Below, in pieces: positions 1-57,416 of a stretch of 57,416 bases of DNA (position 1 is the stretch's first letter; the number at the start of each line of letters is the position of its first letter). The position numbers and the translations under genes were made by a program. The notes under the pieces are model-generated. The model was not told where the DNA came from. It worked only from the letters and a program-made list of their open reading frames with translations, and made no database searches. This DNA is from an uncultured Anaerolineaceae bacterium (GTDB lineage: Bacteria > Chloroflexota > Anaerolineae > Anaerolineales > E44-bin32): assembly GCA_964353875.1 (NCBI GenBank), contig CAYGXU010000007.1, positions 1 through 57,416 of the forward strand, written 5' to 3'.

Positions 1-11
1 ATGGAGGAGCG

Positions 12-869
12 ATGAGTACTTATGATGCTCAAAGTCGAGCAGATTACGATGCCGCCAGGTCTCGAGCTACTTTTCGAAAATTACTGGATTTACTTTCTGG
101 CCATAGCCGGGAGCTTCTTTCCTTTGAAGAAGTTCAAAGTAAATTGCACCTTGGGGGGTGTATTTATCAAGGTATTAAGACAGTTCCATTGGCGAAGGTT
201 GTTGGCAGTGTGAATCGCTACCTAGATTTCGATCGTCGTTTTTTGCCAACTTCGTCTAACACAGCCGAACGTTGGAAAAGGATCAATACTGCCTGGTATA
301 AAGAAGTGAGCCTGCCCCCCGTGGTCTTGTACAAGGTGGGAGAGCTTTACTTTGTTGTTGATGGAAACCATCGTGTCTCAGTCGCCCGTAGCCATAATCA
401 AGAATTCATCGATGCGGAAGTCCGGGAGTGTGCTACACGAGTGACGATCAGTGGAGACATTCGTCCGGAGGATCTGGAGCGGCTTGAAGTGCAGGTGGAA
501 TTCTTTGAGCGTACCCAGTTGGATAAAATCCTTCTCGGCGTTAAGATTGAGACAACCCTGCTTGGAGGCTATGAGCGACTCATCGAGCATATCGCCGTCC
601 ATCGTTACTTTATGGGGTTGGACGAGAATCGATCTATTACGGAGAAGGAAGCCATCCTTCATTGGTATGAAACACTCTATCAACCTGTGGTGGAAGTAAT
701 CGAACAATCGGGGATCCTGGAGGATTTCCCTGGAAAGACAGCTGCTGATCTATACCTTTGGGTGATGGATCACCTTCATTATCTTCGTAGTCAGCAAGGT
801 TCTGAAGTGGTCATGCCTGAAGATGCGGTAGAGGATTTCGTAGAGAATATCCTTGATTCGGATAAGTAG
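12..869 (+). CDS. ParB/sulfiredoxin-like N-terminal domain protein with DUF4032-like remainder
   Basis: 285-aa ORF with GGAGGAG RBS at 3-9. Motif FVVDGNHRVSVAR resembles the ParB/Srx DGxHR box. The family assignment is from memory. Confidence 0.6.
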   Translation: MSTYDAQSRADYDAARSRATFRKLLDLLSGHSRELLSFEEVQSKLHLGGCIYQGIKTVPLAKVVGSVNRYLDFDRRFLPTSSNTAERWKRINTAWYKEVSLPPVVLYKVGELYFVVDGNHRVSVARSHNQEFIDAEVRECATRVTISGDIRPEDLERLEVQVEFFERTQLDKILLGVKIETTLLGGYERLIEHIAVHRYFMGLDENRSITEKEAILHWYETLYQPVVEVIEQSGILEDFPGKTAADLYLWVMDHLHYLRSQQGSEVVMPEDAVEDFVENILDSDK

Positions 870-885
870 GATGGAGTAAGACGCG

Positions 886-1956
886 GTGACGATTGTGAAA
901 GACATCTCTTGGCAATGGCCGTTCAGCCGCGCTGACCTTACGGCTGGCCTGCGACGTTCCTTGCGGGATCTTACCCTAAAGGTGTCAGAGGTGCAGCCAA
1001 TGGCCATCTCCTCACGTCGCCCATCGATTGGAGCGTTGCGTGGATTGCAGGTTAAATATCGGGGGAACCAGGGCGAGGGGAGCTGTCGCCTGGTTGTCAA
1101 AGAGCCGCGAGGTACGACGCGCACTGGTTTGGCAGGTGCGGGACGGCGAGAGGTGGGCGTCTACCAGTTTTTGTCCGGGCAACTGCCTCTCATTCTCCCT
1201 GCCTTAATTACAGCTTCTCCAACTGGAGATTGGCTCTTGCTGGAAGCAGTACCTCCGGCGCGAGATGCCAGCCGTTGGCAGCGAAGAGATTATTTGAAAG
1301 CGATCGAAGCCCTGGTTGCATTACACGATCGGTTCTGGGCGCTGGGAGAAGACTTGAATGCCTTCACCTGGCTCAGCCGTCCCATCACCAAGGATTTTGA
1401 AGTTCATGTCACGGCTGGCACTCATGCTGTGGAGACAATTCTTTATCGAGGGGAACCTGCTTCCCTCGCCAAAGCACCTGAAAAGATGCAGGTACTAAAA
1501 AGTTTGACAGACAAAGCAGAATTGATCATCGCACCGCTACGAAAGGAAGCGAGCACCCTGCTTCATGGAGATTATTGGCCTGGAAATATCTCCGTAATGA
1601 AGGATGGGAGTCAAATCGTGTATGATTGGCAATTGACAGCCATCGGGCCGGCCATCCTGGATTTACTGGTCTTTATCAAAAAGAGTGTATGGTGGTTCGA
1701 TTCGCTCCCGATCGACGAGCAGGAGATCATCGAGTATTATCGCAAATTGATGGAGAGGCGTATTGGTGTTACCTGGTCGGATGAAGATTGGGAACGACTT
1801 TGGGAACATGCTCTTATGTGGCGCTTCATTCAGGAATGGTTGGATCTTCTGGCTGCCTCGCCCGATCCGGTTTTGCTATCGCGGGCAGAACAATTAGAGA
1901 AGGTCTGGCTGAAGCCGGTTTTAGCAGCCGTGGAAAAGAGGCTAGGGGAGAATTAG
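886..1956 (+). CDS. Aminoglycoside/choline-kinase-like phosphotransferase family protein
   Basis: 356-aa ORF with GTG start and GGAG upstream. LLHGDYWPGNI matches the HxDxxxxN catalytic loop of the APH/protein-kinase-like fold. Confidence 0.65.
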   Translation: MTIVKDISWQWPFSRADLTAGLRRSLRDLTLKVSEVQPMAISSRRPSIGALRGLQVKYRGNQGEGSCRLVVKEPRGTTRTGLAGAGRREVGVYQFLSGQLPLILPALITASPTGDWLLLEAVPPARDASRWQRRDYLKAIEALVALHDRFWALGEDLNAFTWLSRPITKDFEVHVTAGTHAVETILYRGEPASLAKAPEKMQVLKSLTDKAELIIAPLRKEASTLLHGDYWPGNISVMKDGSQIVYDWQLTAIGPAILDLLVFIKKSVWWFDSLPIDEQEIIEYYRKLMERRIGVTWSDEDWERLWEHALMWRFIQEWLDLLAASPDPVLLSRAEQLEKVWLKPVLAAVEKRLGEN

Positions 1957-2171
1957 GCTTCAATAGGTGACCAGTGCTTAAATCTTGACAACCATCGAAC
2001 GATCTCATGATCAATTGGGTTTCTTTCCTGCCTTATATATTGGGCCAGTCAAATCAGTCTTCTTTAAGTTTCAGCCAACCAGCCAATTCGGGAGCAGAGA
2101 CGCGGGTCGGACAACTTCTCGACCGGTACTCAAGGTAGCAAAAAATCAAAGAACAGGATTGAGAGAGGGCC

Positions 2172-3611
2172 ATGTCAAACGATCGATTACCTTCACGCGC
2201 TGAAAATTTCGCCGAGTGGTACAACCAACTTGTGCTCCGTGCTGAATTAGCAGATTATGCGCCAGTTCGGGGATGCATGGTCGTACGTCCCTACGGTTGG
2301 GCTTTATGGGAAAATATCCAGGCTGCACTTGATCGGCGTTTCCGAGCGACAGGTCATGAAAATGCTGCCTTTCCTCTATTCATCCCTAAGAGCTTCCTGG
2401 AACGAGAAAAAGAGCATGTGGAGGGGTTCTCACCAGAATTAGCAGTTGTCACGATAGGTGGCGGTGAGGAGCTTGAGGAGCCCTTGGTAGTTCGGCCAAC
2501 ATCGGAGACGATTATCGGGCATATGTATGCAAAGTGGATCAAGTCGTACCGCGATCTCCCTGTTTTAATCAATTTGTGGAATAACGTTGTACGCTGGGAA
2601 CTCAGAACAAAACTCTTCCTGCGGACGACGGAGTTCTACTGGCAGGAAGGTCACACTGCACATGCAACGCATGAGGAGGCGGAAGCAGAAACTTTGCAGA
2701 TGTTAGATATTTATGCGGATTTTGCTCAAAATGAAGCAGCAGTCCCAGTGATCAAGGGATTGAAGAGCGAGCGGGAGAAATTCGCAGGCGCGTTGCGATC
2801 TTATTCCATTGAAGCCATGATGGGGGATCGAAGAGCATTGCAAGCAGGGACTTCTCATAATCTCGGAGAGAACTTTGCCCGGGCTTTCAACATCCGCTAT
2901 TCCGACCAGGAGAATGAATTACGGTATTGCTGGACGACTTCTTGGGGGCTCTCAACAAGATTTATTGGCGCTATCGTCATGGTTCATGGGGACGATCAAG
3001 GTCTAATCCTGCCCCCTCGTTTGGCTCCATATCAAGTTGTCATCGTGCCCATTTATCGGAACGATACTCAAAAATCGGTCGTATCGGAAGCGGCTGAGAG
3101 AATGAAATCCCAGCTATCCGAATTTCGGACCAAGGTAGACCATCGAGAAGGTCTCACACCCGGTTTTAAATTCAATGATTGGGAGATGCGCGGTGTCCCT
3201 CTACGCATTGAAGTTGGCCCTAAAGAGATGGAAAGCGGAAATGTGGTCCTTGCACGTCGAGATGTTTCTGGTCGTGAAGGAAAAAGGGTAGTGACTCAGA
3301 ATGGACTGGAAGAGATCATCAGGGAGACATTGGACTCGATCCAAGGCACTCTTTTTCAGAGAGCAGTCCAGATTCGGGAAGATAATACTCACCGAGTGCA
3401 GGATTATCAAGAATTCAAAGAGGTTTTAGAGGCGGAAGGTGGATTCCTGCGTGTCCATTGGGCAGGGACAAGTGAGGATGAGGATCAAATCAAAGAGGAA
3501 ACAAAAGCCACAATCCGCTGCTTCCCTTTAGACAAGACAGAAGGGCGAGGGAAATGTTTCTACACAGGCCATGAAACGGAACGCATCGCCATTTTCGCTA
3601 GAGCATACTGA
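2172..3611 (+). CDS. proS: Proline--tRNA ligase (archaeal/eukaryote-like class II type)
   Basis: 479 aa. The N-terminus SRAENFAEWYNQLVLRAELADYAPVRGCMVVRPYGWALWE and the ending FARAY are typical of ProRS. Confidence 0.95.
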   Translation: MSNDRLPSRAENFAEWYNQLVLRAELADYAPVRGCMVVRPYGWALWENIQAALDRRFRATGHENAAFPLFIPKSFLEREKEHVEGFSPELAVVTIGGGEELEEPLVVRPTSETIIGHMYAKWIKSYRDLPVLINLWNNVVRWELRTKLFLRTTEFYWQEGHTAHATHEEAEAETLQMLDIYADFAQNEAAVPVIKGLKSEREKFAGALRSYSIEAMMGDRRALQAGTSHNLGENFARAFNIRYSDQENELRYCWTTSWGLSTRFIGAIVMVHGDDQGLILPPRLAPYQVVIVPIYRNDTQKSVVSEAAERMKSQLSEFRTKVDHREGLTPGFKFNDWEMRGVPLRIEVGPKEMESGNVVLARRDVSGREGKRVVTQNGLEEIIRETLDSIQGTLFQRAVQIREDNTHRVQDYQEFKEVLEAEGGFLRVHWAGTSEDEDQIKEETKATIRCFPLDKTEGRGKCFYTGHETERIAIFARAY

Positions 3612-3726
3612 TTAGGGAGTAATCGAAAACCTCATTGTTTGTGAGACGATTTCCTTTGATGAACTGCCTCCCTTCTCTGACCTTGGGATGATTCTTTTTT
3701 TCAATTAAGAGGTTGATCGAATAAGG

Positions 3727-4512
3727 ATGCCAGCAATTGATCCAGAACGCCTCTCTCGAGAGATTGAGAAGCTTCATTCTACTTTAGACAATCCCTCTGC
3801 CCTGCGTCAGGGGCTTTTTAATATATTGGAATACTATTCGGATCGGATACGTCGTCCGGGCGCGGTGATGCAACTTAAGCATATCGGCAAAAGCTTCGGC
3901 GTCCCTCGACCGGTCATGCGAGCGTTACGTACTGCACTCTTGGGCTGGATTACTGAAATGCAGGGACTGGATCCCTCCCTTGGGAAGGAATTGTGGCAAT
4001 CAGGATATCGCGAAGCGCGCCTTCTGGCGATTGATCTGCTTTTGGGGTTGCCTGCTGAGGAAACTCTTCATCAAGTTGAGGCCTGGTCTTTGGGGACGGA
4101 TGACCCAAACCTATTAGTCGAGCTTGCACAGATTATGGTGGATCAATGGAGGTTTGAGGATTTGGGAGCATTCTCAGAAAAAATATCCCATTGGCTCCAA
4201 AGTAAAAAGATCCAATTGCAGATGCTCGCCTTATGTGCTTTGAAGTACGCTGTGGTATCCGGAAAGTATCAGGATTTGCCGTTGATTTTTCAATTATTAC
4301 GCAATGCGCCTCCCATCCGTCGATCCGTTTTGCGCACTATTCTTCGAGAGTTGATGCAAAGTCTGATCCATTATAGCGCCTCGGAAACAGCGCGATTTCT
4401 CCTGGATGAGAGATTCTCGGGAGGCATGGTTGATCTGGCCATCATCAGGCAGCTATTGAGTTCCTTCCCACCGACCGAACGCGATCAATTGAAGCGAGCC
4501 TTGTCCACTTGA
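3727..4512 (+). CDS. HEAT-like repeat protein, possibly DNA alkylation repair (AlkD-like) family
   Basis: 261-aa ORF, helical-repeat-like. It loosely resembles AlkD-family blocks (FGVPRPVMRALRTAL, YREARLLAIDLL). Function is uncertain. Confidence 0.5.
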   Translation: MPAIDPERLSREIEKLHSTLDNPSALRQGLFNILEYYSDRIRRPGAVMQLKHIGKSFGVPRPVMRALRTALLGWITEMQGLDPSLGKELWQSGYREARLLAIDLLLGLPAEETLHQVEAWSLGTDDPNLLVELAQIMVDQWRFEDLGAFSEKISHWLQSKKIQLQMLALCALKYAVVSGKYQDLPLIFQLLRNAPPIRRSVLRTILRELMQSLIHYSASETARFLLDERFSGGMVDLAIIRQLLSSFPPTERDQLKRALST

Positions 4513-4603
4513 TATCGGCTTGGTATAATCCCAACAGCCTAAAGACTAGACCAACATGTGGCTTTTGCGACATGTATGGTGACCTGCAGAGGAGCAGAAG
4601 TCA

Positions 4604-4876
4604 ATGTCAATTAACAAGGAAGATAAAAATAAGATTATTGGAGAGTACCATCGTCACGAGAATGATACCGGATCCCCCGAGGTTCAGATTGCTATCCTCA
4701 GCCATCGCATAAATCAGCTAACTGAGCATTTGAAGCTTCACAAACATGATGAAGCCTCTAGACGAGGATTAATCAAGCTGGTAGGAAAACGTCGACGACA
4801 TTTGGCTTATCTGAAGCGAAATAATCCCTCGGGTTATCTGGCCTTAACTGAGAAGTTAGGCATCCGGCGGAAGTAA
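4604..4876 (+). CDS. rpsO: 30S ribosomal protein S15
   Basis: 90 aa with the [28 protein letters not shown] signature of S15. It lies upstream of pnp, as in many bacteria. Confidence 0.95.
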
Positions 4877-4886
4877 GTTCGAGGGA

Positions 4887-4930
4887 AACGAGTGGATGAC
4901 TCTAGAGACACATCTACTCGTTTACTTTTA
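4887..4930 (+). terminator. rpsO terminator / pnp leader hairpin
   Basis: 12-bp stem AACGAGTGGATG (4887-4898) / CATCTACTCGTT (4911-4922) with one G-U pair, followed by TACTTTTAA. Confidence 0.6.
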
Positions 4931-5073
4931 AGAATGGTTGCAAGGAAGTCATTCGTATCGCTAATAGAAAATAAAATAACACAAGCGCCTCGGTATGCGG
5001 TGGGGTAAGGAATTGGAGAATGCCCGTCAATAGCTGAGTTTGATAGGATGACGGTCAATTTCCAGTCCCTCAC

Positions 5074-5099
5074 CCTCCGTGATCCTCGGCGCGGAGGAG
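5074..5099 (+). promoter_or_regulatory. Hairpin overlapping the pnp Shine-Dalgarno sequence
   Basis: CCTCCG (5074-5079) can pair with CGGAGG (5092-5097). That second arm is part of the GGAGGAG RBS before the ATG at 5107. Confidence 0.35.
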
Positions 5100-5106
5100 T
5101 AATAGA

Positions 5107-7317
5107 ATGCTAGAAAGCAAACAATTTAGTGCAGTTGTCGGCGGAGAAACCATCACCTTTGAAACCGGCAAAATGGCCAGCCAGGCAAACGGCGCGTTAA
5201 CGATCCGGCTTGCGGATACGTTGTTGATGGCCGCGGCCACTATGAGTAAAAATACGCGTGAAGGGATCGATTTCTTCCCCCTTACCGTTGACTATGAAGA
5301 ACGTCTTTATGCCGGAGGGCGGATTCCGGGTTCATTCTTCCGAAGGGAAGGACGTCCATCCGAGGCAGCGATTCTCATTGCGCGTTTAGCGGATCGACCT
5401 CTCCGTCCACTTTTCCCCAAGGATATGCGCAATGATGTGCAGGTGATCCTATATGCGTTCTCTTCAGATGGCAAGACACCGATCGATATCCTCGGAATCG
5501 TCGGGGCCTCAGCGGCATTAACGATCTCAGATATTCCCTTTTCCGGCCCTGTTGGCGCGGTACAAATCGGTCGAATTAATGGCGAATTCGTTGTCAACCC
5601 GACCTATCCGCAATTAGAGCAGTCTGATCTTGATTTGCGCATTGCCGGAACGCGTGATGCAGTTCTCATGGTTGAATGTAGCGCCCGCCAAGTCGAGGAA
5701 GAGGTGATGATTGCCGCTATCGAGATTGCCCACCGTGAACTCCAGCCTCTGATTGATGTACAGGAAGAAATGCGGCAGCAAGTGGGCAAGCCGAAAAGTG
5801 AATTTCGCAGTTCTGTTTCACCCGAAGGTACGTTTGATCGGGTCAACGAGTGGCTCGGCTCAAAATTTGAGGAAATCATACGCGTCCCCAAAACCAAATC
5901 TGAGATTGCGAATGCATATGAGTCTTTAGCGACTTCAGCCGTTGAAGCTTTGGCGAATGACGAATTCGGCGAATTTGAAATACGGAATGCACTCAGCGAG
6001 ATCCATAAGCAACAAGTTCGACGAGAAATCCTTGATCGACAGTGGCGTGTAGATGGGCGGGGGCCAAGGGATATTCGAGCGATTGATGCAGAAGTCGGCC
6101 TCAGCCCGCGCGCACATGGATCTGGCCTCTTCACTCGAGGTGAGACACAGGTGCTCACGATAGCAACCTTGGGCACCCCGAGCGAGCGTCAGGAATTAGA
6201 TGGGCTCTCACCAGTTGAGGTTAAACGCTATATGCATCACTACAACTTCCCGCCCTTTTCCACCGGTGAAACCCACCCCCTGCGCGGCGCTTCACGCCGA
6301 GAGGTGGGCCATGGAGCCCTGGCAGAACGGGCGTTGATTCCAGTGCTGCCCACACAAGACGAATTCCCCTATGTGATGCGACTCGTCTCTGAAGTCCTCT
6401 CCTCGAATGGGTCGACTTCTATGGCTTCCGTCTGTGCTTCTACATTGGCTCTCATGGATACAGGTGTGCCAATTAAAAATCCCGTGGCCGGTATTGCCAT
6501 GGGGCTGATCAAGGAAGATGATCATTACGCCATTCTCACAGATATTCAGGGGATCGAAGATCAACTCGGCGACATGGACTTTAAAGTTGCTGGAACGAAG
6601 AATGGGATCACAGCTCTGCAGATGGACATTAAAATCAAGGGGATCACCTCTGCGATTCTCTCCGAGGCGCTGCAACAAGCGCGTGAAGCGCGCTTGTCCA
6701 TCCTTGAAAAAATCCATGAATGCATCCCTGCGCCACGGCCCGAACTCAAGCCCCATGTCCCTCGATTGACTATGATAACGATCGATCCGGAAAAGATAGG
6801 GGCGATTATCGGTCCAGGCGGGAAGATGATACGTAAGATCCAAGAGCAAACCAACGCTGAAATCGATATTGAGGATGATGGCCGTATTTTTATCGCTTCA
6901 ACGGATGGCTTGAGCGCTGCGCGTGCCCGAGAGATGATTGAAGCTCTTATTGAGGTACCGGAAGTCGGAAGGATCTACACCGGGCGTGTCGTGCGTGTTA
7001 CAGACTTCGGAGCATTCGTTGAGATTCTGCCGAATATCGATGGGTTGGTGCATATTTCCCAATTAGATAGTGTGCGAGTAAATCGAGTTGAGGATATTGC
7101 CAAAGTAGGAGAAGAAATTACGGTCATGGTGACGGATATCGATTCGGATGGGAAGATCCGGCTCTCACGACAGGCGGTCTTGGAAGGGTGGACCGCGGAA
7201 GAGGCTACTGCTCGTGATCGACGCCCAAGCCGCAAGAGTGGCGGCAGCAGACCTTCTCGCCCAGGAGGAAGAGGAGGGGGAGAACGAGGATCTGGCTCGT
7301 CAGGAAAATACCATTAA
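5107..7317 (+). CDS. pnp: Polyribonucleotide nucleotidyltransferase (PNPase)
   Basis: 736 aa with two RNase PH domains plus KH and S1 domains ([20 protein letters not shown]). It has a Gly/Arg/Ser-rich C-terminal tail. Confidence 0.97.
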
Positions 7318-7336
7318 TCAATAATATTGAGAACGC

Positions 7337-7391
7337 GGAAGACCCTCTTCTCATAAACGTCGCTTGTGACAGGAAGGGGTCTTTCATTTTT
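7337..7391 (+). terminator. Possible pnp terminator
   Basis: 9-bp stem GGAAGACCC (7337-7345) / GGGTCTTTC (7377-7385) including one G-U pair, with a large 31-nt loop, followed by ATTTTT. Confidence 0.3.
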
Positions 7392-7738
7392 CCCCCTAAG
7401 GGATTAGATTTTGATTATGGATATCCGCTCATCCCAGGATGATTTATGGGTAGTAAACCGACCGGGGTTGTTTTCAATTCACGCCTCGGATAGAATCTTG
7501 ACATGATGAATTCCTGAGCACCTGTTCGAATATGCTGCCTAATTCGAAGGACCTATGAGACCCTGATAAAGCATCTGTCTGACGAAAGTGTTATTTGTGT
7601 GTTGTGAGCGATGATAGATAGGATTTTCTCGCCCAACTCGGCAGGCCCGGAAGAAGGATGCGGAATGTGCAAGAGAAAATCGTCTTTCCTGTGGATCAAG
7701 AGTCAATAGCGAGTGGGGCGAGCACGAGGAGTTAATGG

Positions 7739-8959
7739 ATGACGGACTCAAATGAATCCACCTCACCCCCTTGGCAAACTGGGACTCGCCTGGTGGTTGG
7801 GGTCCTGCTACTCATCTTTATTGGATGGTTCGTCTTCAGAGTACGGCAGCTTTTCCCCGCCCTCATCCTCGCGCTTCTACTGGCCTATTTGCTGCAGCCC
7901 TTGGTGAAACGCCTGGTCAAATTGACCCGCATGCCTCGTTGGTCAATTGTGGTCGTCCTTTATTTCCTCATCCTACTAATTATGATGGGGGCGACCACGG
8001 GAATCGGGTTTGCCATCGTGCAGCAATTGGCGGGCGTTTTTGAAGGTCTGGGCGAGCTGATCGATCAGATCCCCGAATGGCTGGCAACGATACAAAATCA
8101 GATCATCCACATCGGTCCCTGGGTAATTGATCTTTCGCGTGTCAATCTTGAACCGATTGCTAGCCAGTTGAGTTCGTCCCTACAGCCTATGCTACTCGGG
8201 ACGGGTTCGGTATTGGCATCTTTCGCAACCACCGCCGCATCAACGGTTGGGATTGCTTTCTTGGTCATGATCATTAGTCTTTATCTGCTGTTGGATTTTG
8301 ATAAACTACGTGAAGCTGTCCTCGGCCTGGTTCCAGCTTCCTATGATCGAGACGTTGGTCGGTTGATGGATAATACAGCGGATGTGTGGCAGGCATTCCT
8401 ACGAGGGCAGCTGATTCTCGGTATTGTGATCGGATCAGCAGTAGCAATTATCCTGAGCATCCTAGGCGTGAGATTCGCATTGGGTATCGGATTGATTGCC
8501 GGTCTATTGGAATTCGTCCCGATTTTTGGTCCATTTCTCTCTGGCGCCATCGCTGTTTTGGTAGCGTTATTTCAAGGTGAGAACTGGCTGGGTTTAACCC
8601 CATTATGGTATGCGGTTCTTATAGCAGGGATTTTTATTATCATTCAACAGATAGAAAATAATCTTCTCGTCCCCCGTATCATCGGACATAGTTTGAACAT
8701 TAACCCTTTGTTAGTTTTCCTATCTGTCTTGGCAGGGGGTATTCTTGCAGGAGTGCTTGGTGTGCTCCTTGCTGCACCTGCATATGCCACATTACGAATA
8801 TGGCTCGGCTATATTTATCGCAAAATCGTAAATCTGGGATCAGAACCACAACCCGTTCTTGTCCCTCCGCCGAAGAAAAGGTTGCCGAAGATTATTGGAA
8901 AGATGCGCAAATGGTTTGATCCTACAACGTGGGTTCAAAGGGTGAAGCGTAAATCATGA
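7739..8959 (+). CDS. AI-2E family (PerM/YhhT-like) transporter
   Basis: 406 aa, multi-TM, with GLLEFVPIFGPFLSG and QQIENNLLVPRIIG blocks typical of AI-2E/UPF0118. Confidence 0.85.
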   Translation: MTDSNESTSPPWQTGTRLVVGVLLLIFIGWFVFRVRQLFPALILALLLAYLLQPLVKRLVKLTRMPRWSIVVVLYFLILLIMMGATTGIGFAIVQQLAGVFEGLGELIDQIPEWLATIQNQIIHIGPWVIDLSRVNLEPIASQLSSSLQPMLLGTGSVLASFATTAASTVGIAFLVMIISLYLLLDFDKLREAVLGLVPASYDRDVGRLMDNTADVWQAFLRGQLILGIVIGSAVAIILSILGVRFALGIGLIAGLLEFVPIFGPFLSGAIAVLVALFQGENWLGLTPLWYAVLIAGIFIIIQQIENNLLVPRIIGHSLNINPLLVFLSVLAGGILAGVLGVLLAAPAYATLRIWLGYIYRKIVNLGSEPQPVLVPPPKKRLPKIIGKMRKWFDPTTWVQRVKRKS

Positions 8960-10182
8960 CGCACGGTACAGACACAGGTTCTCCAAAATGGCATAATACG
9001 ACCAAGGCACTGGTGGCGATTAGCCTCCTGGCACTGGTGGCAGCGCTCTTGATCCGTTTTAGAGTAGTACTCGGCATGTTGGTGTTCGCTGCCATTGTAG
9101 CTTTCGTCATCACCCCCATCGCCCGCTGGTTGCAGAAAAAAGCACGCTTCTCGTGGAAAGCGGCAGCTAATATCACTTTTTTATTTATGATCTTCATTAT
9201 TATTATCGCCTTTACGGCAATTGGCCTGCTTGTCGTTCAACAATTGCAGGCGCTCTTTCAAACCACACAAGGATTTCTGCTCGGTTTACCCGAGCAATTG
9301 GGTACCGGACAGCAGCTGGCCATTAAAATTGGACCATGGACAATTAATCTAGGGCAACTGGACAGCAGTGCGCTTTTCGATCAAATCCTAGGCTATTTGG
9401 AAGTTGTTCTGGGGCAGGCAAGGACAATCATCACCGGTGTCGCCACGATCGCCATCGAAACAGTCGCAAAGGTCATTTTCACGCTTATTGTGGCGTATTT
9501 TCTCACCCTTGATCATACCCGATTTAGGGAAGTGCTGAGTCAAATCCGCTTGCCAAAATATGAGGCGGATTTTGACCGTCTGCGTCATGCGCTAGGTCAA
9601 ATTTGGGATGCTTTCCTGCGTGGACAATTGCTGGTTGTGACCATCACCGGAATTCTCACCTGGCTACTAATGACCATCCTTGGCGTACGTTTTTCCCTTG
9701 GATTGGGTGTTTTAGGTGGCTTAGCCAAATTCATCCCAATTGTGGGACCTACAACTGCGGGAACTTTTGCTGCTATTGTTGCATTGTTGCAGCCATCGAA
9801 TTATTTTCATCTCACTCCTTTCGCGCATGCAATTTTGGTGGTTGTCTGTGTCATCATTCTTGATCAATCCATCGATTACTTGATTATTCCCAGAATCATG
9901 GGGACCTCACTCAATCTCCATCCTGCAATTATTATCATAGGTGCCATTCTAGGAGCTACATTAGCTGGCATTCTTGGATTGTTGCTCTCAGCACCCGCGA
10001 TGGCGACTTTGTTTCTTTTTGTAAAATACATCTATCGCAAGATGACAGACCAATCCCCCTGGGATCCGCCAATTGATACCTTGCCTGAGGTCCCGGAGCG
10101 CCATTGGCTGAGGTTGATCCAGCGTAAGGTGAAAGTCGCACAGAAGGAAGAAGTTACCCCCGAGCTTCCCGAAGAAGGGTGA
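8956..10182 (+). CDS. AI-2E family transporter (tandem paralogue)
   Basis: 408 aa with the same architecture and blocks (GLAKFIPIVGP, DYLIIPRIMG). Its start overlaps the upstream stop by 4 nt (ATGA). Confidence 0.85.
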   Translation: MTHGTDTGSPKWHNTTKALVAISLLALVAALLIRFRVVLGMLVFAAIVAFVITPIARWLQKKARFSWKAAANITFLFMIFIIIIAFTAIGLLVVQQLQALFQTTQGFLLGLPEQLGTGQQLAIKIGPWTINLGQLDSSALFDQILGYLEVVLGQARTIITGVATIAIETVAKVIFTLIVAYFLTLDHTRFREVLSQIRLPKYEADFDRLRHALGQIWDAFLRGQLLVVTITGILTWLLMTILGVRFSLGLGVLGGLAKFIPIVGPTTAGTFAAIVALLQPSNYFHLTPFAHAILVVVCVIILDQSIDYLIIPRIMGTSLNLHPAIIIIGAILGATLAGILGLLLSAPAMATLFLFVKYIYRKMTDQSPWDPPIDTLPEVPERHWLRLIQRKVKVAQKEEVTPELPEEG

Positions 10183-11075
10183 ATAGGAGCGGAGTTAATA
10201 TTTCCAATATCCTTGAAAATAACGCTCGAAATTTTAGAGCTAAATCGAATTATCATTCTGTGAGAAGCGAACTGGAGCGAATAATCCCAAAGATAGTCCC
10301 ATAAAACGCGATATCTCAGGGATCCTTCAGCGCTGCGTTCCCCAGGGTGACATATTATGGATAATATTGATACGTTGTGGTGGCTATTGACCGCCATGAA
10401 CGGTCTGAAAAGAATGGCCAATCGTTTTCCTTATGTAAACTTCGCATGGTCATGAGCACCCCTTCACTTCCCATAAAATGCTAACATTAAAATAAATCCA
10501 ATGAGATACCCTACTACGAGCGGGATGACTCGGACCATGTGGAAGGATATAGACAAATATTCATCGCTGACAGGAAATTCATTCCTGCCAGCACACAACC
10601 ATAAATGATCGAGCACAGAATAGAGTGATGAATCGTCCTTGGACATCTCAATTAAAGGTAAGATTCTACAACCGATATTATGGGGTGAAGCCATCATGGT
10701 CGGGTGGCACGTTGTCCATGCTCCTATGCGTGGCTGTTCCCTGTCTGGATTGGCGCCCAAAGATCGCTTGGCACCCTTTGTTCATAAGCCAGGCAGGCTT
10801 CACCACCGGGCGAATAGAGGTACAAAAAAAGCCTCATCTGGTTCGAGCGATGGCTGCCTGTCACGAAAGTCACTTCTAACGAAAGAAATGAAGCGAGTGA
10901 CGCCCATGAGAAAAAGCCTGAGAAAGATTGGAGCGCTCTGGATGCTCTCATCCGCCATAGAACGGATTGGCTGCCACAGACAACAACGATAAGGGTGGGA
11001 TATCCAGAAGCAAGATTGTATTTTGAGGGCATGCCAGATCAATCATGTTGTGGTAGGATGGGAACTTGATCACAG

Positions 11076-11105
11076 GGGTGCTTCAGACAGCACCCTTTCA
11101 TCTTT
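11076..11105 (+). terminator. Hairpin plus T-tract immediately upstream of the MFS gene (terminator or attenuator)
   Basis: GGGTGCT (11076-11082), loop TCAGAC, AGCACCC (11089-11095), then TTTCATCTTTTT. Confidence 0.45.
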
Positions 11106-11132
11106 TTGGGCGATTGGAGAAGAAGTTGTCAT

Positions 11133-12596
11133 ATGGATGACCTTGCCCAAGCACAAGCGGTGGAATATCGTCGCAAATGGCATGTAATGGCGACAGTCGG
11201 GACGGGGATCTTGATCGCGACTCTAGACGGCAGTATCGTCAATGTTGCCTTACCAACATTGGTACGTGAGTTTAATTCCAACTTTCCTACGGTTCAGTGG
11301 GTAGTGCTGGCATACCTACTCACCCTGGCGACGCTTATGCTAAGTGTGGGAAGGTTGGGCGATATGGTGGGGAAGAAAGGTCTCTATGGCACAGGATTTG
11401 CCATCTTTACCGTAGGCTCCGCCTGTTGTGGTTGGGCGCCGAGTATTTCGTGGTTGATCGCCTTCCGTGTCCTCCAGGCCATTGGAGCCACGATGATGAC
11501 CTCACTTGGAATGGCGATTGTCACAGAGGCATTTCCCCCCTCCCAAAGAGGAATGGCGCTGGGGATCAGTGGGTCGATAGTCTCGATTGGCACCATTTCA
11601 GGACCCGTATTAGGGGGAATTTTAATCGATGCACTTTCGTGGCATTGGATCTTCTTTGTTAACCTCCCTATCGGGATATTAGGGATATTCTTGGTTTCCC
11701 TCTTCGTGCCAAAACTTCAACCTCAGAAGGACCAGCGTTTCGATGGCCTTGGGGCGATACTCCTTTTCCTTAGTGTTCTCTCTTTTCTGCTGGCATTAAC
11801 GTTTGGCCAACAAATCGGCTTCTCGGAAATCCGGATTCTCTTGTTGTTCTGCGGATGGGTCCTATTCCTGTTTCTCTTTTTAATACAGGAACGCATCAAG
11901 GATCAACCCATGATTGACCTTCGTTTTTTTAAAAACCCTCGCTTCTCCATCGGGTTGATCTCAGGTTTCGGAGTATTTATCGCCCTCGCCGGGACTACTA
12001 TTTTGATGCCTTTCTACCTCGAAAATGTGCTTGGTTTTGAACCAAAATCGGTAGGATTGTTGATGGCAACGGTGCCAGGACTTCTAGGGATTTTTGCGCC
12101 TATTTCTGGTTTCTTATCTGACCGAGTCGGGTCTCGGCCGATCACGTTGCTGGGTTTGCTGGTTTTGCTTCTAGGCTACTCTGCTGTAAGTACACTCAAT
12201 AGCAAGACAAGTATTTTGGGGTATGTCCTACGCTTCTTGCCGATCGGGATTGGGATGGGGATCTTCCAATCTCCGAATAACAGTGCGATTATGGGCTCTA
12301 TGACATCCACAAGATTGGGAGTTGCCTCAGGGATGTTGGCCCTGACACGAACCCTTGGGCAGACGACAGGCATCGCCCTTTTGGGTGCCATTTGGGCAAG
12401 TCGTCTCCATTATTATCAACAGGTTGGACTTTCTGTTGATGCACAGCTTAATTCAAGAGTAGTGCAGGTCACGGCATTACGAGACACATTTATTTATGTC
12501 GTGATTCTTATTTTCATTACGCTATTGGTAGTATTAGTCGGCGCATTGCTCGAGCGTAATTCTATAAAATCACACCAAAATCCATCGTATACTTAG
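11133..12596 (+). CDS. MFS transporter, DHA2 (EmrB/QacA-like, 14-TMS) family
   Basis: The ORF opens at TTG 11106. I prefer ATG 11133 (MDDLAQ...). It has many TM segments, the LGRLGDMVGKKGLY motif-A-like loop, and a length typical of DHA2. Confidence 0.85.
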   Translation: MDDLAQAQAVEYRRKWHVMATVGTGILIATLDGSIVNVALPTLVREFNSNFPTVQWVVLAYLLTLATLMLSVGRLGDMVGKKGLYGTGFAIFTVGSACCGWAPSISWLIAFRVLQAIGATMMTSLGMAIVTEAFPPSQRGMALGISGSIVSIGTISGPVLGGILIDALSWHWIFFVNLPIGILGIFLVSLFVPKLQPQKDQRFDGLGAILLFLSVLSFLLALTFGQQIGFSEIRILLLFCGWVLFLFLFLIQERIKDQPMIDLRFFKNPRFSIGLISGFGVFIALAGTTILMPFYLENVLGFEPKSVGLLMATVPGLLGIFAPISGFLSDRVGSRPITLLGLLVLLLGYSAVSTLNSKTSILGYVLRFLPIGIGMGIFQSPNNSAIMGSMTSTRLGVASGMLALTRTLGQTTGIALLGAIWASRLHYYQQVGLSVDAQLNSRVVQVTALRDTFIYVVILIFITLLVVLVGALLERNSIKSHQNPSYT

Positions 12597-12675
12597 AAGG
12601 TAGATAAGGTGTTGGCTGCTCCTGATGGGATGAGGCGCAGCATAACAGGGATGGCGTGGTGACAGTAATGCTCCC

Positions 12676-13008
12676 TTGAAGGGGGATAAGGTGACCTCCA
12701 TTCGTGAATCAATCCGGCGACTAATTCGAGGTGATCGAGACTCTTACGGATCTGATCCTGTGGTAGTAGATCGATTCCATTGGACGAAGCAGGTGCAACA
12801 ATGGTCACCGGAAAGACGCAAAAGGGTCAGATCAGCGTTGGAGGAAGTAGTGAGAAGATCGGATTTTGTACCAGATCGAACAGAGAGAAATTATGGCCTG
12901 CAAGAATTAGATCAATCGAAGCACTCAGGTGCAAGTATATTGGCACTACGGGATGAGTTGGAAGCTTTTAAGACATATACAGCCACGGAGAAGAATAAGA
13001 ATGAATAA
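12676..13008 (+). CDS. Hypothetical basic protein
   Basis: 110-aa ORF from TTG 12676. A GTG at 12691 preceded by GGGGGA is a likelier start. I recognise no family. Confidence 0.4.
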   Translation: MKGDKVTSIRESIRRLIRGDRDSYGSDPVVVDRFHWTKQVQQWSPERRKRVRSALEEVVRRSDFVPDRTERNYGLQELDQSKHSGASILALRDELEAFKTYTATEKNKNE

Positions 13009-13180
13009 GGAACCGGATGTGAGGACATCGACAATCGCAGAGACAAGTAACTATCTTGCCTGGAAAGCCGAGGAGGCAGATGAAGAGACAACTTACCATC
13101 TGGAATTAGGTTCAGTGACAGTGCATTTCTTTCTGGAGGAGTGGCAGGAATTTCTTGAGTTGACGAAGCAGCTTATTTAA
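13001..13180 (+). CDS. Hypothetical small acidic protein
   Basis: ATG at 13001 overlaps the upstream stop (13006-13008) by 8 nt. 59 aa, MNKEPDV...EEWQEFLELTKQLI. I recognise no family. Confidence 0.35.
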   Translation: MNKEPDVRTSTIAETSNYLAWKAEEADEETTYHLELGSVTVHFFLEEWQEFLELTKQLI

Positions 13181-13386
13181 GTTTCTTTTATCTTTCAGGG
13201 CTCAATTTACTTACATTCAGTACCCTTAGCCTATTGGGTCGCTTCTTCTCGCTAATCGAAAGAACCTGCAGCTGCTCGTACTTTTGAACGAACGCAATCA
13301 TTTTTTCGGTCGCTTTCAGGTTTGTATCTGAAGAGCCCTGGTGCTATCATCAGCATTTGTATCACGATATTATGGACGGGGTCATC

Positions 13387-13893
13387 ATGGCGACGAGGCG
13401 AGAGTTGCTCACTTGGGAAGAAGTAAGTAAATTAGTTGATCATCTGATCCCTCAATTTGACGTGGAGTTTGACGCCATGGTGATCATCACTCACGGTGGA
13501 ATCGTCCCGGGCGGATTGCTTTGTGAGGCACTTGACGTCCAGGTGGTTCTTACTGCAGCGGTTGATTTTCCATTTGAAGCAGAACTTAATGCTGCCAAAC
13601 TATTAGCATGGCCTGAATTCATACAATTTCCCGAGTCGGAATTACTGAAGGGGAAGCGTGTGCTGGTGGTTGATGATGTTTGGGGGTCGGGGCGTACCAT
13701 CACTGCGGTGAAGAATAGAATCTCAGCTGCGGGAGGAAGGCCGTACACATGCGTGCTGCATTTCAATCCCTACCGCAGTTTATTTTCCCAAGCGAGGCCA
13801 GATTTCTATGCGGCCATTACGGATGCCTATATCCTCTATCCTTGGGAAATAGAACGCGGCTCAGATAAGGTATTATTAGATACGCCAGAATAA
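13387..13893 (+). CDS. Phosphoribosyltransferase (xanthine-guanine PRT-like)
   Basis: VLVVDDVWGSGRT is a PRPP-binding motif. The layout resembles Gpt (LTWEEV..., THGGIVPGGLL, YPWE). The ORF opens at 13357 and the start is uncertain (13372 or 13387). Confidence 0.8.
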   Translation: MATRRELLTWEEVSKLVDHLIPQFDVEFDAMVIITHGGIVPGGLLCEALDVQVVLTAAVDFPFEAELNAAKLLAWPEFIQFPESELLKGKRVLVVDDVWGSGRTITAVKNRISAAGGRPYTCVLHFNPYRSLFSQARPDFYAAITDAYILYPWEIERGSDKVLLDTPE

Positions 13894-14478
13894 GAGGAAA
13901 TATCTATTGATGGATAGGTTTTTCGTCGTATTCGTAGGCTAATGCTAAAGAGGGAATTTCTCCCTACCTGTCAAACCTTTATCATCCTTGTACCAATTCC
14001 TTTGCGTAGTGGCATCCTGGATCCATAAAAATACTCCTACTTATCATCCAAACAGAGCAATGGACGATATAGGAAGTCCATAGGGGAATGATAAAAGACC
14101 AAGCTCAGGGGTTTCTTCAGTGCTCCTTGCTATTATGGGAAGAGCGCTCTTTGGGAATGAAAAGCCCTTAGTAGGTAAGCGCGCATGGAGGTAAGATTCC
14201 GATGGGTTATCCTATGATGACATTTTCTATTAGAGCGTGATTTTAATATTGTTGTATAGAGGCGAATGCTACGTCACCATTCTTATGCTCGGGTTCATTC
14301 AACCCATCCGGTGCAAGGTTTCATGCGCCCGATAAAGAAGAATCATTGTTTTAGCGAATTAGTGAACGGTCAAAGGCGAAGTACTTCCGCTGATCTTCAT
14401 TCAGCAATGGAAATCATGATAGAACACTCATAATGCTATTGTGTATTCAAATTTATGTTTGAAGATGGAAGCGATTAA

Positions 14479-14507
14479 TTGACAACCACTCTAGACCTAT
14501 GTATAAT
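14479..14507 (+). promoter_or_regulatory. Consensus sigma70-type promoter
   Basis: TTGACA (14479-14484), a 17-nt spacer, then TATAAT (14502-14507). Confidence 0.55.
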
Positions 14508-14513
14508 CAAAAT

Positions 14514-14650
14514 CGTCTGAAGACGTATTGATATTTGGCGAAAATAGAGAAGGAGCAGGCCAGCAGGTAAAGCAGAAGTATTCAAGCATAGGCGTCGGTA
14601 CGTAAACTAGGGCCTGGTCGTTAAACGATCATAAAGATCAGGCCTTTTTA
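14514..14650 (+). ncRNA. Candidate ~135-nt small RNA or terminated rpsA leader
   Basis: Bounded by the consensus promoter and an intrinsic terminator. No ORF of 60 aa or more occurs in any frame across 13894-14678. Confidence 0.3.
14611..14650 (+). terminator. Intrinsic terminator 29 nt before the rpsA start
   Basis: 9-bp stem GGCCTGGTC (14611-14619) / GATCAGGCC (14636-14644) with one G-U pair, then TTTTTATTT. Confidence 0.6.
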
Positions 14651-14678
14651 TTTCCTCTCAGCATGGATGTGATGGAAG

Positions 14679-15755
14679 ATGAGAATGGGTGACGCCGAGA
14701 ACTTAGAGCTCTTCATTTCGCAAGTCGATACGATTTGTGAGGTTCAACGGGGTGGCTTGCTTTTTGGGCATGTAATCGCGGTCGATTCTTTGGGAGTAAT
14801 TGTTGATCTCGGTCTAAAACGAGATGGTGTGATACCGCGTTCCGACCTTGACCGGATGCCTCCAGATGAAGCTCAATTGGAAGTTGGGGATGAAGTCTCG
14901 GTCATGGTCATTGATCCGCTCGATGGTGATGGCAATCTGGTGGTATCACTCTCACAGGCAAGGGAAAGCAGGGATTGGTTGAAGGCGAAACGGTTGATGG
15001 ATAAAGACGAAATCATTGAGGCAGTTCCAACAAGTTTCAATCGGGGCGGACTCATCGTTCCATTTGGACGGCTTCGTGGTTTTATCCCTGCATCCCACAT
15101 CAGTGAGTTGCCACGCGGGTTGGAGGATGCCGACCGCGCGGATCATCTTCTACAATTGGTTGGGCAAAAGATCCCATTGAAAGTATTGGAAGTTGATCCG
15201 ATGCGCCACCGCCTGGTCCTGTCTGAGCGTAAAGCGATCCGTCAATGGCGATCTGAACAAAAAGCGAAGGTCATGAGAGAATTGAAAGAAGGAGATATCC
15301 GCAAGGGGACTGTCACGAGCTTGCAGGAATTTGGAGCTTTTGTGGACATCGGAGGCGCAGACGGCTTGATCCATATCTCGGAGCTTTCCTGGGAGCATGT
15401 GGATAATCCCGCAGATATTCTAGCGGTCAATCAAGAGATCGAGACTTTGGTCATTCGTTTAGATCAGGCAGTGAATCGAATCGGGCTGAGCTTAAAACGC
15501 TTACAGCCCAATCCGTGGGTTGAAGCCTCGGAGCATATCCAGCCCGGGATGGTTTTAGAGGGAAAAATTACACGACAAGCAAGCTCAGGCGTGTACGTTT
15601 CGGTTGAAGCGCGCATTGAAGGTATGGTGCGCATATCTCACAGTCAAAGTGTGCCTGAGGTGGGAATGATGGTTCAAGTGAAAGTGTTAACTTTTGATGC
15701 GGAAAATGAGCGTATGAACCTTGAGCTTGTTGCTGAAGGGGTCCTTGTTCTATAA
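14679..15755 (+). CDS. rpsA: 30S ribosomal protein S1 (four S1 domains)
   Basis: 358 aa with repeated S1/OB motifs (GHVIAVDSLGVIVDLG, GTVTSLQEFGAFVDIG, GLIHISELSW). Confidence 0.9.
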   Translation: MRMGDAENLELFISQVDTICEVQRGGLLFGHVIAVDSLGVIVDLGLKRDGVIPRSDLDRMPPDEAQLEVGDEVSVMVIDPLDGDGNLVVSLSQARESRDWLKAKRLMDKDEIIEAVPTSFNRGGLIVPFGRLRGFIPASHISELPRGLEDADRADHLLQLVGQKIPLKVLEVDPMRHRLVLSERKAIRQWRSEQKAKVMRELKEGDIRKGTVTSLQEFGAFVDIGGADGLIHISELSWEHVDNPADILAVNQEIETLVIRLDQAVNRIGLSLKRLQPNPWVEASEHIQPGMVLEGKITRQASSGVYVSVEARIEGMVRISHSQSVPEVGMMVQVKVLTFDAENERMNLELVAEGVLVL

Positions 15756-15817
15756 GACAGGATAAAGGGGATGGTTTCCATGGATATGAACCTAAGAGAG
15801 AACGGAGGTGAGAAAGT

Positions 15818-16024
15818 ATGGCGACGGTGATCCTGAGGCCGAATGAAAGCCAGGATCAATTGCTGAAACGTTTCCGGAAGAGAGTCGCAAAGAGTGGGAT
15901 TCTCAGTACGGTTCGTCGAAAGCGCTGGTTTGTCTCAAAAAGCGAGTTGCGAAGGATTCAGCGTAAGAAAGCAATCCGAAGACTGAAGAGACGACAAAGG
16001 AAGGTCGCCTCCAAGGTCGAATAA
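15818..16024 (+). CDS. rpsU: 30S ribosomal protein S21
   Basis: 68 aa, very basic. LKRFRKRVAKSGIL...RKRWFVSKSELRR is typical of S21. Confidence 0.93.
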   Translation: MATVILRPNESQDQLLKRFRKRVAKSGILSTVRRKRWFVSKSELRRIQRKKAIRRLKRRQRKVASKVE

Positions 16025-16081
16025 GTTTGTCGTTGCATTGTGGTGGGGTAAGCAATAGTGAAAACCCCATTGGAGATCTGT

Positions 16082-16330
16082 ATGTCGACGAAGGAAGAGA
16101 AGATAGAGGTTGAAGGCACGATTGTGGAAGCCTTGCCGGGCACTCAATTTCGTGTTGAGCTTGATAATGGCCATCGGGTTTTGGCCTACCTATCGGGGAA
16201 GATGCGGAAATATTACATCCGTATTCTGCTCGGGGATCGGGTGCGAGTAGAACTGTCGCCCTATGATCTGACCCGAGGCCGTATTACTTATCGTTTTAAG
16301 AAGCGCGGTCAGGGTGGAGCGGAGGAGTAA
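16082..16330 (+). CDS. infA: Translation initiation factor IF-1
   Basis: The core [46 protein letters not shown] is diagnostic. I prefer ATG 16082 over the ORF opening at 16058. Confidence 0.95.
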
Positions 16331-16360
16331 ACGGCTGCATCTTGATCTCTGGAAGAAATT

Positions 16361-16399
16361 AAACATCGCCCCCTCATGTCAGGGGCGATGTTTGTTTTA
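16361..16399 (+). terminator. Convergent (bidirectional) terminator between infA and prmA
   Basis: AAACATCGCCCC (16361-16372) / GGGGCGATGTTT (16382-16393), then GTTTTA. It overlaps the prmA stop codon. Confidence 0.6.
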
Positions 16400-17285
16400 C
16401 AATAATCGCACGCCAATCCAGGAGTGCTTTTATTTGGACAATTTCTAATCCCTGCTGCTCGCAAACGGAGACCAGATTATCAACCTGATGCTCGAGGATA
16501 CCCGAAAGCACTATCGATCCGTCCGGTCTGACCAGGTTCGCTAAGCCATTCGATAAAAGCTCTTCCAGTGTCTTGGCCAGGATATTGGCCAAAATCAGGT
16601 CAATCGGCGGCCACACTCCGCTCTGGTTCCCAAGCAGAAGTTCAATAGAACCTTGCAAGGGAAGGATTTTCTCTCCTATATTATTGCGGAGTGCATTTTC
16701 CTGTGTATTCTGAACCGCAATAGGATCGACATCTAGGGCAAGGACTTTGGCAGAACCAAGTCGTGCAGCCGCGATACTTAAAATCCCAGAGCCGCAACCC
16801 AAGTCGAGAACCACCTGCCCAGGCATTAATAGCTCTTCGAGGGCGAGCAGACACAATTGGGTTGTGGGATGTATGCCAGTTCCAAATGTCATCCCCGCAT
16901 CGATCAGAAGGGGTATCCGATCGGTCTCCGGAGGCGGAAACCAGGCGGGATAGATCAGAAGACGCTTGCCTATTGGGATAGGCCGGTAGTGCTTTTTCCA
17001 GGCTTTTTCCCAATCATCTTCTTCTAAGGTTTGATACTGCGGTTGTGGGAGAGGGGAGATTTGACTAAGGTGCCAAAGGCCTTGCTCAATCGCCAGCCTT
17101 CGATTTTCTAAAACGTCATTTATGGGCAGGTATGTGCGCACGATAACGTTGTCCGGAATGGTTGCATTTTCATTCTGATGTGGCATCTCGATGACGACGC
17201 CATTGGGTGTGTATCGATTAAGAAGATCGTAGACAGCTTCGGCAAGTTCACCCGGGAGAGTAAATGAGATCTCCAGCCATTTCAA
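16374..17285 (-). CDS. prmA: Ribosomal protein L11 methyltransferase
   Basis: 303 aa with the MKWLEISF start, the VLDLGCGSGILSIAAA SAM motif and the DIDP-like VLALDVDP. It follows dnaJ, a common arrangement. Confidence 0.9.
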   Translation of the reverse strand: MKWLEISFTLPGELAEAVYDLLNRYTPNGVVIEMPHQNENATIPDNVIVRTYLPINDVLENRRLAIEQGLWHLSQISPLPQPQYQTLEEDDWEKAWKKHYRPIPIGKRLLIYPAWFPPPETDRIPLLIDAGMTFGTGIHPTTQLCLLALEELLMPGQVVLDLGCGSGILSIAAARLGSAKVLALDVDPIAVQNTQENALRNNIGEKILPLQGSIELLLGNQSGVWPPIDLILANILAKTLEELLSNGLANLVRPDGSIVLSGILEHQVDNLVSVCEQQGLEIVQIKALLDWRAIIVKQTSPLT

Positions 17286-18409
17286 GGTGTCAGGCCTCCC
17301 AGGAGTTCTTTGAGGCGGTCGAAGAGGCTCATCTCCTGAGGCTGGGCTTCGGTTCCCATCGTTTCGGCTAATTTCTCAAAGAGTTCTCGCTGTTCAGACG
17401 TGAGGGAAGAAGGGATCTCGACGGAAAGCACCACGATTTGATCGCCCCGACCATTTCTTCGAAGGTGCGGCACACCCTTCCCGCGTAAGCGAATGGTCTT
17501 TCCCGACTGTGAGCCAGCTTGAATACGAATGGTTTCTTCGCCATCCACGGTGGGTACCTTGACCTCCGAGCCAAGGGTTGCTTGTGCGACGTTGATCGCC
17601 AGGTCGAGAAAGATGTCATCGTCTCGTCGATGGAAATAACGATGGGGCTTCACATGGATAAACAAATACAGATCGCCCTGGGGACCTTTATTGACGCCAG
17701 GTTCACCCTCCCCGGCTAATCGAATCTGAGTTCCCTCATCGACGCCTGCCGGGATGGGCACGGTTCGCCGGACCTTTTTTCGTTCTTTTCCGCGTCCCTG
17801 ACACTGGCGGCAGGGAGTTGATATGGTTTCACCTCGGCCGCCGCAATTAGGGCATGTGGTCACGTTAACCATCGAACCCAGGAAAGTTTGCCGCGCCTGG
17901 CGCACCTCTCCCGTCCCATTGCATGTATTACACCGTACAAGCGTGGTTCCCGGTTCCGCCCCAGAACCGTTACAGGCGGAGCAGATTTCCAGGCGCTCGA
18001 ACTCGATTTCCTTGTCTATGCCGAAAACAGCCTCTTCAAATCCCAATTGGATATCATATCGAAGGTCAGCGCCGCGTCGTGGGGTGCTTTGTCGCCTGCG
18101 ACGTGTCCCCATGCCAAAGCCAAAGAACTCTTCGAACAAGTCGCTGAAGGGGAAGTCGAAGTCAAAATCGATACGCATCCCTTCCAGCCCGGCATGCCCA
18201 TAACGGTCATAAGCTGCTCGACGTTCGGCGTCGGAAAGGACAGCATAGGCTTCATTGATCTCCTTGAATTTCGCTTCAGCCTCCGGTTCCTTGCTCACGT
18301 CCGGATGGTATTTCTTGGCAAGTTGGCGAAAGGCGCGTCGAATTTCATCAGCGTTTGCACTGCGATCAATCCCCAGGATCTCGTAATAGTCGCGTTTGTT
18401 GGCCATCAT
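17282..18409 (-). CDS. dnaJ: Molecular chaperone DnaJ
   Basis: J domain (DYYEILG...YHPD) and four CxxCxGxG zinc-finger repeats. Confidence 0.95.
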   Translation of the reverse strand: MMANKRDYYEILGIDRSANADEIRRAFRQLAKKYHPDVSKEPEAEAKFKEINEAYAVLSDAERRAAYDRYGHAGLEGMRIDFDFDFPFSDLFEEFFGFGMGTRRRRQSTPRRGADLRYDIQLGFEEAVFGIDKEIEFERLEICSACNGSGAEPGTTLVRCNTCNGTGEVRQARQTFLGSMVNVTTCPNCGGRGETISTPCRQCQGRGKERKKVRRTVPIPAGVDEGTQIRLAGEGEPGVNKGPQGDLYLFIHVKPHRYFHRRDDDIFLDLAINVAQATLGSEVKVPTVDGEETIRIQAGSQSGKTIRLRGKGVPHLRRNGRGDQIVVLSVEIPSSLTSEQRELFEKLAETMGTEAQPQEMSLFDRLKELLGGLTP

Positions 18410-18455
18410 AATATCGAATTCGACTCAATCTTTCTCACTGGTCGAAACGGTTGTC

Positions 18456-20348
18456 CTATGCCTCCTTAAATTGACCTTCAACGACGTCTTCATCCGAACC
18501 TTTCTTCGTGGAGTCGTCTTCAGAAGGCTTTGTGCCTGAGGCAGCTTGCTGATGAATGTAGGTGCCGGTATTTTGAACAGCCTCAAGGAGTGAGTTGACT
18601 TTCTCCTGAATGGATTGGACCTGCTCGCTCTCCAAGGTCTGGCGAATTGCCTGAATACGACGCTCCAGTTCTGAACGTTGATCCTCAGGGATCTTCTCCT
18701 TGTTTTCTCGGATCAGCTTCTCTGCAGAGTAAATCGCGTTATCTGCTGTGTTGCGTGCCTCTGCTAGTTCGCGTTTCTTTCGATCCTCCTCGGCGTAATT
18801 TTCGGCCTCATTCCGCATTTGCTTGACCTCCTCCTCGGACAATCCTGAAGAGGCGGTGATAGTGATGTTTTGACTGCGACCGGTGGCTTTGTCCAGTGCA
18901 CTCACTTGAAGGATGCCATCGGCGTCGATATCAAAAGTGACCTCAATCTGAGGCACGCCTCGTGGAGCAGGGGGAATACCATCCAGGTTGAACTTGCCGA
19001 GTGACTTGTTATCAGCAGCCATGGGACGTTCGCCCTGAACAATATTGATTTCCACCTCTCGTTGGTTGTCGGAAGCAGTTGAAAAAATCTGGCTTTTTCT
19101 TGTGGGGATGGTCGTATTGCGTTCAATCAATGCAGTTGCGACACCACCCAGTGTCTCGATCGAGAGGGTGAGCGGGGTGACATCGAGCAGAAGTACATCC
19201 TTGACTTCCCCGCCCAGGACGCCGGCTTGAATGGCTGCACCAACACCAACGACTTCATCGGGATTCACTCCCTTATGGGGTTCTTTTGCAAAGAGTGCGC
19301 GCACCGCTGCCTGAACCGCAGGCATGCGCGTCATACCACCGACAAGGATCACTTCGTTGATCTTATCCGGTTTCAATCCCGCGTCAGCCATCGCTTGTTT
19401 ACATGGGCCGATGGAACGTTGGATAAGATCTTCCGTGAGTTGCTCCAACTTTGAGCGTGTGAGGGTGATATTCAAGTGCTTTGGACCGGAGGCGTCAGCG
19501 GTGATAAATGGTAAGTTGATTTCGGATTCCATCACACTTGAAAGCTCGACCTTGGCTTTCTCAGCGGCTTCTTTCAAGCGCTGGAGTCCCTGACGGTCGT
19601 TGCGGATATTGATCCCCTGTTGTTTCTGGAATTCATCCGCTACCCAGTCGATGATCCTCTGGTCAAAGTCGTCACCGCCAAGGAATGTGTCGCCATTGGT
19701 GGCTTTGACTTCGAAGACGCCATCACCGACGTCCAGGATGGAGATGTCGAATGTCCCGCCCCCAAGATCATACACCGCGATCGTCTCATCCTCTTTCCTG
19801 TCCAGACCATAAGCCAGTGAGGAAGCCGTTGGTTCATTGATGATACGCAGAACTTCCAGACCGGCGATCCGACCTGCGTCTTTTGTAGCGTTGCGTTGAG
19901 AATCATTGAAGTATGCGGGGACAGTGATCACAGCTTGTATCACAGACTCGCCCAGGTACGCCTCCGCATCGGCTCTGAGCTTGCTCAGGATCATGGCGGA
20001 GATCTCCGGTGGAGAATATTCCTTTTCTCCCATGTAAACCCGGATATCCCCATTAGGCGCTTCCGTTACTTTATAAGGCACAAATTGTAGAGCGCGTTGT
20101 ACCTCAGGGTCACTGAATTTCCTGCCCATGAAACGCTTGATTGAAAAAATGGTATTTTCCGGGTTGACGATCGCCTGCCGGCGTGCGATTTGCCCAACCA
20201 GGCGTTCACCCGTTTTCGGATTGATGGCAACAACGGAAGGGAACAATCGACCTCCTTCGGAGGAGGGGATAACCGTAGGCTCGCCGCCTTCCATAACTGC
20301 AGCAACTGAATTTGTGGTTCCAAGGTCAATGCCAATAATCTTACCCAT
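18456..20348 (-). CDS. dnaK: Molecular chaperone DnaK (Hsp70)
   Basis: 630 aa with [17 protein letters not shown] and the other Hsp70 signatures. Confidence 0.98.
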
Positions 20349-20360
20349 GTCTCTTATCTC

Positions 20361-21008
20361 CTACTTAGCCACTCGAACTAAAGCTGGCCTCAATACACGC
20401 TCTCCGATTTGATATCCCTGCTGGATGACTTCAACGATCTCGCCCTCTTGATGATCGTCAGATTCTACTTGCGTGATTGCTTCATGATAATTCGGATCGA
20501 ATTGTTTCCCCTCCGCTTCTATTCGTGTGATGCCTTCTGATTCGAGGATCGTTTTTAGTTTCCGATAGATAAGGTCAATACCTTCCGCCCAAGAGGCTAA
20601 TTCTTCTTGTTGTGGCCGATCCTTCAACGCACGTTCCAGGTCATCCACAATACCTATATAGCGTATGAGGATCTCACCCTTGATTCGAGATCGTTCCTCT
20701 TCTCTTTCTCGCTCGATCCTCTTTTTATAATTAGCAAACTCGGCCCGAGATCGCTGCCAACCATCCAGATATTCATCCGCTTTGGCCTGAACTTCGTCCA
20801 AGCTTAACTGGAAAACAGCCAATTGCTCATCAGGCGATAGTACATCTTGCAGCTCTGCTTGCACTTCATCAGGTTCAAATTCAACTTCGGCAACAACGCT
20901 TTCATTTATACCTTCATGCTCTGGTAGAACGGCTTTGGAATCCTGCACATCTTCCTCTTCAACTAGGGGTATGCTATCATCCTCTGGTTTTACTCGTTTT
21001 CTAGCCAC
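20361..21008 (-). CDS. grpE: Nucleotide exchange factor GrpE
   Basis: 215 aa. RSRAEFANYKKRIERE and FDPNYHEAI are GrpE blocks. Confidence 0.93.
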   Translation of the reverse strand: MARKRVKPEDDSIPLVEEEDVQDSKAVLPEHEGINESVVAEVEFEPDEVQAELQDVLSPDEQLAVFQLSLDEVQAKADEYLDGWQRSRAEFANYKKRIEREREEERSRIKGEILIRYIGIVDDLERALKDRPQQEELASWAEGIDLIYRKLKTILESEGITRIEAEGKQFDPNYHEAITQVESDDHQEGEIVEVIQQGYQIGERVLRPALVRVAK

Positions 21009-21049
21009 ACTACTCGCTCCTTTATAGGTTCGAGGGGATGATGATGTGT

Positions 21050-22081
21050 TTATCCAGCATAAGCTTCAAATACCAAATCGCTCATCAATCCCGCAACATA
21101 TTGCACTGCAGAAATTGTACGCCCATAAGCCATGCGGGTTGGGCCAAGGACGCCCAACGCGCCGGTTGCGTATCCACGCGCACCATAACGGGCTAAAACC
21201 ATCGAGCAATCCCTCAATTCTTCCCATGCTCCCTCGCCCGCAATGACAACTTGCACACCTCCGATGTGGGGGCTGAGTGCTTTCGCAAGGACTTCCTCCA
21301 AAAACCCGCGTTCTTCTAAGAGACGTAGGGCATGGCGCGCCGACTCGGAGTTGGAGAATTCAGGTTGGTTGAGGACGTTGCTGATGCCGTCATGATGAAT
21401 CTCTCCCGCAGAAACCGCGTCTGTGCGGGACATGATTTCGGCGACCAAATGGATAACTTCCTGTTCCAGACCTGAGAACTGTACCGCTTGTTTCCCAACC
21501 CCATCTGCGTACAACCCATAACAAGAACGGGTAACCAGGTTGGCGACACAAGTTAGGTGTTCTTGATTGATCACTTCGGAGAGGGTGAGTATCTGTTGCC
21601 TGACATCGCCGCCCTGCAATACCAGGACCATGAGTACTTGACGCCCGCTGGTATTGATGAGCTCCAAATGCTTGAAGATTGCCCGTTCCGGATGAGGCGT
21701 CGTAACGACTGAAGCCACACGTGAGACTTGGGCGAGCACTGATGCTCCTAGACGAACCCATTGTTCAACGTCCGTCCGAGCCTGATGAAACTGATGGCTG
21801 ATCGTTCGTTTCTCCTGAGTAGAGAGTTCTGTCTCGCCCAGTAAACGTCGCACAAAATAGCGATATCCTTCTTCGGTTGGGACACGACCGGCAGAGGTAT
21901 GGGGCTGTCGGATGACCCCCGCATCGGCCAACTCAACCATTTCATTTCGAACTGTGGCAGTACTGATGCCAAGAAGATACTTCTCGACCAGCTTTTTCGA
22001 ACTGACAGGGGTAGCGGTCTCGATATAATCGTGAACGATTAGCGCCAGGATTGTCTCCTGACGCTCACTAAGCAGCCTCAT
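21050..22081 (-). CDS. hrcA: Heat-inducible transcription repressor HrcA
   Basis: The LSERQETILALIVHDYIETATPVSSKKL winged-helix N-terminus is typical of HrcA. I prefer ATG 22081 (GGGAG RBS 5 nt upstream) over ATG 22093. Confidence 0.93.
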   Translation of the reverse strand: MRLLSERQETILALIVHDYIETATPVSSKKLVEKYLLGISTATVRNEMVELADAGVIRQPHTSAGRVPTEEGYRYFVRRLLGETELSTQEKRTISHQFHQARTDVEQWVRLGASVLAQVSRVASVVTTPHPERAIFKHLELINTSGRQVLMVLVLQGGDVRQQILTLSEVINQEHLTCVANLVTRSCYGLYADGVGKQAVQFSGLEQEVIHLVAEIMSRTDAVSAGEIHHDGISNVLNQPEFSNSESARHALRLLEERGFLEEVLAKALSPHIGGVQVVIAGEGAWEELRDCSMVLARYGARGYATGALGVLGPTRMAYGRTISAVQYVAGLMSDLVFEAYAG

Positions 22082-22097
22082 CCATACTCCCATAATT

Positions 22098-22124
22098 TTA
22101 GCACTCTAATCATTAGAGTGCTAA
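22098..22124 (-). promoter_or_regulatory. CIRCE operator (HrcA binding site)
   Basis: TTAGCACTC-N9-GAGTGCTAA is a perfect match to the CIRCE inverted repeat. It lies directly upstream of hrcA. Confidence 0.95.
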
Positions 22125-22304
22125 AAATGCGCGTTCCATAATACCATGGGCCGAGAAGTGCGTCAAGTTGGGGCGATTCTTGACAATGTTTCCATCAGCC
22201 TGTAGGATATGCATTATTATATTTCGTTGTTACGGTGCCGGAGGGAGTAGGTAGGATGTGGTCGAACGGGAGGCTGCATCGCGGGGATTTTTTGGGAGTG
22301 TGTA

Positions 22305-22634
22305 ATGGCCGATGTTATGGAACTCACGGATGCTAACTTTGACGAGGAGGTTACCCAGGCAAATGGAGCGGTCCTAGTAGACTTTGGAGCTGATTGGTGT
22401 CATCCCTGCAAACAGCTTGATCCAATTGTGGAAGATCTTGCGCAGGAATGGAAGGATCGGGTAAAGGTTCATAAAATTGATATCGATACGAACGTCTCCA
22501 CGACGATGCAAATGGGTGTAATGAGCGTCCCAACATTAATTCTATTTATCGATGGAAAACCTGTTGAGCGAATAACGGGATACCAGCCCAAGAAACGTAT
22601 CCTTGAAAAACTTAGGCCCCATCTTAGAATATAG
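22305..22634 (+). CDS. trxA: Thioredoxin with WCHPC active site
   Basis: 109 aa with a thioredoxin-fold layout (VLVDFGADWCHPCKQLDPIVEDLA...VMSVPTLILF). Confidence 0.9.
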   Translation: MADVMELTDANFDEEVTQANGAVLVDFGADWCHPCKQLDPIVEDLAQEWKDRVKVHKIDIDTNVSTTMQMGVMSVPTLILFIDGKPVERITGYQPKKRILEKLRPHLRI

Positions 22635-22694
22635 GTAAAGCTGCGAATTTCCGAATTTGGAAAATGGAATAGCTAATAAAATTCATCATCATAA

Positions 22695-23004
22695 AGGCCG
22701 TGAAAAGGACAAGTAAACATCGACACTGCAATCCAGCGAAGTGGGGTAAGTGAGAGCCCTCCTTGTAAGACGATGTTGAATGGCCCTTGGAGTTGCAGGG
22801 TGAAAGGGATTGCTGAGTAACCTGTGCCGGATCGCCCCCGTTACCGGGTGCAGGTATCTGACGATAGGTTTGGTACCTGGATGGAGTGAGACTCGATGGG
22901 TGACCGGGTTAAATTCGCATAGTCCCGGTCGGAGAGTCTAAGCGGGGTGGCACCGCGGGCAAGGGATCGCCCGTCCCCACAAGGGATGGGCGATTATGAT
23001 TTTA
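22695..23004 (+). promoter_or_regulatory. T-box riboswitch leader (tryptophan) with terminator
   Basis: T-box sequence GGGTGGCACCGCG at 22945-22957. The terminator has a 12-bp stem, 22966-22977 / 22983-22994, followed by TATGATTTT. Candidate UGG specifier codons lie at 22781-22783 and 22788-22790. The 5' boundary is approximate. Confidence 0.8.
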
Positions 23005-23053
23005 GCAAACACTCAATGGGAAAGCATGATCTAGTTCTGTATTGGAGGTCATC

Positions 23054-24067
23054 ATGGAGAAGAAAAAAGGGCGAATTCTTACCGGGGATCGTCCCACCGG
23101 TCGAATGCATCTGGGGCATTATGTCGGGTCCCTTCAAAACCGAGTCCGTCTGCAGGAAGATTATGAAAATTTCTTCATTATTGCAGACCTGCACACATTG
23201 ACTACAAGACCAGAGAAAGAGAACACCCTGAGCTTGGCAGAGAATATCAGGGAGATGGTTCTTGATTATCTGGCCGTGGGAATTGATCCGGAACGAAGTG
23301 TGATTTTTTTACAATCGGCTGTGCCAGAGACATATGAACTCAACTTGATTTTTGAGATGCTGGTCACTGTTCCCCGTTTGGAACGTATGCCCAGTCTTAA
23401 GGACATGGCGAAGGCCGCCGATCTTGAGTCGATGCCTTTTGGTCTGCTGGGCTACCCCGTGCTTCAGGCAGCGGATATCCTGCTTCCACGTGCGAACCTT
23501 GTTCCAGTCGGAAAGGATAATGAAGCACATGTTGAAATCAGTCGGGAGATTGCCCGGCGTTTCAATCGCTTGTATGGGGAGGTTTTTCCGATACCGGAAG
23601 TGATGATCGGTGATGTCCCTACGTTGGTGGGCACAGATGGCCAAACCAAGATGAGCAAATCCTTGGACAATGCCATTTTATTATCCGATGATGCTCAGAC
23701 CGTTCAATCGAAAGTCATGACCATGTATACCGATCCCCAGCGTATCAGGGCAGACATCCCGGGTACAGTAGAAGGAAATCCGGTCTTTGTCTATCATGAT
23801 GCCTTCAATCCCAATCGAGAGGAAGTCGAAGACCTCAAGGAGCGATACCGCATAGGGAAAGTCGGGGATGTGGAAGTGAAAAAGAAGCTGGCGCGGGCTT
23901 TAAATGAGTTCCTCGAACCTTTACGGGAACAGCGTGCGAAATATTCAGAAGACCCTTCTATGGTGGATGAAATCATCGTTACGGGTACGAAGAAGATGAG
24001 GGAAGAAGCCCAGCAGACGATGCACGCCGTGCGTGACGCTATGGGGATGTTCCGGCTGCCTATCTAA
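23054..24067 (+). CDS. trpS: Tryptophan--tRNA ligase
   Basis: [16 protein letters not shown] (HIGH motif) and KMSKS are both present. ATG 23054 has a GGAGG RBS; the ORF opens at 23042. Confidence 0.95.
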
Positions 24068-24142
24068 AGGAAGGTATGCGTGAGCAAAACCAACTCCATA
24101 TTTGCTCATCATGGCATAAGTGAGGAGTTTTCAACTTTTACA

Positions 24143-24177
24143 AGAAGTATAAATTTTTTACTTCTGGATTTTTTTAT
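24143..24177 (+). terminator. trpS intrinsic terminator
   Basis: AGAAGTA (24143-24149) / TACTTCT (24159-24165), then GGATTTTTTTATT. Confidence 0.65.
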
Positions 24178-24579
24178 TGCGCATCAGTGCAAATAGGCAC
24201 GCCGATCTGAGTCATCGAAGATATCAATCCTTGAAAAATGATGGGTTAGAGAGCAAAGCGAATGGTGGATCATGTGGAGTCACTTACCTGGAATAATCAT
24301 TGCTGGCAATGAAGAGCGAGGATGTCTGAACAAGGCGTCTCTGCCGAAATTGATCTTTCCTGGGAACGATGTCTTGCACCCTCATTCTTACCCTTTACTC
24401 AATTGATAGCCAGGGTGAATTGATCAATGGATGGATTATCTGAAGCTTGTCGATCTGCGCGCCAGGCAACAAGCGATGACCAGAGAGAACAAGATTTTAC
24501 TGTTTTCAGGGCGGTGCTAAAATTAGGGGTGGTGTATAATCCAGACTACCTGATCCCCCATAGTGATGGAAGATAGAAG

Positions 24580-24990
24580 ATGCAGAAAAAACTGCGCATA
24601 TTGATCGCGAAACCTGGACTGGATGGTCATGATCGCGGTGCTAAAATAATTGCGAGAGCGCTTCGTGATGCGGGTATGGAGGTCATCTATACGGGTCTAC
24701 GCCAGACAGCGGAGATGATCGCTGAAGCTGCGCTTCAAGAAGATGTCGATGCGATTGGTCTCTCCATTTTGTCTGGCGCCCATATGGTGCTCATTCCCAA
24801 GGTTATTAAGCTTTTACGTCAACAAGGGCAGGGGGATTTGCCGCTGCTGGTTGGGGGGATCATTCCTGATGACGATAAACCGGAATTGTTGAGGCAGGGT
24901 GTATTCGCGATCTTTGGCCCTGGAACGGGAACTCAACCCATCATCGAGTCATTTCGCCGGGCCGTGAAATCATCCGGGGATGAGGGATGA
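24580..24990 (+). CDS. Methylmalonyl-CoA mutase-type B12-binding small subunit/domain
   Basis: 136 aa. [30 protein letters not shown] contains the DxHxxG cobalamin-binding motif. Confidence 0.88.
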
Positions 24991-25994
24991 AATCAGCTGC
25001 ACAGCAATATGCAGAACAGGTTTTGGCTGGGGAACGTTTATCTCTGGCACGCTTGCTGACCCTCATCGAGAACGATGACCCAGTAGGAATAGAGACCTTG
25101 GGATTGCTCTTCCCCCATACGGGCAAGGCACATCTCATCGGAGTTACAGGGCCGCCAGGGACAGGAAAATCTAGTCTTGTCAATCGCATCGCTCACTTCT
25201 TTCGAAAAGCAAATGGTGGGGCTCAATCGCCAACGATTGCTATCGTGGCTGTTGACCCGAGCAGCCCATTTACTGGAGGAGCCATCCTCGGCGATCGGAT
25301 AAGGATGCGAGATCTGGCCGGCGATCCGGGTATTTTCATACGAAGCATGGCCAGTCGAGGTGCGTTAGGCGGGCTGGCCAGGATGACAGCGGATGTGGTC
25401 GAAGCGCTTGATGCTGCCGGATTCGATCTCATCTTGATTGAAACGGTCGGCGCCGGACAGGCTGAGGTTGAGATTGCACAAACAGCCCATTCGACCGTGT
25501 TGGTGGACGCCCCTGGCCTGGGGGATGATGTTCAGGCGATCAAAGCCGGCCTTCTGGAAATTGCCGATATCCTGGTGGTAAACAAAGCCGATTTGCACGG
25601 CGCAGAGAATACGGTTCGGGCCTTACGGGCAGCATTAAGTTTGGCTCATCCGACTTCTCGACACAATCAGGAGGGTGAAAATTGCATTGACGGCTCCCTC
25701 TTCTGGTCGCCTCCTGTACTATCGACCGTCGCAACTCGCGCGGAAGGGATCGCCCCATTGGCGGATGCCATTCGACAGCATCAACGATTTCTGCAATCTT
25801 CAGGGGAGTTGCAACGGCGGGAACGGGGACGAAGAATGGCTCAAATCGAGCACCTCCTTCGGGAACACTTAATGGCAAAATTTCATGCTAATTATCGGGA
25901 TGATCATTATCAAGAACTGGTTGAGAAGGTATTGAGGCGTGAATTGGCGCCCAGAAATGCAGTCCAAATCCTGATCGAAGAGCTCCAACCTTAG
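24987..25994 (+). CDS. meaB: Methylmalonyl-CoA mutase accessory GTPase MeaB/ArgK
   Basis: [14 protein letters not shown]-loop, ETVGAGQ and VVNKADL motifs. It overlaps the upstream gene by 4 nt. Confidence 0.9.
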
Positions 25995-26341
25995 GTGGCA
26001 TGGGTAGAGCGCAGGGGAAACCTGACAGAAAATGGAACAAGCCTGAGAAGGGTCTGTTGGATTTGGCAATGTGCCGGAATCATTCAGCCTTGAAAGCGAA
26101 TTCCGTCTGGAAAGCGAAGAATGATCTAGCTTTATGGGCTCATTGGAGACAAATTTTATGATTTGAGTTTGTATCGTTGATCCTATCGTCTTGTTCAGGG
26201 GAGAGAGGGTCATCAGGATAAGGATTTTGTCCCTTCCAATGAACATTCGCTTGTGAGGGGCAAGATCATTAAAGATCAAAGAAAAAGATTGGATCGAATA
26301 TTATTAGGGATCATGTAAAGGACGAAAGGGAGTAGACAGAG

Positions 26342-27304
26342 ATGGGGCGAATGTTTGGATATGGTGATATTCGACTTTTTGCAGGATCGGCTAGTCAGGA
26401 TTTGGCAAAGGAGATCAGCGATTATTTGGGTGTGCCATTAAGTGGATACGATCTGGTCGAGTTCCCCAATGAGAATTTGTTTATCCGCCTGCACGGCAGC
26501 GTCCGCGGTCAGGATGTGTTTCTGATTCAATCCATGTCTCCTCCGATTCATCGAAATATGATGGAAATGCTCATCATGATCGATTGTCTGAAACGGGACT
26601 CTGCCGGTCGTATTACAGCCGTCTTTCCCTATATGGCCTATGCACGATCGGACAAAAAAGACCAACCGAGAGTACCCATCTCTGCTCGTTTAGTGGCGGA
26701 TATGATCGAGGTGGCCGGCGCGGATCGTTATATCACCATCGATCTTCACGCCGGACAAATCCAGGGTTTCTTCTCCATCCCCGGGGATGTGTTAACCGCT
26801 TTTCACATGCTGAGTGATTACTTCCTGGAGAAGGAATTAGAGAACATCGTGGTTGCGACTGCCGACCTGGGTTTTGCTAAGAAAGGGCGGAATTTCGCGG
26901 CCAAACTTGGATTTCCTCTGGCTTTTGTTGAGAAGAGAAGGGTCGGAAATGAGCCCCGCGCCAAGGCGACCACCGTCATTGGTAATGTCTCTGGTAAGGA
27001 TGTCATCGTTGTCGATGATGAGGTTTTGACGGGTGGATCGCTTTGTGATGCAGCACGCATCGTACGCGAATATGGGGCAAGGGATGTTTACTTCTCCTTT
27101 ACACATGCAGTTATGGTTGCGTCCGCATATGAAACACTCTCTGCTGTCCAAGGAGTAAAAGAGATTGTCACCACGAATACGGTTCACATCCCTGCTGAGA
27201 AACGTTTGCCCAATATGACGATTCTTTCGGTGGCACCGTTGCTTTCTGAAGTGATCATCCGCGCGCATGAGGGTCGTTCTGTAGGTGAGTTGTTCAACGA
27301 GTGA
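26342..27304 (+). CDS. prs: Ribose-phosphate pyrophosphokinase
   Basis: 320 aa with DLHAGQIQGFF and the VIVVDDEVLTGGS PRPP loop. Confidence 0.95.
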   Translation: MGRMFGYGDIRLFAGSASQDLAKEISDYLGVPLSGYDLVEFPNENLFIRLHGSVRGQDVFLIQSMSPPIHRNMMEMLIMIDCLKRDSAGRITAVFPYMAYARSDKKDQPRVPISARLVADMIEVAGADRYITIDLHAGQIQGFFSIPGDVLTAFHMLSDYFLEKELENIVVATADLGFAKKGRNFAAKLGFPLAFVEKRRVGNEPRAKATTVIGNVSGKDVIVVDDEVLTGGSLCDAARIVREYGARDVYFSFTHAVMVASAYETLSAVQGVKEIVTTNTVHIPAEKRLPNMTILSVAPLLSEVIIRAHEGRSVGELFNE

Positions 27305-27456
27305 TGCTTGGGAAAATATCTGAGATTGAATTGTATCTGAAGGGAAATCGCTGACCAATTCTTTGTCAACCATTTTCGACCAGAGTTTCGGTGCTCATTG
27401 GCGGCTGTTGAGAAGAATTGCTTAATTGCCTCTTGAGCGAAGGCGGTTCTACACTC

Positions 27457-27693
27457 TTAGTAAAACGCTGGAAAGGATTCAGGCATCGGGAGATAGGATC
27501 TCCATAAGGTTGATGGCTCAAAAATACACAACAACTCAATCAACATTAGAAGCAGGTCAAGAACCGGCAGGGCTCCCATACCCGCCAGCCAAAAAGGCAC
27601 ATATTGGGAAGCAGAGGAGACTTTCCCGCTGACGGATTTGGATGAGGTGTGATTCACCAGGTAACTTGGAATCACTACCAGGATGATGCTCAC
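27457..27693 (-). CDS. Hypothetical small membrane protein
   Basis: 78 aa, hydrophobic. Its ATG overlaps the stop of the upstream HExxH gene (ATGA at 27690-27693), suggesting translational coupling. Confidence 0.35.
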   Translation of the reverse strand: MSIILVVIPSYLVNHTSSKSVSGKVSSASQYVPFWLAGMGALPVLDLLLMLIELLCIFEPSTLWRSYLPMPESFPAFY

Positions 27694-28223
27694 GGTTCAT
27701 TCACCTGGAATTGGTCAATGAAAGGCCTCCAGGCGGAGGATTCCTCTCCCTGTTTGAATAGGAGATAGAAATCGCGTGCGATGTCTGCTTGTTGTTCGGG
27801 ATTGAAATCGAAAAGCGTTTTGCCTGTTTCGAAAGCCTGCAATAGTCCTGACTCCCCTCCATAGTCATAGGATTTAGCTCCGTACTTAAGTTGAACAACA
27901 AGGGCATCGTAGAGGTAGCGAATCCCGAACTGCTGATATTGCCAAACATGGGTAAGCTCATGGATAAACCAGGCCATATCACCGAAATCATGATTTACAA
28001 GATCGTTGTTCCTGGTTTTGAGGATTACTGGGAAGAGCACACGATTTCCAAGTGTAATGGCATTGTTCTTAGGCGGAGGCTGCTTCTGCATCCATGAGCC
28101 AGCTTTGGCCACCCAATTGGGCAATTTTGCTGTCTCATAGATCCAAACTCGGTCATATTGGATACTCTCGATGAAAACCTGTTTGGCTTCCTCGATTTCG
28201 ATCTCAGTCATTCGTCGGCGCAC
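27690..28223 (-). CDS. Zincin-like HExxH protein (DUF4157-like)
   Basis: IHELTHVWQYQ is preceded by ITLGNRVLFP, as I recall for DUF4157. I prefer GTG 28223 (GGAGG 6 nt upstream); the ORF opens at 28241. Confidence 0.6.
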   Translation of the reverse strand: MRRRMTEIEIEEAKQVFIESIQYDRVWIYETAKLPNWVAKAGSWMQKQPPPKNNAITLGNRVLFPVILKTRNNDLVNHDFGDMAWFIHELTHVWQYQQFGIRYLYDALVVQLKYGAKSYDYGGESGLLQAFETGKTLFDFNPEQQADIARDFYLLFKQGEESSAWRPFIDQFQVNEP

Positions 28224-28443
28224 TTTCGACCTCCAGAACAAACAGGATATTGGATTTATGGTTCATACTGCTGGTTAATTCGTTTTCATTCGCATGCTTT
28301 TTCATCTTAAAGAGCTTTCTGGGTCAGAGTATAATCGAGAAAATGCAAACAGCCCCTCGGCAGATGGAGAAACACTTTATTCGGAAGGGGATGCAGAAGG
28401 CTATCTGTTGGCGAAAGTCGGTCTGTTCCATAGGGAGGGAATT

Positions 28444-29331
28444 GTGCGTTCACCATCACGGCTCCAACCCAAAAGTCCATCCCTCCAGAAGGCTATAAAA
28501 ATTATCCAGGGTGTGATCCGAAAGTTGGATAAGGATGAAGCTGGTGTTCGCGCATCGGCATTGGCATATTATGGACTCCTCTCCTTATTTCCTTTGCTTC
28601 TTTTCTTGATTTTTCTTGCCAGCCAGTTTCTAGAATCAAGCAGTGCGAGACACTCGCTCAACAATTACCTTTCAGAAGTTTTGCCCACAGCGACAGATAC
28701 GGTTCAACAGGTCATCGATCAAACGCTTGAGGCCCGAGGTTCGATCGGTCTGATCGGTGGAATTGGGCTGCTGTGGAGCGCTTCTGCCCTCTTCAATGCT
28801 TTATCGACCTCCTTTAATGTAATTTGGGAGGCCAAACCAAGATCTTTCTGGCGGCGTCGTCTCTTGGCCGTAGTTTCAGTGCTGACTATTGGCGTTTTGT
28901 TCATCCTTTCGGTGGCTTTCAGCGCTTTGGCGGTGATCAAACTACCCGGTGAGGGGACAACTCTGTGGCGATGGATCGACTTTAGCCTTGGGCTGGTTAT
29001 CACCATCCTGTTGTTCTGGGTGCTTTTCCATGGCATCCCCAACACAACCGTGAATGCGAAAGCCTCCCTTAGCGCAGCAGTCTTTGCCGGGATCTTATGG
29101 CAAGCGGCGAAAAGCATCTTTGCCTGGTATCTCGCCTCCGGTTTTTCGAATTATGGCGCGGTCTATGGTTCGTTAGCTTCAGTCATTGCGCTGATTCTCT
29201 GGACTTATCTAAGTGCTTTCATCCTGTTCCTCGGTGCTGAATTTGGCGCCAGCCTTCAACGTGAGCTATGGCCGAATACGAGGAAGAAGAATCGACAAAA
29301 CAGAACCGCGCCCCGCACTTCGTCCAGCTGA
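28444..29331 (+). CDS. YihY/BrkB family membrane protein
   Basis: ASALAYYGLLSLFPLLLFL and a multi-TM C-terminal part. I prefer GTG 28444 after GGAGG; the ORF opens at 28294. Confidence 0.8.
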   Translation: MRSPSRLQPKSPSLQKAIKIIQGVIRKLDKDEAGVRASALAYYGLLSLFPLLLFLIFLASQFLESSSARHSLNNYLSEVLPTATDTVQQVIDQTLEARGSIGLIGGIGLLWSASALFNALSTSFNVIWEAKPRSFWRRRLLAVVSVLTIGVLFILSVAFSALAVIKLPGEGTTLWRWIDFSLGLVITILLFWVLFHGIPNTTVNAKASLSAAVFAGILWQAAKSIFAWYLASGFSNYGAVYGSLASVIALILWTYLSAFILFLGAEFGASLQRELWPNTRKKNRQNRTAPRTSSS

Positions 29332-29490
29332 ATTGGATGGATGAGACTGTTTGAAAGATGTTCGTAATGATTCAACTCTGAGGGGATGATTGAAGCGGAT
29401 CTCCTTTCTGCTATGCTTGCCAACCTGTTTATAAAAAGTAGCCGCTACAATGAAATAATTAGTTGGCAGGGCTTTTACGTCCGGTTGGTC

Positions 29491-29518
29491 GGCGGCGTGG
29501 ATGCCGCCTCGCTTTTTA
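29491..29518 (+). terminator. Intrinsic terminator after the yihY-like gene
   Basis: GGCGGC (29491-29496), loop GTGGAT, GCCGCC (29503-29508), then TCGCTTTTTAT. Confidence 0.55.
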
Positions 29519-29577
29519 TGAGGGGTCTAGTATTCATTCTGTCAGAAGCGGATTAACAGAGTGATAAAGCTCTCTCT

Positions 29578-30378
29578 TCACATGACTTCAAGTGTGCCGC
29601 GTTGCTTGGCCTGGAATTCAAACCAGCGGAAAAGCAGGTAGCCACTGAGGATATAAATCAATCCCACCAGTAGCTCGCCGTTCAAAAGAGAAGCGACGTT
29701 CTTTAGGCTTTCCCCGGCTATGATGGCTCTGGCGGCAGCGATGCCGCGCGTCATGGGCAGGGCGTAGGATAGGGGCTGCATCCATAGGGGCAGCGAGGAG
29801 ACCGGGATATTGACTCCCGCGAAGACGAGCAACAGGAAGTAAACCGTGTTGTTGATGAACATCACATTGCGTGTGATCAGACTCATGCAACCCAGGAGCA
29901 ACCCCATTCCTGAAGTGCTGAAAGTGGTAATGAAAATGGTGAGCGCCAGGGCACCAGGATCCGTTTTTGATAGGTCCAAACGCAGCAGCAGTGCTCCCCA
30001 TGTGAGTCCGATGACGATCCCGAACATGCCATCAATCACATGCATGAACGCTCTGCCCACAAAGAGTGCCAGGCGATTAGCGGGAGTTGCGAATAAATAC
30101 GCCAAAGTCCCTTCCCATCGATCGCCGCTGATGCTGAACGTGACACCATAGATGCCGCTCAACGCCGCCACCTGAATCGCGTTGCCGATGATATAAAAGT
30201 GAGCATTTTCGCGCCCTGTGGCATACATCCCCAGCAAGGTGAAGAAGAGGATTTGGAAAAGGGGTGAGATGACTTTGGTGGCAAGGTAAGTCATGGGACG
30301 GAGCCAGTGAAAAAGGGCAATATAGGAGAGCAAGGCGCCATGAAAAAAGAGACGGATATTGCTCAGAATTCTTTTCAT
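29578..30378 (-). CDS. ABC-2 type exporter permease
   Basis: 266 aa with a six-TM ABC-2 profile. It is the last gene of an ATPase-permease-permease operon. Confidence 0.85.
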   Translation of the reverse strand: MKRILSNIRLFFHGALLSYIALFHWLRPMTYLATKVISPLFQILFFTLLGMYATGRENAHFYIIGNAIQVAALSGIYGVTFSISGDRWEGTLAYLFATPANRLALFVGRAFMHVIDGMFGIVIGLTWGALLLRLDLSKTDPGALALTIFITTFSTSGMGLLLGCMSLITRNVMFINNTVYFLLLVFAGVNIPVSSLPLWMQPLSYALPMTRGIAAARAIIAGESLKNVASLLNGELLVGLIYILSGYLLFRWFEFQAKQRGTLEVM

Positions 30379-30392
30379 ACCCAGCTCTCCTC

Positions 30393-31190
30393 TTATTGAC
30401 CGATCAGTGTGGCATCCATGCGCGCCTTACGTAGCATCACTCGAAACAGCTTTCTCGAAATCAACAAGTAGATGACCCCGAAGAGGATCATCAACATCCA
30501 GCAGAGTGCGATCTCGGGAAAGGGCGCATTTCCGCTGGAGGCGCCATGCAAAGCACGTGCAGTCCAATAGGGTGAAAGGAGATAACTGAGGGGCGTCGTC
30601 CAACCTGGGAGCAATGCGATTGGGAATAGGAAACCGCAGAGAATATAAATAGGATATTCCATCGAATTTTGCCAGCGCTGTACGCTTGGGTTCATCACGA
30701 ATACCGGTGCGATCGCCAGACCGAAGCATACGAATGAAATCACTCCCAAAACTATGGAGACAGCAAAGTAGAAGGGGTGAGTGATTTTTAGCGGCAGGCT
30801 GAAAATCAGGGCAGCAAGTAAATAGCTGGCGAACATCGAGAGGAGAGACTGCAGTACACTGGCAAGGTTCTTCCCGAAGATGATCACCTGGATCGGAGTC
30901 GGTTGGGCAACAAGAAATTCTAAAGTGCCTGTCCAACGTTCTTCCGTGATGCTGTTACCGCTCATGAACACTAAGTTGGTCCACAGACCAGTCATCCCAC
31001 TTCCGACAACGACGAAGATGCCGTAATCCCCACCGCGCTCCTTCAGCATCCATATGCCAAGGATGGCGATGATCAGCGGTTGCACCAGGATCCCGAAAAG
31101 TACGAAGGAATCGGTGAAGCTTTGCTTAATCGTCAATTCGAAAGCCGCAAACACGACTCGTGTAGTTTCCTTGGTTCGTTGCCAAATCAT
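30393..31190 (-). CDS. ABC-2 type exporter permease
   Basis: 265 aa, multi-TM. It overlaps the ATPase gene by 4 nt. Confidence 0.85.
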   Translation of the reverse strand: MIWQRTKETTRVVFAAFELTIKQSFTDSFVLFGILVQPLIIAILGIWMLKERGGDYGIFVVVGSGMTGLWTNLVFMSGNSITEERWTGTLEFLVAQPTPIQVIIFGKNLASVLQSLLSMFASYLLAALIFSLPLKITHPFYFAVSIVLGVISFVCFGLAIAPVFVMNPSVQRWQNSMEYPIYILCGFLFPIALLPGWTTPLSYLLSPYWTARALHGASSGNAPFPEIALCWMLMILFGVIYLLISRKLFRVMLRKARMDATLIGQ

Positions 31191-32158
31191 ATTTCAGCTC
31201 CAACCAGGCGGATATAGGCATCTTCCAGGGTGGGTTCATGCACCGAGACGCGTCCCACACGGATCCCTTCCAAAGCCGAGAGCAGGTCGGGGACGATCTC
31301 CGACCCGCGCGCAGAATGGACACGCAAAACCTGTTTCTGATCGCGGTTCTCCACCGAAACGAGATCGACGAATGGGAAGGCCCGCAGACGCTCTAAGGTA
31401 TCCGGGGGCACACCGTAAACCTCCAGCTCAATCACCGAAAGATCTTGAACATGGCCTTTTAATGCTTCGGGAGTGTCAAGAGCGATGATTTTGCCATGGT
31501 TGATCACGGCGATGCGCTCACAGAGCGAATCCGCCTCAAACATGTAATGTGTGGTGAGCAGGATAGTTTTCTTTTCGGCTTGCAGGTTGCGGATCACCTG
31601 CCGCGTCTCGCGTGCGCCTACTGGGTCAAGGCCGATCGTGGGTTCGTCAAGGAAAAGCACCTCGGGATCATGAATGAGAGTCCTGGCGATATGCAGCCGT
31701 TGTTTCATACCGCGCGAATAGCCCTCCACCTTCTCTTTACCACGGTCGGATAGGCCTACCAATTCCAACAGGTAGGGGATCCGCTTTTTCGTAATTTCGG
31801 GTTCAACATGATATAAGGTGGCGAAATATCGCAAGTTGTCTACACCGGAGAGTCGCCAATAGAGTCCTCTTTCGCCGCCGAAGATGAAACCGATCCGCGC
31901 TCGGATTTCATCCGCATCTTTGACGATGTCTTTGTCGAAGATGCGAGCTGTGCCAGAAGTCGGGATGAGGAGCGTTGTAAGCATCTTTACGGTAGTGGTT
32001 TTCCCAGCGCCATTAGGGCCCAGCAGTCCGAAGAGTTCACCGGAGTTCACCTCAAATGAGATATCCTCCACCGCGACCACTTCCTTGATCTTGCGTCGGA
32101 TGACCCCGATGCTGGCTTTATACACTCTTCGAAGGCGTTCCACTTCAATAGCGGACAT
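31187..32158 (-). CDS. ABC transporter ATP-binding protein (DrrA-like)
   Basis: Walker A GPNGAGKTT, signature YSRGMKQRL and Walker B LFLDEPT. Confidence 0.93.
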   Translation of the reverse strand: MSAIEVERLRRVYKASIGVIRRKIKEVVAVEDISFEVNSGELFGLLGPNGAGKTTTVKMLTTLLIPTSGTARIFDKDIVKDADEIRARIGFIFGGERGLYWRLSGVDNLRYFATLYHVEPEITKKRIPYLLELVGLSDRGKEKVEGYSRGMKQRLHIARTLIHDPEVLFLDEPTIGLDPVGARETRQVIRNLQAEKKTILLTTHYMFEADSLCERIAVINHGKIIALDTPEALKGHVQDLSVIELEVYGVPPDTLERLRAFPFVDLVSVENRDQKQVLRVHSARGSEIVPDLLSALEGIRVGRVSVHEPTLEDAYIRLVGAEI

Positions 32159-32714
32159 GCGACCTCTTTCCCTTCAAGCTGTACATCGTTAACCGGAATT
32201 TGCACTCTAGTTTACCATCGCTTGATAAAATGGGTTCACAAGAACCGCCCAGCGTTCTATGGCCACTAAGAGCCAATACACACGGTGATTCAAGATGCGC
32301 TGCAGGATGAATCTCTCAAATTCCGACCGTTTTCTAAGTAATTCGATGGACTGAATGCGAACGAATCGGATGCAAGCCACCTTTGATTACCTGATCGATC
32401 TTATTAAAAGTTGATCTTGATCCGATATTAATCCCGAGGCCGAAATCCACCATCTCATGGGCTAAGCCCTTAGAAGAGCAGGTCCAGAATGCCCATTCAA
32501 GTATACAAGGAGGGCGTTATAAACGAACGGGAGGGAAAAAGACGATGTGACCTGAGCATCTTTCCAGAGCCAGGCTGGAAATTACCTTCTCTTCTGGCAA
32601 GTTCCTTTCTCTCCTCGGTTGAGGTCGTCAACGCAAACCCCGGATTTTTGCCCGATATTCTAAGAAGAGCAAATATTAGGAAGGATAATCTAATAATAAT
32701 CCCTGTCCCTTCCA

Positions 32715-33959
32715 TCATTCATTCCCACCTGGTTTCCCTAAGAGAGTATTCATGACACGGCGCAGAGAAAGGCTGGTCGATGAGAGCAAGGCATCCGCTT
32801 GAAACGCGCGCGCTGAGAGAAGGACGATGAAGTAGGTAGTGATAACCAGGCCGAGGAGGCTAAGCACAGGTTGCCATGCTGGCAGATCTAGTACGGTCAT
32901 CCTAGTGACCATCGCGACCGGCGAGGTAAGGGGGAAGAGGCTGAAAAAAGTGGCCAAGGAACCATTAGGGGCTTCTGCGAAGATCGAGTTCAATATTATG
33001 GGGAAGAAGAGAGGAAAGGTGGCGATAAACGAGAATTGAGCACCTTCCCGGGCGGTAGGTGCGAGAGCGCCAATGGCTCCTAATAATGAAGCATATAAAA
33101 GATAGCCTAAGAGGAAAAAGGCCACAGTCCAAAGGATCATCTCCGAGTCGAGGGAGAGGAAGGCGTTAGAAAGGCCTCCGCTAAGCTGACTCAACGCAAA
33201 ATATCCACCAGTAAACCAGATGATCATCTGAAGGACTCCCACGGCTCCTAAACCTATTAGTTTGCCGAACATTAACTCGCGTGGTCGCAGACTGAGCAGG
33301 AGCACTTCCATTGTGCGATTCTCCTTCTCCTTGGTGACACTTGTCAGCATGAGGTTGCCGGTTAATGTAATCAACATGAAGAAGATAAAAACGGTGACGA
33401 ATGGAAGCATAAAAGGAGGTGCCCCTACTTCGCTCGCCTCTGAGTTTGGTTGTGCAGGAGCCAAGCGTTGTGCTGACAACTGTGATGTTGGTGATTGCAA
33501 GATTTTTATCAGCCGCAGGTCTCCCAGCAGGTTGAAATTGATGACATATTCGATCAAGCTATTGGTTTGGATGTTTTGAAGCGGGGAAAATTCATTGACA
33601 ACCAAGATGATTTCGGTGGAGGTCAGAAAATCCTGCGGGATGAGATAATACTGGTCGATTTTTCCCGCTAGAAGCGCTTCTTGAGCAGCCTTCTCTTCGG
33701 GAAAGGCTTCGAAATTTCTCTTGGAAACGCCTGTAGGAAGCTCAATGATAATTCCGGCACGATCGATGTATCCACTATGAATCGTGCGAGCAAGGCTGGA
33801 AATGTCGGGTGTTGCGCTAAATGATCGTTCTGAAAGAGCGGACGATCCGACGGATAGTCCAAGCACCAGAGCCGGGAATAGAAAAGTCATCACCCAATAT
33901 GAACGCTTCTTAAGAGTGGTAAGGATTTCATGTTGAATGACTAGAAAAACATTACGCAT
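32715..33959 (-). CDS. ABC-2 family permease (NatB-like, large external loop)
   Basis: 414 aa with one N-terminal TM, a ~150-aa loop and a C-terminal TM bundle containing the EKENRTMEVLL motif. Confidence 0.8.
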   Translation of the reverse strand: MRNVFLVIQHEILTTLKKRSYWVMTFLFPALVLGLSVGSSALSERSFSATPDISSLARTIHSGYIDRAGIIIELPTGVSKRNFEAFPEEKAAQEALLAGKIDQYYLIPQDFLTSTEIILVVNEFSPLQNIQTNSLIEYVINFNLLGDLRLIKILQSPTSQLSAQRLAPAQPNSEASEVGAPPFMLPFVTVFIFFMLITLTGNLMLTSVTKEKENRTMEVLLLSLRPRELMFGKLIGLGAVGVLQMIIWFTGGYFALSQLSGGLSNAFLSLDSEMILWTVAFFLLGYLLYASLLGAIGALAPTAREGAQFSFIATFPLFFPIILNSIFAEAPNGSLATFFSLFPLTSPVAMVTRMTVLDLPAWQPVLSLLGLVITTYFIVLLSARAFQADALLSSTSLSLRRVMNTLLGKPGGNE

Positions 33960-33961
33960 GC

Positions 33962-35197
33962 TTACTCCCTTCGGTCATTTTCTATCGAGACAGCTCCTCG
34001 CCTTGATCGTAAAAGTTGGGTTAAAGAATGAAGTCCAAGCCTCTGACCGTAGCTCAGCATACCCAGCCGAAAGATTTTGGCGGATATCCACATGACGAGG
34101 CATGCGGTTGAAACCAGCATGATCCAACTGACCACCAACTGCCAAAAGGGCATCACGGTCAGGCCCCAGCGCATAACAATCGTCAAGAAGGAGGTGAGTG
34201 GGATCATGGAGAACGCCACCAAAAGAGGATTATTGGGATCCGAGAAGATCATCGGGCTGAGAAACCAGGGAAGCATGAAGGGCAGATTGATGATGCCAGC
34301 GATTTGTTGTCCCTGACTGAATTCGGTCACCATGCCCCCGATAGCGGTCATGATAGCGGAGATGAGTGCAAACGTGGGGAGGTAGAAAAGCAGAACGATC
34401 GAGATATAGCTCCAATCGAATTGGAGCAAGCGAAGCTCCTCGATAAAATTCGATGCCACATAAACTCCCACGACAAGCGTGAGTGACCATAGGATCAATT
34501 GACTGAGGGAGAGTGCGAACAAACCAACAGCTTTACCTGTGAGCAGTATTTCAGGTTTGATAGAGGTCGCCATGATCTCGATGGTGCGATTCTCTTTCTC
34601 GTCCGCTACTGCCTGAAGCATGAAACCTGATGAGGTCATCACCGAAACGAAGAGCAGCAACCCGGATAGAAAGGGCAAGAAAATATTAATGAAACCAGCG
34701 CCTGCGCTGACTTCCTTTTGATTATCTGCAGATCGGATGGTAAGTATAGGACCTTCTTCTATCAAATTCTTTACATCTTTCGGGTAACCGGAGAGGAGTT
34801 GGTTGCGGACAAAAACGTCGAACTGTGATAATGCCTCCTCTGGGTATTCATCCCAGTAGTATAGGCTCAGCGCTTGTGAAGTCAGATAATCCTCCTGGAT
34901 GACGACATATGCCTGGATCTTGCCTGCTTTCAGGTCAAAAAGGGCTCCTTCTTCCTGTGAATATGGGAGGATTTCGATCGCATCCTTGTCCTGAATGGCA
35001 GTCTGATTTTGTGCGACAATCCCGGCAAGATCGACATACCCTATCGGGCGACGATCGATCCCTGCTCGAATGGCGAAAATGCTTAGAGCAATGATCAACG
35101 CCAATCCCGCCGGGATGCCAAGTGTGGAAATTAGAAATGAGCGTTTACGGATACGGATCAGATATTCATGCTTGGCAATTAACCAGAATTCACGCAT
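33962..35197 (-). CDS. ABC-2 family permease (NatB-like)
   Basis: 411 aa with the same architecture and the EKENRTIEIM motif. Confidence 0.8.
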   Translation of the reverse strand: MREFWLIAKHEYLIRIRKRSFLISTLGIPAGLALIIALSIFAIRAGIDRRPIGYVDLAGIVAQNQTAIQDKDAIEILPYSQEEGALFDLKAGKIQAYVVIQEDYLTSQALSLYYWDEYPEEALSQFDVFVRNQLLSGYPKDVKNLIEEGPILTIRSADNQKEVSAGAGFINIFLPFLSGLLLFVSVMTSSGFMLQAVADEKENRTIEIMATSIKPEILLTGKAVGLFALSLSQLILWSLTLVVGVYVASNFIEELRLLQFDWSYISIVLLFYLPTFALISAIMTAIGGMVTEFSQGQQIAGIINLPFMLPWFLSPMIFSDPNNPLLVAFSMIPLTSFLTIVMRWGLTVMPFWQLVVSWIMLVSTACLVMWISAKIFRLGMLSYGQRLGLHSLTQLLRSRRGAVSIENDRRE

Positions 35198-36104
35198 GGC
35201 TCAATCCTTCCCTCCGCCCCTGAACCACCGTGATGAAAATGTCCTCCAGAGAAGGCTCCGCGATCTCGAAGCGTTCGATATTAATGTTCGGCTCAGCTGC
35301 CAGAGCCCGAAAAACCGATTGAGGATCGATGCCACGTTCAAGCGTTAAGTGCCATTCGCTGTTCTGCCTGCGAGTTTCAAGCACACCCGGAAGATCGCTT
35401 ATTTCTCCTTGGGATTCAATCAGGATCGCGTTTCCGGCAAAATTGCGTTTGATCTCATCCACCTGACCGTAGAGCACTACCTGACCTTTGTCAATGAGGA
35501 CAATCCGGTCGCACATCGCTTCCACCTGATGCATCTGATGGGTGGACATGATAATGGTCTTCCCTTTACGGCGCTCTTCGTCAAGAATATCTTTCACCAG
35601 GCGGGTGTTCACCGGATCGAGGCCGGAGAAGGGCTCATCCACGATGATGAGATCCGGATCGTGGAGCAGTGTCGCAATGATTTGAGCTTTCTGTTGCATT
35701 CCCCGGCTTAGTTCCTGGATCTTTTTGCTTTTATGCTCAATAAGATCGAATTGTCGTAACCATTGTTGAAGATTCGTACGGGCTGCAGAAGCTTCCAGAC
35801 CTTTTAGGGTCGCTAAGTAGATCAATGTGGGCTCTAACTGGAGATCTTTATACAGCCCGCGCTCCTCGGGAAGGTAGCCAATCCGTTTCTTGATGTTTTC
35901 ATTGATCGTATTGCCATAGAGATACACTTCCCCTTGGTCGGGTTTGAAGATGTCCAACATGACGCGAATCATTGTCGTCTTTCCGGCCCCATTCGGCCCG
36001 AGCAGCCCAAAGATCTCTCCTTTTTCGACTTCAAAGCTGACGTCATCCACCGCTCTGGTCTTGCCAAAAGCTTTGCTAACATGATTGATTTGAATGGTAG
36101 GCAT
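35190..36104 (-). CDS. ABC transporter ATP-binding protein (NatA-like)
   Basis: GPNGAGKTT, LSRGMQQK and IIVDEPFSGLD motifs. ATG 36104 has an AAGGAG RBS; the ORF opens at 36140. Confidence 0.92.
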   Translation of the reverse strand: MPTIQINHVSKAFGKTRAVDDVSFEVEKGEIFGLLGPNGAGKTTMIRVMLDIFKPDQGEVYLYGNTINENIKKRIGYLPEERGLYKDLQLEPTLIYLATLKGLEASAARTNLQQWLRQFDLIEHKSKKIQELSRGMQQKAQIIATLLHDPDLIIVDEPFSGLDPVNTRLVKDILDEERRKGKTIIMSTHQMHQVEAMCDRIVLIDKGQVVLYGQVDEIKRNFAGNAILIESQGEISDLPGVLETRRQNSEWHLTLERGIDPQSVFRALAAEPNINIERFEIAEPSLEDIFITVVQGRREGLSHA

Positions 36105-36452
36105 CAAAGCTCCTTTCGAATAATGGAATGAATGCATCATTTGATATTCCCCAGTTGAATGCTGTCAACTGAATTTATGGGGATCTTCCAGGAAGTGGGA
36201 ATTGAATGTTTTTGCCCTTAAACTTGAGATCAGTCGTACGATATGTTAATTATGCCATGAACTTGAGGTTCATATCTGATGATTATGTTGATATTAACCT
36301 GACAATGAGGCGCCATCGATCCGTTGTCTGCATTCCGATTTTGGCAAGAGGCGATCAATCAGGATGAGCTATACTATAGGCTGAATTCGTTTCCTTCTTG
36401 AGAGGCGAATAGGACGGAAGGAAAGTCCATTATTCTGCTGAGGAGCGAAGCC

Positions 36453-38333
36453 ATGATGATCACAACCGATGGTCCTTGGTTCAAAGACGAGCATGGACGA
36501 ATCCTGCTCTTGCGGGGCGTTAACTTGGGCGGAAGCTCTAAAGCGCCCTTCAAGCCGGATGGTGCAACCTATCGGCGTGAAGGATTTTTCGATCATCGCG
36601 ATGTTTCCTTTATCGGGAGACCCTTTCCTCTGGAGCAAGCAGACGAGCACTTTACCCGTTTGCGCGAGTGGGGTTTAACCTTTCTCCGTTTTCTCATCAC
36701 CTGGGAAGCGATTGAACATGCCGGACCGGGGATCTACGACGAGGCTTATCTGGATTATGTCGCACACATTGTCGAGAAAGCTGGGGAGTATGGTATTACG
36801 CTCTTCATCGACCCCCACCAGGATGTTTGGAGCCGTTTCTCTGGAGGGGATGGCGCGCCAGGATGGACTTTTGAAGGAATCGGGATGGATATTACCAAAT
36901 TAGACCAAACCGGTGCAGCCATCCGGCATCAAATCTATGGCGACCCTCTTCCACGCATGATCTGGCCGACGAATGGGTTCAAATTGGCCTCGGCGACGAT
37001 GTTCACGCTCTTCTTCGGAGGGAACGATTTCGCGCCGCTGACCAATATTGATGGAGAGCCCATTCAAGAATATTTACAAAGGCATTATATCGAAGCCATA
37101 AAGCAGGTGGCAAAACGACTGAAAGGCTTCTCGCATGTGCTCGGCTACGATGTGCTGAATGAGCCTTCAGCAGGATATATTGGCTGGGCTGATTTGAATG
37201 ATCTGGGGCATACCATCCGGCTCGGGTCTTCACCTACACCCTATCAATCCATGCTGCTTGGTGAAGGTTATCCGCAGGAGGTAGAGGTCTATGGCATAAA
37301 GCGCTTGGGAATTCGGCGTATTGGCTCAATTGTATTAGGCCAAGAGGGAGAAAGGGCATGGCTTCCAGGTCATGAGGATATCTGGCGCAAGCATGGCATT
37401 TGGGATGTGGATCAGGATGGTAAGCCGCGCTTGCATCGGTCAGACTATTTTTGCGTTATTAACGGGCGCTCGGTTGACTTCACTCAGGATTATTACCGAC
37501 CTTTTGCAAATTGCTTCGCCAGAGAGCTCCGCTCTGTCCACCCGAAAGCTTTAATTTTTATTGAGTCAGCGCCCGGTCACTTAGCTCAGCGCTGGAGTGC
37601 ATCGGATGCTGATCGCGTGGTATGGGCGCCGCATTGGTACGATGGTTTCGTCTTGACGCTGAAAAAGCATCTGCCATTCCTCGCTGCAACTTTTCCTGAT
37701 GGGCGTTTGATCTTGGGGTCAAAGAAGATCCGAAAGAATTTCGCCCGGGAGATCGCCTGGCTGAAGAGCGGGGCATCCGACTTTATAAATAACGTTCCGA
37801 CAATCATTGGAGAATTTGGCATCCCGTTTGATCTGGATAATAAAAAAGCATATCAGAGTGGTGATTATCGTGATCAGGTAAGCGCCATGGATCGAAGCTT
37901 TAAGGCGATTGAGGAGAATCTAGTGAGTTGCACGCTCTGGAATTACACTGCCGATAATACCAATGCGCGCGGCGACCAGTGGAACGATGAGGACCTCTCC
38001 ATTTTTAGCCGTGATCAGCAAACGGATCCGAGCGATATCCATTCAGGGGGGCGTGCTTTAGAGGCGGTGGTCCGACCTTACGCTGCGCGTATCGCCGGCG
38101 AACCGCTCCACATGTCTTTCGATGTGCGAAGGAAAAGATTCGAGTTCCGTTTTCGCCATGATCCTGATGTGACTGAGCCAACGGAGATCTTTGTACCGAG
38201 TTATCACTACCCGCAGGGTTATGAGGTAGAGCTATCGGATGGCAGCTTCTCATCCGAAGCGACAAGACAAATCCTGGAGTACCGGCCCGGTCATGCGATT
38301 GAGGTCCATACGATTATTATTCAATCCAAGTAA
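36453..38333 (+). CDS. Glycoside hydrolase family 5 protein (endoglycoceramidase/glucosylceramidase-like)
   Basis: 626 aa with RGVNLGG, FLITWEAIEH and the YDVLNEP acid/base block, plus a C-terminal beta-domain extension. Confidence 0.8.
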   Translation: MMITTDGPWFKDEHGRILLLRGVNLGGSSKAPFKPDGATYRREGFFDHRDVSFIGRPFPLEQADEHFTRLREWGLTFLRFLITWEAIEHAGPGIYDEAYLDYVAHIVEKAGEYGITLFIDPHQDVWSRFSGGDGAPGWTFEGIGMDITKLDQTGAAIRHQIYGDPLPRMIWPTNGFKLASATMFTLFFGGNDFAPLTNIDGEPIQEYLQRHYIEAIKQVAKRLKGFSHVLGYDVLNEPSAGYIGWADLNDLGHTIRLGSSPTPYQSMLLGEGYPQEVEVYGIKRLGIRRIGSIVLGQEGERAWLPGHEDIWRKHGIWDVDQDGKPRLHRSDYFCVINGRSVDFTQDYYRPFANCFARELRSVHPKALIFIESAPGHLAQRWSASDADRVVWAPHWYDGFVLTLKKHLPFLAATFPDGRLILGSKKIRKNFAREIAWLKSGASDFINNVPTIIGEFGIPFDLDNKKAYQSGDYRDQVSAMDRSFKAIEENLVSCTLWNYTADNTNARGDQWNDEDLSIFSRDQQTDPSDIHSGGRALEAVVRPYAARIAGEPLHMSFDVRRKRFEFRFRHDPDVTEPTEIFVPSYHYPQGYEVELSDGSFSSEATRQILEYRPGHAIEVHTIIIQSK

Positions 38334-38666
38334 GGATATGTAGTTTTACAAAGGAGTGGCGCTTTAGTAGAAGCGGCGGGCAGCGATAAATTCAGTCGTT
38401 TTCGCAAGACTTCGTCCATCCTTTCATTATTGACATGCGTATTAGATGTCCTTCGCCACATTTGGCAATTGCGAGTATCATGACGCAATTAAGTGCAAGG
38501 GTAGATGGGTAGACAACGGCAATGATAGAGATGGGGCCTCAAACGGGTACGATATCAACTGCATAGTTGCCAGACACTGAAATGTGCCCAATTTTAAGGG
38601 ATTCGCTGTGCCCACATCCGGATTTGAAATCCGTCATAAAGTGCTGGATGTTCCATTTTGCTCGCG

Positions 38667-40163
38667 CTACAGACGATAGATCTCGCCAAATTTATCTGTA
38701 AGATAATTGATAAACGGTTCAGAGGAGAGCTCCCCTTCAACAGCGCGCTCGGCGATCTCGGGTAAGGTAAATTTCCCGCCATGCCGATGGATGCGCTCGC
38801 CAAGCCATTGGGTGATTTGATCGAAGTTCCCGGCTGCCATTTCGTCTTTGGTTTCGGGATGCTCTTCCATCAGCTTGTACCACAACTGCACGGCGAAAAT
38901 GCTGCCCAGTAGGTAGGAGGGGAAATAGCCCATTAAATCGGTCCAGTGGACATCCTGGAGCACTCCCAGCGCATCATTGGGGGGCACAACCCCGAGATAT
39001 TCCTCCATCTTGGCGTTCCAAAGCTCCGGTAAATCCGCAATCTTGACTCTGCCGTTAATCATCTCATTCTCCAATTCAAATCGGAGCATGATATGTAGAC
39101 CGTAGGTGACGGGGTCGGCCTCGACGCGGATCAAGCCAGGTTTGACCTTATTGATCGCCCGGTAGAAATCCTCCATATCCACTTTTTCCAGCGATGGGAA
39201 GGTCTTTTGCATTTGAGGATAGAAATAGACCCAGAAATCCCGACTCTGTCCGATGATCATTTCATAGAAGCGGGATTGCGATTCTCCCGTCCCCATGCTG
39301 TATTGCGCTGTCAGCATTCGATAGAGTTCCGGGCTGGACTGCTGTCGATGGATGGCATGCCCCGCTTCGTGAACGGAGGAGAAAATAGTGGATATCGGTT
39401 GATCGTCTTGAATCCGAGTGGTAATGCGGACGTCACGGAAGGAATTGCCAGAGGTGAAAGGGTGTGTGGTGAGATCGAGCCTTCCATGCTTAAAACTATA
39501 GCCAAGCTTCTCTGCCATGATGCGACTCATCTCGAGCAATTGATCTTGTGGGAAGGGGCCATGTAAGAAACTATCCTCCACTTGCTTTGTTTGGCTGATC
39601 GCTTTTACCAATTTAACCAATTGCGGTCTTAGCGCCGAGAAAATGACGTCAATCGCCTTGGCTGCCATCCCCGGCTCATTAAATGCGATCAATGTGTCAT
39701 AAGGATTCTCTCCTTGCTTATGGAGAAGTTCGGCGAACTCAAGCTGGAAGTCCAGGATCTTTTCCAGATGTGGCCGAAAGAGATTGAAATCACTTTTTTG
39801 TCGTGCCTCCTTCCAGGCCTCATAGGCCATCGTGCTGGCGGAGGTGAAAGCTTCCATTTTACTAGATGGAATCTTGACCAGTTTCTGATAATCACGCCAA
39901 TTCACGCGGATCATGCTGGCTTCATCTGAGTCATAATCCAACTCTTCGGCATAACCCCTCAATTCATCCAACAAGCGACCGAATGCTTCATCGGTCCGCA
40001 TCTCATGGGCTATTCTATTAATCGTTGCCATTTGGTCGGCACGCGTCTGAGCTGAGCCGGGGGGCATGTAGGTTTGCATGTCCCAGTTCATCAGGTGAAG
40101 GGCGCCCTCGAGATCTTCGATGTGTGCCAGACGTTGTTTTAGTTGTGCGATTTTCTCGTCCAT
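38667..40163 (-). CDS. Carboxypeptidase Taq-type (M32) metallopeptidase
   Basis: 498 aa with HEAGHAIH (HExxH), DxRxT-like DVRITTR and the GSIFAVQLW C-terminal block typical of M32. Confidence 0.9.
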   Translation of the reverse strand: MDEKIAQLKQRLAHIEDLEGALHLMNWDMQTYMPPGSAQTRADQMATINRIAHEMRTDEAFGRLLDELRGYAEELDYDSDEASMIRVNWRDYQKLVKIPSSKMEAFTSASTMAYEAWKEARQKSDFNLFRPHLEKILDFQLEFAELLHKQGENPYDTLIAFNEPGMAAKAIDVIFSALRPQLVKLVKAISQTKQVEDSFLHGPFPQDQLLEMSRIMAEKLGYSFKHGRLDLTTHPFTSGNSFRDVRITTRIQDDQPISTIFSSVHEAGHAIHRQQSSPELYRMLTAQYSMGTGESQSRFYEMIIGQSRDFWVYFYPQMQKTFPSLEKVDMEDFYRAINKVKPGLIRVEADPVTYGLHIMLRFELENEMINGRVKIADLPELWNAKMEEYLGVVPPNDALGVLQDVHWTDLMGYFPSYLLGSIFAVQLWYKLMEEHPETKDEMAAGNFDQITQWLGERIHRHGGKFTLPEIAERAVEGELSSEPFINYLTDKFGEIYRL

Positions 40164-40550
40164 TTGTACCTCTCATTGTTTCAGTTTCAGGGAAGGGATA
40201 ACAGAGTCCGTTCCTTTGGATTCGTCTATCAGGGCATATGTAACTATACTTTCGAATAATACTCAAGAGGAAATAGCGTGATGATAAATCAGGGAATTCT
40301 TTTCCAGGCTTCCATCTCTCAAAACCGGCTCTGATGTGTGCCTAATCCTAGTAGATCGGTCAAGGTTTCCGGGGATGATTTGAAATGGAAGCTTGGCACA
40401 TCCAGCAAGCATGACAGAAAGCCAAATATTTTCTTAATGACTTCTTCACATTTTCAGAAAATCTTTTTGTTATCCTTTGGGTATGTTCAAAAGGATCTTT
40501 GGCTTAAAATCGGTTCAATTTATCAAGAGCTTATAGAAAGGAGATTTTAG

Positions 40551-41297
40551 ATGGAAAATCCAAAGAAATGGTCACTGTCCCCACTCATTCGGATATTCGT
40601 CGTAATCCTGGTATTGGGCGCAGTTGGCCTGAGTGTGATGGCCTTTGCATCGGATGCTGCTATCGATAAAGCGCTCGTCATCCAAGATGAAGAGGATGAG
40701 CCGGACACGCCGCCAGCACCCTTCTTCGGGAGGGGAGGTTTTCGTGGTTTTGGCCATCACGGCTGGTTCGGTCCTGGAGAGGACCTCGATTACGATGCCT
40801 TCCTGGCGGATGCGTTGGGCATCAGCATCCAAACGCTTCAGGAGGCATATGCCGAGGCGAATGCCGCCATGCTTGAGCAAGCCGTAGCTAAAGGCTACAT
40901 CACGGAAGAACAGGCAGAACTGATGAAAGCTCGCCAGGCGCTCATGCAGTATATCGACCGGGATGAGCTCACGGCGAAGGCCTTAGGCATTAGCGTTGAG
41001 GATCTGCAAGAAGCCCGTGAAGCAGATCAATCCCTCTCTGACCTGTTTGATGAACTGGGGCTAAAAGCCTCGGATGTGCGTGAAGCTTTGCAGGATGCCT
41101 ATGAAGAAGCGATTAAGAATGCCGTAAGCGCAGGTGTCATCACGCAGGATCAGGCGGACCAGATAGTGAGCGGCGATTTTGTCGGTCCGATGCTCGGCGG
41201 TCGACGTGGATTTGGCGGTCGCGGAGGGTTTCCTAGAGGCGAGTGCCCCTGTCCATGCGAACCCGATAGCGATACAACGACGGGGACCAGCTTCTAA
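40551..41297 (+). CDS. Membrane-anchored/secreted repeat protein, unknown function
   Basis: 248 aa with an N-terminal TM helix. It has repeated G(Y/V)IT(E/Q)(E/D)QA(E/D) helices, Gly/Arg/Phe-rich stretches and a C-terminal CPCPC. Confidence 0.6.
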   Translation: MENPKKWSLSPLIRIFVVILVLGAVGLSVMAFASDAAIDKALVIQDEEDEPDTPPAPFFGRGGFRGFGHHGWFGPGEDLDYDAFLADALGISIQTLQEAYAEANAAMLEQAVAKGYITEEQAELMKARQALMQYIDRDELTAKALGISVEDLQEAREADQSLSDLFDELGLKASDVREALQDAYEEAIKNAVSAGVITQDQADQIVSGDFVGPMLGGRRGFGGRGGFPRGECPCPCEPDSDTTTGTSF

Positions 41298-41329
41298 GCT
41301 CATAAGTAGAGGATCGTATGAATGGTGAA

Positions 41330-41361
41330 GCCAGGGGCGCGATCCGGATCGCGCCCCTGGC
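41330..41361. repeat. G+C-rich perfect palindrome (REP-like or terminator stem)
   Basis: GCCAGGGGCGCGATC-CG-GATCGCGCCCCTGGC forms a 15-bp perfect stem. No T-tract follows. Confidence 0.7.
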
Positions 41362-41830
41362 GGATTAACAAGGGCGAAATGATTGTTTTGTTGGGAGATA
41401 GCTAATTCTATCCTTTTTCTTCGTTCTTCTCCTTGCCGGCTATCTATTGCTGTTTATCGAAAACATAGCTCCCTATCGACCGGTCATTATGATGCCCAGT
41501 AGGCCATCATCCAGCTTAGAATTTGATGGTCCTCAAATATTTCATTTGGGAATGGAAGGATAAATTGCATTTCTCGATAGGATCGTGGTTGTTTTATATT
41601 TCCGGGATCAATCGCAAGAGGCGACAGCAAGAATTGGGCATGCGAATGGAGATTTCATAGATCGGGTTTGTGATCTGAAATAACCCTGCATGCTTTCTGT
41701 GAAGATCCGATCTAGGGTAACGATTTTGCTTGCTTATCTGCTTGGCATTCCGTCTGCTCATCTACGGGGTTGCTCTCTCGCTAGGATCATCTCGCATTTT
41801 GGCTAAGATTGCGACTTTTGTGCTGCTCTA

Positions 41831-43594
41831 TTAATGCCCCAGCCAGACTTCGACATGGTGCTCAGCCTCAGACAAATCCGGCGAGATCAGGTTGCCTGGG
41901 ACGATTTTGCCATCTACCCTCATTTCTACTACGCCCTTACAGACATTCTTCGGATTATGGACGATAATGAGGAATTTCCGACCTCTGAACCTGCGCGTAG
42001 CTGAAAAGCTGCTCCAAGTCGATGGGATGCAGGGGTCGATCCGCAAACCGTCATATTCGGGGTGGATGCCGAGGATCCACTGTGTGATGGCAACATAGTT
42101 CCAGGCCGCTGTGCCCGTCAGCCAGGAATTCTTGGCCTCGCCATGTTTGGGAGCATCGCGACCAGCGATCATCTGGGCATAGATATAAGGCTCGCACTTA
42201 TGGATGTCGCTGATCTCCTCACGCGCCGAAGGGTTGATGCGGAAATAATAATCGTAGGCCTGGTTACCGCGTCCGATCTTGGATTCAGCAATCATGATCC
42301 ACGGGTTGGTGTGGCAAAAAATACCGGCGTTTTCTTTGTATCCAGGCGGGTATGTGGATATCTCCCCTAGATGGAGGTAATAGCGGCTATAAGCTGGTTG
42401 ATGCAAGACGATGCCATGGGAAGTAGCCAATCGTTCTGCCACCGAATCAAGAGCCTGCTTTGCGCGGCCACTTTCGAGGCCCAGACCCGCCATAACGCAC
42501 ATTCCCTGAGGTTCGATGAAAATTTTCCCCTCATTACACTGCCTCGAACCGATCGGGTTGCCATAATCATCGTATGCGCGACGGAACCATTCGCCGTCCC
42601 AGCCTGCTGCCCAAATCGTTTTCTCCATCTCCTGCGCAGCTTTACGAAAGACCTTGGCGTCCTGTTCGCGTTTCTGCCGTGTTGAAATTTCTGCCATTTC
42701 ATTGGCTGCCAGAATGAACATTCCGGCGATGAACACACTCTCGGCGATCTTGCCGTCTTTATTTATCGTCGTCTGGAAGGACTGACCGGGTGTGTCGGAG
42801 AAACAGTTCAAGTTCAGGCAGTCATTCCAGTCGGCGCGGCCTATGAGTGGCAGTCCATGCGGGCCTAAACGGTCAAGTGTGTACTGGATCGCGCGTTGTA
42901 AGTGGCCGTACAGCGGCTCTTCCGTACCGGGACCGTTGTCATAGGGCACAGATTCATCCAGGATGCCATAGTCGCCAGTCTCTTTAATGTAGGCAGCCAC
43001 AGACAACACTAGCCAGAGCGGATCATCGTTGAAGCCGCTGCCCACATCGTTATTGCCGCGCTTGGTCAGCGGCTGGTACTGGTGATATGCGCCGCCGCTC
43101 GGGAGCTGCGTTGCGGCCAAGTCGAGGATGCGTGCGCGTGCTCGTTCGGGGATCAGGTGAACGCAGCCGAGCAGGTCCTGATTAGAGTCACAGAAGCCTA
43201 TGCCGCGCCCTATGCCTGACTCAAAAAAGGATGCAGAACGCGATAAATTGAGGGTGACCATCCCTTGATAGGCATTCCAGATGTTGACCATGCGGTTGGT
43301 GTGCACATCAGGAGTCGAGACCTGAAGTATATCCAGCAGGCCGTCCCAGTAAGCCCGCAGATTCAAAAAGGCCTGCTCAACTTCATCGGCATTCAGGTAA
43401 CGGGCAATGATTGGCAGAACCGTACGCTTGTTGATGATTTGCGAATCAGGAGGGTCGAACTTCTCATCCTGCGGATTTTCATGATAACCAAGGATGAAGA
43501 TGACTTTTCTCTCTTCGCCGCCATTCAGTTGGATTTTAACATGCTGTGCGCCGATAGGTTGCCAGCCGCGGCTTTGACCTGCACTTCGGGGGCG
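41831..43594 (-). pseudogene. 5'-truncated GH94 cellobiose/chitobiose phosphorylase
   Basis: The open frame is colinear with the C-terminal two thirds of GH94 enzymes (GWQPIGAQ..., [38 protein letters not shown]). About 270 N-terminal residues are missing. The frame is closed by TAG at 43595-43597. Confidence 0.8.
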
Positions 43595-44133
43595 CTATGC
43601 TGGCGCATAGGGGTCAGCACATGTTCAGTGGCGCCTTTGTAGTTGTAATCGCCGCTGGGTTGTTTGACAAAGCCGTAGCTACTGGATGTCTTGATGAAGG
43701 CTACCTTCAGTTCCGAGCAAATCTGGCAGAGTTTGATGATGTATTCGTCTTACAGGTAATTGGTCTCGAAAATAACCTTGAGAATTGCACCGTTGTGGAG
43801 GCACGCCTGGTTGACTGCGTCGATGTCAGCGCGGGCAAAGTCACAATAGCCCCCCAGGGCTTTACCGATATTGATGACCATGTCAATCTCGGTGGCGGCG
43901 TCGCGAATGGCCTGTTCGGTTTCGGCAACCTTTATTTGGGAGGTGTTGTTGCCATGCGGGAAGCCGATAACGGAGAAAATTTCGACACTGGAGCCTTGTA
44001 GGGCTTCCTTGCACATCGTCACAGCGTAAGGTTTGAGGCAAACGATGGTGACATCGTAGCGTTCCGCAATTTCGCAACCCTTGAGAATCTCCGTGTCGGT
44101 CATGGTGGGGTGGAATAGGGAGTGGTCAATCAT
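43525..44133 (-). pseudogene. deoC: Deoxyribose-phosphate aldolase (DeoC-like) with in-frame TAA and truncated 3' end
   Basis: Translation reads ...LKVIFETNYL*DEYIIKLCQICSELKVAFIKTSSSYGF...[25 protein letters not shown] in one frame across the TAA at 43750-43752. Homology ends near 43561. Confidence 0.8.
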
Positions 44134-44235
44134 TTTAGATGAATTTTAGGGTGAGGAATATGTTTATAAGAGTTACCTTTCTGTTCTATGGATGCAAGGT
44201 GAACGCGCTCGCGCAGGGGCCTTAGCAAGGCAAAC

Positions 44236-45216
44236 TCAGCCCGCGGGGTTATGGATGACCCTCTTCTCCTTCGCGGACGCATATGCATTTTGGATGAGGA
44301 TGAGGGCCGCCCGGGCATCCTCCAGGGTCGAGATCGGTTTAGTGCCCTTAAGCGCCGCGTCGCTAAACGCCTGCGCAAGATGGTAGAACGAGTCGCCGTA
44401 TTCAAAGTCAGTTTCCATCTTCTTCCCATCCACATACAGGCCGTCAGCGATGAGCAGGTTGGCTTTGTCGCCCTCGATACGGACCTCGCCGGCCGACGGA
44501 TCTCCGCTAGCCCAGGATTGAAGAATATTTCCGATCGCGCCGTCCGGGTATTGGAGACCGATCAGCGAGATGTCCTCGCTCTCTAATTCGAGGTAGTGCT
44601 TCTTCGCGTCGAAGGAGAAGAGGTAGGAGGGCCGTCCCATGAGATAGAGGGATTGGTAAACAAGATGTGTCCCGCTGTCTATCATCGCGCCCCCACCGGA
44701 TGCGTTAAGCGACTTCCGCCAGCCCGCGGAACTTACCTCGGGAATAAAGTGGACGGCGCGGAAAGACGCGTACGACACGTTCCCCAGCATGCCGGAGGCG
44801 AGGACCTCCTTTGCCTTGCGGACAACCGGTCTATATACAAAGTTGTGGCCTGGCATCACAACCACACCCGCAGCCTTCGCGGCCTGCTCCATCCTCCCTA
44901 TCTCCTCGGCCGAGAGCGCAACGGGTTTCTCCACAAGCACGTGCTTCTTTGCTCTAAGTGCTGCCAGGGTCTGTTCCGTGTGGAGCCAAGTGGGGGTCAG
45001 AATAGCAACCGCGTCCACCCCCGGGTCGCCGAGTACTTCCTCGTACGACCTCCAGCCTTTGATCCCCCATTCATTGCACCGCGCCCGGCACGCTTCGTAA
45101 TTCTCTGGTGCATCGCATGCTCCCACAACCTCGATCGATGAAACCCTCTTCATCGCCTTGAAATGCCAATCCGCGATCCAACCCAGTCCGATGTAAGCAA
45201 CCCTTATCTTATTCAT
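44236..45216 (-). CDS. Gfo/Idh/MocA family oxidoreductase
   Basis: 326 aa with an N-terminal Rossmann fold (IRVAYIGLGWIA) and the EKP motif (VLVEKPVA). Confidence 0.9.
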   Translation of the reverse strand: MNKIRVAYIGLGWIADWHFKAMKRVSSIEVVGACDAPENYEACRARCNEWGIKGWRSYEEVLGDPGVDAVAILTPTWLHTEQTLAALRAKKHVLVEKPVALSAEEIGRMEQAAKAAGVVVMPGHNFVYRPVVRKAKEVLASGMLGNVSYASFRAVHFIPEVSSAGWRKSLNASGGGAMIDSGTHLVYQSLYLMGRPSYLFSFDAKKHYLELESEDISLIGLQYPDGAIGNILQSWASGDPSAGEVRIEGDKANLLIADGLYVDGKKMETDFEYGDSFYHLAQAFSDAALKGTKPISTLEDARAALILIQNAYASAKEKRVIHNPAG

Positions 45217-45270
45217 TACTAATCTCCTGATTTCTATTGATTTGTTATTTTGAACGCCCGTTCTACCCCA

Positions 45271-46287
45271 TTAAGCATACCCGCTCCAGTCGAATACAAC
45301 ACCCACGCACTCCGGCTTCTTTACCCGGACACCCGCATACACAGCCTGTGCGTCCGCGGGGTCCGCGACCATGGTCGTGAGCGGGTTGATCTTGAGCCGA
45401 TCGTCTGCGAGGAGGCGGAAGATGCATTCGGCATTATTCTGGAATGAGTACCGCACATGGCCAGACGTTCCCTTCTCGACGGGAAACCGCCATTCGTGCG
45501 CTCCCTTGACCGTGACGCAACCGTTGCTCCAGAGATGAGACCGGTTGAGGAAATCCGTCAGATTCACCATACATTCTCCTCTCGGGCTTCCCAAAAGCAC
45601 GAGGTCACCCAGGGGACCGACAAGTTCGGCTGCCTTCGGTGCTATCGAAGGTACACCGGTCGCCTCTACGACCGCACGGCAGAATGCTCCCCCCGTGATG
45701 CGGGAGACCTCCTGGTTCACATCCGACCGCCCGTCCACAACGTGGCGGATCCCGCACTGCTGAGCAAGGCTGAGCCGATCCTCAGCTAAGTCGATGCCAA
45801 TGACTTCGCACCCCGCGAGGGTAAAGAACTGGGCCGCCAGGTTGCCGACGAGTCCGAGTCCATACACCGTGACGAAGTCGCCAAGCGCGACATCCGCGAC
45901 CCTGAGGGCAGTGATTGAAACCTGGGCCATCCTTGTGAACACCGCCTTTCTCACCGGAAGGCCTTCAGGCACCTTCGCGATCATTACGTCGGAGAGGCTG
46001 GCCGTTGCATGCTTCGAATGCGTGAACACAAGGTCGCCCTTTGTTAAATGTTCAAGCCCGGGTCCAGTCTCCTGAATCCTTCCTACGGCCCCGTAACCTG
46101 GGATGTACGGCAGGGGTGCCCAGGAGCTTTCCGTACCCGCAAGGATCGCGGACTCCGTCCCGGCGCTGAGGATGGATGCCTCGGTCCTAATGACCGCCTG
46201 CCCCGGCTTGAGCCCCTCCGTAGCCAGCTCCGCATCCTTAAACTCCACGTTCCAGGGGCTTGTGAACACAATTGCCTTTGTCTTCAT
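45271..46287 (-). CDS. Medium-chain dehydrogenase/reductase (alcohol/polyol dehydrogenase-like)
   Basis: ATG 46287 has an AAGGAG RBS. It has a GroES-like N-domain and a VYGLGLVG Rossmann motif. The ORF-track extension to 46539 has no homology-like content. Confidence 0.85.
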   Translation of the reverse strand: MKTKAIVFTSPWNVEFKDAELATEGLKPGQAVIRTEASILSAGTESAILAGTESSWAPLPYIPGYGAVGRIQETGPGLEHLTKGDLVFTHSKHATASLSDVMIAKVPEGLPVRKAVFTRMAQVSITALRVADVALGDFVTVYGLGLVGNLAAQFFTLAGCEVIGIDLAEDRLSLAQQCGIRHVVDGRSDVNQEVSRITGGAFCRAVVEATGVPSIAPKAAELVGPLGDLVLLGSPRGECMVNLTDFLNRSHLWSNGCVTVKGAHEWRFPVEKGTSGHVRYSFQNNAECIFRLLADDRLKINPLTTMVADPADAQAVYAGVRVKKPECVGVVFDWSGYA

Positions 46288-46552
46288 AGTGATCTCCTTT
46301 ACATTTTGAATATTCCAAGATTTTTGTTTCGTCCAACTGGCAGCGCCAATCAACCCGGCAGCTGTGCCCCAATTAAGCGCGGATAATTTCAATCTGCTAT
46401 TCGTCTCGATTTTGCCAATCTGGGTAAGCACCCGCATTTCCAGGCAGACTGGTTGTTGAATGAAAAAGGTGATGGCAAATGACAAACTCTCATCAAGCCT
46501 CCAGTTGCATGTTTGGGATGGCTTTGCGCCATGCGGCAATCAGGCGATCCTC

Positions 46553-47656
46553 TTAGATGGCTTCTTCGGGGGAAGGCAATGCGCCGCGCCAGGTCAATTC
46601 TCTTTTGCGAAAGCCGTAGAATATCGTTCCCATGAAGCACAAACCTGCCACGATTGCCAGGGGTACCGCCCAGTTGCTTGGATAGTGTACCACTCTGCCC
46701 AGCACAGGGAAGAAGGTCTGATCGGGAGCGCTCATAACTAGCGTCGATTGATCGCCCAGGTAATGGACCAACGCCAGCAACTGGTTGTCGGCCTGTTGCA
46801 GGCTGGCGGGATTAACCAACTCGAGGTGATCCAGCGAGGTGTGTAACTCTGGATAGGGTGCGGCCGTGTCAATTTCGACTCCAGGTACGCCGGCCCGCGC
46901 AAATGGCAGCAGGTCTTCTTCGCCGCCTGGGAAGATGTGGAAGGGCAGCGACATGTAGGTCGGTCCGGTTGACGACGTGCTGCGGGCCAGCGCCTGGACC
47001 CAAGAGCCGTTTCCCCGGCCGGTGCGTGTGAGCAACGGTGGCTCTTCTCTGAACTGATCCATGTTGATCACAAGCCTGACATCCTCGAACCAGGGGTGTT
47101 GGGCGACAAAGGCGTGCGCGCCGATGGCGCCGGGTTCCTCGCCGTCGTTGAAGGAAAATAGCACATCCTGGCGCAGTTCGGGACCCGCATGCAGGGCGCG
47201 CAGGAGTTCCAGGACCGTGACGATGCCCGATCCGCTATCTACCACCCCCGGGCTTTGAGGAGCAGAGTCATAGTGGGACATCAAGAGGATGGCGTCTTCG
47301 GGGTCCGTGCCCGGCAGCCGGACGAGGATATTCTCCACCGCCCGGCCCAGGACAAACCCGGGATGATCGACTCGCACCCCGAAGGTTTTTTGCACCTGTG
47401 GCTCCAGGCCAAGGGCGTGGATCTCACCCAGAAAATAGTCGCGCACGTTGGCGTGCGCCCGAGAAACGCCCATTGGGTGGGGTTCCCGGGCGATGATGGT
47501 CAAGCCCTGCATGGCCCTTGCTGCTGAAAAATCTATTGTGGGCGCGTCGGCGGGCAGCGGTGCAGGAGGAGAGATCCAGGCCATGGTGAGGAAAGCAGCA
47601 CCTCCGAGGATGCACAAAGCCAGGATGGGGAAGAGGATTTGGTTTGTCTTTTTCAT
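46553..47656 (-). CDS. M28 family metallopeptidase, membrane-anchored
   Basis: Signal/TM N-terminus, then MSHYDS, DSGSG and NDGEE metal-ligand blocks, and a C-terminal TM. Confidence 0.85.
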   Translation of the reverse strand: MKKTNQILFPILALCILGGAAFLTMAWISPPAPLPADAPTIDFSAARAMQGLTIIAREPHPMGVSRAHANVRDYFLGEIHALGLEPQVQKTFGVRVDHPGFVLGRAVENILVRLPGTDPEDAILLMSHYDSAPQSPGVVDSGSGIVTVLELLRALHAGPELRQDVLFSFNDGEEPGAIGAHAFVAQHPWFEDVRLVINMDQFREEPPLLTRTGRGNGSWVQALARSTSSTGPTYMSLPFHIFPGGEEDLLPFARAGVPGVEIDTAAPYPELHTSLDHLELVNPASLQQADNQLLALVHYLGDQSTLVMSAPDQTFFPVLGRVVHYPSNWAVPLAIVAGLCFMGTIFYGFRKRELTWRGALPSPEEAI

Positions 47657-47704
47657 GGAATACTCATACAGCTGTACAGCCTAAATGTCGGATGTAGCGA
47701 TAGG

Positions 47705-48052
47705 TCAGGTTACCTTCGCCACACGGCGTTTCTTTCGATGGGTGAGCAGGTAGGCAGGCAACCCCAACGGACCCAGGAGGATTGTTACCAGCATCCAGAC
47801 CAGCCGCCTGCCTAGAGACGCTGGCTGACCCAACGCCATGCGCCAGATGACGAAAGCCAGCGACAGCACGACCAGCAGAATCCAGATCGGCCAGACGCGG
47901 TGCAAGACTGTCAAGCCGCCCCAGGTCACCGTGGGCGGGAGTAGCGGTTGATAGAGTGTCAGGTCGGGTTGCGTAGAAATGCCACCGTCCACACAAGAAA
48001 AACTTTCCATGCCTCGCAGCAGGGCGTCCACTAGAAATGGTGGCAGGCTCAT
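47705..48052 (-). CDS. Small membrane protein (PLDc_N-like C-terminus)
   Basis: 115 aa with two hydrophobic helices. The ending ILLGPLGLPAYLLTHRKK resembles the cardiolipin-synthase N-terminal-type small domain. Confidence 0.5.
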   Translation of the reverse strand: MSLPPFLVDALLRGMESFSCVDGGISTQPDLTLYQPLLPPTVTWGGLTVLHRVWPIWILLVVLSLAFVIWRMALGQPASLGRRLVWMLVTILLGPLGLPAYLLTHRKKRRVAKVT

Positions 48053-48375
48053 CTATCTGCATCGGTTGACAAATCATTACCCTTCTTCATAAGACTTTCG
48101 CTCTCTTCTTGTTGTATGCCGTGCGCTAATGATGCGAATTCGTTCCTCGCGATCCGTATGCACAACCAGCAACAATCGCCTGCGAATTCGCTCTCCCATG
48201 GCTGCAAATCGCGATGGTTAGTAGGGGAAAATTGAATGTCTGGTTTATGCCTCGCTGGGCGAACTACGACAATGGCTGCCATTGGCTGGACGCATAAGAA
48301 AAAAAGGGCGAGTTGACGGCTTCGAGATGAATAGCGCCGATGATACGCTTAGCATATATGCACATTTCTTGAGGT

Positions 48376-49326
48376 CTAATTCGAGCCTAATTTTTCGCTC
48401 TCCTTCGGCCTTTGCTTTGGGCTGTGATGCGACTTCGGGACTCTGCAGGGAAAACAGGCATTAATGAACTCTCTGAGAAAATCGTTCTGCCGAGGTATGT
48501 ACCCCAGTCTTCGAGAAAGCTTATCGATACTGACGGAAATCATACGCTGACCGGGTTCGCTCATGAGCACAATTCTGCTGCCAGTACATGCCTTCCCTCG
48601 AATGTATTCTGCAATATCACGATCTTGATATATTCGATTGCCTGCTACATTAAAAACCTGTCCAAACGCCAGATCCCTTCCAGGGACAAGACACAGGGCC
48701 GATACAACATCATCGAGATGGGCATATTGACCGCCTGCCTCGTATACAACGGGTATATCCTTCCCCTCTCTGGCTTGTTCGATCATTTCAGAAAATTGGT
48801 CCAATCGATCTTGACTGAATACGCCATGGATCCGCATGATGGTCACAGGCAGACCTTCGCGTTGACATGCCAGACTGTATTTCTCACATGCCAATTTGGT
48901 CGTTCCGTAGGCAGGTCCTCCGATCGTGCTTTCCTGCGGATTACAGGGATCCCCCTCGCAGGCGGGGGTAATTCCCGTAGGACCATAAACTACAGCGCTG
49001 CTGGCGAAGATGAAGTGATCTACCCCCGATGCTTTGCAGGCATCAAGCAGATTCAAAGTACCGATCAGATTTTCCTCAATCTCGAGACGATAGTCATCAG
49101 AATAGAAGCTCCAAGCCAGGTGATAAACAGCTTCAATTTTATGGAGAGCAATGTCTAAATCGCTCAGTTTTAGCAGGTCGCCGCGCATATATTCGCAACG
49201 CGAATCCATCGTCATAGAGCCAGGAGAGCGACGGTCAAGCACACGCACCTTGTGTCCCTTGTCAATCAATGAACTCGCTAGAGAACTGCCAATATGGCCT
49301 GCACCACCAGTCACAAGTACATTCAT
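48376..49326 (-). CDS. NAD-dependent epimerase/dehydratase (extended SDR)
   Basis: MNVLVTGGAGHIGSSL matches the GxxGxxG motif, and YGTTK is the catalytic YxxxK. Confidence 0.88.
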   Translation of the reverse strand: MNVLVTGGAGHIGSSLASSLIDKGHKVRVLDRRSPGSMTMDSRCEYMRGDLLKLSDLDIALHKIEAVYHLAWSFYSDDYRLEIEENLIGTLNLLDACKASGVDHFIFASSAVVYGPTGITPACEGDPCNPQESTIGGPAYGTTKLACEKYSLACQREGLPVTIMRIHGVFSQDRLDQFSEMIEQAREGKDIPVVYEAGGQYAHLDDVVSALCLVPGRDLAFGQVFNVAGNRIYQDRDIAEYIRGKACTGSRIVLMSEPGQRMISVSIDKLSRRLGYIPRQNDFLREFINACFPCRVPKSHHSPKQRPKESEKLGSN

Positions 49327-49428
49327 CTATAATAAAGGCTCCCAGAAGGCTGCATAATGGCCTGCCGATAAGCTGCGGACGCCGCAGGTGACCGTCATCT
49401 TCATCGGCTTGTTATACGGCGATAGCAA

Positions 49429-49824
49429 CTATTGTGAATTTTCTCGTAAGGGAACAAGCCCCTCGTTCGTCTCAACAAGCAGTTCAACTCCTGTGCCAAG
49501 CAAAACTCCAACAAGATCTTTGTAGTTAGCTTCGTTTACCATATCCTGCGAAGCCACAAATGCCTTCAAGACCTCGAGCAATTTGCTCCCATAGCGAATC
49601 ACTAGTGTTATACCCTCCTCATCATTTTTTCGCAGAATGTGGGCGCGAATATTCTTTTCATCCACGTGGCACTCGAGGGAAAGACGCATAGTCTGGTTGT
49701 AATAGTCCAACGTCAAATCTCCAAAGCCGGAAATTTGGACGTTTGAAATACCACGCAACACTGCCATCGGATCTTTCCATCCGACGAGAGTCTCCTTTAT
49801 GATATCCTCATCGTTATTTCCCAT
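49429..49824 (-). CDS. Hypothetical protein, no recognisable family
   Basis: 131-aa ORF, AT-rich. It is the first cassette downstream of repeat copy A. Confidence 0.55.
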   Translation of the reverse strand: MGNNDEDIIKETLVGWKDPMAVLRGISNVQISGFGDLTLDYYNQTMRLSLECHVDEKNIRAHILRKNDEEGITLVIRYGSKLLEVLKAFVASQDMVNEANYKDLVGVLLGTGVELLVETNEGLVPLRENSQ

Positions 49825-49952
49825 TGTTATCCATTTCTAAATATAGATTCATCGCCGATAACAACAAATAGTCCTTATATCTTCGGCTTCTCCCTGCACT
49901 CAGGGATAAGTTCTCGCGGTTCTAACTCGGTCGCTTCGTAATGAAAAGGTCC

Positions 49953-50200
49953 AGGCGGAGGGAGATTGCAGCGATGTATTCGACGAGCCACCTCCGATTC
50001 GCGAACCTGCGTCTATTTTAGCCGGAAAGCAATGGCATGCAAATTGATATTATCTAATGGCTTGTCGAAGGAAATCGTAGCCGAGCCTGTCCTGAGCTTG
50101 TTGAAGGGATGGCAGCACCTTCCTGGATCGAATGCCCATGGGCATCGAGCCCGAATATTAAATGCAATAAGAGTGTGCATGGAAGTGAGGGGGAGGGATC
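49953..50200. repeat. Island intergenic element, copy A
   Basis: Colinear conserved blocks shared with copies B and C (see findings). No conserved reading frame. Boundaries are approximate. Confidence 0.75.
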
Positions 50201-50371
50201 AGGCCAGAGATGTTACATAAGGGAGTTCACTAAGTTGATAACTAGCAATTCGGTTTTTCTCATGGACACTGCCGCGCGTGTTAGAACCCTGAATTGATTT
50301 TGGCGCTGTAACCCGCAACTGCTCCGACGATTGATTAACCATCATCCGAGGAAGTTGATCCGAGTTGACTG

Positions 50372-51460
50372 CTATGGCATAAATAATGATGAGACGCTTT
50401 CATTCCAAGCAACTTTGACAGCTTGGGGGACAGCAGGATCTCCGAGCAAATTCATTAAATTAGAATTAAAAAGATCTCTTCCGCGCTTTCCTAACGTGGC
50501 GAGGAGCATCAGAAGCCAATCGCACACCTGAACAAAGTTGATCTCGTGGCCTTGAGCGAAATATCTTTCAGCTTGAATTTTTGCCTCGTCGGTTGGCTCA
50601 GTTGCCCCAACCAGAAATAGATAGTCTTCTATCCCAGCAGGAGCCATTTTGGTATTGAATGTCGCAACAAGCCTGGCATGATCGACCTTTCTTTCAGTAA
50701 CTTCTATTGCCAACAGAACATCGCCTTGATTATGAATTGTTATGTCACCTCCTGCACCGGATGCAGCATCAGCGACATTAATACCTTGCCATTCAATTTG
50801 CCAATTAAGTTCGAAATAATCTCGAATAGTCTCAAACATGCACACGACAAGAAGAACTGGATACAAACCACCACTAGGTCTGGACAGCAGGGAGGAAAAC
50901 AGCTGCGCATACTGCTCTAGGCTAATTCGTTGAATACGGGTAAGAGGAACAATCGAATCTTCTCTGAGTTGGGAAAACCTAAAAAGGAGATAATCAAGAA
51001 AAGTGTGAAGTCTAAATTCTTCGCTTGTAATAGACAGATAATCAATTAGGAGTAATAGAGAATCATATCCCCGCTTATCTCGCAGACCCTCCCTGGTAGA
51101 GATGTCGAATCTAACTTGTCTTCTAAAGGTGCTAAGATATGGTCCTTTGGTCGATGGAATACGCCTATTCTGCAGAAAAGGGTTAATTAGCTTTTCATCA
51201 AGGTCACGCGCGTTGAATGCTCTCGGACCGTGGCTCACATATGGAAGATGTATATCGAGTGTATCATCCAAGATCCGAGCTAGAGCACACCCTAGCAGAA
51301 CCTCTCTATATGATTGGGTATTGGACGAAAAGATTGTGTCGAAATGGTCAATCAACACTGGATCAATTTTAGGAAAGCTTCCCTCAAGGACACCGGCTTC
51401 AGCGGTCGAGAAGCTTGCGTTGAGCAGTTTGCTTGCTTGATCGTAATCGATTGTGGCCAT
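50372..51460 (-). CDS. Putative type II restriction endonuclease, PD-(D/E)xK fold (SacI-family-like by recollection)
   Basis: 362 aa. GGDITIHNQGDVLLAIEVTERK fits the D...(D/E)xK pattern. It is adjacent to, and overlaps, a Dam-like methylase gene. Confidence 0.55.
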   Translation of the reverse strand: MATIDYDQASKLLNASFSTAEAGVLEGSFPKIDPVLIDHFDTIFSSNTQSYREVLLGCALARILDDTLDIHLPYVSHGPRAFNARDLDEKLINPFLQNRRIPSTKGPYLSTFRRQVRFDISTREGLRDKRGYDSLLLLIDYLSITSEEFRLHTFLDYLLFRFSQLREDSIVPLTRIQRISLEQYAQLFSSLLSRPSGGLYPVLLVVCMFETIRDYFELNWQIEWQGINVADAASGAGGDITIHNQGDVLLAIEVTERKVDHARLVATFNTKMAPAGIEDYLFLVGATEPTDEAKIQAERYFAQGHEINFVQVCDWLLMLLATLGKRGRDLFNSNLMNLLGDPAVPQAVKVAWNESVSSLFMP

Positions 51461-52358
51461 AGTAATCAGACCCCAAATCGTAGTTCATCCAAAGGCATTC
51501 TTGCCGAAGCTCTTTAACCGAATGGGTTTTCTTTTCAGGAGCATCAAAACGGTACCAGCCGTTGTATAGATCATCCATAAGTTTATTGCGATATCCTGAA
51601 ATCGCAACCATACCATTGACCTGCTTTAATAATTGAGCGAGATGTTTATGCTCATCCTCATCCATCTCATAGGCGTATGCTTTGTCATCACCCCGTGTGC
51701 TATGGAGATAGGGGGGATCACAGTAGAATAAGGTGTCCGGATGATCGTAGAGCATAATTACATCCATCGCTGGCCGATTCTCTATCTGAACGCGAAGAAG
51801 CCTATCAGCTATTTCAGGTAAGGCTTCAACGCCACCAAGCCACCTCGACACCGCTCCCGACATGCCGGATCGGCTGGTTCGCTTGCAGTTTGCCCATCTG
51901 CCCAATGATGCGGTCTGGGCAAGCCCTGTGCGAGTCTGTCTCGCCCGGATATAGAAAAGCCGTCCCCTTTCTAAATCAGAAAGCTTGGTGGGATCGGTTT
52001 CGATTGCCCTATGGAATTCTTCTCGGGAGAAAGGGGTAAGCGAAATTAACCTTACCAATTCATCAGGGCTATCGCGCAGGATACGAAAGAAGTTTGTAAC
52101 CTCTCCATCGATATCATTATATGTCTCAACAGGAGATGGATCTCTATTAAGCAGGACTGCGGCTGAACCAGCGAATGGTTCACAATAGTGGTGGCTCTCC
52201 GGAAGCAGGGGCAGAAGCCATTGGAGATGACTGAATTTACCTCCATACCACCCAAAAGCAATAAGACGCCCGTTATTCTTCCTCTTGCGACGAATTCCAT
52301 TCTCGCTTTGGTCGGCTTCTTTTTGTTCGAGATATATTGAATCTGGCTTGCGTGTCAT
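51399..52358 (-). CDS. DNA N6-adenine methyltransferase (Dam/D12 class)
   Basis: YGGKFSHLQWLL, FAGSAAV (motif I) and CDPPY (motif IV). ATG 52358 has a GGGAG RBS; the ORF opens at TTG 52391. Confidence 0.9.
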   Translation of the reverse strand: MTRKPDSIYLEQKEADQSENGIRRKRKNNGRLIAFGWYGGKFSHLQWLLPLLPESHHYCEPFAGSAAVLLNRDPSPVETYNDIDGEVTNFFRILRDSPDELVRLISLTPFSREEFHRAIETDPTKLSDLERGRLFYIRARQTRTGLAQTASLGRWANCKRTSRSGMSGAVSRWLGGVEALPEIADRLLRVQIENRPAMDVIMLYDHPDTLFYCDPPYLHSTRGDDKAYAYEMDEDEHKHLAQLLKQVNGMVAISGYRNKLMDDLYNGWYRFDAPEKKTHSVKELRQECLWMNYDLGSDYYGHNRLRSSKQTAQRKLLDR

Positions 52359-52407
52359 TTCCCCTACTCCCTTTATTACCAGATAGAACAATAGTGCTAC
52401 TTGTTGG

Positions 52408-52416
52408 ATTATAGCA
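52408..52416 (-). promoter_or_regulatory. Extended -10 element (TGCTATAAT) upstream of the methylase gene
   Basis: The reverse complement of 52408-52416 reads TGCTATAAT, about 50 nt upstream of ATG 52358. The -35 is weak. Confidence 0.4.
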
Positions 52417-52574
52417 TGTATTGTGAGGGAATAAAAGAAGAAAGGACATTCTCGAATATTAAGATTGGTAAAGCGCGATACGACCTCGAAATGGATAATA
52501 GATGCCTTGCGCCTCTTCTTGCATCCATAAATGCTTTGCGATGGGACTAGAGCGGTGCTTGGCAGGAACGGATG

Positions 52575-52830
52575 CAGGCAGGGGGCAGCTTATAGAGGCT
52601 TGTGGAACGATCCCCCTCTAATTCGCGAACTTGTGTTTATTTTGAAATATGACGTAAGTGGCATGAGGAATTGCAGGTGATAAAAGGCTCCTTCAAGTAT
52701 CGTGAAATAATTATGGAATGGCCGGTAAAGATCTATTTGAAGCATAGACGGCATATAGATGCTCCCGTGTTTGCGGCTCAAGCCGAAACATAGTGTTGGA
52801 TGATTTGAGATGCCAAGATGATTATCGATT
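52575..52830. repeat. Island intergenic element, copy B (most diverged)
   Basis: Aligns with copy A through the hairpin, the ATTCGCGAAC block, GTGTTTATTTT and GTGGCATGAGGAAT. Alignment is weaker to the right. Boundaries are approximate. Confidence 0.65.
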
Positions 52831-52884
52831 CCCGGAAAGAAAGATTGACAAGTGAAGCGTTTCTTAAATGTTAGAAGGCATTTA

Positions 52885-53607
52885 TTAATGCTTAAATTTC
52901 CTAAATAATTTCCCTACTGGTGGATTTTCTTCCCATTCAATGTCGCCAAGCTGTTCTATGCTAGCCGATTTAATCAATTCTAATTCTAAGCCAGAAAGAT
53001 CAAACGAGAAATCATTTTCTGGCGCAACAATGATTAAATAACCTCCAGGCCTAACGATCCTAATCATCTCAATAACAGAATCCCTACGACGATTAGTAAT
53101 GATCTTATCTAACATGTATCTTGAGTAGCAAACATGGCAATAGTCTGAAACAAGAGGCAGACCCTGTGAAACATCGCCTAGAATGAAATCTGGAAGTATC
53201 AAATCCCTAATTTGCTTCTTAACATTTGTACGATACCAACAGATGAATTCCTCTTTGTAATCATTAGAACTCCACCTTAATACAGTAGGAACCCAAATTT
53301 TTACAAGATCTTCCGCGGACTGGCGATTATTAAGTGCTTGCCTTACCCTTGAATTATTTAAATCAATACCAATTGCTTGAATGGATGAGAAAGCCCACAT
53401 GAGTGCAAAAGTTTCAGCACCGCCCTTTCCAAAACCGACATTCACAATCTTGTCTACATGACGAATATCATCAATGAACCAAATAAACCTCGATTTATAA
53501 AGCGTTTCAATCTTATTGTAAAAATCCTCAAAATGATTGTAATACGCTTGACGAATAGGAAATTCGGGTCTTAGGCCATCATTAGATTCTGGAGGAGGTT
53601 TAAGCAT
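52885..53607 (-). CDS. Class I SAM-dependent methyltransferase (no DNA-methylase motifs)
   Basis: 240 aa with the VNVGFGKGG glycine loop, AIGIDLN and VRPGGYLII. There is no (D/N)PPY or PCQ motif. Confidence 0.7.
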   Translation of the reverse strand: MLKPPPESNDGLRPEFPIRQAYYNHFEDFYNKIETLYKSRFIWFIDDIRHVDKIVNVGFGKGGAETFALMWAFSSIQAIGIDLNNSRVRQALNNRQSAEDLVKIWVPTVLRWSSNDYKEEFICWYRTNVKKQIRDLILPDFILGDVSQGLPLVSDYCHVCYSRYMLDKIITNRRRDSVIEMIRIVRPGGYLIIVAPENDFSFDLSGLELELIKSASIEQLGDIEWEENPPVGKLFRKFKH

Positions 53608-53757
53608 AGAAATTCTTTATTACTTCTTAGCGTATTGGCGCTTGCAAAGAGCGAATATTCCGAATACTCCCAACATATCCTTGCATTTAGAGAGGCTCTC
53701 CAGCATAACTGCTGTAGCCGCTTCCCAATTAATGGAGTATATAGGAGGTAGGTTATG

Positions 53758-53965
53758 GAAGTGGGTGGGGCGATCTCCCTACAACTCGTCCACCCGCGTT
53801 TATTTTGGCCTAAAACTATGGCATACAAATCGCGATGGTCAGCAAATGAGAATGGGATACCCGGCGAAACCGCAGCCCGGATGGCAGCATCCTCCTGGAC
53901 TGAACATGAATAAGGACCGGGCTCAATGATTAAGTCCAATAAGAGTGTGGATAGAAGGGAGGCGT
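53758..53965. repeat. Island intergenic element, copy C
   Basis: Shares the hairpin, GCGTTTATTTTGGCC, ATGGCATACAAAT, GGATGGCAGCATCCTCCTGGA and CAATAAGAGTGTGGATAGAAG with copy A. Confidence 0.75.
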
Positions 53966-54109
53966 AATGATGGGGTTGGAAAGGTTACAGCAGGAAGATC
54001 GCTCAATGAACCTTATGCAATTCAGGCCTCCTGATGGAAGCGGCCTGTTTTGTGATGCCGCGGGCAGCATAAGCGACCGTCGGCTTGATCCGCTTGTCGG
54101 GCGCCCCCA

Positions 54110-57237
<3,128 letters not shown>

Positions 57238-57250
<13 letters not shown>

Positions 57251-57414
57251 GCATCCTCCGCTTCTGGGGCGGTTGTCGAAGGATTCTCCCTATCCATAGC
57301 CCATCGTGCGGGATTATCTAGGATATATTGTCGTATGCGCTGAAGAGAGTTTTCGTTTCGTATGATGTGTTCGAAATAATTGCGTTGCCAGACAGATACG
57401 CCAGGGGTATTGCG
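57238..57414 (-). CDS. 3' end of a REP-associated tyrosine (Y1, IS200-like) transposase gene; the 5' part lies outside the window
   Basis: My own translation is ...[38 protein letters not shown]...AWLA*. The WQRNY(F/Y)EHIIRNE...YI..NP..W block is the characteristic RAYT C-terminus. Confidence 0.7.
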
Positions 57415-57416
57415 GT

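Follow-up and report, generated by a model that had tools for sequence, protein, structure and literature searches.

Diverged direct copies of an intergenic sequence separate gene modules downstream of a Type I restriction-modification operon in an uncultured Anaerolineaceae bacterium

The attC sites of integrons are imperfect palindromes of 57-141 nt that are conserved in structure rather than in sequence. The underlying NAR paper on reused promoters reportedly applies a similarity threshold of at least 80% identity over 50-100 nt. Promoter reuse ahead of non-homologous genes is widespread (PMC3575422), and the elements termed PeSLs, which border unrelated ORFs in hyperplastic regions, mediate the exchange of these ORFs (PMC4122927). 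Direct repeats flank restriction-modification (R-M) units more often than they flank average genes, and R-M insertions accompanied by target duplications of 46-423 bp have been documented for Types I-IV (PMC2853133). Identity between the published long target duplications is 93-99%, and a related genome has been shown to carry the target in single copy (Furuta, Abe & Kobayashi 2010, PMC2853133). Such repeats have been proposed to allow amplification of the R-M unit (PMC2853133).

Our analysis concerns a stretch of 57,416 nt (the window) from an uncultured Anaerolineaceae bacterium, which makes up an entire contig of a metagenome-assembled genome. A preliminary description had reported the same non-coding element in three spacers between minus-strand transcription units, and had held that the arrangement fits no known layout. 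The latter statement is too strong, because long direct repeats (46-423 bp) are known to flank R-M units (PMC2853133). The element itself, termed X, is indeed present in three copies of the same orientation, one in each spacer and all within 4.2 kb, and the sequence blocks quoted for it are all found at the positions given. Our best reading, which is tentative and carries less than even confidence, is that gene modules inserted one after another and left the copies behind as direct repeats of local intergenic DNA, which are now decaying.

Copy A (X_A, 49867..50290) lies between the stop codon of a restriction endonuclease (REase) gene (50372) and the start of a gene for a 131-aa protein (49824). 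Copy C (X_C, 53654..54060) lies between the stop codon of hsdR (54110) and the start of a gene for a 240-aa methyltransferase (53607), and is delimited by pairwise alignment with A and by a profile built from A and C. In pairwise alignment, A and C are homologous over ~420 nt with 64% identity (254/395 identical), and the A+C profile matches A itself with E=4.8e-128. The same profile, built without B, finds copy B with E=1.1e-12 at profile positions 14-173. The significantly homologous part of X_B is 52505..52665 (nhmmer envelope to 52741), so that B has only the left ~160 nt in common with A and C; its right half, up to 52830, has no significant similarity to either by nhmmer or the profile. 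Thus, the three copies exist as first described, but A and C are wider than had been thought and B is shifted to the left.

When compared with dinucleotide shuffles, local alignments reach z-scores of 15.8 (A/C), 8.6 (A/B), and 3.6 (B/C), and the nhmmer E-values are 4e-17, 5e-5, and 4e-5 to 8e-4, respectively. The similarity is therefore far above that of shuffled controls, and the repeat is real. Identity between the copies is 55-64% overall and about 55-62% in the shared core, and the best ungapped stretch spans 37 nt with 81% (A/B) or 68% (A/C) identity. The GC content of X (42-50%) and its G>C bias are those of the contig's other intergenic DNA, and the genes adjoining X differ in GC content (62% for hsdR, 37% for the methyltransferase).

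In the shared left core the copies are approximately equidistant, with 33, 35, and 30 differences in 78 nt. Two successive duplications predict one closer pair, and to this extent the equidistance speaks against decaying direct repeats. The left ends of all three copies fall at nearly the same position of the element and directly abut the next module; for example, X_B starts a few nucleotides from the point at which homology of the R-M module to other genomes (L003) ends (~52500). This common left end likewise suggests a defined element end or recombination point over random duplication boundaries.

The gene layout around X is as the preliminary description gave it, and the array runs hsdR, X_C, methyltransferase, X_B, Dam-REase pair, X_A, 131-aa gene, with all genes on the minus strand. 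The hsdR gene (54110..57250, 62% GC) encodes the R subunit of a Type I restriction enzyme (Pfam HSDR_N, SWI2_SNF2, and T1RH-like_C; PADLOC REase_I, 1118 bits). Its start is overlapped by the 3' end of a Y1 (HUH) transposase-like gene (57236..57416), which continues past the contig end. The translation matches the C-terminus of a 230-aa gene (Pfam Y1_Tnp, faint) located between hsdS and hsdR in another locus, L013, and the Y1-like gene is part of the hsd operon, as in L013. The R-M module consists of a gene for a D12-class N6-adenine DNA methyltransferase of 319 aa (51399..52358; PF02086, E=3e-22; PADLOC MTase_II, E=9e-55), whose ATG (52358) was set by alignment with 319-aa relatives, followed by a gene for a SacI-family REase (50372..51460; PF09566, E=1.9e-7). 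The 240-aa protein (52885..53607) is a generic class-I SAM-dependent methyltransferase (PF08241, E=8e-7) that is not demonstrably a DNA methyltransferase; a search of 5.8 billion proteins returned only its self-match. The GC content of its gene has stayed at 37%, an argument against very long residence and thus against our best reading. The 131-aa gene (49429..49824) lies 43 nt downstream of the X_A left end and has no match in Pfam, PADLOC, or NCBIfam; its family is small, with 20 cluster representatives at E<=1e-3 among 1.84 billion. The units had all been called defense genes. This assignment stands for hsdR and the R-M pair, which are the only demonstrable defense genes here, but not for the generic methyltransferase or the 131-aa protein.

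The units separated by X are unrelated, as had been claimed, and the same modules occur elsewhere in other contexts without X. At least three other genomes carry the Dam and SacI-like pair, with unrelated housekeeping genes on either side and no X at these loci. In L003, L005, and L007, the pair shares 70-79% DNA identity with that of the window and has different housekeeping neighbors. Homology of the pair is limited to the region from ~10 nt before the REase stop codon to near 52500, and includes the module's own upstream region (52359..52500, minus strand), which is conserved in the window and these three loci. This region contains an extended -10-like sequence, TGCTATAAT, at 52416..52408 (minus strand), and then TAGCAC...TGTTCTA. 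Relatives of the REase (70-79% aa identity) also reside in other genomic contexts. Relatives of hsdR (83-89% aa identity) are followed by other downstream genes, either McrBC or unannotated ORFs, and lack X, and the hsdR homology to L010, L012, and L013 ends at the stop codon. The flanking units are independently moving modules.

The preliminary description was correct that X is non-coding. Mismatches between A and C show no codon periodicity (27/26/29 by phase), indels of 1, 6, and 7 nt disrupt the frame, stops occur in every frame, and the small ORFs of X match no Pfam, NCBIfam, or PHROG family. Could X nevertheless be what decay has left of a small multicopy gene on the plus strand? All three copies share the frame +0 reading ...GG(R/S)L...RSPxNSxTxVYF..., the homologous frame stays open for 84 codons in A and for 95 in C, and the combined length of two indels between conserved blocks (1 + 14 nt) is divisible by three. 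In the ungapped left core, differences show a weak excess at third positions (30/25/43), but this trend falls short of significance (p = 0.066) and disappears when the whole ORF is counted. Moreover, B carries an in-frame stop, the six frames align about equally well, and the family searches were negative. We judge a gene remnant to be distinctly improbable.

X had also been called a structured element with a stem-loop at its left end, and neither attribute is supported. X folds no better than shuffled sequence on either strand (MFE z of -1.3 to +2.3), with values of +0.35 to +2.25 for the cores of A, B, and C and the left part of A, and of -0.6 to -1.3 for the left parts of B and C. Rfam yields no match inside X at the gathering score or at E<=5. 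The proposed left stem is a G-run opposite a C-run, in which 93% of cells are pairable in register and 87% still pair when the partner is slid by 3 columns. No pair of this 5-bp stem is changed on both sides, in a comparison of three sequences that has low statistical power. The lack of a fold signal, an Rfam match, and covariation makes an sRNA or an attC-like hairpin unlikely, and speaks against X as a structured non-coding RNA, whether of an Rfam family or of a new one.

The colinear blocks do not stand out either. The perfect runs in them (13 and 11 nt) are neither longer nor more numerous than expected from evenly spread identity of 62% (permutation p=0.24 and 0.35). Permuted controls also reproduce the variance of windowed identity between A and C (p = 0.77). 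Such even conservation is a prediction of neutral decay, and not of a functional motif or structure.

The absence of hairpin potential bears on the proposal that X is the boundary site of cassette capture, in which a site-specific recombinase encoded off the contig would cleave X at its left end and integrate circular modules there, as integron integrase does at attC. The array resembles those of attC sites and of CALINs (attC clusters without an integrase) in that co-directional genes are each separated by a repeat with a sharp, here nearly identical, end directly against the next unit. Two modules are compact and without a promoter region of their own, and the roughly equal divergence of the copies is expected if their sources differ. 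However, X is conserved in sequence and is longer than attC (160-420 nt vs. 57-141 nt), its folding energy is at shuffle level, no inverted repeat is conserved between copies, and reading of both strands reveals no R''/R' core pair (RYYYAAC / GTTRRRY) at the copy ends. In addition, no recombinase gene is annotated in or beside the array (48-57 kb), the same R-M module exists elsewhere without X, the composition of X is that of host intergenic DNA, and a search for the pattern of invariant positions in species genomes, metagenomes, and viral contigs (see below) recovers no X. Capture at an integron-like site is therefore quite unlikely.

A further proposal is capture at a site defined by sequence, and the shared left end and the equal divergence of the copies are the observations for which it accounts best. 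X would then be the boundary of an undescribed gene-capture array in an Anaerolineae-like (Chloroflexota) bacterium, in which an off-contig recombinase acts at the left end of X and modules are stacked downstream of the Type I R-M operon. The HUH/Y1 transposase-like gene in the hsd operon is a candidate for this recombinase. We consider the proposal highly doubtful. If it were true, a hairpin-free, sequence-defined cassette boundary would represent a new kind of gene-capture system, and the locus would matter much more.

As the preliminary description had noted, there is no further copy of X in the remaining ~50 kb of the contig (53 kb outside the array) by nhmmer or with the A+C profile. A 33-nt match at 48205-48237 is missed by this profile, and is treated as chance for that reason. 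Scans of 185,579 species genomes, JGI metagenomes, and viral contigs with the invariant-position pattern found no real X; they gave only two chance matches, both in the genome collection (L001 and L002). Plasmid and phage collections contain no copy, and nhmmer finds no real X in 19 fetched loci, where only the pattern-selected sites in L001 and L002 match. The JGI metagenomes hold no close relative of the epimerase.

A small mobile element, another of the original suggestions, does not agree with these results. Repeated non-coding intergenic sequence of a few hundred nucleotides would suit a non-autonomous, MITE-like element that hops locally, but the copies have no terminal inverted repeats in common, and their inverted pairs are at chance level (10-19 nt, at non-homologous positions across the three copies). 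No target-site duplications are seen on reading the copy ends, the copies are only 55-64% identical, and they all point the same way in a 4.2-kb segment. The other 53 kb of the contig has no copy, and none was found in any collection searched. A MITE-like origin is very improbable.

If X were instead a reusable regulatory spacer, either PeSL-like or a reused promoter, it would end upstream transcription, restart the next unit, and act as an exchange point for gene shuffling. Consistent with this role, all units are co-directional, X_A and X_C are each 43-47 nt away from the ATG of a gene that lacks its own upstream region, and the gene strand of A carries a sigma-70-like TTTGCA-17-TAAAAT at 50043..50015; the PeSLs and reused promoters cited above provide precedents. 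However, this promoter-like site is absent at the aligned position of B and C (hand alignment), promoter-like sites total below shuffled expectation (5 vs. 10.8), and no terminator-like hairpin occurs in 47900-54200, where 6.0 +/- 2.2 are expected. Conservation is even, with no prominent motif. The shared regulatory leader proposed earlier also fails to account for copy B, which lies beyond the conserved upstream region that the R-M pair keeps for itself and is thus not needed there. A regulatory spacer is unlikely on this evidence. X does not reach the similarity reportedly asked of reused promoters.

X is like reused or putative mobile promoters in being homologous upstream sequence before non-homologous genes of one genome, but those promoters form highly similar families (PMC3575422), whereas the X copies are far more diverged and any promoter role of theirs would be putative. 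X is like PeSLs in being a short non-coding repeat between unrelated, co-directional, exchanged ORFs of a plastic region, and in being a proposed recombination point (PMC2839356, PMC4122927). However, PeSLs are small composites of a terminator stem-loop and then an early promoter in phage genomes (T4-type). X is 160-420 nt long, resides in a bacterial chromosome, and has no stem-loop signal, no terminator-like site, and no positionally conserved promoter, the promoter-like site being found in A only.

According to the decaying-repeat reading that we tentatively prefer, X copies would be paralogous, neutrally decaying repeats of this genome's ordinary intergenic DNA, and foreign gene modules would have inserted successively at one place, downstream of the Type I R-M operon. 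While still similar, the copies could have supported unequal crossing-over, with amplification, loss, or exchange of modules. At present, even A and C, the most similar pair, share no identical run of more than 13 nt, which is too short for efficient RecA recombination; thus, the array is presumably frozen and its X copies would serve only as spacers. Because X_A and X_C end so close to genes without an upstream region, they may still supply or pass on transcription. Divergence among the X copies is 0.36-0.45 (Jukes-Cantor 0.49-0.69), and at third codon positions the R-M pair and its nearest known relative have diverged by 0.40-0.43 (Jukes-Cantor 0.57-0.64). These values are of the same order, and a duplication as old as the arrival of the module is therefore feasible. 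Because no related genome with a single-copy empty site was found, duplication at insertion is a step that we infer. If the reading is correct, the locus is a clear fossil record of defense-island growth, in which a Type I operon, a Type II pair, and an orphan methyltransferase, all independently mobile, accumulated at a single site and each unit was flanked by a copy of the local spacer.

A close parallel is provided by the long target duplications around R-M units (PMC2853133). Here too, a Type II R-M pair of ~2.1 kb, comprising homologues of both R and M (SacI-family REase and D12 methyltransferase) between X_B and X_A, is bracketed by non-coding direct repeats of hundreds of nucleotides. 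The repeats exceed the 30 bp used in that work (~160 nt for all three copies, ~420 nt for A and C), and their spacing (~2.2 kb between B and A, 3.4 kb between C and A) is well under its 20 kb. The insert contains four listed genes only, with no transposase, integrase, or other mobility gene, its GC content differs from that of the surroundings, and the repeats are unique to the locus. However, the X copies are 55-64% identical, and near-identity (93-99%) is a property of the published cases, although not a formal criterion. Moreover, the single-copy target was demonstrated for those cases, whereas here the searches yielded no related genome with such a target. The locus also differs in having three copies, all with the same left end, around two successive units, of which only one is an R-M system. 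Thus, if X copies are decayed direct repeats, the association of R-M units with long direct repeats would extend to Chloroflexota and to a nested, three-copy case.

The 48- to 57-kb region of the contig contains hsdR (54110-57250), a gene for a 240-aa generic class-I SAM methyltransferase (52885-53607), overlapping genes for a D12 N6-adenine DNA methyltransferase (Dam; 51399-52358) and a SacI-family restriction endonuclease (50372-51460), a 131-aa gene of unknown function (49429-49824), and a gene for an NAD-dependent epimerase (48376-49326). All are on the minus strand, which carries every gene in 49.4-57.4 kb. Three spacers of ~500 nt each hold one copy apiece of a repeated sequence in identical orientation: copy C follows hsdR, copy B follows the methyltransferase gene, and copy A follows the restriction-modification (R-M) pair. 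Spacers of this length are ordinary for the genome, because many intergenic gaps of 300-600 nt are present across the whole contig in a crude ORF map.

The repeat is real and locus-specific, and it was rightly spotted in the preliminary description: its three same-orientation copies lie one per spacer between units, and every sequence block quoted there was found in place. Compared with dinucleotide-preserving shuffles, similarity is clearly above chance, with local-alignment z values of 15.8 (A/C), 8.6 (A/B), and 3.6 (B/C). Single-sequence nhmmer searches gave E-values of 4e-17 for A/C, 5e-5 for A/B, and 4e-5 to 8e-4 for B/C, and a profile made from A and C alone recovered B at E = 1.1e-12. 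As had been claimed, there is no other match within the 57-kb contig. A candidate fourth copy downstream of the epimerase gene (48197-48291, with a 33-nt match at 48205-48237) reached only E = 0.05 with C alone, was missed by the A+C profile, and was taken as chance.

The copies had been described as elements of ~210-260 nt, and these bounds require revision. A/C homology spans ~420 nt (49867-50290 versus 53654-54060), covers almost all of both spacers, and shows 64% identity (254/395 aligned positions). B shares the left part alone (52505-52665, with an envelope to 52741), and its right half has no significant similarity to A or C. Within an ungapped left core of 78 nt, the pairwise differences number 33, 35, and 30, so the three copies are roughly equidistant. 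The left end falls at nearly one element position in all three and directly abuts the next unit. The distance from this end to the ATG of the adjoining gene is 43 nt in A (131-aa gene) and 47 nt in C (methyltransferase gene); in B, the end lies within a few nucleotides of the limit of R-M module homology to other genomes.

The proposal that these copies form a structured module or an sRNA is not borne out. Folding of the copies on either strand did not exceed dinucleotide shuffles (z = -1.3 to +2.3), and an Rfam threshold relaxed to E <= 5 still yielded no match within them. Rfam recognizes a single family on the contig, the T-box leader, with a full-length representative at 22691-22981 on the plus strand (RF00230, 97.9 bits versus a gathering score of 93). 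The "stem-loop at the left end" proves to be a G-run opposite a C-run. In register, 93% of its cells are pairable, and 87% still are after a 3-column slide of the partner; no pair is altered on both sides. Apparent compensatory changes (GGAGG/CCTCC, GGGGG/CCCCC, and GTAGG/CCTAC) were rejected because the arms do not line up from one copy to the next. The "colinear blocks" likewise do not stand out: perfect runs of 13 and 11 nt exceed neither the length nor the number expected under randomly spread 62% identity (p = 0.24 and 0.35), and the variance of windowed identity is ordinary (p = 0.77). Thus, the copies look like evenly decaying homologous DNA.

The preliminary view that the repeat is non-coding and not a gene remnant is upheld. 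A/C mismatches are distributed evenly by codon phase (27/26/29), A/C indels measure 1, 6, and 7 nt, and all six frames of the copies contain stops and align about equally well. One plus-strand frame of the left core has a weak third-position excess (30/25/43) that falls short of significance (p = 0.066); in that frame, B carries an in-frame stop. Small ORFs on either strand have no convincing match in Pfam, NCBIfam, or PHROGs.

A regulatory role is possible. The repeat might act as a PeSL-like regulatory spacer (PMC4122927) or as a reused promoter (PMC3575422) serving the two units that lack an upstream region of their own; however, neither a terminator nor a positionally conserved promoter was found. 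No intrinsic-terminator-like hairpin occurs in 47900-54200, versus 6.0 +/- 2.2 in shuffles. Sigma-70-like sites in the same interval are fewer than in shuffles (5 versus 10.8). A sigma-54-like pattern on the plus strand (TGGCAT-N5/6-TTGA/TCGC/TTGC) was rejected because it is spaced differently in B, has nothing downstream, and was noticed post hoc. The ATGG motif occurs 17 times on the plus strand versus 7 expected. Iterated ATGG, or a "rut-like" C-rich unstructured minus-strand RNA acting as a Rho-dependent terminator, was also set aside, because an excess of G over C on the plus strand is general to the contig's intergenic DNA and gives the idea no special support.

A small mobile element had also been suggested. 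No inverted repeat is common to the three copies, no copy lies elsewhere in the contig, whose full 57,416 nt make up the window, and blastn of the copies against plasmids and phages returned no match. For genome scans, 19 of the positions at which A, B, and C all agree were combined into one pattern. Two matches were found in 185,579 species genomes, with similarity confined to the pattern itself, and these were taken as chance; there were none in JGI metagenomes or IMG/VR, and a two-block A/C pattern had none in viral contigs. Such exact-pattern scans are insensitive to copies this diverged; outside close relatives, failure to find a copy therefore carries little weight. In 19 fetched loci there is no real copy, and nhmmer matched only the two pattern-selected sites. 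A syntenic relative was sought through the epimerase, for which the JGI collection yielded no close relative, only proteins at 27-34% identity. As far as these tests tell, the repeat is not a structured module, sRNA, attC site, MITE, or gene remnant.

The units flanking the repeat are independent modules. At least three other genomes carry the R-M pair (loci L003/L004, L005/L006, and L007-L009; 70-79% identical in nucleotide sequence), with different housekeeping neighbors in each. Homology to the window runs from ~52500 to within ~10 nt of the endonuclease stop codon and takes in a conserved upstream region (TGCTATAAT ... TAGCAC..TGTTCTA); therefore, a promoter-like sequence travels with the pair. 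The upstream motif, CATGCTA(T/C)AAT followed by TAGCAC..TGT(T/G)CTA, is conserved in four genomes (52380-52430 on the minus strand here, ~7350-7400 in L003, and ~9040-9090 in L005 and L007) and probably serves the module as its promoter and operator.

Relatives of hsdR (83-89% aa identity) are followed by McrBC (L010/L011 and L012) or an unannotated ORF (L013), and homology stops at the stop codon. The repeat sits between unrelated units, as first described; the R-M pair and hsdR relatives occupy other contexts elsewhere. The hsdR family, at 76-90% protein identity, occurs in MAGs labeled Anaerolineales, Gemmatimonadota, Betaproteobacteria, Armatimonadota, Bacillota, Planctomycetes, Actinomycetota, and others, a range that points to very wide horizontal spread. 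Various additional genes (AAA_13, AbiEii, and Y1_Tnp-like) lie within its operons, and McrBC comes next in two relatives. The contig end cuts an HUH/Y1 transposase-like gene (...YFEHIIRNE...; 57236-57416, minus strand, 3' end only) with a stop codon that overlaps the start of hsdR. Exactly as this end suggests, such a gene lies between hsdS and hsdR in L013, an Anaerolineales MAG (9321-10013). It is intriguing to find such a gene within a Type I R-M operon, and it could be relevant to DNA acquisition by the locus.

The 240-aa methyltransferase has no homologue but itself among 5.8 billion proteins and lacks a (D/N/S)PP(Y/F) motif; a defense or DNA methyltransferase label is unsupported. The 131-aa protein has few relatives: its family counts 20 cluster representatives among 1.84 billion at E <= 1e-3, and the repeat is absent from the examined loci of its homologues. 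Some homologues form the C-terminal half of 264- to 281-aa proteins. Another (L018, 3244-3630) lies among eight small, co-directional, unannotated ORFs, an arrangement that resembles an immunity-gene or cassette array.

The GC content of the repeat (42-50%) and its plus-strand excess of G over C are like those of the contig's other intergenic DNA, where this bias holds irrespective of gene orientation; its neighbors differ from it in GC content (hsdR, 62%; methyltransferase, 37%). Divergence between copies is 0.36-0.45 (Jukes-Cantor 0.49-0.69), of the same order as the third-codon-position divergence of the resident R-M pair from its nearest known relative (0.40-0.43; Jukes-Cantor 0.57-0.64). 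Most likely, the copies are what serial insertion left behind: foreign modules would have accumulated one after another downstream of the Type I operon, generating direct repeats of the local intergenic DNA that have since diverged.

The fit to a duplication model is not clean. Low identity, the star-like relation of the three copies, and their shared left end keep alive a reading of the repeat as a site-specific cassette boundary, which we consider improbable. Relics of serial insertion have a documented counterpart: direct repeats are more frequent around R-M units than around average genes, insertions that carry target duplications of 46-423 bp and lack any other mobility gene are on record for every R-M type, and later amplification via flanking repeats has been proposed (PMC2853133). 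Published long target duplications are 93-99% identical, whereas the present copies are much less so (64% for A/C). The locus is like the documented pattern in having direct repeats at an R-M unit.

Follow-up and report, generated by a model that had tools for sequence, protein, structure and literature searches.

The closest described relatives of the gene considered here are the TnpA_REP proteins of subclass 2.4 (Quentin, Siguier, Chandler & Fichant 2018, PMC6006769), which correspond approximately to Group 4 of the REP-associated tyrosine transposases (RAYTs) of Bertels et al. 2017 (PMC5581495). In the first of these studies, residues W94, Q95, E100, H101 and R104 of TnpA_REP are described as GTAG-guide residues, and a double-foot REP within the gene is given as a feature unique to subclass 2.4; in the second, a role of RAYTs in defence was proposed. 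Neither paper mentions restriction-modification (R-M) or hsd genes. The TnpA_REP of E. coli (YafM/RayT, 4ER8), with its REP/BIME repeats (REPtron), is encoded by a solitary, REP-flanked gene and belongs to subclass 2.2. Unrelated genes are also found embedded in type I R-M operons, e.g. PrrC in the EcoprrI locus, where hsd genes lie on both sides of it.

The window analysed here is a whole contig (C7) of 57,416 nt from an uncultured Anaerolineaceae bacterium, and belongs to a bin of 229 contigs and 3.5 Mb that is 91.6% complete. At its end, the start of a type I restriction gene (hsdR) is overlapped by a reading frame that is cut off by the contig edge (the stub). Judged from its sequence, this frame is predicted to be the terminal (3') part of a RAYT gene (tnpA_REP) of the kind found in subclass 2.4 / Group 4, encoding a single-stranded DNA endonuclease of the HUH/Y1 family. 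Common to this gene and subclass 2.4 are the HUH and Y motifs (the HUH part and the REPs being known here from relatives), the W-Q...E-H..R guide residues, double-foot GT[AG]G...C[TC]AC REPs, and a patchy spread over many phyla. Unlike subclass 2.4 as published, the window and 14 other loci have the RAYT gene inside a type I R-M operon where, with one exception, it overlaps the hsdR start. With the E. coli TnpA_REP the gene shares the Y1 HUH fold (as predicted for a relative), Tyr115 and the five guide residues, but the similarity is at the level of motifs only, a full-length relative giving E = 0.79. Also, E. coli TnpA_REP has REP/BIME repeats, whereas the window has no REPs and its genome only a handful. 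The likeness to embedded accessory genes of type I systems (PrrC, EcoprrI) lies in the presence of an unrelated gene in an hsd operon, co-oriented and tightly coupled; the difference is that the cargo is in this case a transposase-derived HUH nuclease for which there is no PADLOC model, and its defence role is putative.

The contig end and the encoded protein

The features of the locus are collected in Table 1. According to the ORF list and its translation, the stub is a minus-strand frame of 58 codons (ORF 57414..57238) with its 5' end open at the contig edge. The initial annotation had described a 13-nt overlap with hsdR, and all its coordinates proved to be correct, with the stop codon of the stub (TGA) at 57240-57238 and the hsdR start codon (ATG) at 57250-57248; the GGAGG that it had named as hsdR ribosome-binding site is indeed located inside the transposase frame. 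A consensus scan of the 166 nt visible upstream of the hsdR ATG yielded neither a sigma-70-like promoter nor a terminator. The codon of the catalytic Tyr, within RQYILDNP, is at 57327-57325.

Table 1. Positions of the RAYT 3' end, hsdR and associated features in the window
Feature	Position	Strand	Basis or context
RAYT / tnpA_REP-like gene, 3' end, 58 codons and TGA	57238..57416	-	ORF, match to NF047646, identity of relatives
Overlap of stub and hsdR, 13 nt, ATGGCTGGCCTGA	57238..57250	-	RAYT frame W-L-A-stop, hsdR frame M-A-G-L-T
GGAGG, likely hsdR Shine-Dalgarno	57255..57259	-	Within RAYT frame, tail codons A-E-D; 4 nt before ATG
Block W-Q-R-x-Y-F-E-H-I-I-R...Y-I-L-D-N-P in stub	57310..57390	-	GTAG-guide residues W, Q, E, H, R and catalytic Tyr; aligned to 4ER8 residues 92-125 via L020
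hsdR, intact 1046-aa type I restriction subunit	54110..57250	-	Pfam HSDR_N, SWI2_SNF2, T1R_D3-like, T1RH-like_C
Perfect palindrome CCAGGGGCGCGATCCGGATCGCGCCCCTGG	41330-41361		Between convergent ORFs 40551-41297 (+) and 41831-43366 (-)

The stub matches the NCBIfam model for REP-associated tyrosine transposases (NF047646) with 32.7 bits (E = 6e-8) over profile positions 103-133 of 146. Its full-length relatives score 55-67 bits (E = 1e-15 to 1e-18), which is under the equivalog cut-off of 80 bits. A search with Pfam Y1_Tnp (PF01797), as suggested in the initial annotation, gave only noise for the stub alone, the larger part of the domain being off the contig; full-length relatives fall on either side of the 23-bit cut-off (20.3-25.9 bits). 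A scan of GTDB species genomes identified 286 stretches that encode relatives of the stub; together with the NF047646 match, these indicate that the 58-residue frame is not a chance one. Identity of the stub is 71% to the C-terminus of the full-length protein of locus L020 and reaches 86% for L015 (collected loci are designated L). In a motif-level alignment made through L020, the W, Q, E, H and R of the stub align with W94, Q95, E100, H101 and R104 of 4ER8, and its Tyr with the catalytic Tyr115. The profile match and the preservation of the Tyr and all five guide residues support the proposal that the stub encodes the C-terminal end of a Y1/HUH protein of the RAYT type.

Full-length relatives have about 200 residues (190-250) and are characterized by MKYDPERHHRRSIRLKGYDY..AYFVT.CT, VMPNHVHGI, a variable linker and the C-terminal Tyr block. 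The HUH motif (M)PNHxHG is found in 48 of the 48 full-length relatives of alignment A1. An AF2 model of the L020 protein (pLDDT 83.2, pTM 0.78) was compared with known structures by Foldseek, and the top 30 PDB matches were all ISDra2, IS608 or IS200 TnpA or 4ER8 (E 1e-7 to 6e-5); the predicted fold of this relative, on which the comparison was made in place of the stub, is that of a Y1 HUH transposase. The linkers of the relatives between HuH and Y hold in-frame palindromes GTAGGGGC..GCCCCTAC, translated e.g. as VGAGLKPAPT, GFETRPY or GRFANRPY. An IS200/IS605 insertion sequence was also considered and rejected: the gene is present as a single copy in the bin, and scores with the IS200 model NF033573, which has a cut-off of 55 bits, are only 13.7-16.8 bits (E = 0.006-0.055). 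The linkers of some RAYTs (L052:4360-5124, L024:5230-6156 and L144:4318-5010) contain, besides REP palindromes, long in-frame tandem peptide repeats (SGAVTASGAETA..., VGAPLVGAQATRAS..., TTTAEPTPT...), and in L052, L057, L104 and L111 the C-terminal tail, too, has in-frame REP insertions immediately ahead of the hsdR start.

The hsdR gene begins at its first possible start codon, which lines up with the M-x-x-L-T-E-S N-termini of its orthologues. With a GC content of 0.62 and a GC3 of 0.78, versus a GC content of about 0.49 in the rest of the contig, it is compositionally foreign. Composition breaks sharply at the junction, from about 0.6 GC in hsdR to 0.43 in 57301-57400, and the GC3 of the stub is host-like (0.47) versus the 0.78 of the adjoining hsdR. 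Among the 229 contigs of the bin (91.6% complete), no match to PF02384 or PF01420, no orthologue of the hsdM or hsdS of related loci, and no RAYT N-terminus was found. A 32-mer taken from the stub has no exact match in JGI metagenome contigs, and the assembly index holds no record of the exact HsdR protein of the window. A genome of the same genus carries an hsdR with 84% nucleotide identity (G001:C173:1-3525, L176), on a contig that breaks inside the gene; similarity to the window stops about 20 nt past the hsdR stop codon, and the R-M island therefore has different contexts in the two congeners.

RAYT genes in type I operons of other genomes

Loci were gathered in two sets, the first from relatives of the stub and the second by seeding with the HsdR N-terminus, and linkage was called with the HsdR of the window. 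An orthologous hsdR (59-77% identity) was identified directly downstream of the RAYT gene in L019, L020, L026, L029, L044, L052, L057 and L074, to which the seeded set added L094, L104, L111, L142, L144 and L148. In all, at least 14 other loci have a RAYT gene immediately preceding an orthologous hsdR; with the window there are 15 cases, and these span at least nine phyla (Chloroflexota, Nitrospirota, Thermodesulfobacteriota, Bacteroidota, Binatota, Pseudomonadota, Poribacteria, Latescibacterota and Deinococcota). The arrangement is consequently not singular but recurrent, and as far as full-text search shows it is unpublished: a literature search on RAYTs and type I R-M returned irrelevant co-mentions only, and no paper describing the arrangement.

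Wherever upstream DNA is present, the gene order is hsdM-hsdS-RAYT-hsdR, with GTGA or ATGA as the sequence shared by hsdS stop and RAYT start; in L052, L020, L029 and L094, for instance, hsdM/hsdS, RAYT and hsdR follow one another, and the RAYT gene overlaps the end of hsdS by 4 nt and the beginning of hsdR by 13 nt. Over the 15 cases, RAYT stop and hsdR start overlap by 13 nt in nine (window included) and by 4 nt in five, and are 226 nt apart in one. The 13-nt overlap takes the form ATGG......TGA in L019, L020, L029, L052, L094, L111, L144 and L148, as it does in the window. In this class the TGA of the RAYT gene is made by codons 4-5 of hsdR (CTG ACC), and mostly a RAYT tail P-E-D-A-W encodes CCGGAGGAYGCATGG, i.e. 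the hsdR Shine-Dalgarno and ATG. Eleven of the 13 assessable hsdR-linked RAYT genes are intact, the two others (L019 and L044) being frameshifted, and the HUH and Tyr residues are kept in all 11 full-length linked copies. Two of the linked loci contain an hsdS with an in-frame DUF559 (Vsr-like endonuclease) domain (L020:68-1231 and L026:3349-5463), and in L026 and L057 an N-terminal Pol-beta nucleotidyltransferase domain is also fused to the specificity subunit.

The RAYT gene occupies a position that is generally filled by cargo genes. The end of hsdS was located in 64 hsdR-orthologue loci, and in 61 of these the gap between hsdS and hsdR exceeds 600 nt. Co-oriented cargo in this slot includes Abi_C, a ThsB-like TIR together with an 8xMP membrane protein, a KwaB-like protein, DUF4357, DUF3644, 23S_rRNA_IVP, HEPN/MNT pairs and AlbA_2/HATPase_c_4. 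A RAYT gene is found in about seven of the 80 closest hsdR orthologues (about 9%), and is missing from most orthologous operons; these slot frequencies are biased because the loci were picked by similarity to this stub or to this hsdR. Non-RAYT cargo genes, too, have a start that overlaps the stop codon of hsdS and an end that overlaps the ATG of hsdR. The tightness of the coupling is therefore a property of the slot, and not a peculiarity of RAYTs. Throughout the hsdR-orthologue loci L094-L173 the cargo region comprises the 0.6-4.8 kb upstream of hsdR and is almost never empty; some of its unannotated genes, e.g. L095:4342-4989 and L134:2459-3034, may be undescribed defence genes.

Family tree analysis of 61 full-length RAYTs, 11 of them hsdR-linked, shows the linked copies to be scattered over the tree. 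Linkage requires 10 state changes, at least seven of which are forced by well-supported branches, and this is no better than for shuffled labels; the possibility that hsdR-linked RAYTs form a single clade was thereby ruled out. Many RAYT genes classified as unlinked are followed by 5' remnants of hsdR (L016, L017, L024, L027, L047 and L049, with shorter ones in L015, L045, L048 and L155), and in L015 a C-terminal hsdS remnant is fused upstream of the RAYT gene. When these vestiges are counted, 21 of the 61 RAYTs are or were linked, with some clustering (13 changes versus 17.5 for shuffled labels), though numerous transitions are still required. Pairwise divergences of RAYT and hsdR in linked loci are weakly correlated (Mantel r = 0.34, p ~0.01). 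L052 and L148, for example, have hsdR genes that are 85% identical and RAYTs that are only 55% identical, while L094 and L148 share 67% identity in RAYT, their hsdR similarity being at background level. In addition, the GC3 of the RAYT gene is below that of the adjoining hsdR in 10 of 11 linked loci, and in seven by at least 0.14. Discordance of the trees, weak co-divergence and the difference in GC3 together indicate an exchange of the RAYT cassette among operons, for which recombination in the highly conserved hsdS 3' and hsdR 5' flanks would be the most parsimonious mechanism.

Role of the RAYT gene in the operon

We propose that the stub is the end of a subclass 2.4 / Group 4 RAYT gene, whose product would recognise GTAG-footed REP hairpins, and that, in a type I R-M operon acquired by horizontal transfer, this gene would fill the slot for accessory genes that separates hsdS from hsdR. 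By analogy with the relatives, the order in this genome would be hsdM-hsdS-rayT-hsdR, of which only hsdR and the RAYT tail would have been assembled and binned. The tail codons of the RAYT gene supply the likely Shine-Dalgarno and the ATG of hsdR, and hsdR codons 4-5 (CTG ACC) in turn form the RAYT stop codon, as in the other members of the 13-nt class. Translation of hsdR would therefore most likely depend on ribosomes that finish on the RAYT frame or re-initiate once they have left it; co-transcription and translational coupling of the two genes are predicted from the geometry of the junction. The RAYT gene itself would be one of many interchangeable cassettes of the slot, swapped among operons, probably through recombination in the flanks, and would ride as a passenger on a mobile, addictive R-M operon. 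That it is such cargo in a promiscuous slot is what we consider probable. Counting against the operon model, and against an intact RAYT gene in this genome, none of the 229 contigs contains the upstream two thirds of the RAYT gene, hsdS or hsdM.

Counting against the passenger reading, the intact HUH and Tyr residues of the 11 linked copies and the mostly defence-related cargo would fit a selected function equally well. The RAYT could be a working accessory of the defence operon, for instance an ssDNA/hairpin nuclease directed at incoming single-stranded DNA of conjugative elements or ssDNA phages, which type I enzymes cannot restrict, or else a modulator of HsdR dosage. The other occupants of the slot are mostly of a defence type (Abi_C, ThsB-like TIR, KwaB-like, HEPN/MNT and AlbA_2), the guide residues as well as the catalytic ones are intact in the 11 full-length linked copies and the stub, the overlaps with the neighbouring genes are precise on either side, and a defence role has been proposed by Bertels et al. 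2017 (PMC5581495). Nevertheless, this explanation seems rather improbable to us. The low occurrence among the closest hsdR orthologues speaks against it, as do the lack of a PADLOC match for the RAYT and the composition and tree discordance, which point to recent swapping. Moreover, RAYT copies outlast decayed R-M genes: intact RAYTs adjoin hsdR 5' remnants in L016, L024, L027, L047 (which lacks the catalytic Tyr) and L049, and, as far as the shorter remnants read by eye are concerned, also in L015 and L048, so that upkeep of the RAYT is independent of the R-M system. Such survivals, the many orthologous operons that have no RAYT and the lack of a PADLOC match also speak for the passenger reading. 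A general form of the idea, in which subclass 2.4 RAYTs would be recurrent, selected components of type I systems that add a hairpin/ssDNA nuclease or control of HsdR dosage, is in our estimate equally doubtful. It would be of interest because involvement of RAYTs in defence has been a matter of speculation (Bertels et al. 2017): if true, it would give these proteins a concrete and testable role in their hosts, and their repeated presence, coupled to both neighbours, in a slot that otherwise holds abortive-infection, TIR and Kiwa-like genes provides a concrete setting for the defence hypothesis. In the passenger case, the operons illustrate a possible route by which a 'domesticated' transposase, together with its REPs, would travel across phyla on mobile, addictive R-M operons. 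The value of this particular window is limited, with 58 codons visible.

Decay of the gene has to be considered as well. The stub might be a 3' remnant that is kept for the ribosome-binding site and start context of hsdR, in an R-M system perhaps reduced to an orphan hsdR. Two of the 13 assessable linked copies are frameshifted, and 28 of the 89 family copies in the collected loci are without an in-frame HUH part, owing to frameshifts in the REP-bearing linker or to contig ends; the failure to find hsdM, hsdS and the RAYT N-terminus anywhere in the bin would also fit. However, the 58 codons are open and have kept every conserved functional residue, the large majority of assessable linked copies are intact, and in a bin of this completeness foreign high-GC DNA is easily missed during binning, which makes a remnant unlikely, slightly more so than a defence accessory. 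The sharp compositional break raises the question whether the junction could be an assembly chimera, in which the last ~170 nt, derived from the RAYT-hsdR junction of another organism, were joined via conserved sequence; the junction motif is indeed common to many taxa. Low-GC3 RAYT genes beside high-GC3 hsdR genes are, however, found in independent assemblies, including the complete long-read chromosomes L104 and L142, and junction identity between taxa extends over only ~15-20 nt, too short for the usual assembler k-mers. We regard a chimera as very improbable, and a swapped passenger cassette as the preferred explanation.

REPs and other hairpins

The initial annotation had suggested that the RAYT might act on hairpin-bearing repeats of the window and had proposed a comparison of the REP families of the genome with the palindrome at 41330-41361. 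In the 57-kb window no GT[AG]G-footed REPs were identified beyond two matches at chance level. The palindrome occurs only once in the genome and its foot is CCAG/CTGG in place of GTAG; most likely it represents a hairpin of the terminator type and no REP. Being unique and without a GTAG foot, it does not provide the proposed link between the RAYT and the repeats of the window, and both it and the island repeats were rejected as REPs of this RAYT.

The REPs of the genome are located on other contigs. A small double-foot family GTAGGGGCGGGTTT..AAACCCGCCCCTAC is present at C5:1-510, C8:144, C22:5032-5125 and C113:4022-4340; of its four or five loci, two are located at contig ends. These could be the cognate REPs of the RAYT of the window, for which they are candidates. 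Genomes that host other linked RAYTs contain from 2-3 up to 113 such REPs. At C5:1-510 the REP-like palindromes are arranged in an array of units of ~75 nt that begins at the contig end.
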